Of a stretch of DNA of 64,000 nt, positions 1 through 64,000 are shown one piece after another. The notes beneath the pieces are model-generated. The model did not search any database and had not been told where the DNA came from. It saw nothing but the letters and a program-made list of their open reading frames with translations. The DNA lies in the IMG/VR virus record IMGVR_UViG_3300030503_000315, positions 151,316 to 215,315 of that record. One strand, given 5' to 3'. A program made the translations under genes and the position numbers. Numbering within the stretch: the stretch's first letter is position 1; every line of letters starts with the position of its first letter.

Positions 1-1476
1 GTTCACAAGTATGGTGAACGTCTGGAAAAGGAATACGGAATTCATCGTCGTTACCTGACGAACCTGATCCCTTCGCCATGGGCTCTGAAACGTCTGAAGG
101 AAACTAATGGTGATCTGTCTGATTTCAGCGTGGTCAAGATGTACCCGTCCAAGCTGAACCAGCAGGCAATCATGAAGGTCGAACCGGGGGATGAAAACAA
201 TCAGGACATCTCATCCTTGGTTGGTAAGATCAACCTTCGTCGTATCGATGCGCACGACCAGAACGACAGCGATGCATATCTGTACTCGGGTGGCCTCTGC
301 CGCTCCAATCAGGGCATGCTCGAATTCGTGGAAATGTTCAAGGCACCTATCAAGGTTCTTCACCCGTTGCTGACGGCGACGCAGGAAGGTAACTACGTTG
401 GTACCGAAGCGCTTCCTCCTATTCCGTTCAGTGGTGTAGTAGTTGCGCACTCGAACGAAAGCGAATGGGAAACGTTCAAGAACAACAAGAACAACGAGGC
501 TTTCCTGGATCGTGTGTCCCTTGTGTCTGTACCGTATTGCAAACGCGTTGATGAAGAAATCAACATCTACAAGAAGATGCTTGGTGCTTCGTCATTGGCA
601 CAGTCGCCGATTGCACCGCAGACCTTGAAGTACCTGGCGCAATGGTCGATCTCTACACGGCTGAAGGAGCCGGAGAATTCCCTGCTGTTTTCTAAAGTCC
701 GAGTCTACAACGGTGAGAACCTCAAGGACATCGATCCGCGAGCAAAGTCGACGCGTGAGTATCGCGATCACGCAGGTGTAGCTGAGGGAATGACAGGGAT
801 GTCTACCCGCTTCGCATTCAAGATCCTGTCGAAGACATTCAACAACGATGCGGAAGAAGTTGCAGCTGATCCGCTTCAGCTGATGGTTGTCCTGCAGAAT
901 GAGATCAAGCGCGAGCAGATGTCGAAGGAACAGGAAGAGAAGTACGAGTCGTTCGTCAAGGAAATGTCGCAACGTTACCTTGAGGATCTGACGAAGGACA
1001 TCCAGAAGGCATTCATCGAGAATAGCGAAGACTATTGCCAGAACCTGTTCGAACGTTATATCCAGTTGGCAGATGCCTGGTGCCAGGATTCGACGTTCAA
1101 GGACGATAACACCGGTTCGACAATGAACAAGGCAGAGATGGATCAGGAGCTGTCGAAGATCGAAAAGCCGGCGGGTATCGCGAACCCGAAGGATTTCCGC
1201 CCTGAAGTCGTGCAGTTCGTACTGCGCGTTCAAGCTCGTAATGGTGGCAAGATGCCGCGCTGGAATTCGTATGAAAAGATGAAGCAGGTCATCGAAAGCA
1301 AGATGAGCGCTTCTCTGGACGAACTCCTCCCGGTGATCTCGTTCGAAACGAAGAAGGAAGTGAAGCTGCAGAAGGATCACGACTCGTTCGTGGAGCGTAT
1401 GGAGAAGATCGGCTACACCTCACGTCAAGTTCGTCGTGTAGTCGAATGGTTCAGCCGCGCACGCAAGGCTAACTAA
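1..1476 (+). CDS. prkA: PrkA/YeaG-family AAA+ serine kinase-like protein (5' truncated by the window edge)
   Basis: Frame is open from base 1. Motifs YSGGLCRSNQGMLEFVEMFKAPIKVLHPLLTATQEGNY and AHSNESEW...AFLDR are typical of YeaG/PrkA, and YeaH and SpoVR homologs follow. Confidence 0.93.
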   Translation, partial: VHKYGERLEKEYGIHRRYLTNLIPSPWALKRLKETNGDLSDFSVVKMYPSKLNQQAIMKVEPGDENNQDISSLVGKINLRRIDAHDQNDSDAYLYSGGLCRSNQGMLEFVEMFKAPIKVLHPLLTATQEGNYVGTEALPPIPFSGVVVAHSNESEWETFKNNKNNEAFLDRVSLVSVPYCKRVDEEINIYKKMLGASSLAQSPIAPQTLKYLAQWSISTRLKEPENSLLFSKVRVYNGENLKDIDPRAKSTREYRDHAGVAEGMTGMSTRFAFKILSKTFNNDAEEVAADPLQLMVVLQNEIKREQMSKEQEEKYESFVKEMSQRYLEDLTKDIQKAFIENSEDYCQNLFERYIQLADAWCQDSTFKDDNTGSTMNKAEMDQELSKIEKPAGIANPKDFRPEVVQFVLRVQARNGGKMPRWNSYEKMKQVIESKMSASLDELLPVISFETKKEVKLQKDHDSFVERMEKIGYTSRQVRRVVEWFSRARKAN

Positions 1477-1550
1477 GATTGTAGTTGCACCGGGTAGTTC
1501 CCCTGTAGTACCGTGTGAAGTGTAGTACGTAGTCTTGTAAGTTGTGAAGG

Positions 1551-1588
1551 GGGCAGCCTGTTTAAGTTAGGCTGCCCTTTTCCTTTTT
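1551..1588 (+). terminator. Intrinsic terminator
   Basis: Stem gggcagcct/aggctgccc followed by ttttccttttt. Confidence 0.85.
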
Positions 1589-1613
1589 GTTTTCGAATTT
1601 CATAGGTACCACC

Positions 1614-1742
1614 ATGGAAACAATTGATAAGATTTTCAATTGGATGAATCAAGACGGGGCAAGATTCGGAGTAGGAATGTGGATCATAGGTGTAGCGTTT
1701 GGTCTCTTCCTGTCCTTGATTATCAAGTGGGTCAATCCATGA
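1614..1742 (+). CDS. Small putative membrane protein (42 aa)
   Basis: ATG follows the AATTTCAT motif; hydrophobic stretch GVGMWIIGVAFGLFLSLII; stop overlaps the next ATG. Confidence 0.45.
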   Translation: METIDKIFNWMNQDGARFGVGMWIIGVAFGLFLSLIIKWVNP

Positions 1743-2032
1743 GTGTTCTTCGCAAAGAAATCTCTCGTCTGAACCATGTTATTGAGCGCACCGAGCAAGA
1801 GATGATTAATCTAGAGGAAGATTTCTGGCAGAATGGTGGCATCTGTTGTCCGGGTTGTGGTGTACCTGGATTCTCAGAGATGGAAGAGAAGCAAGAGCGT
1901 AGGAAAAAGCAACTTAGATATCTTATCAAGAAGTACGAGAAGGACAGTGGGAGGAAATATGAAGATCATCCGGAAGCTCGTAGCCTGGCCAGCCGCATAT
2001 TCAATTTTCTTCTTGGGCTTGATCCTGACTAG
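1739..2032 (+). CDS. Hypothetical protein (CCPGC motif)
   Basis: ORF track 1640..2032; the coupled ATG at 1739 is the more likely start. Confidence 0.6.
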   Translation: MSVLRKEISRLNHVIERTEQEMINLEEDFWQNGGICCPGCGVPGFSEMEEKQERRKKQLRYLIKKYEKDSGRKYEDHPEARSLASRIFNFLLGLDPD

Positions 2033-2224
2033 GTTGGGTTGGTACAAAGGTCAGTGGCATTGGTTTATGGACTTAGCGATGCATATCAGGATTGGGGTGG
2101 TTGCCCGGGTCCATGGCTTCGCACAGAAGATGTTCATAATGCACGAAAGAACAGGTGATGTAGTAAATATTTGATGGGCGGTATAAAACCGGGTGACGGG
2201 TAGATCGTCACCTCAACTGGAGGG

Positions 2225-3502
2225 TTGAAAATGTTTAGTCGGACTATTGTTGATGCACGACCACAATCGCAGTCTAAGACCTCGGCAGACCGGCAGAGGT
2301 TTGTTCGTCGGGCTAAATCTCAGATTCGTGAAGCAGTTAAGAAGGCAATCTCTACTGGCGATATCAAGTCATTGGAGAAGGGTCGCATTCGTGTTCCAGT
2401 CAAGGACATGAATGAACCCACGTTTGAGAACGACAGGGAATCCGGGTCCCGTGATCGCGTCTACACCGGGAACAAAGAATGGATTCCAGGTGACACGATT
2501 GCACGTCCTGAGGAAGGTGGAGGTAATGGTACTCAAGGATCGGATGATCCAAGCATTGGCAATGATGACTTCGCCTTCATTCTGACTCCAGAGGAATTCT
2601 ACGATATCTTGTTCGAGGATTTGGGTCTTCCTGATCTAATGAAGAAGACGATGAAGGATATCACGAAGGTCACTCGCAAACGCGCGGGCTTCGTTATCAC
2701 GGGTAATCCTTCGCAGCTGGATATTCGCCAGACTTACAAGTTCGCATTCGCACGTCACAAGGCATTGGGTCGTCCTTCGAATGTAGACATCGAAGAAGCT
2801 GAAGAGGATCTCAAGGAAGCACAGGAGTGTGGAACACAATTCGATGCAGAACTAGTTGAAGATGCATTGAAGGAAATGAAAATCGCACAGAAACGTATCC
2901 CGCTCATTGATACAATTGATCTGCGATATCGCAACTATCCACCGCGTCCTGAGCCGATCACCAAGGCAGTGATGATTTGCTGTATGGATGTTTCTGGGTC
3001 GATGGATGAGGATCGAAAGGATCTGGCAAAACGATTCTATCTCTTGCTATATGTCTGGTTGATGAAGCAGTACAATCAAAGGGTTGATATCGTGTTCATC
3101 CGTCATCACACGCGTGCGGAAGAAGTAGACGAACAAAAATTCTTCTACGATCAAGAATCAGGTGGTACAGTCGTAAGTCCAATCTTTGAACTCGCAGCTA
3201 AGATCATCAAAGATCGTTACAATCCTTCTGATTGGAACATCTACATGTGTCATGCATCTGACGGTGACAACTGGACAGATGACAACAAGAAGGTTGTCGA
3301 GGCATTGGATGGTATGGCGTCTACCTTGCAATACTTTGCATATCTTCAGGTTACGGAAGAAGACGAGGACGAAGGAGATACGTTGTGGAACGCCTATCAA
3401 AAGGTGAGTGAACGACACAACCATATTCGTATGGTGTCCGCGGATGAACCTTCGGAAATCTGGCCGGTGTTTAAAGAGTTGTTCACCAAGGATATGGCGT
3501 AA
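2225..3502 (+). CDS. yeaH: YeaH/YhbH (DUF444) vWA-domain protein
   Basis: MIDAS motif DVSGSM, plus FIRHHT, ESGGT and HASDGDNW; lies between prkA and spoVR. Confidence 0.92.
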   Translation: MKMFSRTIVDARPQSQSKTSADRQRFVRRAKSQIREAVKKAISTGDIKSLEKGRIRVPVKDMNEPTFENDRESGSRDRVYTGNKEWIPGDTIARPEEGGGNGTQGSDDPSIGNDDFAFILTPEEFYDILFEDLGLPDLMKKTMKDITKVTRKRAGFVITGNPSQLDIRQTYKFAFARHKALGRPSNVDIEEAEEDLKEAQECGTQFDAELVEDALKEMKIAQKRIPLIDTIDLRYRNYPPRPEPITKAVMICCMDVSGSMDEDRKDLAKRFYLLLYVWLMKQYNQRVDIVFIRHHTRAEEVDEQKFFYDQESGGTVVSPIFELAAKIIKDRYNPSDWNIYMCHASDGDNWTDDNKKVVEALDGMASTLQYFAYLQVTEEDEDEGDTLWNAYQKVSERHNHIRMVSADEPSEIWPVFKELFTKDMA

Positions 3503-3508
3503 GGAGAA

Positions 3509-5032
3509 TTGGAAATGAAATCCGCTATCAAGACAATCAAGCCCGATTACCTGTTCACCACTTCTGAGTGGACATTCGAGATGCTTGAGAACACCCTTCG
3601 TCTTTGTGAAGACATTGGCAAGGAAGAGCTCGGCCTCAAGCTCATGCGTAATCAGGTTGAGATCATCACCAGCGATCAAATGCTTGAAGCCTACACTTCG
3701 GTAGGAATGCCGATTCACTATCATCACTGGTCGAACGGCAAGTCGTATCTTCAGCAAAAGCAAGCGTACAAGGGCGGTAACATGGGTCTGGCTTATGAGA
3801 TCGTTATCAATAGCGATCCATGCATCGCCTACTGCATGGAAGAGAACAGCTCTGCTATGCAAACTCTCGTATTGGCCCATGCTTCGGTTGGACACAACTC
3901 AGTTTTCAACATGAATTATCTGTTCAAGCACTGGACGGATGCAACGGCTATTGTCGATTACCTGATCTTTGCGCGCAACTACATTCGTCAGTGTGAAGAG
4001 CGTTATGGTCTGGATGAAGTCGAAGAGATTCTCGACTCAGCTCATGCACTTCGCTACATGTCGTTCGATCGCCGCAAACGTCAGTCGACTTTGACGGAAG
4101 ACCAGGAACAAAAGCGTCGCATGGATTTGTTGGAAGCGCTGGAGCGTGAGCGTTCACAGTATGATGATCTCATCCCAGTGGATGAACGGGAGGATGAAGC
4201 TAAGGACAAGGATCGTGGTGATCTCAAAGAGCCGGAAGAGAACCTCCTGTATTTCCTTGAGAAGAACTCTCCTAATCTGAAGGCGTGGCAGCGTGAAATC
4301 CTTCGGATTGTACGGACAATCCAGCAGTACTTCTACCCGCAGATGCAGACGCAGGTGGTGAATGAAGGATGGGCGACATTCACTCACTACTACATTCTCA
4401 ATCGTCTGTATGAGATGGGAAAGATTACGGAAGGTGCGTTGCTTGAATGCATGACTTCGCATTCGCAGGTCCTTTTTCAACAGCCAATGAGTCCCAACCT
4501 GAATCCGTATGCACTTGGATTTTCTATCTACAAGGATATCAAACGGATGTGCGAGGAACCCACAGATGAAGATCGTGAGTGGTTCCCTAATCTGGTTGGT
4601 AAAGATTGGAAGGAAGAATGCCTGTTCGCCATGATGAACTTCAAGGACGAGTCGTTCATTCTTCAGTACCTTAGCCCAAAGGTTATGCGTGACTTCCGCA
4701 TGTTTGCCTTGACGGATGATGCAGACGAGGATCACTATCTGGTGAATAAGATTCACAACGATCCTGGGTATAAAGAGATTCGTTCGATGTTGAGTCAGCA
4801 GTATCGTATGGAAAACCGCATGCCGAACATGATGGTTGTCCGTGCAGACATGAAAGGCAATCGTCTTCTAACCGTACAGAACAAGACGCAGAATAAGATT
4901 CTTCTTAAAGACGATCCCGCGAAAGATTCTGTGCAACATCTGGCGTATCTGTGGGGATACGACGTTAGAGTGGAAACCGTGGATGAGAGTGGTAAGGTCC
5001 TGCAATACTACACAGCTGAGGTGGAGAACTAA
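3509..5032 (+). CDS. ycgB: SpoVR/YcgB-family protein
   Basis: GMPIHYHHWSNGK, LAYEIVINSDPCIAY, YFYPQMQTQVVNEGWATF. Confidence 0.93.
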   Translation: MEMKSAIKTIKPDYLFTTSEWTFEMLENTLRLCEDIGKEELGLKLMRNQVEIITSDQMLEAYTSVGMPIHYHHWSNGKSYLQQKQAYKGGNMGLAYEIVINSDPCIAYCMEENSSAMQTLVLAHASVGHNSVFNMNYLFKHWTDATAIVDYLIFARNYIRQCEERYGLDEVEEILDSAHALRYMSFDRRKRQSTLTEDQEQKRRMDLLEALERERSQYDDLIPVDEREDEAKDKDRGDLKEPEENLLYFLEKNSPNLKAWQREILRIVRTIQQYFYPQMQTQVVNEGWATFTHYYILNRLYEMGKITEGALLECMTSHSQVLFQQPMSPNLNPYALGFSIYKDIKRMCEEPTDEDREWFPNLVGKDWKEECLFAMMNFKDESFILQYLSPKVMRDFRMFALTDDADEDHYLVNKIHNDPGYKEIRSMLSQQYRMENRMPNMMVVRADMKGNRLLTVQNKTQNKILLKDDPAKDSVQHLAYLWGYDVRVETVDESGKVLQYYTAEVEN

Positions 5033-5233
5033 ATGGGACAAGAATGCAATGATATCCGATGGTCCTTGGATGATATAAAAAGAACTGTAGTGAGAATTGA
5101 AGAGAGACAAAGAGGACGAAGAGAACAGATGATGGTTAACCTACTAAAGCAGGCTGTGGATAGTAAGGTGGTGCAGGCTGCCCTAGGTGACACTTGGGTT
5201 ACTCTAGTCTGCGATTTGCTTAATACCTATTAG
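5033..5233 (+). CDS. Hypothetical protein
   Basis: ORF abuts the previous stop; GGAG ribosome-binding site upstream. Confidence 0.55.
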   Translation: MGQECNDIRWSLDDIKRTVVRIEERQRGRREQMMVNLLKQAVDSKVVQAALGDTWVTLVCDLLNTY

Positions 5234-5240
5234 GAGTAGA

Positions 5241-5792
5241 GTGATGGATGACGATTCAGGTGAAAGGAAAATAGTCTGGGGTGCGCTTCCACTAGACGAA
5301 TTCGTAATTGGTATGACCGCGGAAGAACTTGCTATCAGGAACAAGCCGAGTGCGAAGGGTCTTGCTGGTGAGGAAGCTGTGAGGATTGCCTGGCTAACCA
5401 GGGAATCTCGGTCTCAGCATGAATGGGTTGAACTGCAGAGTCCGGATTTCACAGGCAGAGTAACCTTTGATCTACACTCGCACCTGAATCGTCAGTATGA
5501 ATTCTCTCAACGAATCTTTGGTCCTGGCACAAAGACGGCGAGTGTTCTCGATCATATCAGGAAAGAATTGGTAGAGATCGAAAAGGATCCTCTTGATCTT
5601 GAAGAGTGGGTAGACGTAATTATTCTTGCATTGGATGGGGCAATGCGTACTGGTCGGACTTCACTCGAAGTCATCGAAGCATTGATTGCTAAGCAGACCA
5701 AGAACGAGAAGCGCAAGTGGCCTGACTGGAGAACGATTGATCCCGATAAGGCAATCGAGCATGACCGTAGTAAGGACGAGGAGGCTCAGTAA
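5241..5792 (+). CDS. DUF550-like dATP/dGTP pyrophosphohydrolase (MazG-like fold)
   Basis: FSQRIFGPG...VLDHIRKELVEIE...EEWVDVIILALDGAMR...KQTKNEKRKWPDWR...AIEH. Confidence 0.8.
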   Translation: MMDDDSGERKIVWGALPLDEFVIGMTAEELAIRNKPSAKGLAGEEAVRIAWLTRESRSQHEWVELQSPDFTGRVTFDLHSHLNRQYEFSQRIFGPGTKTASVLDHIRKELVEIEKDPLDLEEWVDVIILALDGAMRTGRTSLEVIEALIAKQTKNEKRKWPDWRTIDPDKAIEHDRSKDEEAQ

Positions 5793-5943
5793 TGGATTTC
5801 GATGCGATAATTAAGGATGCCAAGGAGCACATTCGTTCTTTGAAGAAAGTGTCACCTCAAATCTATCCTGAGTATTCGAGATTACGTACTGCACAGATTG
5901 ACTTCGCCAAAGCAAGGTTGGAGTTGCAGGAAGCGGAGGAGGC

Positions 5944-6348
5944 GTGGGAAAAGTTAGGAAATTGAAAGAGAAACGTTTGGCACTACGCCTCCTCGTTACT
6001 GGAGGTCGCGACTATAACGACGAAGAATTCGTTGCGCTAGTGCTTAAGCGTTACAACCGCAAAGCCAAATCCATTGGAAGAGTTCTTGTAGTCATAAATG
6101 GTGGTGCCCGCGGTTTGGATACCTTGGCCAAGAATTGGTGTTTAAAGCATGGAGTTCCTTGTATCACTATGGATGCTTCGTGGGATTACTACAGAAATTC
6201 TGCTGGACCAATTCGCAATGGTTGGATGTTAGAATTCTGTGCTCCAACACACTGCTACGTGTTCCCGGGTGGGACGGGAACAAATGACATGATGAAACAG
6301 GCTAAGGCAGACAATCTTATCATGGCAAGTCATGAAGACGAGGAATAA
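5944..6348 (+). CDS. SLOG-family (DUF2493/YspA-like) nucleotide-binding protein
   Basis: LVTGGRDY, GGARGLDTLA, AGPIRNGWML, FPGGTGTNDM. Confidence 0.85.
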   Translation: MGKVRKLKEKRLALRLLVTGGRDYNDEEFVALVLKRYNRKAKSIGRVLVVINGGARGLDTLAKNWCLKHGVPCITMDASWDYYRNSAGPIRNGWMLEFCAPTHCYVFPGGTGTNDMMKQAKADNLIMASHEDEE

Positions 6349-6349
6349 G

Positions 6350-6556
6350 ATGAGTATCGGCGTAGTACAGGAACCAGATGGGAAATACACCGTCTACATG
6401 GATGAATGTGACTACCTGCTTGGGGTAAATGCCCACAAAAAGGTGACACTAAAAGATTTGATCGATCTCGAGGGTAAGATTCATTACCTGGTTTTGAAGC
6501 ACGAGATGGGTGATAAGTTTGATACGCCGAAAGAACATGTTCCCAGAACTGATTGA
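6350..6556 (+). CDS. Hypothetical protein
   Basis: Tightly packed ORF with GAGGA upstream. Confidence 0.55.
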   Translation: MSIGVVQEPDGKYTVYMDECDYLLGVNAHKKVTLKDLIDLEGKIHYLVLKHEMGDKFDTPKEHVPRTD

Positions 6557-6734
6557 CATCCATTGGTGTATCAGTCCCACCACCGGTTTAGGAAAGGTCA
6601 GAAATACCACCAGTACCTTTGCTCGATGCATATACCAGGTGATCCTCGTTGCTATGATTCCTGAAGACACGTATGAAGAAGTAAAAGCAAGGTTGGAGAA
6701 TCCTCCTGTGAGATTTGGAGAAAGCAATGACTAA
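6537..6734 (+). CDS. Hypothetical protein
   Basis: Overlapping operon-style ORF. Confidence 0.5.
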   Translation: MFPELIDIHWCISPTTGLGKVRNTTSTFARCIYQVILVAMIPEDTYEEVKARLENPPVRFGESND

Positions 6735-6933
6735 TAGTCAGGGATTTGCACTCATTTGTTACCTCTTCCTTGTGGCTTCAATCTTAAGCTCTGGCATTGC
6801 CTTAGCCACAATAGTTAGGAACAAAGAGAAGGGGGCCATCCCAGCATCCATTGCAGTACTTTCCTATGGAACCTTCTTCCTATCCATAGCAGTAATGTTT
6901 ATGTTTCTGAAGTTAGCTAAACTTCTTGGGTAA
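6727..6933 (+). CDS. Small two-TM membrane protein
   Basis: Two hydrophobic segments; GGAG upstream. Confidence 0.6.
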   Translation: MTNSQGFALICYLFLVASILSSGIALATIVRNKEKGAIPASIAVLSYGTFFLSIAVMFMFLKLAKLLG

Positions 6934-7034
6934 GATTTGGAGATTCAAAATGAACAATCATAACATTGGCGTATTCTTCATCCCGAACTTCGGAGCCGTT
7001 GGTCCTCCTCGGCGAGTTCGGTTGGAGAATCATC

Positions 7035-7349
7035 ATGCGTCAATCGTCAAGGGCGGAGCGTCGCCATCATGTTCAACGCCTTAAACATAAACGACGTACT
7101 TATTGGGGCTATCCTAATAATTATCACGTTTCATCTTTGGATCATCCTCCTATTTCTCCCGTTGAGATGGATGCACGTCAACTGGGTCAGGTCGTTTCTA
7201 CGCCTCAGCTATGTTCATGTCTTGGTTGCGGTAATCCGCGCCATAATACTGCTGGGTGGACGCCAACTATTAAAGAGCTTCGGTGGCTCCAACAATATCG
7301 AGAACAGGTCGAAGAGACCGAGGAAGATTTAAAGGAAAAAGATGAGTGA
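7035..7349 (+). CDS. Hypothetical basic protein with a CSCxxCGNPR motif
   Basis: ATG after GGAG; Cys motif; Arg/His-rich N-terminus. Confidence 0.65.
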   Translation: MRQSSRAERRHHVQRLKHKRRTYWGYPNNYHVSSLDHPPISPVEMDARQLGQVVSTPQLCSCLGCGNPRHNTAGWTPTIKELRWLQQYREQVEETEEDLKEKDE

Positions 7350-7722
7350 GACGGATATCGTGAAAAAGAAAACAATAAGAGGGTATGAAGAATTTCAGAA
7401 CCGTATCATGACTCTTCGCAAGGTTACGTTGATCCTTGGAGATCTTGAAGGGCATGTGGCGAAATTCTTCATCAATGATACGTGGAAGACTGCGTTCCCT
7501 AGAGAGCAATATAAACTCTGCTCAATGGTAGTTGTGGCTGATCCTTATAAGGTCGATGTAGGTGTTCTCCTTCCTCTTGAAGAAGCTACTGCCTTATATG
7601 GTATCTATGAGGGATCTGGCCCATTCGTATCACAGGTCAATTATGTCTCTGCAAAGAATGGCTTCAAGCTTAAAGAGAGTGGTCAAACAACTGGTTTGCA
7701 GGAATTCATCAAAGGTAACTAA
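7342..7722 (+). CDS. Hypothetical protein
   Basis: ORF track; AAGGA upstream. Confidence 0.65.
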   Translation: MSETDIVKKKTIRGYEEFQNRIMTLRKVTLILGDLEGHVAKFFINDTWKTAFPREQYKLCSMVVVADPYKVDVGVLLPLEEATALYGIYEGSGPFVSQVNYVSAKNGFKLKESGQTTGLQEFIKGN

Positions 7723-7723
7723 C

Positions 7724-7945
7724 GTGATCCTCTTCGGTTCAGGACATTGCCGTAGTCCTTCTATAGTATCTCAGTGTCCGATGGTCTTCTGCAATTGTGA
7801 TTGTCATCGAGATGGTTCGGGTATGAAGCATTTCATGCAATGTTGTAGCATTGGTACCTGTCCTGTTTGCAACGAAGTGATGGATAAGGTCAAGTATATT
7901 TTTCCGGTCAACAAGGACGAGAATAATGAGCCTGTGGAAAAGTGA
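7724..7945 (+). CDS. Small Cys-rich protein
   Basis: CNCDCH...CC...CPVC; GTG start inferred. Confidence 0.5.
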   Translation: MILFGSGHCRSPSIVSQCPMVFCNCDCHRDGSGMKHFMQCCSIGTCPVCNEVMDKVKYIFPVNKDENNEPVEK

Positions 7946-8237
7946 TGAAGAGGAACTTGAGTTCGAACGACCCGAACCTTATGGGTGGTTCACCATCGTG
8001 TTCCCAAAGATAGATGACAGGAATACCAACATAGATGTATGGTTCAACACAGCAACAAGTTGGATCAATGGTGAGTGCATGCGTCAAACTTTCTCGTGCT
8101 TCACTCCTTCTGTTAAAAAGAAAAAGGGAATGCCCTTAGCAATCTCTCCCGTGTTCTTCTTCAAAGAATTGATGGACGCCAAGAGGTTTGAGTGGCGCTT
8201 CAGCGGTGAGATTGTCAACAATATAGTTGAACAGTAA
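7926..8237 (+). CDS. Hypothetical protein
   Basis: ORF track. Confidence 0.6.
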   Translation: MSLWKSDEEELEFERPEPYGWFTIVFPKIDDRNTNIDVWFNTATSWINGECMRQTFSCFTPSVKKKKGMPLAISPVFFFKELMDAKRFEWRFSGEIVNNIVEQ

Positions 8238-8268
8238 ATAAAGTGACACGTATAAGAGTGAGAGACAG

Positions 8269-8700
8269 ATGAGCAATATCAAAATCAGACCCCTGCAAGA
8301 CGACGACAAGCAAGTTTGGACCATGATGCTTCTCGACTACTACCCTCCCCTCAAGGACAAATTGCAGGTGAGTTGGTGGAACGCGATGCAAGGCGACGTG
8401 CAGTGGAACCTTGCCGAGCTAGATAATACGGTAGTCGGTTTCTCCGCAGTAGTCTTGCACTACACCGCGTTCTCGAGCGGAGAAATAGCTTATCTGTCTG
8501 ACCTCTATACGCATCCAAAATATCGAAGGATGGGAGTTGCGCGCGCCCTGCTTGAAGATGTGATTGCCACGTGCCGCACCCTAAAGTTGGAACGTGTTTA
8601 TTGGAACACCGAGCATGACAATCCAGCGCGAAAATTATACGACCAGTACGCTCGAGCAGACTTCACCAGGTATCATCTTGACCTTTTCGGACCAACATGA
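8269..8700 (+). CDS. GNAT-family acetyltransferase
   Basis: YLSDLYTHPKYRRMGVARALL (acetyl-CoA motif A) and DNPARKLY. Confidence 0.9.
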   Translation: MSNIKIRPLQDDDKQVWTMMLLDYYPPLKDKLQVSWWNAMQGDVQWNLAELDNTVVGFSAVVLHYTAFSSGEIAYLSDLYTHPKYRRMGVARALLEDVIATCRTLKLERVYWNTEHDNPARKLYDQYARADFTRYHLDLFGPT

Positions 8701-9059
8701 AGCTAGACATCGTTGATGCGTTGAACAGGATAGAGCAGTACAGACAGTTGAATCGCCCGGAACTAGAGGATCTTGAGTTTTACCATGATGGGGCGAAGAT
8801 TGAAATTCCGCCAAACCAATTGCGGGAATTTATATTCCTCGGTTTGAACAACACGGATTTTATCCGATGGTATTTTGGCAAGGAAGAGTTCTTTACTTCT
8901 CTTATGATCTACAAGAAAGGTGAAGATCAACCGGGTGATGAATCTATTGATAGCTGGATGGAGAAGAAGCATGGCGGAAAGAATGGAGATGGTGGTGAAG
9001 ATGCAAGTCACAGAAGCACAGGGGCTAGCACTTCAAGCAATGTTCAAGACGTGGAATAG
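8697..9059 (+). CDS. Hypothetical protein
   Basis: ATGA overlap with the GNAT stop. Confidence 0.6.
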   Translation: MKLDIVDALNRIEQYRQLNRPELEDLEFYHDGAKIEIPPNQLREFIFLGLNNTDFIRWYFGKEEFFTSLMIYKKGEDQPGDESIDSWMEKKHGGKNGDGGEDASHRSTGASTSSNVQDVE

Positions 9060-9276
9060 CTTAGCTTCGATGGGATGTTCCCGAATGGTAGCGTTCTATG
9101 TTGATGGTGATGGAAATTTCAAACCGAAGTGTGAGGTGTCGTTTTCAGAACCGGTGCAGGATCTTACACCTGAATTAGAGAAGGCCGCCATGGTTATGAG
9201 TGAGAACGATAACCCAAGGCGTGATATTCAATTTGACTTTGATCCTATTGCGTGGAATATAAACAAGGGAAAGTAA
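8983..9276 (+). CDS. Hypothetical phage protein (YVDGDGNFKP motif)
   Basis: ORF track; start uncertain. Confidence 0.6.
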   Translation: MEMVVKMQVTEAQGLALQAMFKTWNSLASMGCSRMVAFYVDGDGNFKPKCEVSFSEPVQDLTPELEKAAMVMSENDNPRRDIQFDFDPIAWNINKGK

Positions 9277-9473
9277 TGTGGATCCTCATTGTGACAATGA
9301 TGTTCGATACCTCCGGTCCTCGTCCAGACGTGAGGTTTCAGGAATTCAGTACAGAGCAGTCTTGTAAGGACGCAGCGAATTGGATTGCTACGGATATGAA
9401 GTACGAGATTTCGAATTCTAGTTACGCCAGTAGCAGCAATGTGCAATTTCACGTTCAGTGCAAAAAGAAATAG
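9276..9473 (+). CDS. Small exported protein
   Basis: Hydrophobic N-terminus, QEFSTEQSC and a terminal Cys. Confidence 0.55.
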   Translation: MWILIVTMMFDTSGPRPDVRFQEFSTEQSCKDAANWIATDMKYEISNSSYASSSNVQFHVQCKKK

Positions 9474-9478
9474 AAGAC

Positions 9479-9554
9479 GGTGAGATAGCTCAGTTGGTAG
9501 AGCACCGTGTTGATAACGCGGTGGTCGCAGGTTCGAGCCCTGCTCTCACTACCA
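9479..9554 (+). tRNA. tRNA-Ile(GAT)
   Basis: Cloverleaf GGTGAGA/TCTCACT; anticodon arm ccgtg-ttGATaa-cgcgg; GTTCGAG T-loop; encoded CCA. Confidence 0.95.
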
Positions 9555-9569
9555 GTTTTATGTTTTATA

Positions 9570-9646
9570 GGGACCGTAGCTCAGTGTGATAGAGTAGTGG
9601 CCTACGAAGCCATTGGTCGGGGGTTCGAATCCCTCCGGTCCCACCA
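9570..9646 (+). tRNA. tRNA-Arg(ACG)
   Basis: GGGACCG/CGGTCCC; gtggc-ctACGaa-gccat; GTTCGAAT; CCA. Confidence 0.95.
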
Positions 9647-9780
9647 AATGTGCAGTTTCCGGATTCTGCCAAGTGTTGATAAAGAACACATAAACAACAC
9701 CGGTTTGATTTAAGGAGATAAGATGAAAAAGATGAGCATGTATGTAACCTCCCGATCGGATAAGATCAATGGAGGTTCGA

Positions 9781-10233
9781 ATGTCCAGAACAAAACGTTG
9801 CAAAAACTATGTCGTGGAAAACAATACGACCTGGGATCGACGGGGTAAGAAGGTAGCTTTGGAGTATACGGAAGACGATACACCGTACGAAGAAACAGGG
9901 CGCATGGTCCAGACTACCTTTTACGAAATGGTGATGAGAGGTGGAGTCACCGATTGGGTTCCCAAGGTTGGACCGAAAAGGCCGGAACGTGTTGCCCGGA
10001 CGATCGAGTATCGTCCAATGGATAAGGGTGAACGTTGGTGGAAGGATCGCATGATGCATGGCGAATCTTCAACTGCTAACTCTCGTTCTCCTAGTCATTG
10101 GCATCGTCTCAACCGTCAGAAGCAAAACCGTTCGATCAACAAGCAAGAGATGTTGAAGTGGCTTAAAGCGAACGGTGAGTACGAACCCATGTTCGAAGAT
10201 AATCCCCGTGATTGTTGGTGGGATTGGTCCTGA
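9781..10233 (+). CDS. Hypothetical protein
   Basis: GGAGG upstream of the ATG. Confidence 0.7.
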   Translation: MSRTKRCKNYVVENNTTWDRRGKKVALEYTEDDTPYEETGRMVQTTFYEMVMRGGVTDWVPKVGPKRPERVARTIEYRPMDKGERWWKDRMMHGESSTANSRSPSHWHRLNRQKQNRSINKQEMLKWLKANGEYEPMFEDNPRDCWWDWS

Positions 10234-10287
10234 AAATAAGGAGGCTATCATGAGTACAATCTAATCTCTAAAGAAAGGAGATGTACT

Positions 10288-10599
10288 ATGAAAGCAAAAG
10301 CGTTTCACCACAAGGTAATAAGCTATGGTCCGGGCGGGTACAAGTGCCCGTGCTGCGGACCACACCCAAAGAAGCGTCAGGAAGAAAGACGCTTCTTGCG
10401 TCGTGCCTTCAATCGTGTCCTGGACGACATTGAGAAGGACGACGAAAGCAATATTGATTGGTATATGTTCCCGGAGTTCGATCAACATAACTTGTGGATC
10501 GAGGCAGAAGAGAACTATTACCAATGGCTCTTGAAAGAAGGCCTTCTCGAAGACGTGTGGTGGTACAAAGAATGGTTGAAGCAGCAAGAAGAGAAGTGA
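10288..10599 (+). CDS. Hypothetical protein (GPGGYKCPCC motif)
   Basis: AAAGGAG upstream. Confidence 0.7.
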   Translation: MKAKAFHHKVISYGPGGYKCPCCGPHPKKRQEERRFLRRAFNRVLDDIEKDDESNIDWYMFPEFDQHNLWIEAEENYYQWLLKEGLLEDVWWYKEWLKQQEEK

Positions 10600-10633
10600 A
10601 CGCCTTCCCTCCATCAATCTGTGTGGAAATCTC

Positions 10634-10856
10634 GGCCAGAGCGGGTTGGTGTCAGGGAAACTCCAAAGTTGACGAGCGTTAAGGAAGGACGCGCCTGATT
10701 CCTCGGTCAGGCAAGTAGCGCTGAGAGGTCCACTCGCGCTAAATCGTCAACAGCTCAACGCTGGGTGGTTACAGCCCTCCCTCTGTTGGCCCAGTGTACA
10801 GCCTGCGCTATCTACCCCCCATCAAGATTAGGTAGCGTGGGCTGTACATTTCTTTT
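10634..10856 (+). ncRNA. Candidate structured ncRNA (four-way junction plus terminator-like hairpin)
   Basis: Intergenic and GC-rich. Stem gttgacga/tcgtcaac encloses three hairpins. A 19-bp hairpin at 10795-10848 is followed by a U tract. Confidence 0.6.
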
Positions 10857-10908
10857 CCATAAGAAACAGTAAATATGTGTTGTTGTTCAACTTCATAAAG
10901 GACGTAGA

Positions 10909-11280
10909 ATGAATGCCAAGCAGGTGAAGAAGATTCGCAAAGACCTCTTCAAGGAAGGTATCGACATTGCGAGTATTGTGTACTGCCAAATCGGCGGTAA
11001 GGTTTCGCAAGGTCGCATGATGTACCAGAAGGCAAAGAAAGATGCCAAGGCCTCGCCGACTATACTATCGCCGTATGCTCCTTCTCACGGTGTTGGTGTT
11101 CCTTCGGAAGGTAAGGCCTCGAAGTTCAAGGGTTTCACGAAGAAGGGTGAGAAGTGGCGCGATAACTACGGCGACACTCACCTAATGTACGAGGAACGTC
11201 CTTACCGCCGCCTTGTCCGCGAACTCGAAGAATCGCAACGTGTAGCTAATAAGGCATTCTTGCCTAAGCAAGGAGACTAA
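10909..11280 (+). CDS. Hypothetical basic protein
   Basis: ORF track; follows an AGTAAATA motif. Confidence 0.65.
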   Translation: MNAKQVKKIRKDLFKEGIDIASIVYCQIGGKVSQGRMMYQKAKKDAKASPTILSPYAPSHGVGVPSEGKASKFKGFTKKGEKWRDNYGDTHLMYEERPYRRLVRELEESQRVANKAFLPKQGD

Positions 11281-11281
11281 G

Positions 11282-11650
11282 ATGCCCATTATCGCACTGT
11301 ATGACAACGTAATTATTCGTCGGATAGAATCCCCGAACACGACTGCGTCTGGTCTTATCATTTCTTCTACGTCATCCCCGGATCAATGGACAGGTGAAGT
11401 AGTTGCAACTGGTGAAGGAAAGATCCTTCAGGACGGATGTTTGTTCCCTCTAACCGTCAAAGAAGGTGATAAGGTTATCATCAGCACTAAGTCAGAGTAC
11501 CGTGCTCCTATATCGGTCGACGGTGAAGAACTTTACGCGTTCAAGGAACATGAACTAGTTGGTATCATCTATCCATATGGAACGGAATTGAATAATAGTT
11601 TCGGGATCGATGAAGAACTGGAAGACGAAGGGGAAGAGGAGGAAGAATGA
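11282..11650 (+). CDS. groES: Co-chaperonin GroES with acidic tail
   Basis: ALYDNVIIRR...TTASGLII...GEVVATGEG...PLTVKEGDKVI. Confidence 0.9.
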   Translation: MPIIALYDNVIIRRIESPNTTASGLIISSTSSPDQWTGEVVATGEGKILQDGCLFPLTVKEGDKVIISTKSEYRAPISVDGEELYAFKEHELVGIIYPYGTELNNSFGIDEELEDEGEEEEE

Positions 11651-11865
11651 CTACTACACAGGTAGTTTGTGATCTGCTAGAAATTCGTCGATCGCTGTTT
11701 ATGTGGAAGATGAACCTGGCAGCTGTGGATCGTTTGCTTCGTCACGTCGACTACGATACGACTACACTAGAGCAATACGACTTCAGCAAAGTCAACTACG
11801 AAGGCCAATCTGCGGGTTATCAGCGGGTAATCAAAGTTGACTTACTTGCTTTGTTGACCAAGTAA
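11647..11865 (+). CDS. Hypothetical protein
   Basis: ATGA overlap with groES. Confidence 0.6.
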   Translation: MTTTQVVCDLLEIRRSLFMWKMNLAAVDRLLRHVDYDTTTLEQYDFSKVNYEGQSAGYQRVIKVDLLALLTK

Positions 11866-11872
11866 GTAGTAA

Positions 11873-11948
11873 GGGCCGTTAGCTCATTGGTTAAGAGCCG
11901 GGTACTCATAATACTCAGGTGAAGGTTCGATTCCTTCACGGCCCACCA
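11873..11948 (+). tRNA. tRNA with CAT anticodon (probably Ile2, lysidine type; elongator Met not excluded)
   Basis: GGGCCGT/ACGGCCC; gggta-ctCATaa-tactc; CCA. G1-C72 is paired, so it is not an initiator. Confidence 0.9.
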
Positions 11949-11961
11949 ACGAAGGATTGCT

Positions 11962-12288
11962 ATGCCTTGGATACAAGAACCCTACGCTCCTCCTGCAACA
12001 CAGAAAGTCATATTCAACACCTACGATATAGATCAAGCGAACGTTTGGATGAGAATAATCCAGATGCATATCTGTGATGAGAAGTTAAGGAATAAGCCAG
12101 GAACTTTCGAGTTCGGACATATAACGTTGCACGACGTCATCCTTGTCTCATGCTGTACGGATCAGGAACCTTCTTATTTGGTTTCCAGATCTCCCAAGAC
12201 AGAGATTGAACTCGCGTTCATCCACTTCCCGGAAGAAAAGAAGGTTGAGAAGACAAACTTGCTGAGGTTGATCCATGAACCACGATAG
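11962..12288 (+). CDS. Hypothetical protein
   Basis: ORF track; AAGGA upstream. Confidence 0.6.
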   Translation: MPWIQEPYAPPATQKVIFNTYDIDQANVWMRIIQMHICDEKLRNKPGTFEFGHITLHDVILVSCCTDQEPSYLVSRSPKTEIELAFIHFPEEKKVEKTNLLRLIHEPR

Positions 12289-12511
12289 ACATCCTGTTCT
12301 TGTTTGGATCGGTGCCTACGCGGTTTGCGTGGTCTTTGCCATAGTAATGATATTCATTCTTGCGGTCATCCGTGGAGATTTTCCTTTTAAGGATAGGAGG
12401 CAGATGAGTATTCTTGCAGGATTTGTATTCACGCCGGGTTTGAATGTTCTGTACGGTATAGCTTGCATCCCATATATGTTCCTGGCCTTTGACAAGAAGA
12501 TCAAATCATGA
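12275..12511 (+). CDS. Small membrane protein
   Basis: Two hydrophobic segments. Confidence 0.6.
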   Translation: MNHDRHPVLVWIGAYAVCVVFAIVMIFILAVIRGDFPFKDRRQMSILAGFVFTPGLNVLYGIACIPYMFLAFDKKIKS

Positions 12512-12726
12512 TCCCGGTAGAAATTCGATGGAACCATCGAAGGAATATAAACGGTTTGATCTGGGATGGGGAAATTCATACTCTACCACTTATCGACCAT
12601 TTCATCTCAATTGAAGATGATGGTATAACTAAGAGGTATATAGTAGTTGATGTTGAGCATCAGTTGAAGCATGTAGCATTGCACGAAGAACAGAACGTTT
12701 ACATTTTTGTCAAATCTCATCCTTAG
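12508..12726 (+). CDS. Hypothetical protein
   Basis: ATGA overlap. Confidence 0.55.
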   Translation: MIPVEIRWNHRRNINGLIWDGEIHTLPLIDHFISIEDDGITKRYIVVDVEHQLKHVALHEEQNVYIFVKSHP

Positions 12727-12736
12727 TAAAACCAAT

Positions 12737-12824
12737 GCCCGGGTGGCGAAAACTGGTAGACGCATCTGGCTTAAGATCAGACGGATGAATATCCATGAGG
12801 GTTCAAGTCCCTCCTCGGGCACCA
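12737..12824 (+). tRNA. tRNA-Leu(TAA)
   Basis: GCCCGGG/CTCGGGC; tctgg-ctTAAga-tcaga; long variable arm; CCA. Confidence 0.95.
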
Positions 12825-12846
12825 CCTTACCTAACAGGAATTTCAA

Positions 12847-13260
12847 ATGAGCCTTAGCCTTCATTCTCAAACAATCAACATGAAGCGAACCGAGTTGATC
12901 CGTATTCTTGAGACCAACCTGGAGAAACACGTAGAAGAGTATAAGGAGGCGGTCATCAATTACCGTAAGGCATTGATGGTTGACCTGACGGAAGCTCTTC
13001 GCCAGGCTCAAGATGAGTCGTTCAATCTTAAAAAGATAAAGGTGGATTTTGTTCACCCGCAGTCACATGAATCGGATTACACTCGTGTTCTGAAGATGAT
13101 GCGCCTTTCGATTGACGACACTATCGAAATAGATAATCAAGCATACGACGCATACATCGAAGATGAATGGCAATGGAAGTCGCAATTCCGTCTGATGAAC
13201 TCAACCTACGCAACTAAGGCTGCAGTGTTTGAGTCAAGCGTAGGTGGAATGATTGAGTAA
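12847..13260 (+). CDS. Hypothetical helical protein, first of a pair upstream of the permuted-tRNA locus
   Basis: ORF track; PQSHESDY...LKMMRLS...YIEDEWQWK. Confidence 0.75.
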   Translation: MSLSLHSQTINMKRTELIRILETNLEKHVEEYKEAVINYRKALMVDLTEALRQAQDESFNLKKIKVDFVHPQSHESDYTRVLKMMRLSIDDTIEIDNQAYDAYIEDEWQWKSQFRLMNSTYATKAAVFESSVGGMIE

Positions 13261-13316
13261 GTAGCAAAAACATAATTATCATTTGTGACCCTTCGTTATA
13301 CCTAATAGGAAAAATC

Positions 13317-14114
13317 ATGGCAAAGCTACATGAAGTGCTGGCATCGGAAAAGACAGTTACAGCCGCACGCGATCATCTGCATGAAGACACTCAGACAAAG
13401 TTTAAGAAAGCCGATCAATACTTTACAGGTATGATTAAATCCCTTAAGATGATCGAAGACTCTCCGGAAGCGGAGGCTATTGAACAGGCAGCGAAGCAAG
13501 AGAAGGAACTCCCGACTACTCTAGTCACCACGATGGATTATTACCTTAGCTTCTGGGCTAAGGCAGAGAACCTCCTGTTTCAAAAGAACGTGACGAACAC
13601 CCAAGCAGTGACCAGTCTATTATTCCGAGGCTCACTGGTTGCTGATAATGTTCCGGTTGATGAGTTGATGGGACTAGAAGTACGCATTGGTGAATTGCGC
13701 AAACTAATTTTGGAAATGCCAACACTTGATGCTTCTAAGAATTGGGAGTTGGATTTGACTGCGCCGCAGGCTGGCACATGGAAAGCAACAAGCAATCAGG
13801 TAACGACCAAGACGGAGAAGGATGAAGTGACCGCAATTATTGTACCGGCAAATGATAAACATCCGGCACAGGTAAAGACGACCATCAAAGACAAGGTAGT
13901 TGGTAAGTTCACATTGCAGACTTCGTCAGGCGCGACCACTGCAATTCAGAAGGCAAACATGATTGCTGCGATGGACGATTTCCTTATCGAAGTCAAGACG
14001 GCTCGTACCCGGGCTAACTCTGTTGAGGTTGTTCCAGTTGACCCCATTGGGAATATCATCAAGGACATCCTCATGGCGTCACTGCTAGACGCACCCTCGA
14101 ACAATCAGGTGTGA
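13317..14114 (+). CDS. Hypothetical coiled-coil protein (MAKLHEVLASEK...), candidate partner of the downstream RNA
   Basis: 265-aa ORF with AGGA upstream; contains MPTLD and KHPAQV. Confidence 0.85.
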   Translation: MAKLHEVLASEKTVTAARDHLHEDTQTKFKKADQYFTGMIKSLKMIEDSPEAEAIEQAAKQEKELPTTLVTTMDYYLSFWAKAENLLFQKNVTNTQAVTSLLFRGSLVADNVPVDELMGLEVRIGELRKLILEMPTLDASKNWELDLTAPQAGTWKATSNQVTTKTEKDEVTAIIVPANDKHPAQVKTTIKDKVVGKFTLQTSSGATTAIQKANMIAAMDDFLIEVKTARTRANSVEVVPVDPIGNIIKDILMASLLDAPSNNQV

Positions 14115-14115
14115 C

Positions 14116-14232
14116 ATGAACTGGCCGATGGCTTTTGCAATTGTTGGAGTAGTAGCTGCAGTGATGTTTGGCTCAGCAGCAAACGATTATGTGGATAGCC
14201 CAAAGATAGCATGTACGCCGAATAGTAAATAA
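14116..14232 (+). CDS. Small membrane peptide (38 aa)
   Basis: MNWPMAFAIVGVVAAVMFG...; below the ORF-track cut-off. Confidence 0.45.
   Translation: MNWPMAFAIVGVVAAVMFGSAANDYVDSPKIACTPNSK
14224..14231 (+). promoter_or_regulatory. AGTAAATA promoter-like motif (representative copy)
   Basis: Recurs at gene boundaries: 2162, 8233, 10868, 14224, 17742, 18407, 27186, 33702, 43034; variants at 20926 and 39787. Confidence 0.65.
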
Positions 14233-14269
14233 GTGTTGAAGGATTGTTGAAGGATTGTTGTAGCAAAAC

Positions 14270-14565
14270 ATACAGGAACAGGAAGCGTTATCATCCTCGT
14301 TAGCATCCTCGCCTTACGTTGGTTCGAATCCAGCCAGGCGCGCCAAGAGTTCTGCTGTATGTATACTTCATAAGATTGACATTATCTGATTGAAGGAGAG
14401 GGCCGACGACTTCCGACAGCTCGCCCCTCATAATCCAGAAAACCTATTATGTTTCATAGCGAGTATGGAGTATGGTAGAATTCTTGACGCGCCTGTGACC
14501 CGAGAGGATAGGGCCCAGATTTCTAATCTGGTGTAGGCAATTATCGTTCTTGTATTACCTGTATG
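14270..14565 (+). ncRNA. Circularly permuted tRNA-Arg(TCT): 3' half 14311-14345 precedes 5' half 14489-14538
   Basis: T arm gttgg-ttcgaat-ccagc followed by CAGGCGC-G-CCA. Downstream come GCGCCTG, a D loop with GGATA, and ccaga-ttTCTaa-tctgg. The spacer forms a 17-bp acceptor extension, and an outer stem catacagg/cctgtatg closes the unit. Confidence 0.85.
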
Positions 14566-15227
14566 AGTTATCATAAGCAACTGCAGTATGAATCCCGTCG
14601 AGTTGCTGGCACACCCTACTGAATAGAGTGCCTAGCTAAAAATCAGAAGTCACGGGTTCGAATCCCGTCTCCGCCTCACTGTGTATTATGGTATGACAAG
14701 AAAAGAGAAACGAAACTTTATCCGAGCCAATATCCAGAAAATTGGTGAATGCTGGATCTGGCAATTGAAGACGGATAGAGATGGTTACGGTTGGTATTCC
14801 TACAAAGGAAAATTGCGCCGGGCTCATAGATCCTCGTTTCACGCTTTCAAGGGAAAGATTCCAAAAGGTCTTTCTGTCTGTCATACCTGCGACAATCCAA
14901 GCTGTGTGAGACCAAAACATCTGTTTGCGGGTACTCACAAACAAAACATGGAAGACATGGCAAAGAAGGGAAGATCTAATAAAGGCCGCCATGTTAATAC
15001 CGGAGAGGCTCACGGTTATTCCGTTCTGACTGAAGAACTAGTTCTGTACATAAGAAAGGTATGTGCGGGAGGTAAATCACAGAACTCTGTTGAAAGAGAA
15101 CTTGGTTTATCCTCTGGACTTGTTAACAAGGTGGTCAGAAGAAAGCTTTGGACGCACATTTAGTATACAGTGAGGCGGAGTATCTCAGTGGTAGAGGTCT
15201 GATTCTATTCCTTATCGTAACTAACTC
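14565..15227 (+). ncRNA. Second permuted tRNA-like (YrlA-topology) module: 3' half 14641-14676, 5' half 15174-15204, HNH gene in the acceptor loop
   Basis: aatcaga-agtc-acggg-ttcgaat-cccgt-CTCCGCC-T...GGCGGAG-ta-tctc-agtggta-gagg-tctgatt. 18-bp extended acceptor helix; outer stem gagtta..ataag/cttat..taactc. Confidence 0.8.
14693..15163 (+). CDS. HNH homing endonuclease (His-Cys type, C-terminal HTH)
   Basis: CWIW...DGYG...RAHR...VCHTCDNPSCVRPKHLFAGTHKQNMED. Confidence 0.92.
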   Translation: MTRKEKRNFIRANIQKIGECWIWQLKTDRDGYGWYSYKGKLRRAHRSSFHAFKGKIPKGLSVCHTCDNPSCVRPKHLFAGTHKQNMEDMAKKGRSNKGRHVNTGEAHGYSVLTEELVLYIRKVCAGGKSQNSVERELGLSSGLVNKVVRRKLWTHI

Positions 15228-15349
15228 GAATGTGGTGGAAAGTGTGGTTGGGATTAATATCCAAAGTTCCAGGCAGGAGTCGGATAAGACAAATGTTCTG
15301 GAACTTCCTAAAGAGTTTTCCACGAGAGCTCTTTAGAAAGACAAACAAG

Positions 15350-15380
15350 AAGGCTACCAATTTCGGTTGGTAGCCTTTTT
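15350..15380 (+). terminator. Intrinsic terminator closing the tRNA-like RNA locus
   Basis: Stem aaggctaccaa/ttggtagcctt followed by a T run. Confidence 0.9.
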
Positions 15381-15460
15381 CTATCTTCGCCTACAGGGTT
15401 TTGAGCAAATTTCATGGGGATTGTGTCGAGGACACGACACTGAAACCTAAGGAGCTTTCC

Positions 15461-16705
15461 ATGGCGTTACTCACACGTCTTTGCTCAACCTTGCTCACCC
15501 TGTACAGGAAGATCATGCATCGCTTTGAAACACCTAGCAACAATGCGCCCGTAGTCAAGAGGGACTATCCGCGCGTCCTTTTCGTACTTAAGTATCGAGA
15601 TGGATACAGTCCGTATTCTTACTCTGAGTCATCGGGATCGGGAGACTCCACCGGCTCTGGAGATTGGGGAGACGGCGGACCTAAACGTCCTCTTTCATCT
15701 GGCTTGTTCAACTCTGCCCGCATGGTTGTTGAAATGCTCGAGCAGAATCGCGTGCCGGTTAAGTTGGTTCATGTTATCGACAACAACTTCATCCACCGTG
15801 AGATCGTTGCGTTCAAACCTGACATTGTAGTCATCGAAGCCTTCTGGGTTGTTCCGGATAAGTTTGATGAGCTGCGTCGCGTTTGCCCGAATGTTACCTT
15901 CATTATCCGCAACCACTCTGAAGTCCCATTCCTGGCTCAGGAAGGCATCGCATTTGATTGGATGCTTCGCTATATCAAGAAGCCGAATGTAATCATGAGT
16001 GCCAATTCGCAGAGGATGAACAGAGAAACCCGCGAGCTCGCACTAGTTGCTAATCCGGACATGGACATCCTCGAAGTGACGAGGAAGACTCCGTACCTTC
16101 CTAACTACTATCAGATGCCGCAAGCATTGATGGGTGACGGTGGGTGCATTGATCCGGATAGTGACACTATAGATATCGGTTGCTTCGGTGCAGTTCGCCC
16201 CTTGAAGAATCAGTTGCTGCAAGCTATCGCAGCAATCGAATTCGCAAATCATTTGGGTAAGAAATTGCGTTTCCATATAAACGGCAAACGTATCGAGATG
16301 AATGGTGGACAGGTTATCAAGAATCTTGTTTCCCTGTTCTCACACTATCCACAGTATGAATTGGTTAACCACGCATGGATGCAACACTCGGAGTTCAAGG
16401 AGCTGATTGCCTCAATGGATATAGTGATGCAGGTGTCTTTCAGTGAGACGTTCAATATCGTTGCTGCGGATGCAATCAGCAATGGTGTTGTTACTATCAC
16501 TAGTCCTGAGATTCGTTGGAGCTCGCCACAACTTCAGGCGGATCCCACGAGTTCGGAAAGTATATTCGATACACTGGTCAAGGCTTGGTTACGTAAGGTC
16601 GAAAATCCTGATTGGAATCCTAATCTCGCGGGCTTGGTTCATTACAATAGTAAGTCGGTTGAAGTGTGGCTAGACTACCTGACAAATTTTCGAAAATCAA
16701 AGTAA
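15461..16705 (+). CDS. GT-B fold glycosyltransferase (GT4-like)
   Basis: IGCFGAVRPLKNQ and VSFSETFNIVAADA (Ex7E-like). AAGGAG precedes the ATG at 15461. Confidence 0.7.
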   Translation: MALLTRLCSTLLTLYRKIMHRFETPSNNAPVVKRDYPRVLFVLKYRDGYSPYSYSESSGSGDSTGSGDWGDGGPKRPLSSGLFNSARMVVEMLEQNRVPVKLVHVIDNNFIHREIVAFKPDIVVIEAFWVVPDKFDELRRVCPNVTFIIRNHSEVPFLAQEGIAFDWMLRYIKKPNVIMSANSQRMNRETRELALVANPDMDILEVTRKTPYLPNYYQMPQALMGDGGCIDPDSDTIDIGCFGAVRPLKNQLLQAIAAIEFANHLGKKLRFHINGKRIEMNGGQVIKNLVSLFSHYPQYELVNHAWMQHSEFKELIASMDIVMQVSFSETFNIVAADAISNGVVTITSPEIRWSSPQLQADPTSSESIFDTLVKAWLRKVENPDWNPNLAGLVHYNSKSVEVWLDYLTNFRKSK

Positions 16706-16726
16706 GGCATAGTAGGGGCAACCGAG

Positions 16727-17743
16727 ATGAAAACAAATTCCAGTACTCGACTTCAGGCTTCAGAAGGTTGGTGGGACGCCTTAACTTCCGAACAAAAGAA
16801 ACTGTACATAAAACAGCACCCGAACTCCAAGTATGCGAAAGATCCTATTGGTGAGGATGAAGAAGCACCGGAAGAAAAAGCTCCTGAGGAACACGAGGAA
16901 AGTCCGACTGAAGATACCCATGAGGAATCGGAAGAGAGTCATGAAGTCGAAGAGGTAAAGGACGAGCATCGCAAATCGGTTGCGGATACACTGCGTAAGC
17001 TGGGCCCGAAGGTCGCTAAAACCATCAAGCATAAGTTTGCTAAAATCGGTATAGCGGGCGCAGCACTCAAACGCATTGCAGCAGGACAAGAGCTAGAAGA
17101 GGAACACAAGGAGACACTACGTGAACTAGGTTCCTTCACCCTCAAAACATTGAGCTCTCACGTAACGGGTTCTCCAGAGTTAAGCAAGGTCATTGCTCGC
17201 GTGGGTACTACCGCGGTAGAGCATGCGATTGAGAAGTTCAAAGAACATAAAGAAAAGAGCGGCAAGGATGATATCGATACCTTCGTGGATGGTGTTGCGG
17301 AAGGGCTCGAGAAAGCAGAGGTAAAGAAGGACGACAAGGAAGAGACTTCGATCAAATCGATCGGCAACCATATCAAGAAATCAACGAACCATATCGTTGA
17401 TGTTTTAAACAAGTCGTTCCAACATATAAAACCTGCAACGGAAGGTCTGAAGAACCTGGTGCAGGGTAAGCCACTGGATGATGAGCATAAGGCCGCAATG
17501 AAAGGCTTAGGAAAAATTGCCCTAGCTACATCTGTCGCTACGCTGCCTGGTGGTCTTGCGGTACATATAACAGCTAGCATAGGTGGTGCCGCACTCATTC
17601 ATGCATTCAAGAAAATGAAGGCGTTCAAGTCTCAAGGGCATGAGCATGGTATCCTCCACCACTTTGTCGAGTCTATAGGTGAAGGCCTGGAAGATGCATT
17701 ACTTGAGCACGCAGCAGAAGGTCCTGAACACCTGCACGAATAG
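16727..17743 (+). CDS. Hypothetical protein with internal duplication, possibly virion-associated
   Basis: WWDALTSEQKKLYIKQHPNSKY; two copies of a unit ending FV(D/E)x(V/I)xEGLE. Confidence 0.75.
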   Translation: MKTNSSTRLQASEGWWDALTSEQKKLYIKQHPNSKYAKDPIGEDEEAPEEKAPEEHEESPTEDTHEESEESHEVEEVKDEHRKSVADTLRKLGPKVAKTIKHKFAKIGIAGAALKRIAAGQELEEEHKETLRELGSFTLKTLSSHVTGSPELSKVIARVGTTAVEHAIEKFKEHKEKSGKDDIDTFVDGVAEGLEKAEVKKDDKEETSIKSIGNHIKKSTNHIVDVLNKSFQHIKPATEGLKNLVQGKPLDDEHKAAMKGLGKIALATSVATLPGGLAVHITASIGGAALIHAFKKMKAFKSQGHEHGILHHFVESIGEGLEDALLEHAAEGPEHLHE

Positions 17744-17772
17744 TAAATACATAAAAAGGAGGGCCTACCTAC

Positions 17773-18387
17773 ATGACATTTTCTTCAGAGAAATTACCGG
17801 ATACGATTTTGGTGTTGATTGATATCGACGATCCGATCACTTATGACAAAGAGTTTCAACGTCAGCTAAGGTATAGCCCTTACATAGCTGGCGGATCAGA
17901 GATGTCACCTCGCAGTCGAAAGATGATTCGAAGCCGAAAGGAATCACCTGACGAGTTGTTCGTCCATAAGTTCATTGTCGAAGTGATGGTTGATAAGCTG
18001 GGAGACTTTGCAGTATTCTTTCTCGCCAATCCAATGACCCAACGATCATTGATCTTCCGTAAGCTGCATTGGTCTGGTCCTGACATCGAGGATATTCCCG
18101 ATGAAGTCTTGAAAGAGATGGAAGAACATGGTGCGGACCCAGAAGAATATCTCATGGAAGAACAGGAGTTGACGCATATCTATGAGTTCACTTCAGGCGC
18201 TGCATTGATGCTTCACGACTCAGATGATCTTGATGACTACTCTGGCGATCCGGATGATGAAGATGGTGGATCAGGTCCTGTCAAGGTTGCAAGAAATAGA
18301 AATGTGGATATAGTAGAGTCCGATGAGAACAAAGAAGAGGACGAAGACGATGCATTCGTAGTCCCTACAAACAAAACGGTTCATTAA
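17773..18387 (+). CDS. Hypothetical acidic protein
   Basis: AAGGAGG upstream. Confidence 0.75.
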   Translation: MTFSSEKLPDTILVLIDIDDPITYDKEFQRQLRYSPYIAGGSEMSPRSRKMIRSRKESPDELFVHKFIVEVMVDKLGDFAVFFLANPMTQRSLIFRKLHWSGPDIEDIPDEVLKEMEEHGADPEEYLMEEQELTHIYEFTSGAALMLHDSDDLDDYSGDPDDEDGGSGPVKVARNRNVDIVESDENKEEDEDDAFVVPTNKTVH

Positions 18388-18394
18388 GTACTAT

Positions 18395-18436
18395 AGGGTA
18401 CGACATAGTAAATAATGTCGTACCCTTTTCTTTCTT
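18395..18436 (+). terminator. Terminator hairpin whose loop is the AGTAAATA promoter-like motif
   Basis: agggtacgacat-AGTAAATA-atgtcgtaccct followed by a T tract. Confidence 0.8.
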
Positions 18437-18443
18437 CGGAGAC

Positions 18444-19019
18444 GTGATGCGAACCTGGTGTGCAATCGATTTAGAAACTCTAAGCCTTAAGCAATCTACA
18501 TGTCCGATTCTTAGCCTTGGCGCTGTTTCCTATAGTTTTGAGGAAGGGATAACTGCAGAGTTCCATGAATTCTTTAATGTAGACGAGCAGTTCAAGTTAG
18601 GTCGTCTACCTCAGTGGAAGACCATCCAATGGTGGCTAAAGCAATCGGATGATGCACGCACGCCCATGTCTGGGGAACGGAAAGATACGCTTACTGTGGA
18701 TGAGATGACGGATGAATTCTATGAGTGGTGGGATGAGGAGGTAGGAACTCCAGCCCAACATTGGGCGGAAGATTTCGATTACAAGCTAGGAGCCCGAGCC
18801 ATATCGAATGGCTCAAACTTCGACATCGCTATACTCGAATCCCTGTTCGATGAAGTGCCTTGGCATTTCAGGAATACACGTTGCTATCGTTCAATGATTG
18901 ATTGGTTCCCCGCACCAGTTCAACCACGTCAGACAATCAAACACGATGCCTTGCAAGATGCAATATACCAGGCGAAGGTCCATTTGAATTTAATGGTTTC
19001 GAATGAAAATCTGAGGTGA
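18444..19019 (+). CDS. DEDDh 3'-5' exonuclease
   Basis: IDLETL, SNGSNFDIAIL, HDALQDA. Confidence 0.88.
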   Translation: MMRTWCAIDLETLSLKQSTCPILSLGAVSYSFEEGITAEFHEFFNVDEQFKLGRLPQWKTIQWWLKQSDDARTPMSGERKDTLTVDEMTDEFYEWWDEEVGTPAQHWAEDFDYKLGARAISNGSNFDIAILESLFDEVPWHFRNTRCYRSMIDWFPAPVQPRQTIKHDALQDAIYQAKVHLNLMVSNENLR

Positions 19020-19023
19020 TATT

Positions 19024-19314
19024 ATGGAAGAGCTTGCTGTATCGGTCTTGGTTCTTATTCTCCTTCTTGTTCTAGGTCGTTACGTACACTATAGACATGA
19101 GAAGTGGAAGATAGATGTCTATACCGAAGGTTGGAAGTACGCCAGCTCTTCCCTCAAGAATCACACAGAGACCTATGACTCTCTTGAAACCAATGTTAAG
19201 CTTGCCAAGGGCATTGGAATTTTCGGAGAGTATCATAGAGGGATAGAGAATTACCTGTCCATCACCCCACCATTCAAGAGGCTTCAAGACTTCGATGAAC
19301 AACACAATGAGTAA
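19024..19314 (+). CDS. Membrane-anchored hypothetical protein
   Basis: N-terminal TM segment; GAGGT upstream. Confidence 0.65.
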   Translation: MEELAVSVLVLILLLVLGRYVHYRHEKWKIDVYTEGWKYASSSLKNHTETYDSLETNVKLAKGIGIFGEYHRGIENYLSITPPFKRLQDFDEQHNE

Positions 19315-19831
19315 GATCCTATTCATGGATATCGATGGAGTACTTAACTCCAGACGATCCGAGATCGCGCACGCGGCTGGCTTCCTACCCAGCCCAAACT
19401 CTCCTTGGCAGGAACAACTTCCTCGCGCATTCCAGGATATCGATTGGATTGCCGTTGGGATGATTCATGTTCTCTGCACCAGGCTAGACGCAAAGATTGT
19501 CATAAGCTCAAGCTGGCGCGCAAACTACAAGCCGGAACAGTTGGCTAAGTACTTCAACTTACCAATGATTATCGATGCCACGGATCAGTTGGAAAGTAAT
19601 CGTGGTGGCCAGATTCAGCGATGGCTGAATGCCCATCCTGAAGTCACCCAGTATGCAATCGTGGATGACAACTCAGGGATGCTTGAATCACAGGCAGATC
19701 ATTTTGTGCAGGTGGATTGGGACGAGGGTTTGACATATAAAGACTGTTCTCGTCTGCGTGATATCCTTCAGGGCATCTTTGCACCTCAACCTCGTAATCC
19801 TGCACGGTTCATTCTCTTTGACGAGATCTAA
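19307..19831 (+). CDS. HAD phosphatase (RNA-repair 'Swiss army knife' type)
   Basis: FMDIDGVLN, ISSSWR, RGGQIQRWL, YAIVDD. Confidence 0.85.
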   Translation: MSKILFMDIDGVLNSRRSEIAHAAGFLPSPNSPWQEQLPRAFQDIDWIAVGMIHVLCTRLDAKIVISSSWRANYKPEQLAKYFNLPMIIDATDQLESNRGGQIQRWLNAHPEVTQYAIVDDNSGMLESQADHFVQVDWDEGLTYKDCSRLRDILQGIFAPQPRNPARFILFDEI

Positions 19832-19833
19832 TA

Positions 19834-20187
19834 ATGAATATGAATAAAGGTTCTTGGATAGGCGTAGATTTTGACGGGACGCTTGCCTATTACGACCATT
19901 GGCGTGGTAAAGATCATCTAGGAAAACCAATCCCTTTGATGGTCGCCAGAGTAAAACGACTATTAGAAAAAGGTCTAACCGTAAAGATTTTCACTGCTCG
20001 TGCCTACATGGCAACACAAGAAGAGATTGATGCAATCAAGGCGTGGTGTCTAGAGCATATTGGCCAGGAACTTGAAGTAACGTGCATCAAAGATATGGGC
20101 ATGGTTCAACTTTACGATGACCGTGCAACTCAGGTTGTTCTCAACACCGGAAAGATTGTCTACCTAAAGAAGGACAAAGTAAAATGA
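19834..20187 (+). CDS. HAD phosphatase (PNKP 3'-phosphatase-like)
   Basis: GVDFDGTL, IFTAR, YDDRA. Confidence 0.85.
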   Translation: MNMNKGSWIGVDFDGTLAYYDHWRGKDHLGKPIPLMVARVKRLLEKGLTVKIFTARAYMATQEEIDAIKAWCLEHIGQELEVTCIKDMGMVQLYDDRATQVVLNTGKIVYLKKDKVK

Positions 20188-20930
20188 ATGACTTACATCG
20201 ATCCCTGAATACCGAAGTGGAGTTCCTGCCTGACGAAGAATTCCGACCTTCAGTTGAAGCACTCAATATTTTGCTTGAGACTTTTGGTGACACCACCAGA
20301 ACGGTGCTTAGACTTGCATCGTCGGGTTTCCATCGCCTTAACCCTTACCACAATATTAAACATGAGTTGCAGCATGTGTACTGGTCTCATGCATGTTTGA
20401 TGAATGAACCGTACATATCTGCGGATGGTCTTACCCAGGCAGATCAATATCATCTTGCTATAGCATCTATTTTCCACGACCACAATCATTCTGGTGGTAA
20501 GAAATCGGATGCTGAGAATATTCAAATAGCACTTCAGATCCTTCCGGTGGTGGCTAATGAACTAGCCTTTCTCGATGGCAGCATCCTCCTAAATCAGGAT
20601 GTGGTAACGCGATTGATCCAGGTCACTCAATATAACAAGCGTGATGGGTTTGAAAAGGAACCCACGACGTGCCTTGAGCAATGTATGCGCGACGCCGATC
20701 TCATGTCAATCTACACAGAGGAAGGACGGGATCTTCTCATAGGTCTTTACTCAGAGCTGGGTATGGATCTTCAAGAAATGAAGACGAGCGAACTCAATGC
20801 AGCTCTTGACGCGAATGCGGAGTTCCTTCGTAATGCCAAAATGTATACTTTCTATGGCATCAAGATGAAGGAGTACTACCTAGATGATTGCCTGAAATTC
20901 TTCGCAGATCAGGTTCGCGCTTCATTGTAA
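20184..20930 (+). CDS. HD-domain phosphohydrolase with class I phosphodiesterase-like motifs
   Basis: NPYHNIKH, FHDHNHSG, RDADL. Confidence 0.75.
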   Translation: MNDLHRSLNTEVEFLPDEEFRPSVEALNILLETFGDTTRTVLRLASSGFHRLNPYHNIKHELQHVYWSHACLMNEPYISADGLTQADQYHLAIASIFHDHNHSGGKKSDAENIQIALQILPVVANELAFLDGSILLNQDVVTRLIQVTQYNKRDGFEKEPTTCLEQCMRDADLMSIYTEEGRDLLIGLYSELGMDLQEMKTSELNAALDANAEFLRNAKMYTFYGIKMKEYYLDDCLKFFADQVRASL

Positions 20931-20962
20931 ATAAGGGTATGTAGTTCATAGAAGGATAAGCA

Positions 20963-23287
20963 ATGCTCGAGAGTCAGTTTTCCTTTAATCCTTCCTACAT
21001 TTCAGATGATAAGAATCCCTATAATCTGAAGCTCAAGAGGGACGTCAATTGGTCAACATCTAATCGGCGTCTTCTTGTCATCTTCCAAACCATTGATGGA
21101 CGAGACCTAAAGTCAGGGGAATTACTGACGGGCGATGTAGGAAAAACATTCCAACGCGTCTATAAGTATGCAAGAAAGATAGCCAACAACTACCTAGACA
21201 ATCAGACGCCTTTGTATTCTGTAGCTGTAGCGAATTTCGGCGCGTATCGTCATCTACACCTTAAGGGTAGCAGGCGTTCGGACGCAGAAGCGCAATTCGC
21301 CGAGCGTGTCCATGATCTCATAAAGAAGATCAAGCCAACGCACATCCTGGTCGCTGGCGACAACGCAATGATCGCACTATACCCTAAGATAAAGGATCCT
21401 CAATATAAGAAGGGTTGGGTCCACAAGATCAAGGTAGATGATGAAGTAGTGAAAGTAGTCTCTACCGTAGACTACTCCCGTCTTCTCGAGAAGCATGGAG
21501 TTTATGCAAATCTTCTTGGACTGTTTAGCCGCCATCTAGCGTTCTTGATGATGGGCCGCAATCCACATAATCTTTCGCAGATCAAGTTGGATGCGAGGTA
21601 CATCAAAACGATTGCAGAGTTCGATCAGTTGATGCACAAGTTCGATACGGCGACTGAGGTTGCAATCGATACGGAGACTCGCAATCTCTCTGTGCTACAC
21701 AACAAGATCTATACGATTCAGTTTGCAACAAATCACAACAAGGAAGTCGGATATGTCCTTGTTCTCGATCACCCTCAGGCGCATTGGGATTCGAAAGAAC
21801 GAAAGTATATCAAGTCGGAGTTGAGGAAACGATTCGGAGCGAAGACGGGACCAACTCTAATCACCTTCAATGGTTTCATGTTTGACCTGCACGTTATCCG
21901 GGTGGCTTTGAAGCTTCCCATCATCTGGCTAAAGGTGTGGGAGATCATGTTCGCAGAGCATTTGTTGGATGAGAACGTATCCTTGCAGAACGATATCTCA
22001 TCTACTGTGGATCAACGTTCAGGTAAGATGTCAAAGTATGGGGGCTTGAACCCCATCTTCTGCTCATATGGCAACTCGCATTATCTTGATGCAGTCTTTG
22101 GTAAGGAAGAGCGGGGATCTATCGGCGCTATCGATCCCTCGCGCAAGGATGCAGTAGAGTATATGGCAATGGATACGGTGTCTATCCTTAACATGCGGGA
22201 TCAGGAAATTGCCAGAGCAGAGCATATGGATATCGAAGGGAAGAACTACAAGCCTTTCTTTATTCGACATATGAAGCATCAGATGTCAGATGCAGCGCAT
22301 GCGATGTCACAAATGCGTCAGGATGGATCCTTCATAGATATCAAATATCTGAGCTATCTGTTGTCGAAGCAATCTCCATTGCGTCAGGAACTAAAACGCG
22401 TTGAGAAGCAGATGTTTGAGTGGAAAGAAGTGCAGCAAGCCAATAAAGAACTTCTAGGAACAACGGGGTTCAAGGCAGGGTCACTATTCTCCAGAGCTAT
22501 TGGGACGGCAACGAATTGGATCTTCAAGCTGAGTAAGCCAGACCATAAGAAGAAGTTGTTTATAGATATCATGGAACTTGAACCCGTCAACAAGACGGCG
22601 ACAGGTGAAGATGCAATTGACAAAGACTTCATCGCCCACTACAAGGACACGAACAAAATTGTCGCTCTGTACGGGGATCACCAGGGTTTATCAAAACTTA
22701 TCTCGACCTATGTTAAGGGATGGCGTAGGATACTAACAAACAATGTCGATGCTATCACTGATCTCTGTTTACGTGCAGCGTATTTCATAGTTGATACAGG
22801 TCGACTGGGATCCAATAAGCCGAACCTTCAACAGATTCCATCGCGTGGAAAGTCAGCCAAGTCTATAAAACGTTCATTCGTAGCTGAGCCCGGTCGCATT
22901 CCAATCCAGTTCGACTATTCAGCACACGAAGTGCGAATGTGGTCTGTTGCATCAAACGATTTGAATCTTGCAGCGGTGTTCAAGATAGGCCAGAAGCTAA
23001 GGAAGATGTATGTTAAAAATCCTACAGACGAACTCAAGGCGCGTATCAAAACGGAAGGAGACGTACACATTCTTAACGTTAAACGAATCTTCGGTAAGAT
23101 CGTTGACAAGGCGCACCCGCTCCGATACGCGATCAAGGCGGTTATCTTTGGCCTTATCTACGGAAAAAGTGCGAAGTCGCTAGGTGAAGATACAAAGCAG
23201 GCAGAGATCGAAGAAGTTAGAGAGAAGCTCTCGGAACTATACAACGAGAAGCTAGATCTTCAGGCAGCTCTAAAGAAGGCAGCATGA
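20963..23287 (+). CDS. Family A DNA polymerase, N-terminal part (UDG-like domain, 3'-5' exonuclease, motifs A and B)
   Basis: AIDTET; TGRLGSNKPNLQQIP; FDYSAHEVR; RYAIKAVIFGLIYG. Confidence 0.92.
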   Translation: MLESQFSFNPSYISDDKNPYNLKLKRDVNWSTSNRRLLVIFQTIDGRDLKSGELLTGDVGKTFQRVYKYARKIANNYLDNQTPLYSVAVANFGAYRHLHLKGSRRSDAEAQFAERVHDLIKKIKPTHILVAGDNAMIALYPKIKDPQYKKGWVHKIKVDDEVVKVVSTVDYSRLLEKHGVYANLLGLFSRHLAFLMMGRNPHNLSQIKLDARYIKTIAEFDQLMHKFDTATEVAIDTETRNLSVLHNKIYTIQFATNHNKEVGYVLVLDHPQAHWDSKERKYIKSELRKRFGAKTGPTLITFNGFMFDLHVIRVALKLPIIWLKVWEIMFAEHLLDENVSLQNDISSTVDQRSGKMSKYGGLNPIFCSYGNSHYLDAVFGKEERGSIGAIDPSRKDAVEYMAMDTVSILNMRDQEIARAEHMDIEGKNYKPFFIRHMKHQMSDAAHAMSQMRQDGSFIDIKYLSYLLSKQSPLRQELKRVEKQMFEWKEVQQANKELLGTTGFKAGSLFSRAIGTATNWIFKLSKPDHKKKLFIDIMELEPVNKTATGEDAIDKDFIAHYKDTNKIVALYGDHQGLSKLISTYVKGWRRILTNNVDAITDLCLRAAYFIVDTGRLGSNKPNLQQIPSRGKSAKSIKRSFVAEPGRIPIQFDYSAHEVRMWSVASNDLNLAAVFKIGQKLRKMYVKNPTDELKARIKTEGDVHILNVKRIFGKIVDKAHPLRYAIKAVIFGLIYGKSAKSLGEDTKQAEIEEVREKLSELYNEKLDLQAALKKAA

Positions 23288-23288
23288 T

Positions 23289-24206
23289 ATGGCTGAAGTA
23301 AAAGAACGCGAATTACCGAAAACGAGAATAGACATAAAGAAGAGGATCGCACATATCGATGCAGAGATGCATAAACTGGACTCAAGGCTGAACGTATTGT
23401 ATGGAGAGAACAGATCTGACTATGCTCAAGGCATAATGGACAAAATCTTCAAAGAGTTTGGCAAGGGAAAAAGTTGGCTGGATAGGATGCGTTCGAATGT
23501 AGCTGAGCATCTTCATTCCTACTCACCGAATGGTCGCGTTCGACATCTCTATGGTTATCTCTATACAGACAGAGAGTGTCAAGGTACGCAGGAACGTCGA
23601 GGCATCAATGCACCTATTCAGGGTTTTGCATCTGAGGTAGGCGTTAAGGCTGACAGGTTGATTGTCGAGTCTTACTATCGTGAGCTTCCAAAGTTGAAGA
23701 AGATGTTGGGTATCGTAGAATCTACGTGGGCCAAGTTTCGATTGAAATGTAGTCGCGCAGTTCACGATGCACTGTACAAACAAATCCCGTATGAATTTGT
23801 TATCCCATTCATCCACATTCTTCAGTATCAGGCAACGTACGGTGTCGCTCGAGCGTACGAGAAAGCGTTTGGAATTAGATTTACAGTGGAACCTGAAATA
23901 GAAATAGGTATTGGTGCATCTTCTGACAATGAATCAGATTGGGATTGGTCGATGTCAGATCTTGTTCGCATCATTGTCAAGACAGTAGAGGATATCGACA
24001 AGGTTGGTCAGTTGGTAGGTACTAAGAAGGAAGTGTTGGATAAGATCTTCGAGCCTTGGAGGAACAAGGAAGTACGGGACTACCTTCAAGCAAAATACCC
24101 AATTCTGGGAGTCAAGGATCTGGACGATCAGATTGAGATTGCGCTCAAGGTTCTGAAAAAGATGCAAATTGAAATGAAGAAGAAAGATGCAACCGATTCC
24201 AATTGA
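23289..24206 (+). CDS. Family A DNA polymerase, C-terminal part (motif C)
   Basis: ERRGINAPIQGFAS and RAVHDAL. Confidence 0.9.
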   Translation: MAEVKERELPKTRIDIKKRIAHIDAEMHKLDSRLNVLYGENRSDYAQGIMDKIFKEFGKGKSWLDRMRSNVAEHLHSYSPNGRVRHLYGYLYTDRECQGTQERRGINAPIQGFASEVGVKADRLIVESYYRELPKLKKMLGIVESTWAKFRLKCSRAVHDALYKQIPYEFVIPFIHILQYQATYGVARAYEKAFGIRFTVEPEIEIGIGASSDNESDWDWSMSDLVRIIVKTVEDIDKVGQLVGTKKEVLDKIFEPWRNKEVRDYLQAKYPILGVKDLDDQIEIALKVLKKMQIEMKKKDATDSN

Positions 24207-24663
24207 TCTGGTTATCGACCCAGACGAAGATGAGGACGATGAGTACGAGGAACCTCAGCAGATAGAAAGTGGAGAAAATGTTGTCTCCAAGAGGTTCGAC
24301 ATAAATAAAATCGGTCCACTTGATTACCTGCTATTAGACTTGCAGGCCGAAGGTGGTCCACTGGTGCATTGGCTATACCTGGTTGCTATCGAGAACAAAT
24401 GGTGCAATTGGCAAGTCATTTTGTCTGCATTTGATCCTTCATTGCAGACAGGTAGCATACCGATGCTTGGTCGAGAGATATGGAGTACATTCCTCTACTC
24501 CGACATGGAAGGGTTGGTTCGTCTTTGTCCACGTATAATTTCATTGCTCGAATCACTCGACGTGAATTATCCGGTCGAGTTGACATATACGTTCGGCGGA
24601 CAAGCCAACCCTCCACCTTTTCAGGCAAGCAAAAAGAAACAGGTGGAGGCTACAAACCCCTAG
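24187..24663 (+). CDS. Hypothetical protein
   Basis: ORF track. Confidence 0.7.
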   Translation: MQPIPIDLVIDPDEDEDDEYEEPQQIESGENVVSKRFDINKIGPLDYLLLDLQAEGGPLVHWLYLVAIENKWCNWQVILSAFDPSLQTGSIPMLGREIWSTFLYSDMEGLVRLCPRIISLLESLDVNYPVELTYTFGGQANPPPFQASKKKQVEATNP

Positions 24664-24671
24664 AGGTTACA

Positions 24672-25406
24672 GTGTCTCACATCTACGGCTCCTTGTGCAT
24701 CTCAGCAACAACGCCTCAGCAACAATTCCCACAGTTCAATGATATTGGTACGCGCTATAACGGTTCCCATACGCCTCATCGCTTTAGAGGTCAGTATCAT
24801 ATAGCTCGAGAAGGTGAGGATCATGTGGTCAGCACAACACATATCCCTCAGCGCTCAAAGTCTTTTCTTATCACTACATCGTCTGTTACCGACTTTGCTG
24901 AAAAGGCAAACCAGAAAATGATCGAATGGCTACCAGTCATGGAATCTGAGTACGAAGATGCACGTCAGCTGTACAAGTTTAACGAGATACAGAAGCGCCT
25001 GAAGGATTTGCCCGGCGCTCAACCCTTTACAGCCACAATCGTAAATACAGGTGAGCACGGACACTTTGGAATTCTCTCACAGTGGAAGGACGTCTATACG
25101 TACGGAGTTTACGACACACAAAACTTCGGCGTTCGATTTGTCTGGACCACGGATGAATGGTTCATGAATGATGTCAAGGCTGTTGACTTTACGCGGTATG
25201 TGTTTTATCGGTTCCCTACATTGCAGGATCGTCCCTTGTTTATCTATAGTCAAGCCGTGTGTTCTAAATGGTTTGGCTGGATGAAGATCTTCAAGGGGCA
25301 GCCCGATTGCATTCTTCGGGCATTTTGTAGTCTGGAGAATTATCTTTTCAAAGAAGCTGAGTTGAGGAATCTTCAGGTTAGCCATGCCAATCGACCCGCT
25401 TACTAA
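24672..25406 (+). CDS. Hypothetical protein (degenerate glutamine amidotransferase-like fold possible)
   Basis: GTG start after GAGG inferred. Confidence 0.65.
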   Translation: MSHIYGSLCISATTPQQQFPQFNDIGTRYNGSHTPHRFRGQYHIAREGEDHVVSTTHIPQRSKSFLITTSSVTDFAEKANQKMIEWLPVMESEYEDARQLYKFNEIQKRLKDLPGAQPFTATIVNTGEHGHFGILSQWKDVYTYGVYDTQNFGVRFVWTTDEWFMNDVKAVDFTRYVFYRFPTLQDRPLFIYSQAVCSKWFGWMKIFKGQPDCILRAFCSLENYLFKEAELRNLQVSHANRPAY

Positions 25407-26421
25407 CGCATCGAATTTGGATTTTGTACTTGGTCAGTTATCGCAGTACGCAGGTAAGAAGATAGAGAGCAACGGTCGGGTCATGGTGATCTGCCCATTC
25501 CATTCAGAAAACACACCGTCGGGTGCGATCAACACCGGACCACAATATGCACCTGGGTACTTTACATGCTTTGCATGTGGACACAAAGCATCTTGGAATG
25601 AAGTAGCACCAAAGCTTAGCCTTTTACCTTATGGTAAAATCAAACCTTCCGAACAGAGCTCCATGGATTTGTTGATGGAGAGAATGGAAGATGACATGAT
25701 GGCAGAGCAGCGTTATAAACCTTTCCAAGGTAAACGCTGGGCAGTACCCAAGAATAAGAAGTGGCGTCAAATACCGACCAACCTTATGATCGAACTCGAC
25801 GCCCAAATGTGTCGGAGGAAATTCGATAATGGTTGGGATACTGAGAAGATGTTGTACCTACCTGTCATGGTCAACGGTGAGCAGGAAGGATATTTCCTCG
25901 CGCGGTTGAGGAAGAGTGATGATCCCAATGTACCATCATACCTTTTGGCAAAGAAGACGACAAGTCGTGGATGGTCGAGGACGCACGGGCTATGGCCTTT
26001 CGATCATAGTATTAAGATGATGCGGGAACTAGAGGTGTCATCGATCGTCCTTGTGGAAGGTCAGAGAGATGCCCTTCGATTGATAATGAATGGAATCCCT
26101 GCAATGTGTATCTTCGGAACACAAAGCTGGTCAGACTCCAAAGCGCAATTGTTAGAGACTGCTGGGGTCGAACAAATCATTCTATTCTTCGATGGTGATG
26201 GTGCGGGCATCGGAGCTACAAAGAAGATAAGACCACAGCTGACAAAGTGGTTTGACACACGGGTTTATAAATTGTGGAAGGCTAAAGGCTCGCCTTACCT
26301 CAAGTTTGCGCATCTACCAGAACCCACCAAGGCTGCCAAGAAAGCTGGCGTGCAATTGTGGGACCCTTTCAACTGTCCTCTGCACATTATTGATGGAATT
26401 CAACAAGAGTATTTCCTCTAG
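25384..26421 (+). CDS. DNA primase (CHC2 zinc finger plus TOPRIM)
   Basis: CPFHSENTPS...CFAC; LVEGQRD; FFDGDGAG. Confidence 0.92.
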   Translation: MPIDPLTNASNLDFVLGQLSQYAGKKIESNGRVMVICPFHSENTPSGAINTGPQYAPGYFTCFACGHKASWNEVAPKLSLLPYGKIKPSEQSSMDLLMERMEDDMMAEQRYKPFQGKRWAVPKNKKWRQIPTNLMIELDAQMCRRKFDNGWDTEKMLYLPVMVNGEQEGYFLARLRKSDDPNVPSYLLAKKTTSRGWSRTHGLWPFDHSIKMMRELEVSSIVLVEGQRDALRLIMNGIPAMCIFGTQSWSDSKAQLLETAGVEQIILFFDGDGAGIGATKKIRPQLTKWFDTRVYKLWKAKGSPYLKFAHLPEPTKAAKKAGVQLWDPFNCPLHIIDGIQQEYFL

Positions 26422-26430
26422 GAGTTTAGA

Positions 26431-26850
26431 ATGCCCACTGCCTTACTAGGTATAATCTTAAAGTACGTCGTTCCTGTACTTGGAGTCGTAGCGATTCTTT
26501 TTGGTGCGTATGAGTATGGACGCACTGCAGGGTATAATGCAGGCCATCTTGCTGCATGGAATACTCAGCAAGAGACGATCAACAAGATGGTCACTGCGGA
26601 AAACGCACAAGCCGATGCGAACAACAAACAGATAGCCTCGATTGAGCAAGATTCATTTAACGACGCTTTCGCTGCAAAGGCCGCCCAAGCTAAACTTGAT
26701 GCCACGCGCACCGATATTGTTCAATCTTATACGAAAGCCAATCCGCAGACCTCACAAACCTGTGGATTCGATATCCCGATGGTTCAGGCAATCAATGCAA
26801 TCATTCAAGCCGACCCGTCTAATGCTCAACCTTCAGGAGACACCAAATGA
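26431..26850 (+). CDS. Inner-membrane spanin (Rz-like)
   Basis: N-terminal TM followed by a coiled coil; overlaps a lipoprotein gene. Confidence 0.7.
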   Translation: MPTALLGIILKYVVPVLGVVAILFGAYEYGRTAGYNAGHLAAWNTQQETINKMVTAENAQADANNKQIASIEQDSFNDAFAAKAAQAKLDATRTDIVQSYTKANPQTSQTCGFDIPMVQAINAIIQADPSNAQPSGDTK

Positions 26851-27194
26851 AGATGAGACCTATAAATGTTCTTTGCATTCTTGTTGTTGCATTTGCAATA
26901 TGCGCTTGTGCGACTAAGCCTGTTGTACCAGTCGCACCGCAGCCGACGGTCGAGACGAAACAAACGGTAGACATTGATCCATCCCTGATTCAAGATTGTC
27001 CAAGTCTTAATTCCCTAGACGTACGTAATTACTCTAAGGCGGAGACCCTGCAGGTTATGAATGAGTGGGCTAATCAGTACTCTGTATGTAAGCGTAATCA
27101 TCATAGCCTTTCGGGAATAGTAATTAAAGCCTTTAACATAGATCCCGCATCAGCTCCCGTGGCTGCCTCAACACCGACAACGAATAGTAAATAA
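26847..27194 (+). CDS. Outer-membrane spanin lipoprotein (Rz1-like)
   Basis: Signal peptide with lipobox ICAC; Pro-rich; further Cys residues. Confidence 0.7.
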   Translation: MKMRPINVLCILVVAFAICACATKPVVPVAPQPTVETKQTVDIDPSLIQDCPSLNSLDVRNYSKAETLQVMNEWANQYSVCKRNHHSLSGIVIKAFNIDPASAPVAASTPTTNSK

Positions 27195-27238
27195 TACGCA
27201 CGGTTGCGCAAACCTGTTAATAAAACACTTCCTAGGAA

Positions 27239-28435
27239 ATGAAGATGAACAACGAAGCTTTTGAACTCTTGACCCCGGCTTCTGTGTGGATCAAAGAGGA
27301 TGGTAAGCAGGCTAAAGTCCTGTTTGTAACCAACACGACACTGCCGGAACGCCATCAACAAAAACATCCGGTGCAAGTGGTGTATCTGAATGAAGAAGCG
27401 AATATCTATAGCCGCACTTTGGATTCGTTCTTCAAGATTTATCAGTTCTTTAACATCGATCCTGAACTCGAAGAGCGTCTCGTTAATCTAGTCACCTTCT
27501 CGGAAGATGATTACGATAATGAAGACGAAGATCAAGAGAACTTGCAGAAGGAAGAAAGTACTGAAGATGATGAGAGCGATGGTCCTCTGCTTCTGCCTCT
27601 AGGTTCTGTAGAAGAAACTGCGGCACAGATTACCGCCGCGGCTCTTAAGATCACGGAAGAAGATACTACCAAGCTGACCAAGCCGTTGGCGGATTACCTG
27701 GCTGAAGAGATTAGCGATGAAACACAATATCCGTATGAAGATGAAGTAGATGATCCGGATGATGAGGTACCCGCGGTTACCTTCATCATGTCGCAAGGTT
27801 CAGAAGCTGCCGTACCTCTGAAAACTCTTCAGGACAATCTGGTATCGTATGTTCAAGAGCCTAACAAACAGTTGAACCTAACGCACCATAAGCTGACTTT
27901 CCTGTTGGGTGGCGGTCTGAATATTCCTGCATTGAAGGATTCGTTTATCCCCGACGACATTAGGTCAATTGTTGACGCGTTCCTCATCAAGAATGATTAC
28001 CACGAAGAGCTCGTAGCTTGGACGGATTACATCGGTACTTTCCCTGAGATCGTCTATGGTCGAGCATTTGCATCGGTGATCGTTGCTACGGAAAATTCCC
28101 CGTTGATTAGTGAGGAAGAAGCTCAGGCTCACATCCACGGCACCGCGGTAGAAGCTGTGGAAGATACTGAATTCGAAGAAGTTGACTATGCATCCTTGGT
28201 AGAGACTATGGAACAGGCTCAGGAAGGATTCTCTGATTTGCCGGATATGCCCGCTGAGTTGTTCATCCCGCAATTGAGTACCCAGGAAGTTGTTGCCCAA
28301 CAGATAGAAGAGTTGAATCGACAACAGGCTGGTCCGTTGAACCTCATTGGGAATGAACTTAATTCTGGATTTAGCGTTGTTATGATAGACGGCGTTCCTC
28401 ATGTAATCCAGAACGAGACTCCACAAGCACAGTAA
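27239..28435 (+). CDS. Acidic hypothetical protein
   Basis: 398-aa ORF downstream of AGTAAATA. Confidence 0.8.
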   Translation: MKMNNEAFELLTPASVWIKEDGKQAKVLFVTNTTLPERHQQKHPVQVVYLNEEANIYSRTLDSFFKIYQFFNIDPELEERLVNLVTFSEDDYDNEDEDQENLQKEESTEDDESDGPLLLPLGSVEETAAQITAAALKITEEDTTKLTKPLADYLAEEISDETQYPYEDEVDDPDDEVPAVTFIMSQGSEAAVPLKTLQDNLVSYVQEPNKQLNLTHHKLTFLLGGGLNIPALKDSFIPDDIRSIVDAFLIKNDYHEELVAWTDYIGTFPEIVYGRAFASVIVATENSPLISEEEAQAHIHGTAVEAVEDTEFEEVDYASLVETMEQAQEGFSDLPDMPAELFIPQLSTQEVVAQQIEELNRQQAGPLNLIGNELNSGFSVVMIDGVPHVIQNETPQAQ

Positions 28436-28514
28436 GGATCACAACAAATAAAAGGAGCCTACAGGAGCGAATCCCGTGGGCTCTATCCATATTGGTGGTA
28501 GAAGGAGTCTGGTA

Positions 28515-29543
28515 ATGCAGAGTGTATCTCGTGGTGATTACGTCGTGGCACACGACGGATCAGGAAACAAAAAGAAGTCATTTCTTTTCAAGGTAGAGTC
28601 GATTAGCAAAGGTATAGCGGAGGGGACGATAGAGAAGGATTCACATATCAAGTCGCGGAGATTCACAATAGAGGCACCAGTCAAGAATGTGATAGTCAAC
28701 CTGGGTGCGGATCCTTATCCGGGAAAAGCATATGGACATGACCTATCCACAATCTATCGTGGACGGAAGACTCATGATTTCTTTGGCCCAACCTATTGGA
28801 TGTACTCTCCTAGCAACGAGATTAAAACCGAGTTGTTCAAAGCGATGGATAGGGCGGCGAAGGTATTGAAGACCCATCAGCTAGAGTTCGTCGTGAATCC
28901 CAATACATGCATCTGGGAAATCCAACCGAACAACGGTGAGCTTTATGCGGGAATGTATAAGCGCATGAAGAACCCGGAGAAGAGCCCGCATCGTTTGCAG
29001 ATTCGCCCGGAGGTCCTTCCCTCAACCGAGTTCCCCTATGTTATCTACCATGAGCTTGGGCATCATCTTCACTATGAACATGTCACTGGTAAGAAATTGA
29101 ATGCGCAATGGATTGAATTGTTCAACACTACCATTGCAGTCACTTCGATAAAGAAAGAGAAAAGTCAGGAACTTCTTGATGCCCTTCTAGCGCAGCAGGA
29201 CGATCTACCGTCTACCTTCAAGTCCAATTTGAGCGAAGAGGATACGTTGGTCTATAAGACTATCCTGAAGACTATAACAACGCAACACTCAGTGACCGTC
29301 AAGGAATTGGATATCCTGTTCGAAGCAGACTACAAGGATGAGATCAAAGGCGTGTGGCCAGTTCGTGGATTCTCTAAGAAGGATCTTGCACCTGTTGTTT
29401 CGGACTACGCCTGCAAGAACTATAGAGAGTTATTCGCTGAATCCTTCGCGTTCCGTATGTCAGGAAAGAAGCTGCCAAAGGCAGTAGATGCTCTTCTAGA
29501 TAAATCCATTAGCTATGCCAAAGCAAATAGGGAGAGGAATTGA
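28515..29543 (+). CDS. Zincin metallopeptidase-like protein
   Basis: HELGH (HExxH) and YACKNYRELFAESFA; AAGGAG precedes the ATG. Confidence 0.75.
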   Translation: MQSVSRGDYVVAHDGSGNKKKSFLFKVESISKGIAEGTIEKDSHIKSRRFTIEAPVKNVIVNLGADPYPGKAYGHDLSTIYRGRKTHDFFGPTYWMYSPSNEIKTELFKAMDRAAKVLKTHQLEFVVNPNTCIWEIQPNNGELYAGMYKRMKNPEKSPHRLQIRPEVLPSTEFPYVIYHELGHHLHYEHVTGKKLNAQWIELFNTTIAVTSIKKEKSQELLDALLAQQDDLPSTFKSNLSEEDTLVYKTILKTITTQHSVTVKELDILFEADYKDEIKGVWPVRGFSKKDLAPVVSDYACKNYRELFAESFAFRMSGKKLPKAVDALLDKSISYAKANRERN

Positions 29544-29740
29544 TGACTAAACAAGGTGCACCCAATATCTTTACCGCTGAAGATCTACGCGAATGGAATA
29601 CTTCTCGGAAGAATGCAAATAACAGGTGGGTCCAAGCACGTCCACTAGGGTGGCAGGGTTGGAAACTTTGGTATCGCCTGAAGTTAGCGTGGGGTGTATT
29701 CACTGCTAAATACGATGTAGTCAAATGGGATGAATCATGA
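29540..29740 (+). CDS. Hypothetical protein
   Basis: Overlap-coupled; WVQARP...RLKLAWGVFT. Confidence 0.65.
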   Translation: MMTKQGAPNIFTAEDLREWNTSRKNANNRWVQARPLGWQGWKLWYRLKLAWGVFTAKYDVVKWDES

Positions 29741-29973
29741 GAGCCAATGTCAAAGTATCAAGCAATAAAGATAACGTTATCAAAGAATTAGATTTCGATG
29801 CAATCATCGAGAATTTCAGGAAGGCTCACATTCCAATCCCACTAAAGCTGTATATGGCAGCCGGTGGCATAGATTTTCAATACCTTGAACATTCTCTTCT
29901 GCAGGAAAAGAATATTAAGGACGTAGCAACGAAAGAAGACCTTTCCTTCTTCGCAACACAGTACAACGGATAA
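29737..29973 (+). CDS. Hypothetical protein with MRxxVKV N-terminal motif
   Basis: ATGA coupling. Confidence 0.6.
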   Translation: MRANVKVSSNKDNVIKELDFDAIIENFRKAHIPIPLKLYMAAGGIDFQYLEHSLLQEKNIKDVATKEDLSFFATQYNG

Positions 29974-29976
29974 ACC

Positions 29977-30237
29977 ATGCGCCCCACAGTTAGAGTAACA
30001 AGTCACGGTCACCCAAAGAATCAGATTGCTACTACCTCCTTTGTCCACACTGCACTTCGAGGTGAAACAAGGTATTTTGCACATATAGATGAGCTAGCAT
30101 TCTTCCCTACAGCGGAGTCGAAAAGTTTTTGGAAAATGGCTGATCTAGATCTCACAGCACGGAAACTTAGATTGCTCGGGATAAGTCCTTGTTTTCTTTC
30201 CAATGAACCCGAAACCGAAGCACCGCATTACTGGTGA
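29977..30237 (+). CDS. Small protein carrying a terminase Walker-B-like fragment
   Basis: TALRGETRYFAHIDELAFF compared with terminase STLRGDTRFLAMLDELGLF. Confidence 0.6.
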   Translation: MRPTVRVTSHGHPKNQIATTSFVHTALRGETRYFAHIDELAFFPTAESKSFWKMADLDLTARKLRLLGISPCFLSNEPETEAPHYW

Positions 30238-30240
30238 AAA

Positions 30241-30450
30241 ATGAGTAAAGAGATTCGACGCGCATTGAAAGTTAAGTTGGTTGGTACGTCGACCACCCTA
30301 GAGCTGACCAAGTTTGCCACACCCGCGGTTGAAAAGCAGTTCATTCACTTTGACGAATTGCCAGATGGAACGTGGCGACTCCTCTTCAACTTGGAGGGGC
30401 ATGACGTCCAGGACATTGAATCTTTTGAGTTCCTTAGAGATGACGATTGA
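30241..30450 (+). CDS. Hypothetical protein
   Basis: ORF track. Confidence 0.65.
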   Translation: MSKEIRRALKVKLVGTSTTLELTKFATPAVEKQFIHFDELPDGTWRLLFNLEGHDVQDIESFEFLRDDD

Positions 30451-32482
30451 TCTTAATATCGAAGCAGTACCTCGCCTCGTTGAAGATTCATTCCTGAATG
30501 CTTTGATGATAATGGCTGATACCAAGGGCGTAGTGTCGATAGACATGTTCGATACCTTGGTGACTCGCCGAGTGACTAGTCCGGTAGATGTATTCGCTGA
30601 GGTGGAGAAGCGCCTAGGTCTAAAGTATGGTTCCAAGGTAGAAGGGTTTGCCAAAGAGCGTGAGACTGTTGAACGCCAACTCTACTCTGAACGTGGGGAT
30701 ACTGGCCATGAAGACGTCACGCTTGACATGATCTATTCTAGACTTACCTCTTACCCTTTAGAGGCTAAGCAGGTTGAGATGGATGCCGAGTTGGATGTCC
30801 TTGTTGCCTCGAAAGATCTTCTTAAGTTCACTCGACAACTCAACGCCCTCGATAAGCCATGGATAGTCGTGTCAGATATGTATCTGCCTGGCGAATTCCT
30901 AGCCAAGGCGCTGACCAAGTGTGGGTTCTCCGGATGGAAAAAGATTTATGTATCTGGAGACCTAGGAGCTACTAAGAATTCAGGATCGATTTGGAAGTTG
31001 CATATTGGATGGTCCTATCCGTTAAATACTATTCTTCATGTCGGAGATAATGCACACTCTGATCTGAATATCCCATTGAGCTTAGGTATCGCAGTTCTTC
31101 CGTATAATCGGTTGAGGACAGTTACCCGAACTGGAGCACAGTTAGATCCCCATCTTCTTCCTTACTCTTATCTCAACCGTGATCTAGAGTTGAACATGAT
31201 AGAGGACGCGACTGAGGATGACCAATGGCAACACCTCGGGCGTACGATGGGCGCGATCTTCATCAGTGCATTTATCAAGTGGATCGTCGAGAGGGCTAAG
31301 GCTACTGGGATAAAGCGTCTATACTTTTGCGCACGAGACGGTCACCTGTTGCACCGGGTGTGGAATTTACCTGGATCGGCTATAAGGTTCCCAGGTATAG
31401 AAGCCCGTTACCTAGATATCTCCCGGGCTCCACTGCAAATAGCGCGCGGGTACCTTGAATCGAATCCGAATTGGTTGTGTCCGCAGTTGATTGACTTCCT
31501 CATCATGGTGGATGAGAAAACTACGGTGGAGACTATCCAACGAAGAATTTCATCGGAGACGAATTCATATCTCGATCAGGATCTTCGAAAGGAATTCCCG
31601 ACCATTATAATGGATAGACCTTATGGTGAGGCGATGGCAGCCTTGAGGGTAATCCTAAGTCGTTACTCTGAATGGATTTACGAGGCTATAAGACCCCTGG
31701 CTGAACGAACAAAATCTTATCTTCTCCAGGAAGGACTCGGAGAAGATATCAAGAGTGCTATCGTTGATACCGGATGGCATGCCAATCAACAACGCTGCAT
31801 AAGTACGATTGTTGATCGCCAGATCTCCGGCCTGTACCTTGGACTGTGGCGTAAAGCTTTGGGTGCAATTCCTAAAGCAGGATTCGCAGAGGGTGCGTAC
31901 TCATCTCCTTTTGCGCACCAAGGAAAGGAAGAAGTGTCAGAGCTAATGATGTCAGTCAACATTATCGAATCATTGTTCACCTCATGTGAAGGTTCGACAT
32001 TTGACTACAAGCTTGACACCCGTTCCCGATGGATAGCAGTAACGAGAACGAACGATCTTGAGTATCAACAATACTGTACGAAGGTAAAGTGGTTCCAGCA
32101 GGGTGTGATGGATGTCGTTAGTGAGATTTTCAATGGGAGGAAGTATGCTACACTCTCACTTGAAGACTGCACCATCGAGGCAGGACGATCGGCATTGAGT
32201 TATGTTTGCATGGGACCAACCTGGGATCAGCTACAGTTGATAGGAGGTCTGAATCATGCGTTCCTCTCAGATCACGATAACACTCAGACTCTAATAGATC
32301 AACAGTGGCCAGTAACAGACGATCAAGCAAACGCAGTATTGGCAACAAAGGGATGGGTGTTTGGAGTTCTCCTTAACTGGTATGCGATGGCTCCGATTCC
32401 GCAGAAGGGATGGATTCGTCGCATGGTCAATGAGAGGCTTGGCAACCTTAACGAAAGACGACTACGACCATTTTGGAAATGA
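30440..32482 (+). CDS. HAD-like hydrolase of the type found in polysaccharide loci
   Basis: SIDMFDTLV, VSDMYL, HVGDN..SD, ARDG, IVDTGW. Confidence 0.8.
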   Translation: MTIDLNIEAVPRLVEDSFLNALMIMADTKGVVSIDMFDTLVTRRVTSPVDVFAEVEKRLGLKYGSKVEGFAKERETVERQLYSERGDTGHEDVTLDMIYSRLTSYPLEAKQVEMDAELDVLVASKDLLKFTRQLNALDKPWIVVSDMYLPGEFLAKALTKCGFSGWKKIYVSGDLGATKNSGSIWKLHIGWSYPLNTILHVGDNAHSDLNIPLSLGIAVLPYNRLRTVTRTGAQLDPHLLPYSYLNRDLELNMIEDATEDDQWQHLGRTMGAIFISAFIKWIVERAKATGIKRLYFCARDGHLLHRVWNLPGSAIRFPGIEARYLDISRAPLQIARGYLESNPNWLCPQLIDFLIMVDEKTTVETIQRRISSETNSYLDQDLRKEFPTIIMDRPYGEAMAALRVILSRYSEWIYEAIRPLAERTKSYLLQEGLGEDIKSAIVDTGWHANQQRCISTIVDRQISGLYLGLWRKALGAIPKAGFAEGAYSSPFAHQGKEEVSELMMSVNIIESLFTSCEGSTFDYKLDTRSRWIAVTRTNDLEYQQYCTKVKWFQQGVMDVVSEIFNGRKYATLSLEDCTIEAGRSALSYVCMGPTWDQLQLIGGLNHAFLSDHDNTQTLIDQQWPVTDDQANAVLATKGWVFGVLLNWYAMAPIPQKGWIRRMVNERLGNLNERRLRPFWK

Positions 32483-33510
32483 CAATGGAACTTTATCCGA
32501 CCTCAATGAGGAAGGTCTCGCCAGATGGCATGGATGGTGGAAAGGTTGGCATCATAATGCGAACGCAGAATCGCCCTATCCTGTTATCTCGCGCACTGGC
32601 TTCAGTGTTGCATCAGAAGTACACCAACTGGAATCTCTTCCTCATCAACGATGGTGGCTCTATAGGTGATCTGGAAGCCGTAGTCGATCCCGTACGTTCT
32701 TCCTTGACCAATCGTTTGACGGTGATTCATCACGGAACGGCTAAGGGAATGGAAGCGGCAAGCAACGCAGGGCTGCAGAAAGCTTTTGATAGTCAGTGTC
32801 AATACATTTGCGTACATGATGACGACGATGCCTGGGACCCTGACTTCCTTTTCGAGACGGTGAAGTTCCTCGAAGATGATCCGACGATGGCTGCTGTGGT
32901 GACAGAGAAGGTGATCATTAGGGAACGTATAGAAGGCGAATACGTCATCGAAGAAGGACAGGAACCAGGATTCGTCCCACCTCGTATCACCTTCGCCAAT
33001 CTGTGTGAGGCTAATCAGTTCCCACCTATCTGTTTGCTATTTCGTTCTTCCGTTGCCAAAAAGATAGGGATGTTCAATGCATCCCTGCCTGTACTTGGAG
33101 ACTGGGACTATCACCTGAGAATTTTATTGGAAGGCGATATCGGAGTTATCCCGAAGAAGTTAGCTTACTATCATCACCGTCGTGCATCAACTGATGCATA
33201 CGGCAACACAGTAACTGCAGGTGCTGAAAGGCATGAGACGTATGGTGGATTGTTCATCAACTCTATGGTGCGACAACTAGCTCAGGAAAATCCTGGCTAC
33301 ATTGGGATACTCCATATCGTCCTGAAACGTCAGGCAGATTTGCATGTCAAGATGCGCGAACGGATCGATTACTATGAGAAGGCGCTACTTGATCTGCGTC
33401 CTATCATCCAGGATCAGAACAAGAAGGTGACGGATCTCACACAGAAGATTGACGCTCTACTGGGTTCACAACCTTGGTGGAAATTTTGGGACAAGAACAA
33501 AGGGAATTGA
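32473..33510 (+). CDS. Glycosyltransferase family 2
   Basis: IIMRTQNR, INDGGS, VHDDDD, GDWDY. Confidence 0.9.
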   Translation: MEMTMELYPTSMRKVSPDGMDGGKVGIIMRTQNRPILLSRALASVLHQKYTNWNLFLINDGGSIGDLEAVVDPVRSSLTNRLTVIHHGTAKGMEAASNAGLQKAFDSQCQYICVHDDDDAWDPDFLFETVKFLEDDPTMAAVVTEKVIIRERIEGEYVIEEGQEPGFVPPRITFANLCEANQFPPICLLFRSSVAKKIGMFNASLPVLGDWDYHLRILLEGDIGVIPKKLAYYHHRRASTDAYGNTVTAGAERHETYGGLFINSMVRQLAQENPGYIGILHIVLKRQADLHVKMRERIDYYEKALLDLRPIIQDQNKKVTDLTQKIDALLGSQPWWKFWDKNKGN

Positions 33511-33511
33511 A

Positions 33512-33706
33512 ATGCGAGCTAAAGTTAAGGTAACAAGTAGTATCAAAACAAATCCAATGGACATTCTTGGGATGTATCCCGGTGCAACAGAAAAGTTCAC
33601 CATCACGTTCCCCGCATCCCTGTGGCCTAACGTTACCGTACTGAAAGTCTACATGCCAGACGGAACTATCCTATCTCTTGATAATGCACAAGTCTCAATG
33701 CAGTAA
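33512..33706 (+). CDS. Hypothetical protein with MRxxVKV N-terminal motif
   Basis: ATG immediately after the GT2 stop. Confidence 0.6.
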   Translation: MRAKVKVTSSIKTNPMDILGMYPGATEKFTITFPASLWPNVTVLKVYMPDGTILSLDNAQVSMQ

Positions 33707-33731
33707 ATAAGAGTTACATAAAGGAGGATTT

Positions 33732-34214
33732 ATGCCTTGGCAATCAACAAAAACTTTCGGGCATGAGCTTGGCATCTCATGTGCCTTCCGACAATGGAGA
33801 GCCACTCATTCTCATTGTCGCTTCCTCCATGGGTACGCACTAAGCTTCAAGTTTACATTCGAAGCTGATACACTGGACGATAAGAATTGGGTCCAGGATT
33901 TTGGTTCCATGAAGCGCATCAAGGAAGAACTGCAGTATGACTTTGACCACAAGACAGTAGTGGCTCACGACGATCCGGAGTTTCATTGGTTCGAAGAAGC
34001 GGCTGCTGCAGGGATTCTTGAGCTTACGGTTCTTCCTGCAGTAGGATGTGAGAAGTTTGCAGAGCACGCATATAATCTGGCCTATAAACACCTGATCCAG
34101 GAAAAGCTAGATCACCGCATCCGAATTATTTCATGTGAAGTAGCGGAGCATGGTGCTAATTCTGCAATCTATACTCCTCGGCGTGAGTATAAAGACGCAA
34201 TGACACAACCATAA
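33732..34214 (+). CDS. queD: 6-carboxy-5,6,7,8-tetrahydropterin synthase
   Basis: SHCRFLHGY, DFG..K, FDHK, EHGANSA. Confidence 0.9.
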   Translation: MPWQSTKTFGHELGISCAFRQWRATHSHCRFLHGYALSFKFTFEADTLDDKNWVQDFGSMKRIKEELQYDFDHKTVVAHDDPEFHWFEEAAAAGILELTVLPAVGCEKFAEHAYNLAYKHLIQEKLDHRIRIISCEVAEHGANSAIYTPRREYKDAMTQP

Positions 34215-34226
34215 CAAGGATAGTAC

Positions 34227-35540
34227 ATGCCCGCTTACATCTGGGTTCCTGCCGGGTTTGATACCATGGGGCAGTTGAAGAAAGTAGGCATCAAGAAAGT
34301 CCCAAGGAAAAATGGTCGGTTCCAGATGAGTAAGAATGGGCTGACCGTTCAGGTAGAGGACAGAATCATAACGACGGACAAGGCGCAATTAAAGAAGTGC
34401 GACAAGGTTCTGAAGTATGGTCTATGGACTCCAGAGTTGATCGAGGAACATAACCTGAAGTTGGTCATGTTCAATTCAGCAACCGCAAGTCCAAGGATGC
34501 GTCCTCAAGATTTCGGAGTGGATGTCCTGACGGACTCCGGTGGGTATCAGCTAAAGACCGGGGTGAAGAAGTTCCTCGATCCAGCTGAAGTTGCACAGAA
34601 GCATAACAAGATGGGTTCTATAGGAATTTCATTGGACCTCCCGGTGACACCCGGTGAGCAGACGATTCTTCTTGATCGTCTGGCTCAGATGCAGCGCCGT
34701 AATAATGAGGTCTTCAAGAAAGAGTTGACGATCTCAGGGATGAATGTCAGTCACGGGTTCGACCTTATCAATCGTCAAAGATACATCGAGCAAGTGTTTG
34801 ACCCACACTTTGAGCGCATGGCCGTTGCTGGTTTGATTGGTCACCCACCAATTGACATCGTAGCACACCTTATCTGGATGCACGACAAATATGGTAAAGG
34901 CGGTAAGATCAAGCACTACCATTTCCTTGGTATCTCCGGGTACGGAATCTTCTTCACCTTGTCGTACCTGGCTAAGCTATTGGGTCCTGAAGTAACGATT
35001 AGCTCAGATTCAACAACGTATCTGATGCATTCGAAGAATGTTCTTTTCTTCGACCCATTACGTTATTCAGGTTCACTGGATGTGTCGTCACGCAAGGTCA
35101 TTCTGACACCCTCGACCCGTCTCCCCTGTACCTGCAGGCATTGTCGAGATCTCGAATATCTTAAGCCTATTGTTGATGGTCCAAAGGGGTTGACTATTTG
35201 CGTAGCTCACCACAACATGCTTGAGGCGACACGTCGAGTTCGTTCAGTAAATGATATGGTAGATGCTAATGATGCAGCAGGTCTGGCAAACATTATCAAG
35301 TTCATTAACCCCGTTAAAGCAGACGAGATAAATCGCGCACTACGTTTCGCAGACTCATTGATGCAGGCAGGACCTAAAGAGCGGCAGAGGATGTTGAGGC
35401 CTTGGGTTAAGACTAAATCGTTGTTCCAGATAAAGGCACATACGAAGAAAGATGTCGTACCCAAGACGAAGAGTGGGCAGCGATTCGTAAATATACTGGA
35501 CGCATACGATGCCTACCATAACGAACATGGAATAAAGTGA
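34227..35540 (+). CDS. dpdA: TGT/DpdA-like 7-deazaguanine transglycosylase
   Basis: TDSGGYQ, SLDLP, HFLG, SSDST, zinc site CTCRHC...H; embedded in a que cluster. Confidence 0.8.
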   Translation: MPAYIWVPAGFDTMGQLKKVGIKKVPRKNGRFQMSKNGLTVQVEDRIITTDKAQLKKCDKVLKYGLWTPELIEEHNLKLVMFNSATASPRMRPQDFGVDVLTDSGGYQLKTGVKKFLDPAEVAQKHNKMGSIGISLDLPVTPGEQTILLDRLAQMQRRNNEVFKKELTISGMNVSHGFDLINRQRYIEQVFDPHFERMAVAGLIGHPPIDIVAHLIWMHDKYGKGGKIKHYHFLGISGYGIFFTLSYLAKLLGPEVTISSDSTTYLMHSKNVLFFDPLRYSGSLDVSSRKVILTPSTRLPCTCRHCRDLEYLKPIVDGPKGLTICVAHHNMLEATRRVRSVNDMVDANDAAGLANIIKFINPVKADEINRALRFADSLMQAGPKERQRMLRPWVKTKSLFQIKAHTKKDVVPKTKSGQRFVNILDAYDAYHNEHGIK

Positions 35541-35547
35541 GAACACA

Positions 35548-36414
35548 ATGACTATCAATGTAGAGCAAGAGTATCTGAAGGTCGAAGGGCGTTATGAAGA
35601 CCAGTATGGCCACTACTTGAAGTTCTTCCAACGGTTGGCTGAAGCTAATTTCAAAGAGCATCTGGCGTTCTGTCCTGCTTCATGGAAGCCGTTCGCAGAG
35701 TACATGGGTCACATGGTTACATCGGTCATTCATCACTTTGATTCCTGCAAAGTAATCGAAGCAATGTATCCGCACTATCATGAGTTCCCTGACCAACGTC
35801 ATTTCATCGAAGTAGTATCTACGTTCCGGCCAGAGCTAGTTGATGCTCTGTGGAAATTTGACATGCAATGGGAAGTTCCCGATCACATTCTTCTGGAACA
35901 ACCGAGAGTACCGGCAGGTGAGGAAATCATTATCTCGAACAATGGTTCGTATCACCGCCGAGAGATTCTTGAGTACTTCCCCAAGCTTGATGACTACGTC
36001 CCACAGAAGGATAAGGTAGTACTGGTACCGTGCGCCGCAGATAAGCCTTATCCGGCTCCGCTGCACAAGGCAGTTCTCGAACGCATGCCTTCGGATTTTT
36101 ATCTAGCCAATATTACCGGAGTGATCGGTGTAGTTCCACAAGATCTGTGGTCAGAGATGCCCATGTATGATTCGGGCATCCCGAATGAATGGCGTCTGGT
36201 GAATGTAGCTACAGAGTATTTCAAGAAGCACCGTCATACGAAGATCATTGTGTACCTTGACTTCTATTCGATTCCACTTAAGACAGCGTTCGAAAAGGCG
36301 GGTGTCGATCTTGATATGGTGACTTGGGTTAACCCTGTAGAATTTTATGCAGACTACCTGGACCTCCTCGATCCGTATCGCCTCCACCAACTAGAGCAAG
36401 CATTCAAGAACTGA
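35548..36414 (+). CDS. ArcS-like (DUF5591) archaeosine synthase domain protein
   Basis: VLVPCAADKPY..PLH, GVVPQDL, YD. Confidence 0.7.
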   Translation: MTINVEQEYLKVEGRYEDQYGHYLKFFQRLAEANFKEHLAFCPASWKPFAEYMGHMVTSVIHHFDSCKVIEAMYPHYHEFPDQRHFIEVVSTFRPELVDALWKFDMQWEVPDHILLEQPRVPAGEEIIISNNGSYHRREILEYFPKLDDYVPQKDKVVLVPCAADKPYPAPLHKAVLERMPSDFYLANITGVIGVVPQDLWSEMPMYDSGIPNEWRLVNVATEYFKKHRHTKIIVYLDFYSIPLKTAFEKAGVDLDMVTWVNPVEFYADYLDLLDPYRLHQLEQAFKN

Positions 36415-36416
36415 CC

Positions 36417-36914
36417 ATGTATATCCAGTACAAACGAACTCACGAATTCCAAGCGTCGCATTTCAACGAAACAAACTATGGTCGTTTTGAAGATACCGTA
36501 AATTTTCAAAACATCAATGTTGAAAAACGCGTAGCCTGGACTTATGACAACTCCGTAGAATACTACTTGAGTGCAGAACTCCTCATTGGTTTGTTACGTG
36601 ATATCCATGGGCACAACTTCAAAGCTGAAGTCGTGTTGCTGGCGGAAGTGGACGATAGTTACTCATCCTACATCCTAGCAGACGAAGTAATCGTAAGTGT
36701 TATAAATGAGTGGGCTGGTATCAATCTCAGTGTTCACCCAGATTTTCTGGTTACAGGAGTCCGGGCAACCACCGAGAACATGGCACAGAAGCTTTGCAAG
36801 AAGATTTTCGACAAAGTAGAAGGTCGTAAGTCTGTCACCAACATTGTAGTAAATGTAACCATACACGAGTCGGACGACATTTCATCAACAGCAGTACGTA
36901 CCTCAAATGATTAA
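36417..36914 (+). CDS. Second QueD-like T-fold protein lacking the catalytic Cys
   Basis: FQASHF, DIHGHNF, ATTENMA, VTIHES. Confidence 0.7.
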   Translation: MYIQYKRTHEFQASHFNETNYGRFEDTVNFQNINVEKRVAWTYDNSVEYYLSAELLIGLLRDIHGHNFKAEVVLLAEVDDSYSSYILADEVIVSVINEWAGINLSVHPDFLVTGVRATTENMAQKLCKKIFDKVEGRKSVTNIVVNVTIHESDDISSTAVRTSND

Positions 36915-36944
36915 TCAACTCATCAACACTCAAGGAGAGTAAAC

Positions 36945-37721
36945 ATGAGTAAAGCACTGGTAATTTTGTCAGGTGGTCAGGATTCGACGACATGTCTTTT
37001 CTGGGCCAAGAAGAACTTCGATGAAGTGCATGCAGTGACTTTCGACTATGGACAACGTCACCGTCTAGAGATCGAAGCCGCAAAGATAGTGGCGAACATG
37101 GCTGGATGCCCGACACATGAGATTGTGGAAGTTCCCGGCATCCTGCGTTCTACATCCCCGTTGACTTCATCTGCAGAGTTGGAGAAATATGACAACTACG
37201 AACAGATGGATTCGATCATTCAGGATCGGGTAGAGCTCACGTTCGTACCGATGCGTAACACACTGTTCTTCACGTTGGCAATGAACCGCGCAGTTGATCT
37301 TGGATGTGACAACCTGGTCACTGGAATTTGCCAGGAAGACAATGCAAACTATCCGGATTGCACAGAGTACTATCGTCAAGCATTTGAGATGATGGCTAAC
37401 CTGTCGCTTGGTACCTGGAGCAATAGTCATGGTGCACGATTCAAGATCCTCGCACCGCTTATGAACCTCAGCAAGGCAGAGACAGTTAAGCTCAGCCATG
37501 ACCTGCCGGGCTGCTGGGACGCCCTAGCGTATTCGCATACAAGCTATGATGGCAAGTACCCTCCGACGGATAATAACCATTCGAATGTCCTGCGTGCTCA
37601 TGGCTTCGAAGTAGCTGGTCTTCCTGATCCTCTGGTTGTTCGTGCATGGCGTGAAGGGTTGATGGATCTCCCGACAACTCCTAACTATGAAGGCGTAAAG
37701 AACCCTCTGGTTACAGAGTAA
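36945..37721 (+). CDS. queC: 7-cyano-7-deazaguanine synthase
   Basis: SGGQDSTT, FDYGQRH, TFVPMRN, YPDC. Confidence 0.95.
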   Translation: MSKALVILSGGQDSTTCLFWAKKNFDEVHAVTFDYGQRHRLEIEAAKIVANMAGCPTHEIVEVPGILRSTSPLTSSAELEKYDNYEQMDSIIQDRVELTFVPMRNTLFFTLAMNRAVDLGCDNLVTGICQEDNANYPDCTEYYRQAFEMMANLSLGTWSNSHGARFKILAPLMNLSKAETVKLSHDLPGCWDALAYSHTSYDGKYPPTDNNHSNVLRAHGFEVAGLPDPLVVRAWREGLMDLPTTPNYEGVKNPLVTE

Positions 37722-37727
37722 GAGATT

Positions 37728-37752
37728 GGGTCGGCTAAACCCGACCCCTTTT
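37728..37752 (+). terminator. Intrinsic terminator
   Basis: gggtcgg/ccgaccc followed by ctttt. Confidence 0.65.
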
Positions 37753-37778
37753 CCATCTAGTTGAGTCAGGAGATTTAA

Positions 37779-38627
37779 ATGAAAACAATTCCAATCGTAG
37801 TTCAAAACGTAGATAGAAATGTTCGTCGTCACGACTACGACCAGTTCGAAGATAAATTGCTAGTCACTTCGTACTTTAGGACACTACAAGGCGAAGGAAT
37901 GTATAGCGGACAGCCTGCAGTGTTCCTCCGTCTAGCGGGATGTAACCTGGGTTCCAAACAGGATCTTTGTTCCTGGTGTGATACTTCCTTCCAGTTCGAT
38001 AAAGGTCGTGCATTCGAATTCACCGAACTTCTTTTTGAACTTATGTCCCTACCTGGGTACAGCGAGAGTGATATCCTGGTGATCACTGGTGGTGAGCCAA
38101 CGCTTCAGGATAACCTTTTGGGGTTCATCCAGTGTATAGATGATGAATCATTCCGTCGAGTGCAGATTGAAACTAATGGAACACAAGCCGCATTCTTTAA
38201 ACAGCTAGAGGACCATGAGGATAACCTCCTAGAGGAAGGGATGGAAGAAATAGCTGCTAGTTGGGTTCGTCCTTCGATTGTCGTAAGCCCAAAAGGGTCA
38301 ACAGTTGCTAGCCGTATCCCAGAACCTTCGCCTTTAGTTCTTCGGTATGCGTCGTGTCTGAAGTTTGTAGTTACCGCAGATGAGAGTGACCCACACCACA
38401 CTGTACCAGAGTGGGCACAAGCCTATCGCGAAAACGGAGGAAGAGTCTATGTTTCCCCTATGTGTCACTATTCCCGCGCCTACGAGGGTGAAGTATCCAG
38501 TATCTGGGAAGATGGTTTGATTAATAGAGAAGCGACGGCGGCGAATTATTCATACGCAGCGAAGTACGCGATGGATAACAACTTCTATCTTAGTTTGCAA
38601 ACTCACCTCTTTTGCGCACTGCCATGA
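37779..38627 (+). CDS. queE: 7-carboxy-7-deazaguanine synthase (radical SAM)
   Basis: TLQGEG, FLRLAGCN...CSWCDT, ITGGEP, IETNG, SLQTH. Confidence 0.93.
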   Translation: MKTIPIVVQNVDRNVRRHDYDQFEDKLLVTSYFRTLQGEGMYSGQPAVFLRLAGCNLGSKQDLCSWCDTSFQFDKGRAFEFTELLFELMSLPGYSESDILVITGGEPTLQDNLLGFIQCIDDESFRRVQIETNGTQAAFFKQLEDHEDNLLEEGMEEIAASWVRPSIVVSPKGSTVASRIPEPSPLVLRYASCLKFVVTADESDPHHTVPEWAQAYRENGGRVYVSPMCHYSRAYEGEVSSIWEDGLINREATAANYSYAAKYAMDNNFYLSLQTHLFCALP

Positions 38628-38836
38628 ACCTTTCTCTACTCAACCACGCGAGGCAACTCATAAGGGAAGCACGTGACTATAGCTATGATGATCTCACACC
38701 TGAGGATCATAAATATCTAGATGTCCACGCAGCTGATGGAAGGATGAGTTTTGCTCGAGATCTGATAGAGAAAAGGCGAACACAACTTCTTGACGATGCC
38801 TTGCAGATGTTATCCTACATAGATGTGGAGGACTAA
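38624..38836 (+). CDS. Hypothetical protein
   Basis: ATGA coupling. Confidence 0.55.
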   Translation: MNLSLLNHARQLIREARDYSYDDLTPEDHKYLDVHAADGRMSFARDLIEKRRTQLLDDALQMLSYIDVED

Positions 38837-39039
38837 TGTACAACTCGTTTTGGAAAACTACAGAGGCAGTAGCGGTGTCCAAGGACTTCGATTACTCTGA
38901 GTACGTTAAGATGTGCCATGAGGAACGTGTCCCTGTTCTGTGTAGCGAATCATACAGCTTCATTCGTATGGCCTTCAACGCACAAATGGCTCAGAACTTC
39001 AGAAAAGGTAACGATGGCTTCGATAAACAAGAGGCTTAA
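38836..39039 (+). CDS. Hypothetical protein
   Basis: GGAGG upstream. Confidence 0.6.
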   Translation: MYNSFWKTTEAVAVSKDFDYSEYVKMCHEERVPVLCSESYSFIRMAFNAQMAQNFRKGNDGFDKQEA

Positions 39040-39286
39040 CAGACAGAAGTCTAGGTTAGCGCACAGACCAAAGGACGATAGAAATTGTGTAATCTATCTA
39101 GGATTATGCGTCCAGGACATCGAGAGACACATAGAAAGGTGTAAAGAGAAGGAGAGGATGAATGATCCAATGCGCGAGCTGCAGTACAACGATGAAGCTC
39201 AGGACTGGAAAGTTCGGGATGTTCTACTATTGTCCGAAGTCCAGTCAGAGAGTACCTCACGGGACGATCAGCAAGGACTTGGTTGA
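39014..39286 (+). CDS. Hypothetical protein
   Basis: ORF track; overlaps both neighbours. Confidence 0.4.
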   Translation: MASINKRLNRQKSRLAHRPKDDRNCVIYLGLCVQDIERHIERCKEKERMNDPMRELQYNDEAQDWKVRDVLLLSEVQSESTSRDDQQGLG

Positions 39287-39485
39287 TAGATACCTCGCTG
39301 CAAACCTTAAGAATATTGCCAAGGTGTCTCAGAAAGATGATCGCACCCTCCTAAAGTACCTAGAAGATTTGGATAACAATTTTGAAGCTACTCCAAAGAC
39401 GATCCTCGATTTCTTTAATGACTATTCCATGAAAGAAGACATGGAAGAAGATTTATTTTGGGCTGACGTAATTCCAAGAGGATAA
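39162..39485 (+). CDS. Zinc-ribbon protein
   Basis: CASC..MKLRTGKFGMFYYCP. Confidence 0.6.
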   Translation: MIQCASCSTTMKLRTGKFGMFYYCPKSSQRVPHGTISKDLVDRYLAANLKNIAKVSQKDDRTLLKYLEDLDNNFEATPKTILDFFNDYSMKEDMEEDLFWADVIPRG

Positions 39486-39486
39486 T

Positions 39487-39795
39487 ATGAGTTCAATTCC
39501 AGGCTACACCTTGGAAGATTGGCTTGAGAAAGAGTACTGGCTTACGGTTCTAGACGACGAGTGTGCCATAGGCATCTGGCCCGGTCAGTGGCTGCGCCAC
39601 GCCAAGCCCGTACAGTTCCAAGAACTAGTCAACCTGTTCGAACCCCATAGAGAATATGTTGAGGATATGCTTCTTGACTTTGACGAAGAGAATCAATCCT
39701 GGCGTGCATACAACCGTGCGGTATTTGAAGATTACTTTCCACAAGAGTTAGAAATAAAAGCCAAAGATTTAGTTCGTTTGTGGTGTACTAAATAA
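39487..39795 (+). CDS. Hypothetical protein
   Basis: GAGG upstream. Confidence 0.65.
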   Translation: MSSIPGYTLEDWLEKEYWLTVLDDECAIGIWPGQWLRHAKPVQFQELVNLFEPHREYVEDMLLDFDEENQSWRAYNRAVFEDYFPQELEIKAKDLVRLWCTK

Positions 39796-39809
39796 CGAGG
39801 AATAAGCAT

Positions 39810-40469
39810 ATGTCGTATAGCAAAGATATCAGTGAAGGCAATAACATTAGGCAATACCTGGTTGACAAGGGTGTGGAGACCCCCTACAAATTCAAGGCAG
39901 CTAGTCATGCCAGAATCGAAGAGTTGACGAAAGAGTTTATGCAGGAATTCGGACTTAATCTTGAGGACGACTCTCTCATGGAGACACCGCGTCGGATTGC
40001 GAAACTCTATGTCGATGAATACTTCTATGGGCTTAACTACGCCAACTGGCCAAAGGCCACGGTAGTTGAGAACAAGATGAATGTTGATGAGATGGTTGTC
40101 GAACGCAATATCATTGTCAATTCTCTTTGTGAACACCACCTACTTCCGATAGTAGGCAAGGCATATGTTGCCTACATCCCTTCCCGCAAGGTACTCGGGT
40201 TGTCGAAGCTTAACCGTATAGTGGATTTCTTCTCTCGCCGCCCTCAAATCCAAGAACGTTTGACCTTGCAAATCTACTATGCACTGTCAAAACTTCTTGA
40301 GACGGATAACGTTGCCGTCATGATCGAAGCGGAGCATCTCTGTGTAAAAACTAGAGGTGTTATGGATGCCTGCTCAGATACCATTACCAGTAAGCTTGGT
40401 GGAAGCTTCAAGGATGGTACAGTCCGTGCAGAGTTTATAGATCTATCGAAGGGGCTCGCGTCGAAGTAA
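39810..40469 (+). CDS. folE: GTP cyclohydrolase I
   Basis: ETPRRIAK, SLCEHHLLP, GLSKLNR, QIQERLT, HLCVKTRG. Confidence 0.96.
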   Translation: MSYSKDISEGNNIRQYLVDKGVETPYKFKAASHARIEELTKEFMQEFGLNLEDDSLMETPRRIAKLYVDEYFYGLNYANWPKATVVENKMNVDEMVVERNIIVNSLCEHHLLPIVGKAYVAYIPSRKVLGLSKLNRIVDFFSRRPQIQERLTLQIYYALSKLLETDNVAVMIEAEHLCVKTRGVMDACSDTITSKLGGSFKDGTVRAEFIDLSKGLASK

Positions 40470-40480
40470 TTTCATTCTTT

Positions 40481-41053
40481 ATGACGTGCGGGGTCTCTCC
40501 TATGGCTTCTGATTCTGATAGCAAAGAAATCTCTCTACGAGATCGTGGTATCTATTTCATGTCGAAAGACTTTGATGAGGATTCCGCGAAAGATGTAGTC
40601 ACCTGGATTTTGGAATCCAACTTCAGGAAAGACCCAGAATACAAACACCTGACGTTGATAATCAATAGCAATGGTGGAGATACAGGTGCCGCATTCTCAA
40701 TGATTGATATTCTACGAGGGTCAAAGATTCCCGTACATACGTTGGGGTTGGGTACGATCGCAAGTTGTGGCCTGTTGTTATTCATGGCGGGCAAGCATCG
40801 TATCCTGACTCCCAACACTTCTATCCTGAGTCATCAGTATGCATGGGGATCGGCTGGTAAACATCACGAACTTTTGGCGACAACGAAAGAGATGGATAAC
40901 ACCAGCAAGAGAATAATCGAACACTATCGAAAGTGCACGAAGCTACCGATCAAGGTAATCAAGGAAGAATTACTTCCTGCCTCGGACGTGTGGCTAACTG
41001 CAGAAGAAGCCAAGGCCTACAACCTTGTTGATGAAATCCGTACAACCGTTTAA
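40481..41053 (+). CDS. clpP: ClpP-like protease
   Basis: INSNGG, IASCG (Ser), LSHQ (His), DVWLTAEEA (Asp). Confidence 0.85.
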   Translation: MTCGVSPMASDSDSKEISLRDRGIYFMSKDFDEDSAKDVVTWILESNFRKDPEYKHLTLIINSNGGDTGAAFSMIDILRGSKIPVHTLGLGTIASCGLLLFMAGKHRILTPNTSILSHQYAWGSAGKHHELLATTKEMDNTSKRIIEHYRKCTKLPIKVIKEELLPASDVWLTAEEAKAYNLVDEIRTTV

Positions 41054-41066
41054 CTGATAAAAGCAA

Positions 41067-41966
41067 ATGAACCTACATACCTTCCAAGGCGGCCAATGTG
41101 AAGTCGCCGTCGTAGAGCATACGTTGAACCAACACACTGGTAAGGAAATTGTTACGTATCAATTGAAATACCCACGCTTCATTCACTCTGAGTTCATGAC
41201 CCACCGGGTATTTTCTCGAAATGCAGGTTCATCCCGTGCTATCCCCGCCAATAAATTAATTGAGCAGGTACGGGATGAACCTGCTTTCTTCGTCTGGGTC
41301 GGCAAGAACCAATCAGGCATGCAAGCCAATGAAGAAGTGGATGATGCGACCAAACTTGCATTCTACACAGAGTGGAAGGAACTTGCAGGCCTCTGTGCAG
41401 ATTACGTAGAACGTTGGTCGACCAAGTACAACATTCATAAGCAGAATGTGAATCGGGTACTGGAACCATTCCTTTACATCTCTGTGGTCGTTACCGCTAC
41501 GGAGTGGACTAACTTCTTTGAACTACGGGATCATGAAGACGCGCAGCCAGAGATTCGTGATCTGGCAATGACCATGCGCAAAGCTGTAGATGCCTCAACG
41601 CCTCGTAAAGTTCGTGAGTGTGCTCTATCCGATGCACGTGGTTGGCATTTGCCTTATGTAACGATGGAAGAGCGCAAGAATCATCCTATGAAGGATCTAC
41701 TTGCAATGTCCGCTGCGCGCTGCGCACGAGTCTCTTACCTGACGCACAACAAAGAGAATCCTAAACTCGAAGATGACTACGTCCTGTATCAACGTCTTGT
41801 TGAGTCTAAGCCATTGCATGCATCTCCTCTTGAGCATCAAGCCAGTGTGGTTCAGAATGACTTGGCCTTCGCTAACTTGAAGGGTGGTTTTGTCCAACAT
41901 CGTTTAATGCTCGAGCAAGCTGGCTCTTTAGATAATCTTCAACAGATGTTTGTGGAAATTCAGTGA
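41067..41966 (+). CDS. thyX: FAD-dependent thymidylate synthase
   Basis: RFIHSEFMTHRVFSRNAGSSRAIP, AQPEI, HASPLEH. Confidence 0.9.
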   Translation: MNLHTFQGGQCEVAVVEHTLNQHTGKEIVTYQLKYPRFIHSEFMTHRVFSRNAGSSRAIPANKLIEQVRDEPAFFVWVGKNQSGMQANEEVDDATKLAFYTEWKELAGLCADYVERWSTKYNIHKQNVNRVLEPFLYISVVVTATEWTNFFELRDHEDAQPEIRDLAMTMRKAVDASTPRKVRECALSDARGWHLPYVTMEERKNHPMKDLLAMSAARCARVSYLTHNKENPKLEDDYVLYQRLVESKPLHASPLEHQASVVQNDLAFANLKGGFVQHRLMLEQAGSLDNLQQMFVEIQ

Positions 41967-42135
41967 TGGGCACTCCTGTTTGGAGTAGAGAAAAGGGATG
42001 GACCTGTCCCGAAGGTTGGGCTTGGCCAAAGTGTTATGGGTGCGGCCATACTTACCATGATGGTCCACCCCGTCTAATGGTGAATGGCAAAGCCGAAGAT
42101 GGTGGCCGGTGTCGTTGGTGTGAGGAGGAAAGTGT

Positions 42136-42327
42136 ATGACAATCAAATACTATTCTCTCGAAGTAATCAAGGATGCTTATTGGAAACAGTTCCATAGATC
42201 AGGCGAACACTTCTTTTCTTACGGTGACGAGGAAAGTGCTCAGGCTAATACAGAAAGTTCTTGGGATGATTTCATTTATGAGCTTGCGCAACTAACAGCG
42301 AAGATGAGCAACGATGGACCAATCTGA
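42136..42327 (+). CDS. Hypothetical protein
   Basis: GAGGAGG upstream. Confidence 0.6.
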   Translation: MTIKYYSLEVIKDAYWKQFHRSGEHFFSYGDEESAQANTESSWDDFIYELAQLTAKMSNDGPI

Positions 42328-42523
42328 TAGTCATTGGACTAACAAGGACGAGGAAGGCAATAGTACAAACATCGGACGTCCAAGATTAAATCCGGATCAG
42401 AAACAAAAGTCATATGCGGTACGCCTGGATGCTGACACGTATGCAGTTTTCCTCAAGCTAGGGGAAGGCAAATTCGCTAACGGGGTGCGTAAAGCTGCCA
42501 GGCTTTTGAAGGATAGTGGATAA
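42314..42523 (+). CDS. Small ribbon-helix-helix-like DNA-binding protein
   Basis: GRPR...KQKSYAVRLD. Confidence 0.6.
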   Translation: MDQSDSHWTNKDEEGNSTNIGRPRLNPDQKQKSYAVRLDADTYAVFLKLGEGKFANGVRKAARLLKDSG

Positions 42524-42553
42524 TTTCATAGCCACTGTGTGGAGTTTATTATC

Positions 42554-43030
42554 ATGCTTAATGTCCATCAAATCGCTAAACGCGTAAATGGTTTTAGACG
42601 ATCGGGTTCTAAGTTCGTACGCTTTACCGATCTTAAGAAGGGATACCTCACCAATGGTAACGGTTACATCGCGGGTGCTTCCTATTCAACTCATGTCATA
42701 GATTCTTCGGGTAAAGTTCACAAAAATGAAGATCCCAGTAAATACGTGACACTTATCGAGTTTATTGACTCTGAGCTGCATGTCAATATTAGCTGCTCTT
42801 GCTCGGACTTTACTTATAGGTGGGAATGGGCATTGTGGAATCGTGGTGCAGCTCAGATTGAATACTCTAATGGTGATTCTCCAGACGTTAGAAATCCTAC
42901 CTACAAACCGGCAGGGTGTAAACATTTTTTCGCCCTATACGAAAAAATAAAATCTAAGATCCCCGCACCAGTAGCTGTGACGCCTAACAAGAAGAAGGAA
43001 GTTGAACAGAAGTCCAAGAAGAAAAAGTGA
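42554..43030 (+). CDS. SWIM zinc-finger protein
   Basis: CSCSDF...CKH. Confidence 0.75.
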   Translation: MLNVHQIAKRVNGFRRSGSKFVRFTDLKKGYLTNGNGYIAGASYSTHVIDSSGKVHKNEDPSKYVTLIEFIDSELHVNISCSCSDFTYRWEWALWNRGAAQIEYSNGDSPDVRNPTYKPAGCKHFFALYEKIKSKIPAPVAVTPNKKKEVEQKSKKKK

Positions 43031-43069
43031 CCTAGTAAATATAGGTTATCGAAACATGTTGTATAGGTA

Positions 43070-44077
43070 TTGCAATTGAAAACGTACACCCACTCTAAAG
43101 TTTTTGAAGTACTGAAGGCTACCGATGAAGTCATCTCTGACAACCTGACCAGTCTTCAGTACTTGCAGACGCTTGACCTTTTTCTTTGGCGCGCTCTCGA
43201 GCCTATTCATGCAGAGTGCCCTTCCCTATTCAACAACTATCTAGCTAAGATAGTTGCCATGCAGACCTTAAAACCAAGCACGAAGTTCACGTCCCTGATG
43301 TCAGAAGAAAGGCCAAAGCTACCAGTCCTTCTCTTCAATGCCTTGACATCTAATGAACCTCGCAAAGCTCATGAGTACGTTCGTGGTATGTTTATAAACC
43401 GTGGACTACTTTTCGGTTTCCTGTCTTTGTTCCTGAATTACCTTAAACCCTATGAGCAGTTGCATCAACCTCTGCATAATCTCAATCCTATTGTCCGACG
43501 TTCCAAACTGTTTCAGATAGAGCAGTCTGTTGGACTACGCACAGGATCAAGTCTCTACGCAGTAATTCAACAGGTACGATATTGGTACGACAAAGCAAGA
43601 TGGTTCAAAGAGTTGGTGATGCAGAAGTACATTCGACTAGCATTGAATCACGCTAGGTCTACTTATAAGGATTACAACCATTTTGTATCCCTAGACGATA
43701 TCGCACAGACGTATCTCTTGACTGTCTCTCGAGCAATCGATAGAGCTGATGCGCGTCAGGGCGTTCTCACTACGTTCATTACGAATTGGTTCAAGTCCGC
43801 GCGTTCGGAAGTAGCTAAGATGGCTTCAGGTCAGCAGGATCAATCCTTTGATTCTATGACGGATGAGAATGGAGATTCGATATCAGATATTGTAGGATTC
43901 TCAATGCCGGATACTTCCACTGAGACTATCGAGCACATTGCATATGTGGCTAAGAAGATGGATAAGAAGGGATACATCCGAGCTTCGTTGGGAATTCCAG
44001 AATTTTTGACCGACGCACAAAAGAAGATTCTTAATACTTTTGTCCTTGAATCTAAACTAGAGTCAGCATATGCCTAG
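43070..44077 (+). CDS. Divergent RNA polymerase sigma-like factor
   Basis: Region-2-like DDIAQTYLLTVSRAIDRADARQGVLTTFITNW. Confidence 0.65.
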   Translation: MQLKTYTHSKVFEVLKATDEVISDNLTSLQYLQTLDLFLWRALEPIHAECPSLFNNYLAKIVAMQTLKPSTKFTSLMSEERPKLPVLLFNALTSNEPRKAHEYVRGMFINRGLLFGFLSLFLNYLKPYEQLHQPLHNLNPIVRRSKLFQIEQSVGLRTGSSLYAVIQQVRYWYDKARWFKELVMQKYIRLALNHARSTYKDYNHFVSLDDIAQTYLLTVSRAIDRADARQGVLTTFITNWFKSARSEVAKMASGQQDQSFDSMTDENGDSISDIVGFSMPDTSTETIEHIAYVAKKMDKKGYIRASLGIPEFLTDAQKKILNTFVLESKLESAYA

Positions 44078-44471
44078 ACTTGATGAAGACAAACAGAAGG
44101 TAGCGATGCTATCAATGACGTTAGCCTCCCTGCAATCCAATCTATCGGAATATGCACAGAGGGCACGTCAAGCTGAAGAGATGGTTGGACTCTTATCGGC
44201 TAATTGGGATCATGATAAGGTAGGGATGATTCTCGCCAAACACATTGAAGAGCGCGCACAAGAACGAGCCATCCATCAACAGAATCTTATTCAGACGACT
44301 ATCACAGCTTTAACATCCGCACTAAAGTCAGATGATTACGATCAGATGCGTCAAATAGTAAATACAGTCGCAAAGGAATTGACAACTGCGACAATGAACC
44401 TGCATCAACTTTTAATCAAAGAAGAGAAATTGAAACAAAGGAGCCAGAATGGCACGCCAGCAAGGCACTGA
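44070..44471 (+). CDS. Coiled-coil hypothetical protein
   Basis: ORF track. Confidence 0.7.
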   Translation: MPRLDEDKQKVAMLSMTLASLQSNLSEYAQRARQAEEMVGLLSANWDHDKVGMILAKHIEERAQERAIHQQNLIQTTITALTSALKSDDYDQMRQIVNTVAKELTTATMNLHQLLIKEEKLKQRSQNGTPARH

Positions 44472-45936
44472 CCTAGACGAAGTAAAGACGTCGCGGGGCG
44501 GAAACAAAACGCGAATCGATGAAAAGATCGAAGTGCATACGTTGAAGCCAAACGTCTATGAGCAGCATCGTATCTTCGGTCCAACCTATACGTATTCTCA
44601 GTATTGGGTTGTTGGAAAGAAGAAGGATGGAAGCCCAACGAAGTTCCCAGTTGATAGTCCTTCTTGGGACCCTGTGAAACAGGAATATGATCGTAGCATC
44701 TACGATCCATGGTATGATTATCACATTTGGGAAGTAGAGAATGATGTAGATGAGAAGAAGCGTCTAATCCAGGTAGGTGTTAGTTATTGGACACTATCTA
44801 TCTCTCGCAAGAAACAGAAGGATGAACCTGCGCACCGTCCGAAACCTACGAAGGAAGAACTCAAGACTGGGTTCAAGGAAAAGAATTCAGACTCATACAC
44901 GCCAGTAGTTGCTTTGCGTCTGCCTTCGACTCCGGTTAAGAAGATTCAGGGTTTCAAAAGTATGAATGTGGTGGAGTCGAAGTCTGGAAGCACCAAGGCA
45001 TATCCAGTTTCGCATGAAAAGTATGGCCACGATGTTAGGATCAAGTTCGATAACGCCAAGGAAACTGCAGCAGGCAATCGATACGACGTCCAATACGTGG
45101 AGCGTAAGTCGCCTCTTACCGAGGAAGAACAGACAGAACTCAAATGGGATCTGTCTAATTTGGCAAACGAAGCTACCGAAGCACAAGTACGTAGCGATTT
45201 TGAAGGATGGGCAAAGAGAATGGGTATCAAGACTTCGAAGAAACGCAAGCACGACGTTGAAGAACTCGATGACGAACTCGAAGAAGATGAAGTAGACGAG
45301 GACGAAGATGAGGATGAAGACGAGAAGCCTGCTCGTGGTAAGAAGAAGCCTGCAAAGAAGGTAGCGGCGAAAAAGACATCCAAGCGTAAAGTTGTAGAAG
45401 AAGACGAGGAAGAAGACGAGGAAGATGAGGACGAAGATGAGGACGATCTGGATGAAGATCTAGACGAGGATGAAGATGAAGATGAACCCCCGAAACGTTC
45501 CAAAAAGAAAGCACCAGCTAAGAAGGTAGCCAAGAAGACTTCCAGGAAGTCCCGTGATGAGGACGAAGAAGACGAGGAAGATGAGGAAGATGAGGACGAA
45601 GAAGACGAAGATGAGGACGATCTGGATGAAGATCTAGACGAGGATGAAGATGAAGATGAACCCCCGAAACGTTCCAAAAAGAAACCCGCTGCGAAGAAGG
45701 TAGCCGCAAAGAAAACGTCCAAACGTAAGGTCGTCGAGGAAGAAGACGAAGATGAGGACGAGGACGAGGACGAAGAAGATGAGGATGATCTCGAGGAAGA
45801 CGAAGAAGAGGAAGATGAACCTCCGAAACGTACCAAGAAGAAAGCCCCGGCTAAGAAAGTAGCAGCCAAGAAGACTGCAAAGAAGAAGCCTGCTCGTCGC
45901 TCGAGGGATGAGGACGAAGAAGATGAGGACGATTGA
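44449..45936 (+). CDS. Putative ssDNA-binding protein with alternating acidic and basic repeat tail
   Basis: Folded N-terminal ~260 aa, then D/E blocks alternating with KKVAAKKTS blocks; lies near recA. Confidence 0.65.
   Translation: MARQQGTDLDEVKTSRGGNKTRIDEKIEVHTLKPNVYEQHRIFGPTYTYSQYWVVGKKKDGSPTKFPVDSPSWDPVKQEYDRSIYDPWYDYHIWEVENDVDEKKRLIQVGVSYWTLSISRKKQKDEPAHRPKPTKEELKTGFKEKNSDSYTPVVALRLPSTPVKKIQGFKSMNVVESKSGSTKAYPVSHEKYGHDVRIKFDNAKETAAGNRYDVQYVERKSPLTEEEQTELKWDLSNLANEATEAQVRSDFEGWAKRMGIKTSKKRKHDVEELDDELEEDEVDEDEDEDEDEKPARGKKKPAKKVAAKKTSKRKVVEEDEEEDEEDEDEDEDDLDEDLDEDEDEDEPPKRSKKKAPAKKVAKKTSRKSRDEDEEDEEDEEDEDEEDEDEDDLDEDLDEDEDEDEPPKRSKKKPAAKKVAAKKTSKRKVVEEEDEDEDEDEDEEDEDDLEEDEEEEDEPPKRTKKKAPAKKVAAKKTAKKKPARRSRDEDEEDEDD
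45430..45684 (+). repeat. 81-bp exact direct repeat (45430-45510 and 45604-45684) in the acidic tail
   Basis: gacgaagatgaggacgatctgg...cgttccaaaaagaaa occurs twice. Confidence 0.85.
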
Positions 45937-45976
45937 GTCTTCTGATCCACAAGTAGCAATGTAGTCTATCTAAATT

Positions 45977-46013
45977 AAGCCAGCCCGGACACCATGCTCT
46001 TGGCTGGCTTTTC
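45977..46013 (+). terminator. Intrinsic terminator
   Basis: aagccagcc/ggctggctt followed by ttc. Confidence 0.7.
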
Positions 46014-46059
46014 TCGTTGGTGAGCGGAATGTCCAACATAAGACTGAATCGTTGTTTGC

Positions 46060-46407
46060 TTGGAGAGCACCTTGAGGATCTTACCAACCATTTTGGCACA
46101 AGTAAGATTATCCAAGCTCGGCTTTGGTGGGATAAATATCTTGAAGGTTCTACAGGTCACCATAAGGTATAGTATAAACCTGCAGTCAAGAAAGAATTCC
46201 CAGATTTTAGCGATACGAAAAAATGCAGATAAGCGTTTAATCGAAGTTAAGAGTGAGTATACGATTAAGAAGGCAAGAGAAAAACTACAAGCTGCATACA
46301 ACTGGGGGTTGGATAGAGATATTCCATTTGAAGTGTGGCTTTACCTGGGTAAGAATAAAGATTTGCATAGATTGACTTCTCCGGATCAATGGGAATCTTT
46401 TCTTTAA
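46060..46407 (+). CDS. Hypothetical protein (start uncertain)
   Basis: ORF track; basic and AT-rich. Confidence 0.4.
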   Translation: MESTLRILPTILAQVRLSKLGFGGINILKVLQVTIRYSINLQSRKNSQILAIRKNADKRLIEVKSEYTIKKAREKLQAAYNWGLDRDIPFEVWLYLGKNKDLHRLTSPDQWESFL

Positions 46408-46420
46408 GATGAGGAATTTA

Positions 46421-47908
46421 ATGGCAACTAAGAAAGTAGCGGCTAAGAAAACAAGTCGCAAAGCAAGAAATGCAGAAGTTGATAAAGCTATAGATGACGA
46501 AGTTGGAGAATCAAAATCTAGTAAAAGTTTTAATGCTCTATCCTTCTATGCGGAGTCTTTGGATGAAGTAGCTCGTCGTCAAGATTTTGATTCTGATCTT
46601 ATGGAAGATATGCCACCAATGAGTACTGGTATTCTTGCACTAGATCTTTTGATGGGTGGTGGGATACGACCAGCGTGGTTTACCATGTTTGGCCCGGAGC
46701 AGAGCTGTAAGACAACGGGTGCTATCACCATCATGGCGGCTGCACTTAAGAATAAAGTGCCCATAGTGGCTCTTGCCGACTATGAGGGATCAACTCGAAA
46801 TTCTCGCCCTTATGTATCAAGTATTCTTAAACACTCTGGACTCAAGTTGTCCGCGAAAGATATTTTTGGTAAGAAAGATCCTACCACAGGTAAGTGGCAA
46901 ACAGCACCCTTAGTGCGCTACAGAGCAGAAACAATAGGGGAAAAATTCTTTGACTACCTAGCTGATCTGCTACGTACCCTACCAGATAAAAAATTCATAG
47001 CAGGAAAGTGGTGGCTGGTGTTTGATGATACAAAACAGAATAAAGCTAAGATAGGATCACATGCTAATCCATCCATGGCTAAAAAATATGGAAAGGGATT
47101 ATGGGTAGAAGCTGAAGATGGAACTATGCAAGCTTTGGTTTTGGTAGATTCTTATCCAGCAATGAATCCCTCATCTAACGATGAAGACGACGCCAATAAT
47201 TCTTTAGCTTTGCAGGCCAGAATGTTTAGCAAACATTTGCCTAGAGTAAAAGGTAGGATGGCATCAAAGATGGTAGCTGTAGTTGGTATCAATCAACTAC
47301 GGGCAGTACCCATGGCTATGTATGGTCCTAAAGAGGCCGAACCGGGCGGGGTAGCACTCAGATTTAATTCTGATGTACGAATAAAGTGGACTCCTATGAA
47401 GACTGGTGTTCCTTTCAATCCTAAATTTGACACGGAAGATTACCTGGAACAGGAACGTTCAGTTGTTGCTGAGGGTAAGGACAGATATCGTTATATCCGT
47501 ATTGCTGCGATAAAGAATAAACTTTGGAACCCTGGCCGCAAAGCGTGGATACGCTTATGGGTAACAGATGCCACAGGATCCGCAAATGGTTTCGATCCAT
47601 TCTTCGATACCGTGCATTATCTCAAAGAGACTGGGCAGCTAACTAACAAGAATCGCAAAGTCATGCTCCTTAATCTAGATGAGATGGGTAAGGCAAAGAA
47701 AACATGTGATTGGTTGACTCTCAAAACCTGGGTACTTGGTACTACAGAAGAGAAGAAGGCTATCTGCAAGACATTAGGTTTCGAGAAGGCATTTGATCTA
47801 CGCCGATTCTGTTTCTCTCAGATGGCTAAGGGTAGAGGTGAAGATCTCTACAACATGCAGAAGAACAAAGGTAAAGTTTCAGATGATGAATCGGAGAGTA
47901 AAGAATGA
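46421..47908 (+). CDS. recA: RecA/UvsX recombinase
   Basis: STGILALDLLMGGG, GPEQSCKTT, LVDS, LQARM, GINQLR, PGGVALRF. Confidence 0.9.
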   Translation: MATKKVAAKKTSRKARNAEVDKAIDDEVGESKSSKSFNALSFYAESLDEVARRQDFDSDLMEDMPPMSTGILALDLLMGGGIRPAWFTMFGPEQSCKTTGAITIMAAALKNKVPIVALADYEGSTRNSRPYVSSILKHSGLKLSAKDIFGKKDPTTGKWQTAPLVRYRAETIGEKFFDYLADLLRTLPDKKFIAGKWWLVFDDTKQNKAKIGSHANPSMAKKYGKGLWVEAEDGTMQALVLVDSYPAMNPSSNDEDDANNSLALQARMFSKHLPRVKGRMASKMVAVVGINQLRAVPMAMYGPKEAEPGGVALRFNSDVRIKWTPMKTGVPFNPKFDTEDYLEQERSVVAEGKDRYRYIRIAAIKNKLWNPGRKAWIRLWVTDATGSANGFDPFFDTVHYLKETGQLTNKNRKVMLLNLDEMGKAKKTCDWLTLKTWVLGTTEEKKAICKTLGFEKAFDLRRFCFSQMAKGRGEDLYNMQKNKGKVSDDESESKE

Positions 47909-48279
47909 TACCGCTTAACGTTGAGAAGTCGATGCATAATGAACATGTACCCAATACTTTAAGGATAGTAAAAGATGGTCCAACTTTTGCTGCCGGAGTT
48001 CCTTGGGTTTCGGATAATGCCCTATGTTTCTGGAAAGTAATTGAGGAAGATGAACAGATTTTCATCCAAAGAGTTCAGGATTACATAGAAAGTATGGTGG
48101 GTCACGCACAGCAATTCAAGACACACCTACCACTTATCCTCATGGATTTAAAGAATGGGCTATTCAAGTCTGGCGTTGATCTTATCATAGGTACTAGCGC
48201 TGAATTTGTGGAAAAGTGCAAAGCTTTTGTTGAACGCCCTATAGAAACAAAGATCAAAGTGACGAAAGTAATAAGGTGA
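47905..48279 (+). CDS. Hypothetical protein
   Basis: ATGA coupling. Confidence 0.65.
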   Translation: MIPLNVEKSMHNEHVPNTLRIVKDGPTFAAGVPWVSDNALCFWKVIEEDEQIFIQRVQDYIESMVGHAQQFKTHLPLILMDLKNGLFKSGVDLIIGTSAEFVEKCKAFVERPIETKIKVTKVIR

Positions 48280-48283
48280 ACCT

Positions 48284-48964
48284 ATGGCAAGCACCGTTAT
48301 GACGAAGAAGGATGAGGACGCGGCAGACTCTCTGCTCGCTGCCGTGATGACCATAGGTAGACCACTAAAGGAAACTCCAAAGAAGGAAAAGATACTTGTC
48401 CATCAGCAATGGAAAACCCAGACAGGTAGGCAGTCACGCTTCTTCTACAGGCCGACTATCTCTTTGGATTCAGAACTAGAGCACAGGAAAAAGATAGCTG
48501 AGCCTAAAGAGTTGGATCTCGTTGATTCTCAGGTAGCAGAGCGCGCAGAGTCGTATTCTAGGGAATTGCCATCGAAGTTAGATAGAAATATTGATAAGGT
48601 GAGAGAGTTTTGGTTGAAGAATGTTGCTCCACTGACACTAGCCGCTCAGGCAGGTAGCGCTCAAGCTAAAGATGTTGTTCAACGTACCTTGGGTGCTCCT
48701 ATAGATCAGGATCCTTTCCTTAAGTTCCAGAGGATGCTCGAGCAAGGTCTGACAATCAAGATGGCGAACTATCTTGTTACCTATCTGGGTATTCCTAAAA
48801 CCAAGGTATCGGAATTGATCGATGCCATAACACCCAAAAAGGAGGTTATGGTTTTCGGTCCAAATCATGGAGCTCCTCCACCGCAGCAAATGGATAACAG
48901 ACGTTCTCGTCAAGAGAAGCCTGAACCACCCAAGTCGAGGATCGATGATCCCGATCTAGACTAA
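48284..48964 (+). CDS. Hypothetical protein
   Basis: AAGGT upstream. Confidence 0.75.
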   Translation: MASTVMTKKDEDAADSLLAAVMTIGRPLKETPKKEKILVHQQWKTQTGRQSRFFYRPTISLDSELEHRKKIAEPKELDLVDSQVAERAESYSRELPSKLDRNIDKVREFWLKNVAPLTLAAQAGSAQAKDVVQRTLGAPIDQDPFLKFQRMLEQGLTIKMANYLVTYLGIPKTKVSELIDAITPKKEVMVFGPNHGAPPPQQMDNRRSRQEKPEPPKSRIDDPDLD

Positions 48965-48966
48965 AC

Positions 48967-48994
48967 AAAGCCACCTGCAGTTTGGGTGGCTTTT
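48967..48994 (+). terminator. Intrinsic terminator
   Basis: aaagccacc/ggtggcttt followed by t. Confidence 0.75.
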
Positions 48995-49070
48995 CCATCT
49001 TTTGATCTCCAATTTCACCCTGCAGTAACGGAAGGTTGTATAACACCGATGAACTCTGCATGGTGATAAC

Positions 49071-51290
49071 ATGGAAGATATAGATAAACTACTGAAATTC
49101 AACGCCGACTCTCTCTTTCCTTCGCTCTTAACAGACGACCAGAAAGAACTGATCCACCGTGCCCGTAAAAAGAAAGCAGAAATTAAAAAGAAAAAGACGG
49201 GCATAAAGGTTAGATCCTACGAGTTGGACGTCAAGTCTGATGAATATGTATTGAAGGGTTGTGGATTAGATGACTTCGGTCAAGTAATCGACGACTTCAA
49301 TATTGAAAAATACATGGCGGACATGGAAGACCCTGAAACGGGAACTCTCCATGATCTTAAGATCGATACTCGCGATCTTCCTCTAGCCAAAAACTTCTAC
49401 GACTATTGCTTTAACCTGACAGGACGGAAGGTACACAAACCTTGGTCTCGCCAGTTATGGATCGGTGCCATGCTTCATGGCGAGATCTGCCCCTGCTGCT
49501 CCAAGAAAGAGTGGCTGGATATCAGCAACGTCCCCAAAGATTTTCCCAGCAAAGATCTGCCACAGTACCTTCAGTTCCTAGAGAATGGAAAATGTCCCAA
49601 ATGTAAGAGGACAAAGTGGGAACTGATTAAGGATCACGGTCTCCGCGACTACATCCAACTCGTATCAGTGTTGGGTCAGCGTTCGGGTAAGTCAAGTTCC
49701 GCTGCAATGTATGCGTCCTATCACTTACACCGGATGCTAAAGTTCCCCACCTATGCAACTCTAACGAACTCGATGCAGAGCTCAACGGAGTTGACAGGCA
49801 CCATGGTTAGCCTTTCTTTCGCCAAGGCAATCGGTGTTATGTGGACTCCGTTTCGTAAGTTGGTGACTGAAGAATCCGAATGGTACTCTGAGTACTTCCG
49901 GATGATGGATCACTATAAGAGCATGTACGGTAAAGAGCTGTATAGAACGTCTACCATGTACATGAACTTCGGCCTGAAGAACATCAAGATGTATCCTTCA
50001 GGTCCAAAGAGTTCAACGCTTCGTGGTGATACGCGCTTCCTGGCAATGCTGGACGAGTTGGGGTTGTTCAAACTTCCTTCGGGCAATGAAGAGGAGGATG
50101 AAAACTCCGAAATTGCAAACGCGGACGAGGCACATAAGTCGCTCTACAACAGCTTGACTACGGTCAACATGGCCTATAACGAGTTGCTGATGAAGGGGTA
50201 CAACACAGCACCACCGGCAATCCTCATGTCAGTGTCATCCCCGATGTCGATCCGTGACAAGGTGATGCGTCTCTATCGTGAGTCAAAGACGGAAGAAGGA
50301 TCCAAGTATATCCTAGGAGTGAATCTTCCTACGTGGGAAGTCAACCCACATATGACGCGCAACTCTCCTGTTATTGCAGCAGCGTACGCGTCCAATCCTG
50401 AAAAGGCAGAACGTGACTTTGGTGCTAACCCGCCTATTGTTCACTCACGTTTTCTCTCAGCGCAGTCCGTTAATGAAACGGTGTTCTCAGGTCAAGCAAA
50501 TAGCCATAGCCTGATCTATCAATTCGATCAACCTGAGATGATATACGGTAAGCTGGACAAGTCACGTCCTCTTCCGTATATGCCTTCGGTTGTCGCTCTT
50601 GATGCTGGGTCTACTAACAACTCGTTCTCAATCGCTGCAGGCTATTACGACTTCGACTCGGGTAAGACGATAGTCACAACATTACTTGAGTGTATGCCTC
50701 AACAGGGACGAAGGATCGACTTCAACTCACTGTACACCCACGTCATTCTTCCGCTTGTCAAGGCAACCAACGCGGTATGGATTGCTGCCGACCAATGGCA
50801 GTCGATTGATTTGTTGCATCGTACTAAAGCTGACATGGGAAATAATCCTCTGCAGAAGCCTCGCACCATGGCAACACAGTACTCACCGAAGCGCAAAGAC
50901 TTTGAGTCGTTTCGAGGTATGTTGGAATCCGGTAACATCATACTTCCACGTGCCAATGAAAAAGATGCACAGCGCGTCATGAACGGGGATATCGCCAACT
51001 ATAGAACAGAGATGATCGGCAAACCTGTAGAGCATTTGATGCTGCAGATGTTGACGGTGAAGGATGTAGGGGCTGCACGCTGCCCGGAGAAAGGTGAAGG
51101 CTATACCGATGACCTGTTCCGTGCGACTGTCCTCCTGGTCAATGCTATCCACAAACCAAAGTGTATGGAACGTCTTGTCGAAGCTCGAAATTTCAACTAT
51201 TCTGGTGAGCGGTCACGTATGCCTGATCCGATTTTTGTGTCCAGAGGATCACCAGTTAACATGGCTTTAGCCCGCGTGCTGCATCGTTAA
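49071..51290 (+). CDS. Terminase large subunit
   Basis: Walker A GQRSGKS, LRG..., Walker B MLDE, coupling motif VSSP, nuclease ALDAG...DD. Confidence 0.88.
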   Translation: MEDIDKLLKFNADSLFPSLLTDDQKELIHRARKKKAEIKKKKTGIKVRSYELDVKSDEYVLKGCGLDDFGQVIDDFNIEKYMADMEDPETGTLHDLKIDTRDLPLAKNFYDYCFNLTGRKVHKPWSRQLWIGAMLHGEICPCCSKKEWLDISNVPKDFPSKDLPQYLQFLENGKCPKCKRTKWELIKDHGLRDYIQLVSVLGQRSGKSSSAAMYASYHLHRMLKFPTYATLTNSMQSSTELTGTMVSLSFAKAIGVMWTPFRKLVTEESEWYSEYFRMMDHYKSMYGKELYRTSTMYMNFGLKNIKMYPSGPKSSTLRGDTRFLAMLDELGLFKLPSGNEEEDENSEIANADEAHKSLYNSLTTVNMAYNELLMKGYNTAPPAILMSVSSPMSIRDKVMRLYRESKTEEGSKYILGVNLPTWEVNPHMTRNSPVIAAAYASNPEKAERDFGANPPIVHSRFLSAQSVNETVFSGQANSHSLIYQFDQPEMIYGKLDKSRPLPYMPSVVALDAGSTNNSFSIAAGYYDFDSGKTIVTTLLECMPQQGRRIDFNSLYTHVILPLVKATNAVWIAADQWQSIDLLHRTKADMGNNPLQKPRTMATQYSPKRKDFESFRGMLESGNIILPRANEKDAQRVMNGDIANYRTEMIGKPVEHLMLQMLTVKDVGAARCPEKGEGYTDDLFRATVLLVNAIHKPKCMERLVEARNFNYSGERSRMPDPIFVSRGSPVNMALARVLHR

Positions 51291-51312
51291 ACAGAAAATT
51301 TCATCGTATTAA

Positions 51313-52692
51313 GTGAATGAGAACAGCATGAAACGACCTAATGCTAGTGGTTCCAATAATCATCGCTTTGTAACACAAGGAACCTTTGAATCACAACTGT
51401 CCAAGAAGTTTGGTAACCACCGTTTAGAAATTCTTGAGTACAACGGTTCTCAATCTCTGCTTCGCTATAGATGCAAAAGCTGCAAGAAGATTTCTACACT
51501 AAGGATAGCCGCGGATCTTTTGAAAAGGAAATTCCCATGCTTCTGTGCTATGAGGCGCGAGAATGATCCCATCACCTGTTGGGAAGAAGAGATAATCGAA
51601 TATCTTCATGTGGATTTGAACTTTACTACCGCACAGATAGCTCAGCTGATTGGAATAGATCAGAATAGGATAGTCAAATATCTTCGTCGCGTCGAACTCG
51701 TTCAAGACGGCGACGAGCTGAACTCTAAGCGTACTGCACTGGAATATAAGAAAAATCAACCTAGTGTATCCCGCCAAGAATATGGATCATCCGCACATCT
51801 AGTGACTAGCAAGATCTACAATAGATACAGGCATATTGTAGATCCAAAAGGAAAGAGAGGTACTCGTTACCACCTAGATCATATTCTATCCATCTCAGAC
51901 GGTTACTCGAAGTTCGATGCGCCGCTCTCTCTCAGAGAACTTTGCCATCCTGCTAATCTCGCAATTATAACGGCGACTAAAAATTGTAGTAAAAGTAAGA
52001 AGAGTGGTCATACCATACTACAACTTCGAAGAAAAATTCAGCAGTTTGAGAAGTGCTATGGAATTGTAGAATTTCCCGAGTACTGGTCTTTGGATTTTTC
52101 GAATCTTAAAAGTAATAAGGTTAGTGATGGCATAAATATTCTGAGTATGGATCCTGGGACGTCAAACTTCGGAGTGTTTGGTGGCGTACTGTATGGGGCT
52201 AAAAGTTTGCACAGGGTCAAAGCAAGCGTCAGCACTATGCTAAGGAACCCCATCAAGGATCTTCGAGATAGTGAAGTTGCTCAGGAAAAATTCAGAAAGG
52301 AAATCAAAGACCTATGCCTTATGACAAGTCCTGATTTTATAGTCATGGAACGTTTTCAAGCGCGTGGTCTTAGAGGCACAACCGGTGAGCTTGTGTCATT
52401 TATGATAGGTCTCATAGCTGGTATGTTACCAAGTTTGCGTGAGTTACTTGGCAAACATATTACTCTAGTGACTCCTATAGCCAGTCAATGGAAGAATGCG
52501 GTGAACCGTGTCATAACACTGGACGACCTGTATTCACAGCTGAAACCAAAGCAGTACCATAGGTTGGATGCAGCATTACTTGGTATGAGTATTTTTCCGG
52601 TCAAGAATCCTTATGAAGGATTTTCAAAACAAAGGCAGCAGAAGTTGGTGAATTTGATCCAACGAGGGGACTTGTTCCCGGAAGGATGGTGA
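51313..52692 (+). CDS. HNH-endonuclease / RuvC-like resolvase fusion
   Basis: Zinc ribbon CKSC...C, HTH, YHLDHILS...ANL...NCSK, then ILSMDPGTSN, VMERF, HRLDA. Confidence 0.75.
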   Translation: MNENSMKRPNASGSNNHRFVTQGTFESQLSKKFGNHRLEILEYNGSQSLLRYRCKSCKKISTLRIAADLLKRKFPCFCAMRRENDPITCWEEEIIEYLHVDLNFTTAQIAQLIGIDQNRIVKYLRRVELVQDGDELNSKRTALEYKKNQPSVSRQEYGSSAHLVTSKIYNRYRHIVDPKGKRGTRYHLDHILSISDGYSKFDAPLSLRELCHPANLAIITATKNCSKSKKSGHTILQLRRKIQQFEKCYGIVEFPEYWSLDFSNLKSNKVSDGINILSMDPGTSNFGVFGGVLYGAKSLHRVKASVSTMLRNPIKDLRDSEVAQEKFRKEIKDLCLMTSPDFIVMERFQARGLRGTTGELVSFMIGLIAGMLPSLRELLGKHITLVTPIASQWKNAVNRVITLDDLYSQLKPKQYHRLDAALLGMSIFPVKNPYEGFSKQRQQKLVNLIQRGDLFPEGW

Positions 52693-52697
52693 GAGTC

Positions 52698-53081
52698 ATG
52701 AGACCGAAAGTAAAGATCACGGGGTTTGTTAAGCAGGAGACGTACGTCGACCTGCTCTTGTACCAGGTACCTTCCGCGTTGGGATATCACATCAAATATC
52801 TCAAGTTGGGAGATGGTCCGGCTAAGTGGGATGCAGGAGGTGGACGAAGTTTTACTCCGCCAGAGATTCCAGTCACCTACGAGATGAGCTATCCTTTCGA
52901 TCTTGAACAGAACGCGCAAGAGATTGCTGATTGGGTGAGGAACACCCTCTCTGCCTTGAACTCATCCATTCGAATGATTATCTCAAATGGTGATTCGCAT
53001 GTAACGTTTCGTCCGGTGCATATTCAGTACGATCAGCACAAGGTGAAGTTATCGACACGCGTAAGTGTATGTGTTTTCTGA
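52698..53081 (+). CDS. Hypothetical protein with MRPKVKI N-terminal motif
   Basis: ORF track 52686..53081. Confidence 0.6.
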   Translation: MRPKVKITGFVKQETYVDLLLYQVPSALGYHIKYLKLGDGPAKWDAGGGRSFTPPEIPVTYEMSYPFDLEQNAQEIADWVRNTLSALNSSIRMIISNGDSHVTFRPVHIQYDQHKVKLSTRVSVCVF

Positions 53082-53091
53082 GAGGTCGGAT

Positions 53092-53376
53092 ATGAAGTTG
53101 AAACTACCACAGGCATTTTTGGAAGCTTCTGCAACAGTTAGTGAAGTGCAGGCCAAGGTCCAACCAGCGGCACCAAAAGAAGAAGTTAAGGTGCACGCTC
53201 GAATTGATATGAGTGCAGAAGTTGCAGGAGCTGGACTATGTCCCGAATGCCGTCAACCTATGCAGCAATCGATCGCCAATGGCATTCCTGTTTTGATTTG
53301 TCTCGAACACCGTATAGCCATTCCTACCCCAGACGCACCGGAGGTTACAAATGTTGAAGAAGAAAGTAAGAAGTGA
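53092..53376 (+). CDS. Small zinc-ribbon protein
   Basis: CPEC...CLEH; GAGG upstream. Confidence 0.65.
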   Translation: MKLKLPQAFLEASATVSEVQAKVQPAAPKEEVKVHARIDMSAEVAGAGLCPECRQPMQQSIANGIPVLICLEHRIAIPTPDAPEVTNVEEESKK

Positions 53377-53377
53377 G

Positions 53378-54157
53378 ATGTCTTTCACTATCGACCCTGT
53401 AGATCATCCTGTCAGAGTCAAGAAGAAAAAAGTTAGAGAGTCCTTGAGTTCACCTCAGCGTGAAGATCAGGAATCGGTTGACGCTGCAAAGAAGTTGATG
53501 CGCAAGAAGCAGTTCAAGAACAAAAAGGCGCCTAGAGCTCCTTCCTCTGTAGAAGAAGCAGAGATTGTAGAAGCGGTTGTGAAGAAGAAAAAGAAGTCGA
53601 CCTCGTTGGTTCCCCACCAACATCCTCCGACTGATCTTGTAGTGATGGGCAGGAAGCGCATTTCGAAGCTAGTTAAGAAGGACATGAACTCCATTATCGG
53701 TGACGATGCGGAGGAAATGCAAAATCTGTTCGAAGATGGCTCGACAGACCAGGCGACGCAGATGTTGAACCGTCGTCTTATCCAAATGTGTATCGACATC
53801 ATACCTTCATTAGAGACCGGAGTACGGAACTCTAATGGGCGTTACTCTGTGCATGCATTGAACAACACGATCCAGACCATACGGGAGTTAATGATCGATC
53901 TACAATCTGCACAGGATAGAGGTGCGATAGGCATGTCGATTGTAGATCAGATTATTCGTCCCACCGTTCTCGACATTGCAACGAAGATAGTTGAAGAGCA
54001 GGCGACGGTGTTGTCTGAGGTGAAAGATTTGATACCTACGGAAGTCTATACAAGATTCCGTCAAGCACAGATCGATAGCCGTAACCGGTTGGGTTCCATG
54101 ATGAATCAAAAGTTCGAAGCGATTAAGGAACAGACGGTAAATTTCCTCCAAAGATGA
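53378..54157 (+). CDS. Helical hypothetical protein (possible terminase small subunit)
   Basis: Basic N-terminus and helical C-terminus; located between terminase and portal. Confidence 0.5.
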   Translation: MSFTIDPVDHPVRVKKKKVRESLSSPQREDQESVDAAKKLMRKKQFKNKKAPRAPSSVEEAEIVEAVVKKKKKSTSLVPHQHPPTDLVVMGRKRISKLVKKDMNSIIGDDAEEMQNLFEDGSTDQATQMLNRRLIQMCIDIIPSLETGVRNSNGRYSVHALNNTIQTIRELMIDLQSAQDRGAIGMSIVDQIIRPTVLDIATKIVEEQATVLSEVKDLIPTEVYTRFRQAQIDSRNRLGSMMNQKFEAIKEQTVNFLQR

Positions 54158-55080
54158 CGATGACGAAGATTTCTATTTGGTCGCCATGTAAAAATGAAGA
54201 TGAGTACGAACAAATAGTTCAGGATCTATTCTTCTTAAAACTAGCGCCTACACTTCTCAAATCTAAAAACTCTAGATTTGAGAGTACTGTATTGCAGAGA
54301 GCTTGGAACCTTCAGGTAGAGAGTCAGGAAAGAGCTAGGAATATTAGAAGACGAAAGCCCTATTCATTAGAGGAGATATTTTATGTTTACGTACTGATGG
54401 ATCCTCGCAAGCCCGGCCTATATGAATACCGATTCAAAGATAAATTACTCGTGCTACCATTTGAACCTTTCTACGTGGGCAAGGGGAAAAATGACAGAAT
54501 ATATGTTCATAATCTTGAGGTTCAGAAAGATCATGCCCATAGATTTCAAAGGCATAAACATAATCTCATCCGCAAGTTACATAGTCTTGGACTAAATCCA
54601 GTGGAGAAGAAATTATCTAAGTTGGAAATAGAAAGCATCGCCTATGCGAAAGAAATTTGGTTGATAAAAGTCATAGGAAGATCTAATCTATCCAGAGGTC
54701 CATTGACTAATGAGACTGATGGTAAAGAAGGTAGTACTGGACTCATCCAAAGTAGCCTTACCATAGCAAAAAGAGTCGAAAAGCTTATTGGTCAGAAAAG
54801 AACAGAAGAAACAAAAGCTAAGATGGCTATGGCGGCTCGCGGTAGGACTCATGTGACTTCGGAAGAAACCAAAGCAAAGATTAGGGCTTCAGTCACAGGA
54901 TTTAAACATACGGAAGAAGCTAAAGCTAGAATAGCTAAGGCCGCAGGAAATAGACCCCATAGACCAATGTCAGAAGAAACAAAAGCTAAATTGAGGGCGG
55001 CGTTCTTGGGGAAGAAGAAGTCAGCAGAACATATTGAGAATATGCGCAAGGCATGGCAAGTTCGAAAGGTAGTAGGATAG
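54154..55080 (+). CDS. GIY-YIG homing endonuclease with NUMOD3 repeats
   Basis: FYVYVLMDPRK...FYVGKG..R; repeated HTEETKAK-like motifs. Confidence 0.88.
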   Translation: MTMTKISIWSPCKNEDEYEQIVQDLFFLKLAPTLLKSKNSRFESTVLQRAWNLQVESQERARNIRRRKPYSLEEIFYVYVLMDPRKPGLYEYRFKDKLLVLPFEPFYVGKGKNDRIYVHNLEVQKDHAHRFQRHKHNLIRKLHSLGLNPVEKKLSKLEIESIAYAKEIWLIKVIGRSNLSRGPLTNETDGKEGSTGLIQSSLTIAKRVEKLIGQKRTEETKAKMAMAARGRTHVTSEETKAKIRASVTGFKHTEEAKARIAKAAGNRPHRPMSEETKAKLRAAFLGKKKSAEHIENMRKAWQVRKVVG

Positions 55081-55106
55081 GTAGTAGCTAATAAGGGGAA
55101 TTAGCA

Positions 55107-55535
55107 ATGGACGACGAAGAACATGGGAAAGTACAGTGGTTGAAAACTCCTGAGATGCTTGGATTTTTGAAGGCATACTTCATGGATACACGACCCGAAG
55201 TCCACGTAGAGTTAGTTGAAGCCAAAAGAGAAGTTACGTGGATGGCAATACCCAAGGAAGTAGACAAAAGACCAAAGATTATTGATACCCCGTTTGAGTT
55301 CTTTCTCAACGCTCAAATACACGCCTCACAAGATCCAGAAATATTGGTTGAAGACATCTGTGTCACTCTATCCGATATGTGCAGATCGTGGAAACTTGTG
55401 GACGATCCAAGGCATTACATAACGCTAAGGATTCCTCAGACAGTTATCCTCACTCCCTCGGGTTCAATTCAGTTAACCATAGTTGCTTCTATGTTCACTG
55501 AAACTCTAGGCCGTGATTTATTCCTCCGAGCCTGA
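55107..55535 (+). CDS. Hypothetical protein
   Basis: ORF track. Confidence 0.7.
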   Translation: MDDEEHGKVQWLKTPEMLGFLKAYFMDTRPEVHVELVEAKREVTWMAIPKEVDKRPKIIDTPFEFFLNAQIHASQDPEILVEDICVTLSDMCRSWKLVDDPRHYITLRIPQTVILTPSGSIQLTIVASMFTETLGRDLFLRA

Positions 55536-55688
55536 CATGGAAATGCAACCTTGTTTATTCTGTATAGCAAAGTTTGGATTTGTCCTGATTATGTTTTCCT
55601 ACCTGGCAATGGAGCTCATAGAGATCTGTGCCCCAGGTGAGACGTGGTACGATCTACTGGCGAACCATAGAAAACGCCGAGGCTACGA

Positions 55689-56165
55689 ATGATCCTGGAT
55701 GCACAAGAGATCAAGCTAGCGGTAGCACAGTATCTGACGAGAAAGAGACGTATGGCAGTCACTTTCGAAGTAGGTGTAGTCAAAGGTGGCAGTCTTAGGG
55801 CGGACGTCTTTGGAGTCAACCTTCGTCGTAATGTCGTTATCGCAGAAGTGAAAAGTAGTATGGCAGATTTTCGTTCGGACAAGAAGTGGCGAAAGTACAT
55901 TCCATTCTGTTCGCAGTTCTACTTCGCTTTCGAAGAGTCAGTATACCAAAAGCTTAAGAAGGAATTGCCAAAAGACGTGGGCATCATAGTTGTCCGTCCC
56001 AAACCTGAAGGCAAAAGGTTATACCCAATCAGAGTTGTTCGTCGAGCTAAATCTCAAGAGATAGATCCCGAAGTACTACTTGACCTAGCACTTCGTATGG
56101 TGTATCGAACATCTGATTTCAATGGGTATAGGAAGATAGTAAACGGTAAGGTTTATAAGCCATGA
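55689..56165 (+). CDS. MmcB-like PD-(D/E)XK nuclease
   Basis: RADVFG...IAEVKSSMADFRSDKKWRKYIPFCSQFYFA. Confidence 0.85.
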   Translation: MILDAQEIKLAVAQYLTRKRRMAVTFEVGVVKGGSLRADVFGVNLRRNVVIAEVKSSMADFRSDKKWRKYIPFCSQFYFAFEESVYQKLKKELPKDVGIIVVRPKPEGKRLYPIRVVRRAKSQEIDPEVLLDLALRMVYRTSDFNGYRKIVNGKVYKP

Positions 56166-57004
56166 TTCGTACTTTGTTCACTAGTGTCAACCTTTTGGGA
56201 GACACTCTGGTTCAGACACCAGCACTGCGAATATACAAGCAACAGCATCCTCAGGAAGAGATACATTGGCTTGTTCAGGATCAACCACATACCAGAGAAG
56301 TCTGCACGGGCATGGTTGAAGCGGGTGTAGTGGACAGATTAATGTTTGAGATTGATTGGGATATCTTACTTAAGACGAATTATGAAGGCTACGACAGAGT
56401 TCATAGGATGAACGTCGAAGAGCTTTGGAGACATAGACGGAACAATGGTCATATGTCTCAGGCCTTTGGTTCGGTCATAGGCGTAGAGATTCCAGACGAT
56501 CAAATACTTCCGATAGTACCGGTGCCTGCTCTCGACTCTAGATACGAAGTTTCAAAGAACACACTGGTCGTATCTCCTTTATCCTTCAGTAAGATTACTT
56601 CGAAAGATGCAGGAGCAGATGGAGAGAAATCGATCTCTTGGGAATGTTGGCAGGGATTGATCGACAGATTTATCCAATCGGGTAGAGTCGACAAATGCGT
56701 AATGTTGATGGCACCGAATGATGAGGATCCTCCACTGGACATCCAGGTACTAAGGCTACCGCTTGGTCAAGCTCTGGCATACACCAAGGCAAGTTCAGAG
56801 AATGGTGGTGCTTATGCAGGCGTCGAAAATGGTTTCACTCACGCCGCTGCAGGTTTAAAACTTCCTACGTTTTGTGTCCACCCTAAAGCTCCGGATCCTG
56901 GGTGGGCTTCCTATCACAAGTTCCAACACTACAGAGTTGCAGTGACGGAATGTCCTAAGAACAACGTAGAACAAATATGGTCCTGCTGGAAAGACAGGCT
57001 CTAA
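56162..57004 (+). CDS. GT9 (heptosyltransferase-like) glycosyltransferase
   Basis: LGDTLVQTPALR..KQQHP and GVENGFTHAAAGL. Confidence 0.75.
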   Translation: MIRTLFTSVNLLGDTLVQTPALRIYKQQHPQEEIHWLVQDQPHTREVCTGMVEAGVVDRLMFEIDWDILLKTNYEGYDRVHRMNVEELWRHRRNNGHMSQAFGSVIGVEIPDDQILPIVPVPALDSRYEVSKNTLVVSPLSFSKITSKDAGADGEKSISWECWQGLIDRFIQSGRVDKCVMLMAPNDEDPPLDIQVLRLPLGQALAYTKASSENGGAYAGVENGFTHAAAGLKLPTFCVHPKAPDPGWASYHKFQHYRVAVTECPKNNVEQIWSCWKDRL

Positions 57005-57017
57005 AAAGGAATCAAAA

Positions 57018-58958
57018 ATGTTTTCCAAAAGTCGCATCCTAGGAGTGAACGGAAAGTCAATCAACGTTCAATCTCATTATCCTGGTCAAAGTCTTATAGC
57101 CTCCAAGGCACGTGCATACAACGCGGGTGAATCTCACCAGGTTACTGCAGGCTTAGGTTCGGGTTCTATTGGACCAGCTAGTGCATCCGTCCAAGGTTTC
57201 TGGGCATCGTCCTACCAGTATTGGACGACGGGTATCATTCCAGCAGATCCACATCTAATTGATACTTCGACACTAGCATTATTTTACCGTGATATATATT
57301 TCTTTGACAACGTGGCCGGTGCCTGCGTTGATATCAAGGCACGTTTCCCTTATTCCAAGTTCGACTTGCGTGGCTTGGAAGACAAGGAGATGCAACCGTT
57401 CCACGATGCTATTGAACAGTTGAACCTTGGACAGATGATGCCGCTGATTGCCACGGCACATATGGTCGATGGATTCTTCTGCGGTTCACTTGTGTTCGAC
57501 TCTAGGACAAAGCGATTCCTGGATGTTCTGTTGCATGATGCATTGTCTTGCGCAGTTATCCCATCACCGTTCTACAACATTGATCCGACCATCAATGTTC
57601 GCGTGGGCCAGGCGACTCAGCAGTTTATGCATGATACTTCAGAATATGCACGTCGCTACCTGAACTCGATGCCTTCGCAGTTTATCGATATGTTGCGGTC
57701 GGGTGCGTTCACCCTCGATCCGGTTACGACGATGTTTGTCCCTCGCAGGTCGACGACAGATCGTGCTTATACATCTTATCTGCATCGTATCCTCCCGTCT
57801 TACCTGATTGAGAAGACATTGTTCCGAGGTACACTCGTTGAGGCTCAGCGTCGTCAGCGTGCCATGACTCACCTGACAGCAGGTGATGATACGTGGACAC
57901 CTACAGGGGAAGAATTGCTTGCCCTAGTTGAACAGTTCCAGGCAGCCGAATACGATCCTCTTGGTGGTTGGGTCTCGACCCGTAATGCAGTGCAAGCTGT
58001 TGACCTTCGTCCGGGTGGCGATTTCTGGAAGTGGACAGACATGTCCGATATCCTAACTCCGTACAAACTTCGGGCATTGGGTGTATCGGAAGCCCTGCTT
58101 TCCGGTGATGCATCTTTCGCCTCAGCTGAATCTGCATACTCGACATTCCTTGAAACCTGTAATGCAGATCGCGAGGACATGACTGAACGCGTATTCGATT
58201 GGAAGATATTCCCACTAGTCGCAGTGACGAACAACCTCTATAAGGATGCCTCTAAGCGTTCTAATCACAATGACATCGTGGATTTCCTGTTCAACCGTAA
58301 CAATCGGGCGAACCTGAAGATGCCTACTCTCCATTGGCGTAAGTCATTGGAAGCGAAGGGTGAAGAGAACATGGCTGAGCTCCTTCAGATGGCTTCGGAT
58401 CACAACATCCCTATCCCAATAAAGATGTGGCTCGCTGCTACTCACATTGAACCTGAGGAGCTCCTGCGTGACCTGGAGGAAGACAAGCGTCTGCGTGAAA
58501 AGCTGGAAGCATTCACTGGTAAGGATATGTCCTATGAGGCAGAGCAGGAAGCCCAAGAGCGTATGCAAGGTGCTGGTGGCGAAGCAGGAGGTGGCGGAGA
58601 AGACACTGAATTTAATGATGAAGATAGTTATAGTGAGGATCGTGGAACAACTGGCGAGCCCGAACGTAGGGAAGCTGGTGTAATCAATGGTCCGATCACT
58701 ACGCAAGCTATGAAGAACATGATTCAGGGCCGTAGGGTTCCTCTTCTTGCGCGCGAATTTGGTGACACTTCAGATAGTTTTGAGTTAACCAAAACGGGTA
58801 AGATTCGCCACGTACCATCTATCGTAGCCGCAGGTCGTCGTCAACGTATGGATGATATGACTATGAAGATTGCACGCAAAGCAGATAAGGATCCGCATTA
58901 CAGGGAATCTCTGAAACGCAGGAACGCAGAGAAGTTGGGGAAGACACGAATAAAGTAA
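57018..58958 (+). CDS. Portal protein (putative)
   Basis: 646 aa near the terminase; YRDIYFFDNVAGACVD...P; ALGVSEALLSGDASFASA; acidic tail. Confidence 0.7.
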   Translation: MFSKSRILGVNGKSINVQSHYPGQSLIASKARAYNAGESHQVTAGLGSGSIGPASASVQGFWASSYQYWTTGIIPADPHLIDTSTLALFYRDIYFFDNVAGACVDIKARFPYSKFDLRGLEDKEMQPFHDAIEQLNLGQMMPLIATAHMVDGFFCGSLVFDSRTKRFLDVLLHDALSCAVIPSPFYNIDPTINVRVGQATQQFMHDTSEYARRYLNSMPSQFIDMLRSGAFTLDPVTTMFVPRRSTTDRAYTSYLHRILPSYLIEKTLFRGTLVEAQRRQRAMTHLTAGDDTWTPTGEELLALVEQFQAAEYDPLGGWVSTRNAVQAVDLRPGGDFWKWTDMSDILTPYKLRALGVSEALLSGDASFASAESAYSTFLETCNADREDMTERVFDWKIFPLVAVTNNLYKDASKRSNHNDIVDFLFNRNNRANLKMPTLHWRKSLEAKGEENMAELLQMASDHNIPIPIKMWLAATHIEPEELLRDLEEDKRLREKLEAFTGKDMSYEAEQEAQERMQGAGGEAGGGGEDTEFNDEDSYSEDRGTTGEPERREAGVINGPITTQAMKNMIQGRRVPLLAREFGDTSDSFELTKTGKIRHVPSIVAAGRRQRMDDMTMKIARKADKDPHYRESLKRRNAEKLGKTRIK

Positions 58959-58969
58959 AAGGTAACACT

Positions 58970-59302
58970 ATGTTTAGCTTTTTGGTCAAGAGTAAGAATG
59001 TACTAGATTACTTGACGCCGGGTACTGTTGACAAGAACCCGATTCAACACACCGTCCATAATTCTGTTGAAGAGGACGCAGCGATCAAGCCTGAAGAGAA
59101 CTACGATTTCTTTACCTACCGTGGGTCCAAACCAGTGACGGTCGACTTTCGTGGCCACCCCATTAAGATAGAGAAGGGCACAAAGTTCGGCGTTCGTAAG
59201 TCCGCAAACGGTAAGAACATTCGATTGATCTTCCCCGGTGACAAGACTCGAGTTATCACTCTTAGCCAAGAGCAAGCCAACCAATTAGCTAAGGGGGTTT
59301 AA
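58970..59302 (+). CDS. Hypothetical protein (probably virion)
   Basis: Follows the portal gene. Confidence 0.7.
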   Translation: MFSFLVKSKNVLDYLTPGTVDKNPIQHTVHNSVEEDAAIKPEENYDFFTYRGSKPVTVDFRGHPIKIEKGTKFGVRKSANGKNIRLIFPGDKTRVITLSQEQANQLAKGV

Positions 59303-60123
59303 TGCCTACGGTATCCTACCCAAAAGGTACTGACGCTAAACGGAGGACGTACATCGGGATTCTCTTCGATGAGTACACTCCTCAGGTTGAATCGCAGATC
59401 CTTCGAGACTGTATGGCGATGCAGCATATCACGGACCGGGACGAAGAGGTTGTTCTGGTCACTGATTCTGACAAGCCGGATCGTGTCCTCGAAGCGCTGG
59501 GTATGCGTTCAGTACCAACGCTAAAGTTAGCCAAGACGTGGATCATCTACAAGACGAAAGAGATGTGGCCTGAGGCCCCGGAGTGGGCGCAGACAGAGAT
59601 TCAACGCGACCTCTGGCAGTCTAAAAAGGAGATGAAGCTGCTGCAGGTGGATGAGGCTGAGGCGAATGGTTACTACCTACCGCCTCAAGGAAGATTAAGT
59701 CCTCGACTGTTAAAAGACAGGGACCCTTCACCGAAAGGTGATTGAAGAAACATCCTGAATTGCTGGAAACTCCTTAGAGCTCTGCAAACTACAACGTAGT
59801 TGGAAACGACAGGCGTGAAGGTTTGAAAATTGTAGAGATTGGACAATCAGCAGCCAAGACCCGTCCAGGGTAAGGTTCAACGACTAGCCGTGAGGCGTAC
59901 ACTCAAGTGAGTGGAAGTGGGATGCCCCTAATAGTGAAAGCTAGAGGGTGAAGATATAGTCTATTCTGCAATGAAAGTTGCAGCGGTTCTTAATAGAACG
60001 CTCAGGTACTAACGATATCTGGGGAATTAAAAGGATACTTTAAGTTTAGAACGACCTGCACCAAATGGTTACATCCCTGTGGATCCGGCCATGTTCGCGG
60101 TGTGGAATCCCAACTTTGGGTGA
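59302..60123 (+). CDS. Intron-split hypothetical gene: exons 59302-59695 and 60035-60123 (160 aa)
   Basis: Joining the exons gives in-frame ...QGRYTLSLERPAPNGYIPVDPAMFAVWNPNFG*. Confidence 0.75.
59696..60034 (+). mobile_element. Group I self-splicing intron without an ORF
   Basis: P aattgctggaaa, Q aatcagcagcc, R gttcaacgacta, S aagatatagtcta; exon ends in U, intron ends in G. Confidence 0.9.
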
Positions 60124-60235
60124 GTTCTAAGTCGCAAGTTATAGGGGTAAGTGTGAAAAGGCCGGCCAGCCCTGACATGCCGTATCATGTCTAGTACTTA
60201 CCTCTATATCTCTATGATACTATACGGAGTTACCA

Positions 60236-61387
60236 ATGAAGAAATTTTATGTGTATGTCTTACTCGACCCTATGAGGCCAGGTAAGTATATGTTTATTCT
60301 ATCGGATGGTACCAAACTTTTCTTCGAATTCGAACCCTTTTACGTAGGTAAGGGTACAGGAAATCGGATGCACCAACATGTTTCTAGTGTAAAGAAAGGT
60401 ATAAAGGATAAGAACAAGCACAAGGTGAATAGGATAAAGAAAATTCTTGAAGCTGATTTGGTGCCGATTGAAAAAGCATTAAAGAAAAATCTAGACGAAG
60501 TTGCTGCATTCGACCTAGAAAAAGAATGTATAAATCTAATAGGACGTAGAGATCTTAAGTTAGGTACCTTAGTCAACTGGACTGATGGGGGCGAGGGATT
60601 AGCTAATCCCTCGAAGATAACTCGGCAGCGAAAAAGTAGGACACAGAAGAAAATAAGAGCTGGTGAATCGCTAGCAGATAGTATAGTGAGAGATTCCAAG
60701 ATTAAGGAAGGCGTCTTCGCTTATTGGAACTCTCTGTCAGATGAGCAGAAAAAGGTGTGGTCAGACAGGGTTAAGAAGAAATTTGCAGAAATGTCTATAG
60801 ATGAAAAGAAGTTGCGAACGGAAAAAGGTCGTGCTGCCTATCTCAAAATTCTGGAAGACATGCCAGATTTCCTTAGAAAAGAACTTTTGGGTTCAGGCTC
60901 AAAGAAATGGTGGGCTGAACTGAAAGAAAATAAAACTTCCTACAAAAATTTCAATAAGAAAACTGGGGAAGCTTTAAGACAATCTCTTAAGAAACGTCCT
61001 TTAGACAAAAAGATTAATCACCAAGAAAATCTAGCCGAAGCTCAAATAAGACGGTTGCAGATGATGACACCTCAGCAACGATGGGAAGAGAGCCAACGAA
61101 AGGCGGAAGCTTCAAATAGATTTATAAAAAATCTCTCAGAGAAAGAATGGAAGCAACAATGTAAATCAGCTAAAGAGGGCCAGCGTGCTAAATATATCCA
61201 ATGCCCACACTGCCCCGTCTTTCACTTTGAGTGGGTAGTCAGAAAGCATCACTTTGATAGATGTAAATATGCGGAACCCGTTGAATTTGGAAGATGGCCA
61301 TCCTATGACGAATGGTTAACTATCCCAGATGGTCAAGAAATCCGGACTAGTGAGGAACTCCTAAAGAGAGGTCCAGTACAACTGTAG
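60236..61387 (+). CDS. Free-standing GIY-YIG homing endonuclease
   Basis: FYVYVLLDP...FYVGKGTGNR...E..CI...GTLVNWTDGGEG; C-terminal CPHC...HFDRC. Confidence 0.88.
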   Translation: MKKFYVYVLLDPMRPGKYMFILSDGTKLFFEFEPFYVGKGTGNRMHQHVSSVKKGIKDKNKHKVNRIKKILEADLVPIEKALKKNLDEVAAFDLEKECINLIGRRDLKLGTLVNWTDGGEGLANPSKITRQRKSRTQKKIRAGESLADSIVRDSKIKEGVFAYWNSLSDEQKKVWSDRVKKKFAEMSIDEKKLRTEKGRAAYLKILEDMPDFLRKELLGSGSKKWWAELKENKTSYKNFNKKTGEALRQSLKKRPLDKKINHQENLAEAQIRRLQMMTPQQRWEESQRKAEASNRFIKNLSEKEWKQQCKSAKEGQRAKYIQCPHCPVFHFEWVVRKHHFDRCKYAEPVEFGRWPSYDEWLTIPDGQEIRTSEELLKRGPVQL

Positions 61388-61391
61388 AGTT

Positions 61392-61399
61392 AATTTCAT
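61392..61399 (+). promoter_or_regulatory. AATTTCAT promoter-like motif (representative copy)
   Basis: Recurs at gene boundaries: 1596, 15408, 40468, 42522, 51297, 61392; variant AATTTCAC at 49011. Confidence 0.55.
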
Positions 61400-61412
61400 A
61401 GCATCAGTTACA

Positions 61413-61552
61413 TGGGCGCATACTGAACGCGTTCCGAATAGTTTGCAGGTGTGTTAGGTCATCTGCATTCAAAGGCTATTCGGTTGTTGGTCCCGGCCAA
61501 CAGGAAGGGGCGCTGTTCAGTTGTTAAGGGTTTAGTCCATAAGGTCCGCCCA
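61413..61552 (+). ncRNA. Candidate structured RNA (multibranch) in an intergenic region
   Basis: Nested stems tgggcg/cgccca, actgaac/gttcagt, ccgaatagt/gctattcgg, tgcaggtg/catctgca, tgttggtc/ggccaaca. Confidence 0.55.
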
Positions 61553-61622
61553 CCTTGACGACCCTATTTTATTCATATACCCGGGAGCACTGCTCCGTTG
61601 AGGTTCTTATCTTACGGCCTTT

Positions 61623-62663
61623 GTGCTCCCCTCTGCAGGGAGTTCCCGTGTGCCTTTCGTCCAAAGTATAGTAGGTCAGTCTTCCTCCCAGATCAGCAAT
61701 AATATCACTGGCGTAACCAACTCAGTACAGAATCAGATTGGCGTTGAGACGAATAACATAAAGAACACTTTGTCCAACTCCGTATCGAATCTGACAACAC
61801 CTCAAGGTATTGCCGCAGCATTGGCCCAGATTGGTGGCTCCTCGAGTTCTCTTTCGTTAACTGGTCCAGGAAATATACCGGGATACTCCTCAACGGTTTC
61901 ATCTTCTGGTGGCATAACTCCGGGCGATGCATTACTTGGAGCTCAATCAAGACCTGATCCCTTGCTTTCATTCCTTTGGTACTGTCAATTGCCTGTTATA
62001 GGTTCTGCGGCAGGTACCGGTGGAGCAGCCCCCGGCGTTTCCAATCTGTCCAACTCATTGACTTCAGCTTTAACGGGAATTGTTGGTGCTCTTGGTTCAT
62101 CCATGGGTGGTATTCTCCCGTTATCGAATGCGGCCCAGCTACCTTGGTATTACATCGAGGAAGCGACCTGCCCATTCAGACAGTTTCAAACAATCTCCAT
62201 ATTTAGAGATGGTCGGGAACGTCATTACCCAAGCAAGTACACCATGGGTAACTTGCGTCTTGGTCTTTATGCAGACGTTCAGAGTACAAGTCTCACGTAT
62301 CTTCAGAACTGGAACAACACGATACTTCAACCGTTCGACGCTTCCAACTTGAGTCTTGCCGGTGGATACGGAACACCTCAGAAGTACAAATACCCAATCT
62401 ACATCTACCTGTTGGATCCCATGAAGAATGAGTTAGCTATTCTTGAGTACGTAGAATGCTGGCCCACCAATATTGCAGACTATGGTTTGACAAGTAATAC
62501 TTCAGAACGAATAATCAACCACGTGGATTTTTCCGTAGGTGACATGTTCGTATCAACGATATCCCTTTCCGCTGAACTGACATCACTCTTCACCAGTGCA
62601 ACGGGTACTACCTTACCTAGCGTACAGAACGCTATAGGTTCCGCCATCAGCTCTATCTTTTAA
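61623..62663 (+). CDS. Tail tube-like / baseplate tube-initiator protein
   Basis: C-terminal gp19-like ...ECWPTNIADYGL...VDFSV; Ser/Gly-rich N-terminus. Confidence 0.55.
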   Translation: MLPSAGSSRVPFVQSIVGQSSSQISNNITGVTNSVQNQIGVETNNIKNTLSNSVSNLTTPQGIAAALAQIGGSSSSLSLTGPGNIPGYSSTVSSSGGITPGDALLGAQSRPDPLLSFLWYCQLPVIGSAAGTGGAAPGVSNLSNSLTSALTGIVGALGSSMGGILPLSNAAQLPWYYIEEATCPFRQFQTISIFRDGRERHYPSKYTMGNLRLGLYADVQSTSLTYLQNWNNTILQPFDASNLSLAGGYGTPQKYKYPIYIYLLDPMKNELAILEYVECWPTNIADYGLTSNTSERIINHVDFSVGDMFVSTISLSAELTSLFTSATGTTLPSVQNAIGSAISSIF

Positions 62664-62678
62664 CCCATAGAGGTTTCA

Positions 62679-63851
62679 ATGTCTCAATCCAAAGTACACT
62701 CAACAACTAATATGGAATTCCCTGCTGAAGTACAACAGAGAATCCATAATGCTCAAGCGCGTAGGGCTGCCCATTCACCACAAGGACCTCGTGCTGTACA
62801 GACCCAGCCAGGTCAAAATAAACCGCAGCAGACTCAACCTAATCGAGCTGTGGCAAAGCCAGCGATTCAGAATCAAACGAATGCGACTCTTCAGGGTGGA
62901 TCGAATCCTCCTATTGATCCGGCACTAGTTGCTGCGATGTCAGGACGTCCTCCGGGTCATGCATCGATATCAGTAGATCCCAATCAACAATGGTATCAGC
63001 CACCGAAGCCCGCGGCGGCTCCCATAGATACTCAAGGTTTGACGGTTAAGAATCCTACACCCGGATTCGTTGTAGCCAAAGCAGACTCAGAAGGCACTTC
63101 GGTGATGCTTCCTTCCCGATTCGCATTCTATGAATTCGAAGACCTGTACGTAGTACCATTCCGCTCTGCACACCTGGCTAAGCTAAGTCGTGCGCATGCA
63201 GAGAGGTCACTGCAACAGGTTGTGGAAACAGTGTCTACTGTCATCTACACGTCCACCCCAGGTTACGACAATCTTGCATCTGAGTTGACGATGCAAGACT
63301 TCTACTTCATCCTCTATTGGCTACGGCAGAATTCGTTTACCAAAGCGCAGTATGTGCATCGCGATGTCTGTGTTAATCCGAAGCACCTGCACCAGGTAGA
63401 GACTGGTGAATTGGAAGTGGATAGCTTGAAGCTGACGCAGATCATTAGCAATACGACGAAGCGTACTCTCGAGTTGGAAGAGATTCCTGATCCTGCAATC
63501 TTCTGCTTCCCCGAGGACTCTCCACTACGGTTCGATCCACCGAGAATGCGAGATGTCCTGGAGTTCATGGATGATCCGCTAATGCAGGATGCGAATACCC
63601 GTACGGAATTCTCGTACCTGGCACAGCAAGCATCGCACGTTGATGGCAAGTTTGAACATCTGACATTGGGTCAGCGTATTTCGTTGTGTGAGACACTGGA
63701 TCTGGATACGGTAATGCTTATCAAGAAATATGAGAAGCTTATGCAATCGTACGGTGTTCAAGAAAAAGTTAAACTTCAATGCAAGGTGTGTGGCGCATCC
63801 AAGGACAGCACTTTGTCCTTGGATGCGTCGACGTTTCTTTCCGTTGACTAG
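62679..63851 (+). CDS. Baseplate hub / tail assembly chaperone-like protein
   Basis: LPSR..FY, DFYFILYWLR, CxxC motifs. Confidence 0.55.
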   Translation: MSQSKVHSTTNMEFPAEVQQRIHNAQARRAAHSPQGPRAVQTQPGQNKPQQTQPNRAVAKPAIQNQTNATLQGGSNPPIDPALVAAMSGRPPGHASISVDPNQQWYQPPKPAAAPIDTQGLTVKNPTPGFVVAKADSEGTSVMLPSRFAFYEFEDLYVVPFRSAHLAKLSRAHAERSLQQVVETVSTVIYTSTPGYDNLASELTMQDFYFILYWLRQNSFTKAQYVHRDVCVNPKHLHQVETGELEVDSLKLTQIISNTTKRTLELEEIPDPAIFCFPEDSPLRFDPPRMRDVLEFMDDPLMQDANTRTEFSYLAQQASHVDGKFEHLTLGQRISLCETLDLDTVMLIKKYEKLMQSYGVQEKVKLQCKVCGASKDSTLSLDASTFLSVD

Positions 63852-63864
63852 TCAGAAAGAACAG

Positions 63865-64000
63865 ATGGACTGCCACATCCTCATAGCGGCCGAACTGCAT
63901 ATCGCCGTCTCAGATGAAATGCCAGTTTACCGCTTCCAGCAGCTAGCGGGATTCGCGCAGAAGAGGCGTAATGATCGCATAAAAGCAGCAGAAGAGGGCA
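63865..64000 (+). CDS. Partial ORF, possible frameshift extension of the upstream chaperone
   Basis: Open +1 frame reading FFPLTSQKEQMDCHILIAAELH... Confidence 0.45.
   Translation, partial: MDCHILIAAELHIAVSDEMPVYRFQQLAGFAQKRRNDRIKAAEEG

What the first reader, a model, noticed from the sequence alone, without database searches (positions are those of the whole stretch)
23160..23410. Family A polymerase split between motifs B and C, with helical extensions at both new ends
Seen in sequence: TGA-T-ATG with GAAGG upstream, and no intron or intein motifs. Part 1 ends EIEEVREKLSELYNEKLDLQAALKKAA and part 2 starts with ...IKKRIAHIDAEMHKLDSRLNVL. Both are heptad-like and absent from canonical PolA. 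Inference: a heterodimeric polymerase zipped together by an acidic/basic coiled coil in the fingers domain. It also has an N-terminal UDG-like domain.
Basis: partly seen in the sequence, partly recalled or inferred. Interest (0 to 1): 0.6.

Follow-up and report, generated by a model that had tools for sequence, protein, structure and literature searches.

The report
Phage DNA polymerase in two genes
A giant phage from peat encodes its replicative family A DNA polymerase as two adjacent genes, cut at the tip of a helical hairpin where close relatives carry a homing endonuclease gene; this is a real variant of the known "gene in pieces" pattern, not a sequencing error.

Summary
Part 1 (window 20963-23287, 774 aa) ends at TGA. 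One base later part 2 (23289-24206, 305 aa) starts at ATG, with GAAGG 9 nt upstream. The Pfam PolA profile runs 29-232 in part 1 and 233-308 in part 2. Motifs A and B lie in part 1 and motif C in part 2.

It is not an indel error. Contigs from two other peat samples bridge the junction unchanged. Three relatives (70-85% identical) split after the same residues with different junction DNA. Both halves show strong purifying selection.

The two helices are not new. phiRSL1, BcepSaruman and about 90 metagenomic relatives carry them in one ORF as a hairpin (20-aa helix, 3-aa loop, 23-aa helix) after motif B. The cut is at the hairpin tip, and split forms have longer helices.

In the nearest relative, and in a second lineage, a 507-518 aa homing endonuclease gene sits exactly between the halves. 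The body tree needs 6-7 changes of the split state.

Complex prediction supports an obligate heterodimer (0.83, best control 0.00). The halves share the palm sheet and pair the two helices. Acid/base pairing is weak. The N-terminal UDG fold is confirmed.

The closest precedent is the split PolB gene 43A/43B of Aeromonas phages.

The parts
20963..23287 (+). PolA part 1 gene (774 aa): UDG-fold domain, 3'-5' exonuclease, thumb, palm motif A, fingers motif B, hairpin helix 1
   Evidence: ORF and translation. PF00476 E 8e-31 and PF01612 E 2e-6. PHROG 17 DNA polymerase 4e-65. 54% identical to the phiRSL1 DNA polymerase I.
20963..21607 (+). N-terminal UDG-fold domain (residues 1-215)
   Evidence: AlphaFold2 model, pLDDT 93.4. 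Foldseek matches UdgX and family 4 UDGs at E 4e-8 to 5e-6, TM 0.5-0.58, and also matches the phiLo PolA 9qhs. No Pfam or NCBIfam UDG hit by sequence.
21596..22198 (+). 3'-5' exonuclease domain (residues 212-412), with invariant D236 T237 E238
   Evidence: PF01612 at 28.1 bits, above the 23.6 cut-off. Invariant columns in A4.
22913..22930 (+). Polymerase motif A (D651 Y S A H E656)
   Evidence: Invariant columns in the alignment of 49 homologues.
23123..23164 (+). Polymerase motif B / O-helix (R721...K725...F729 G730..Y733 G734)
   Evidence: Invariant columns. The Pfam profile match ends just after it.
23198..23284 (+). Hairpin helix 1, C-terminal tail of part 1 (residues 746-774)
   Evidence: Homologous to helix 1 of the fused hairpin. 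Predicted interface residues 748-774 recur every 3-4 positions. pN 0.06-0.13 against pS 0.53-0.88.
23272..23291 (+). Coupling junction: purine-rich SD-like AAAGAAGG (inside the Lys-Lys-Ala codons), stop TGA 23285-23287, spacer T, ATG 23289-23291
   Evidence: Read directly. The same layout, with different bases and frame offsets, occurs in L012 (TAA C ATG), L006 (TAATG), L014 and L010.
23289..24206 (+). PolA part 2 gene (305 aa): hairpin helix 2, rest of the fingers, palm motif C, C-terminal domain
   Evidence: ORF. PF00476 profile 233-308. 54% identical to the C-terminal part of the phiRSL1 polymerase. 76 homologues of similar size, 33 of which start inside helix 2.
23301..23411 (+). Hairpin helix 2, N-terminal part of part 2 (about residues 5-41)
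   Evidence: Aligns to helix 2 of fused relatives from residue 17 on. Interface residues 9-38 recur every 3-4 positions.
23760..23771 (+). Polymerase motif C (V158 H159 D160 A161)
   Evidence: Invariant V158 H159 D160 in 44 part 2 homologues.

Best explanation
This is a genuine two-gene, two-subunit family A replicative DNA polymerase of an uncultivated phiRSL1-like jumbo phage from peat. The ancestral single-chain enzyme carried a roughly 50-residue antiparallel helical hairpin in the fingers, between the O1 helix after motif B and the next helix. The gene was cut at the 3-residue tip of that hairpin. Part 1 supplies the UDG-fold domain, the exonuclease, the thumb, motif A, motif B and helix 1. 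Part 2 supplies helix 2, the rest of the fingers, motif C and the C-terminal domain. The two catalytic aspartates therefore sit on different polypeptides, and neither half can polymerise alone. I infer that the halves are made in step by translational coupling, because the stop, one base, the ATG and an SD lie inside the last codons of part 1. I also infer that they reassemble into the normal PolA fold, helped by the lengthened two-helix antiparallel coiled coil. The cut site is a landing site of a free-standing homing endonuclease (Vsr/DUF559-type nuclease with DUF723 zinc-ribbon repeats). That gene lies exactly between the halves in the nearest relative and in a second lineage. The window carries the endonuclease-free split allele. 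Either the endonuclease made the cut and was later lost, or it invades an already split gene. Shown here: the split is real, conserved, under purifying selection and recurrent, and the endonuclease occupies the same site. Inferred: assembly, activity, coupling and the order of events.
For: Clean division of the Pfam profile, with motifs shared between the halves. The closest named relatives are single ORFs of 1050-1075 aa that contain both helices. The fused model shows helix 745-764, a 3-aa loop and helix 768-790 at pLDDT 82-87. Relatives L006, L012 and L015 split after the same residues, but with the junctions TAATG, TAA-C-ATG and a 1.5-kb insert, so the frame offset differs. Independent assemblies bridge the junction without an indel. 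pN is 0.09-0.19 against pS 0.70-0.90 for both halves. Sixteen split part 1 clusters were found among 120 listed homologues, and 33 part 2 clusters start inside helix 2. Residues between motif B and the next helix number 73-90 in ten split pairs, against 49-65 (one 72) in fused forms. The inserted ORF matches PHROG 559 'HNH endonuclease' at 3e-97 and PHROG 3339 'homing endonuclease' at 3e-86, and Pfam DUF723, DUF559 and Mom. The two copies, in different PolA lineages, are 52% identical. Complex prediction gives ipSAE 0.83 (three runs 0.82-0.83) against a best control of 0.00. That mark was reached by 58 of 80 solved complexes and 2 of 110 mismatched pairs. The runs agree in at least 93% of contacts and the partner's pLDDT is at least 84. 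Published precedent for endonuclease-associated split phage enzymes that remain active: PMC2988022.
Against: There are no protein, RNA or activity data. No RNA runs and no raw reads were found. The complex score may partly reflect the model's memory of single-chain PolA folds, and my own alignments were used, so it shows fold compatibility and not binding. In the window clade only one of four members carries the endonuclease, and it is nested within the clade. Parsimony there favours invasion of an already split gene over causation. Other split lineages have unrelated small ORFs, or nothing, between the halves. The window genome has no copy of the endonuclease.
Confidence: 0.8

Rival explanations
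1. The split is a sequencing or assembly indel in a metagenomic contig, and the real gene is one ORF.
For: The window is an uncultivated IMG/VR contig. The two frames differ by one base, and a single indel within 23274-23285 would fuse them.
Against: The same split after the same residues occurs in L006, L012 and L015, from other samples at 70-85% identity. Their junction bases and frame offsets differ, and one has a 1.5-kb gene in between. Contigs from two other peat samples bridge the junction unchanged. The identical 774-aa protein was called on 11 contigs. Each part 2 has its own ATG and SD.
Confidence: 0.02
2. Programmed +1 ribosomal frameshifting, or bypassing at the TGA, yields a single fused polymerase, as in prfB.
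For: Part 2 is in the +1 frame. An SD-like GAAGG lies a few bases upstream of the stop, which loosely resembles the prfB layout.
Against: GCA-TGA-T is not a slippery site. This follows from established knowledge of +1 shift sites such as CUU-UGA-C. Relatives have -1 offsets, 8-nt overlaps or whole genes between the halves. There is no Rfam hit, and the junction RNA is no more structured than shuffles. An ATG with a conserved Met-Ala/Ser-Glu start is present in relatives.
Confidence: 0.02
3. The polymerase is a decaying pseudogene, and the phage replicates with another enzyme.
For: A stop codon interrupts an otherwise continuous family. Motif C reads HDA and not HDE.
Against: Synonymous sites are near saturation while pN is 0.09-0.19 in both halves across split relatives. 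All catalytic motifs are invariant, and HDA is shared by the fused family members. The split form recurs in dozens of clusters.
Confidence: 0.03
4. The split is adaptive in itself. Two subunits could allow regulated assembly, or an extra role for one half, for example part 1 acting as a stand-alone exonuclease/UDG-like factor. The recurrence would then reflect selection and not mobile-element scars.
For: The body tree needs 6-7 changes of state, and the AU test rejects a single split clade (p 4e-5). The helices are longer in every split lineage examined. Most split loci have no endonuclease.
Against: The tight stop-start coupling suggests equimolar co-synthesis and not independent regulation. 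Unrelated genes are inserted at the same point, which fits a permissive insertion site. The same family also shows endonuclease-type breaks at motif B and at the TGR...PNLQ motif.
Confidence: 0.15

Closest known systems
Split family B DNA polymerase genes 43A/43B of Aeromonas phages 25 and 44RR (T4-related), as reviewed in PMC2988022
   Same: An essential replicative polymerase, contiguous in relatives, is encoded as two adjacent cistrons. A free-standing homing endonuclease occupies the gap in one phage but not in its relative. The order of events (cut by the endonuclease, or invasion of an already split gene) is ambiguous. The halves are reported there to co-purify and to be active.
   Different: That case is family B and this one is family A. 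Here the cut lies in the fingers, at the tip of a helical hairpin between motifs B and C. The halves here abut (1 nt) with no untranslated spacer. Here the state is scattered over at least 6 places on the tree. There are no biochemical data here.
Phage Aeh1 nrdA split by mobE, and T4 topoisomerase genes 39/60 split by mobA ('genes in pieces')
   Same: A free-standing endonuclease gene inserted in a coding region produces two polypeptides that reassemble into a working enzyme. Stop and start overlap, suggesting coupling.
   Different: A different enzyme and a different endonuclease family (HNH Mob there, a Vsr/DUF559-type with DUF723 repeats here). The window itself lacks the endonuclease.
Single-chain PolA of Ralstonia phage phiRSL1, Burkholderia phages BcepSaruman/BcepSauron and BCSR5
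   Same: These are orthologues: 50-54% identity, the same UDG-fold/exo/pol layout, the same hairpin after motif B, and the same neighbours with a DnaG-like primase downstream.
   Different: They are one ORF of 1050-1075 aa with a shorter hairpin (62-65 residues between motif B and the next helix, against 84 in the window).
Split PolA of T7-like cyanophage clade B (S-TIP37 type) and of MEP401-type OM43 phages
   Same: A family A polymerase encoded by two ORFs in a phage.
   Different: In the cyanophages the cut lies between the exonuclease and polymerase domains, so each half is a whole domain. In the OM43 phages a small unknown ORF intervenes. Neither report describes a cut inside the fingers or a coiled-coil extension.
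UDG-fused phage PolAs (SPO1-like, SP15-like phiLo/YerA41, N4-like with an inactive UDG domain), PMC13697223
   Same: An N-terminal UDG-fold domain precedes the exonuclease and polymerase. The phiLo structure 9qhs is among the fold matches.
   Different: There is no sequence-level UDG match here, so catalytic status is unknown. Those enzymes are single chains whose large insertions lie elsewhere.
Engineered split T7 RNA polymerase joined by synthetic leucine zippers (from my own knowledge, not checked here)
   Same: A right-hand polymerase is cut at a surface loop, and reassembly is aided by paired helices at the new ends.
   Different: That system is artificial, uses parallel zippers and is an RNA polymerase. 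Here the helices derive from a natural antiparallel hairpin.

Membership tests
Family A DNA polymerase (PF00476) | Motifs A, B and C of the palm and fingers, in the profile's order | tested here: met
   Part 1 matches profile 29-232 (107.8 bits, cut-off 34.3). Part 2 matches 233-308 (27.8 bits, below the cut-off on its own). Together they cover the profile in order. The fold of a fused homologue matches Bst and Taq Pol I at E 1e-18.
Family A DNA polymerase (PF00476) | 3'-5' proofreading exonuclease domain with the Exo I DxE motif | tested here: met
   PF01612 at 28.1 bits, above the 23.6 cut-off. D236 T237 E238 are invariant.
Endonuclease-associated 'gene in pieces' (Aeh1 nrdA, T4-like gene 43A/43B) | The gene is contiguous in related phages | tested here: met
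   phiRSL1, BcepSaruman, BCSR5, Motura and 93 metagenomic clusters are single ORFs.
Endonuclease-associated 'gene in pieces' (Aeh1 nrdA, T4-like gene 43A/43B) | A free-standing homing endonuclease gene lies at the break in some members | tested here: met
   L015 (85% identical PolA) and L016 carry a 507/518-aa endonuclease exactly between the halves.
Endonuclease-associated 'gene in pieces' (Aeh1 nrdA, T4-like gene 43A/43B) | The endonuclease is present in this genome | tested here: not met
   The halves are 1 nt apart. No match to the endonuclease was found in the 215-kb record. The window has the endonuclease-free split allele, like phage 44RR in the PolB case.
Endonuclease-associated 'gene in pieces' (Aeh1 nrdA, T4-like gene 43A/43B) | The halves reassemble into an active enzyme | not testable with these tools
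   Only a prediction is available: ipSAE 0.83 against a best control of 0.00. Purifying selection on both halves is consistent with activity.
Split intein / protein trans-splicing | Hint-domain blocks at the new termini and a nucleophile at +1 | tested here: not met
   No Hint or intein family appears in Pfam at E up to 0.1. The new termini align to the hairpin helices of fused relatives. The part 1 tail is 29 helical residues.
Programmed ribosomal frameshift gene | A slippery site, and a frame offset conserved among relatives | tested here: not met
   Offsets differ among relatives (+1, -1, 8-nt overlap, intervening genes). There is no RNA structure or Rfam hit.
UDG-fused phage PolA | N-terminal uracil-DNA glycosylase fold | tested here: met
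   Model pLDDT 93.4. Foldseek matches UdgX and family 4 UDGs at E 4e-8, TM 0.5-0.58.
UDG-fused phage PolA | Catalytic UDG motifs A and B, hence glycosylase activity | tested here: inconclusive
   No Pfam or NCBIfam UDG hit. Identity to solved UDGs is 14-18%. I did not map the motif residues structurally.

The most novel reading that the evidence does not exclude
The tip of a fingers hairpin next to the highly conserved motif B DNA serves as a safe harbour for free-standing homing endonucleases and other small genes in phiRSL1-like jumbo phages. It has turned a single-chain PolA into a two-subunit enzyme several times. After each fission the hairpin helices lengthened into a heterodimerising antiparallel coiled coil. 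This would be a natural, repeated experiment in splitting a polymerase, and a ready-made design for split family A polymerases.
Probability: 0.45. Interest if true: 0.6.

Novelty: new variant of a known kind. Interest (0 to 1): 0.5.

Why it matters
Natural splits of replicative polymerases inside the catalytic domain are rare. The textbook case is the family B gene 43A/43B of some T4-related phages. Here the same pattern appears in family A, with the two catalytic aspartates on different chains. The cut lies at a defined structural element (a hairpin tip), and many natural fused and split pairs are available for comparison. That makes three questions directly testable: how a right-hand polymerase tolerates fission, whether helix lengthening compensates for the lost covalent link, and how intron-less homing endonucleases remodel essential genes. 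It also has a practical side. Annotation pipelines will call such halves partial or 'exonuclease', and the pair offers a natural template for split-polymerase engineering. It is an incremental finding and not a new principle.

Tried and rejected
- Indel error: rejected, because relatives share the split and independent assemblies bridge it.
- Frameshift or RNA element: no Rfam match at E up to 1 in 22700-23900, and the junction fold has z 0.42.
- Intein or intron: there is no room (1 nt) and no family hit.
- Acid/base zipper: net charges are -2 and +1 in the window and inconsistent in five other split pairs, so this is not a general principle.
- Small ORFs between the halves in L007, L008 and L009: no Pfam or PHROG hits. 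Two look like small membrane proteins. They are not endonucleases.
- Endonuclease copy in the window's own 215-kb record: none found.
- Recent co-conversion between the window clade and the P0092 lineage: by eye the 40-residue tails are only about 42% identical, no higher than the body (55%), so there is no sign of a recent shared junction. The P0092 part 2 also lacks the N-terminal extension.
- Sequence-level UDG assignment of the N-terminal domain: no hit. Only the fold search worked.
- Literature searches found no description of a PolA split at this site. The library is incomplete, so this is weak evidence of novelty.
- Raw reads and RNA evidence: only Logan contigs of DNA runs were on offer.
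- The big representative search and the ESM Atlas were not used, because the family was already clear.
Full report
**What is in the sequence.** The window is part of a 215-kb IMG/VR virus record, estimated about 91% complete. At 23270-23291 the + strand reads ...AAG AAG GCA GCA TGA T ATG GCT.... The upstream ORF (20963-23287, 774 aa) ends ...ALKKAA. The downstream ORF (23289-24206, 305 aa) starts one base after the stop, in the +1 frame. The purine-rich run AAAGAAGG, made by the Lys-Lys-Ala codons of part 1, lies 9 nt before the ATG.

The Pfam family A polymerase profile is divided cleanly: positions 29-232 fall in part 1 and 233-308 in part 2. PHROGs calls both halves DNA polymerase. Motif A (D651-E656) and motif B (R721 to G734) are in part 1, and motif C (V158 H159 D160) is in part 2. 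Around the cut, about 29 residues of part 1 and about 41 residues of part 2 lie outside the canonical profile.

**Is it an artefact?** No.
- A search of IMG/VR found L006 (74% identical in part 2). There part 1 ends with the same six residues, but the junction is TAATG, which gives a -1 offset.
- L012 (82% identical) has TAA-C-ATG.
- L015 (85% identical) has TGA-T-ATG followed by a 1.5-kb gene, and only then part 2.
- An indel error cannot recur at one codon with different bases and frames.
- Logan contigs from two other peat samples (X5, X6) bridge the junction with no gap and no change there. Only contigs were available, not raw reads, and no RNA run was found.
- The exact 774-aa product is on record from 11 contigs.
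- Between the window and its split relatives, synonymous sites are near saturation (pS 0.70-0.90) while pN is 0.09-0.19 in both halves. The two helix-coding stretches also show pN well below pS. Both halves have therefore been kept by selection since the split.

**What the helices are.** The closest named phages are the jumbo phages Ralstonia phiRSL1 (54%), Burkholderia BcepSaruman/BcepSauron, BCSR5, and Achromobacter Motura. All four encode the polymerase as one ORF of 1050-1075 aa. In phiRSL1, BcepSaruman and BCSR5 the single chain contains both helices joined by a short loop. Motura and two metagenomic relatives lack the insertion, and PaBG lacks it by the tblastn coordinates.

Among 120 listed homologues of part 1, 93 are fused, and they have 49-65 (one 72) residues between motif B and the next conserved helix. 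An AlphaFold2 model of a fused homologue (P0087) shows helix 745-764, a 3-residue loop and helix 768-790, at pLDDT 82-87. This hairpin sits directly after the O and O1 helices. The fold matches Bst and Taq Pol I at E about 1e-18.

What it refutes is the idea that the helices arose as dimerisation handles. It does not refute the split. The cut fell at the tip of an existing hairpin.

In ten split pairs the helices together span 73-90 residues (84 in the window), which is longer than in any fused form seen. In the window clade the extra residues are about 6-8 at the end of part 1 and about 16 at the start of part 2.

**How common, and how often.** Sixteen part 1 clusters end 35-46 residues after motif B. 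Thirty-three part 2 clusters (268-314 aa, some on contigs up to 192 kb) start inside helix 2.

On a tree of the region from the N-terminus to motif B, the split state needs 7 changes. FastTree on 108 rows gives at least 5 forced by well-supported branches. An IQ-TREE quick search on 48 rows gives at least 6. The AU test rejects a single split clade (lnL difference 602, p 4e-5). The window clade of four split members is nested among fused forms, including phiRSL1.

Two caveats apply. These are quick trees without a root, and recombination at the junction would mimic repeated origin. Several lineages share a similar part 2 start (Met-Ala-Glu-Val...) and a similar Lys/Glu-rich end of part 1. This may mean lateral transfer of the junction, or convergence forced by SD and start-codon needs. 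I could not decide between these.

**The mobile-element link.** In L015, the nearest relative, a 507-aa ORF lies exactly between the halves. It starts at the ATG position that part 2 uses in the window, and its stop overlaps the part 2 ATG (TAATG). It matches PHROG 559 'HNH endonuclease' (3e-97), PHROG 3339 'homing endonuclease' (3e-86), and Pfam DUF723 (two repeats), DUF559 (Vsr-like nuclease) and Mom.

A 518-aa homologue (52% identical) sits at the same point in L016. Its polymerase belongs to another branch, next to fused forms. Its part 2 begins right at the former loop with almost no extension. That looks like a separate and younger fission.

Other split lineages carry unrelated small ORFs between the halves: two putative membrane proteins of 82 and 93 aa, and two unknowns of 144 and 156 aa. 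Others carry nothing. The window record has no copy of the endonuclease.

The same polymerase family also shows breaks inside motif B and at the TGR...PNLQ motif, and in-frame AP2/HNH_3 inserts upstream of motif B. The gene is evidently a frequent target of mobile endonucleases.

In the window clade only L015 has the endonuclease. There, parsimony favours invasion of an already split gene, whereas L016 favours causation. The same ambiguity is discussed for the T4-related PolB gene 43 (PMC2988022).

**How it most likely works.** Complex prediction used part 1 residues 420-774 and part 2.
- The ipSAE score was 0.82-0.83 in three runs, against 0.00 for the best of three controls.
- That mark was reached by 58 of 80 solved complexes and 2 of 110 mismatched pairs.
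- The runs agree in at least 93% of contacts, and the partner's pLDDT is at least 84.
- The interface has about 430 contacts.
- The most confident contacts join the motif A strand of part 1 (644-650) to the motif C strands of part 2 (162-168, 205-208), so the palm sheet is built from both chains.
- Residues 748-774 of part 1 and 9-38 of part 2 touch with a 3-4 residue periodicity, as expected for a two-helix coiled coil. It must be antiparallel, given the hairpin topology of the fused forms.
- Because single-chain PolA structures are well known to such models, and because I supplied my own alignments, this result shows that the halves fit the fold. It does not show that they bind.

Net charges of the helices are -2 and +1 in the window and vary in sign in other split pairs, so acid/base pairing is not the principle. 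The stop-start arrangement, with an SD inside the last codons, recurs in all abutting relatives. I infer from this that the halves are translationally coupled and made in roughly equal amounts.

**N-terminal domain and context.** Residues 1-215 fold with pLDDT 93 into a UDG-type fold. Foldseek matches UdgX and family 4 UDGs at E 4e-8, TM 0.5-0.58, identity 14-18%. It also matches the UDG-fused phiLo PolA structure. No sequence family matches, so activity is open. Published work distinguishes active (SPO1-like, SP15-like) from inactive (N4-like) UDG domains in phage PolAs (PMC13697223).

The neighbouring genes form a replication module: an Rv2179c-like exonuclease, a HAD phosphatase, a homologue of the gene that BcepSaruman's record calls a phosphohydrolase, the two polymerase genes, two unknown genes, and a DnaG-like primase. 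The order is the same as in phiRSL1 and BcepSaruman.

**Comparison and verdict.** This is a member of family A polymerases, orthologous to the phiRSL1-type enzyme. It is an instance of the known phage pattern of essential genes in pieces associated with free-standing homing endonucleases: Aeh1 nrdA/mobE, T4 39/60/mobA, and Aeromonas phage PolB 43A/43B.

Four things are new relative to what I could find:
- the polymerase family is A;
- the cut lies inside the fingers, between motifs B and C, at a hairpin tip;
- the helices are consistently longer in split forms;
- the split state is scattered across the tree.

Other reported PolA splits separate whole domains or have an intervening ORF of unknown nature. 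I rate it a new variant of a known kind. It is of moderate interest, chiefly as a natural series of fused and split polymerases.

Noticed in passing
Relatives only: P0123, P0196 with P0039, P0121, P0183 (break inside motif B); P0173, P0174, P0200 (break at the TGR...PNLQ motif); P0090, P0179, P0181, P0188, P0194 (1180-1230 aa): The same polymerase family has at least two other break points at highly conserved motifs. It also has in-frame inserts of about 185 aa with AP2 and HNH_3 domains upstream of motif B. These are probably further homing endonuclease or intron-type invasions.
   Followed up: partly
L007:4782-5063 and L009:4782-5030; L008:4870-5771: In three other split lineages, small unrelated ORFs sit between the polymerase halves. 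Two are hydrophobic proteins of 82-93 aa that look membrane-spanning, and two are unknowns of 144 and 156 aa. None has a Pfam or PHROG match.
   Followed up: partly
Part 2 starts in window 23289-23310, L015, L010, L009, P0020, P0035, P0060: Part 2 begins Met-Ala/Ser-Glu/Lys-Val in several split lineages that are far apart on the body tree, and part 1 often ends Leu-Lys/Glu-Lys-Ala. The cause is either lateral transfer of the junction or convergence imposed by SD and start-codon context. This is unresolved.
   Followed up: partly
window 23760-23771 (part 2 residues 158-161): Motif C reads Val-His-Asp-Ala in the window. Val-His-Asp-Ala is invariant in the 36 fused sequences aligned, whereas only Val-His-Asp is invariant in the 44 part 2 sequences. 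The second acidic residue of the usual His-Asp-Glu is therefore replaced.
   Followed up: no
window 20963-21607: The N-terminal UDG-fold domain has its own set of invariant residues (for example W30, P125 T126 H127, D170, N183, R190) but no sequence match to UDG families. It is open whether it excises uracil or only binds DNA.
   Followed up: partly
L015:2978-4501 (P0205) and L016:6324-7880: The endonuclease combines DUF723 zinc-ribbon repeats, a DUF559/Vsr-like nuclease and a C-terminal Mom-like domain. This is an unusual three-part architecture for a homing endonuclease.
   Followed up: partly
window 24187-24663 and 24480-25406: The ORF after part 2 overlaps it by 20 nt and starts with a very acidic stretch. 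The next long ORF overlaps that one by about 180 nt in another frame, so its true start is probably further downstream. Relatives have genes of about 140 and 245 aa here. Neither has a family match.
   Followed up: no
whole window: The stretch 22300-24300 was found in Logan contigs of 24 runs, 22 of them peat metagenomes, and 17 hold at least half of its sampled words. The phage therefore seems widespread in that habitat. All ORFs of 300 aa or more but one lie on the + strand.
   Followed up: no
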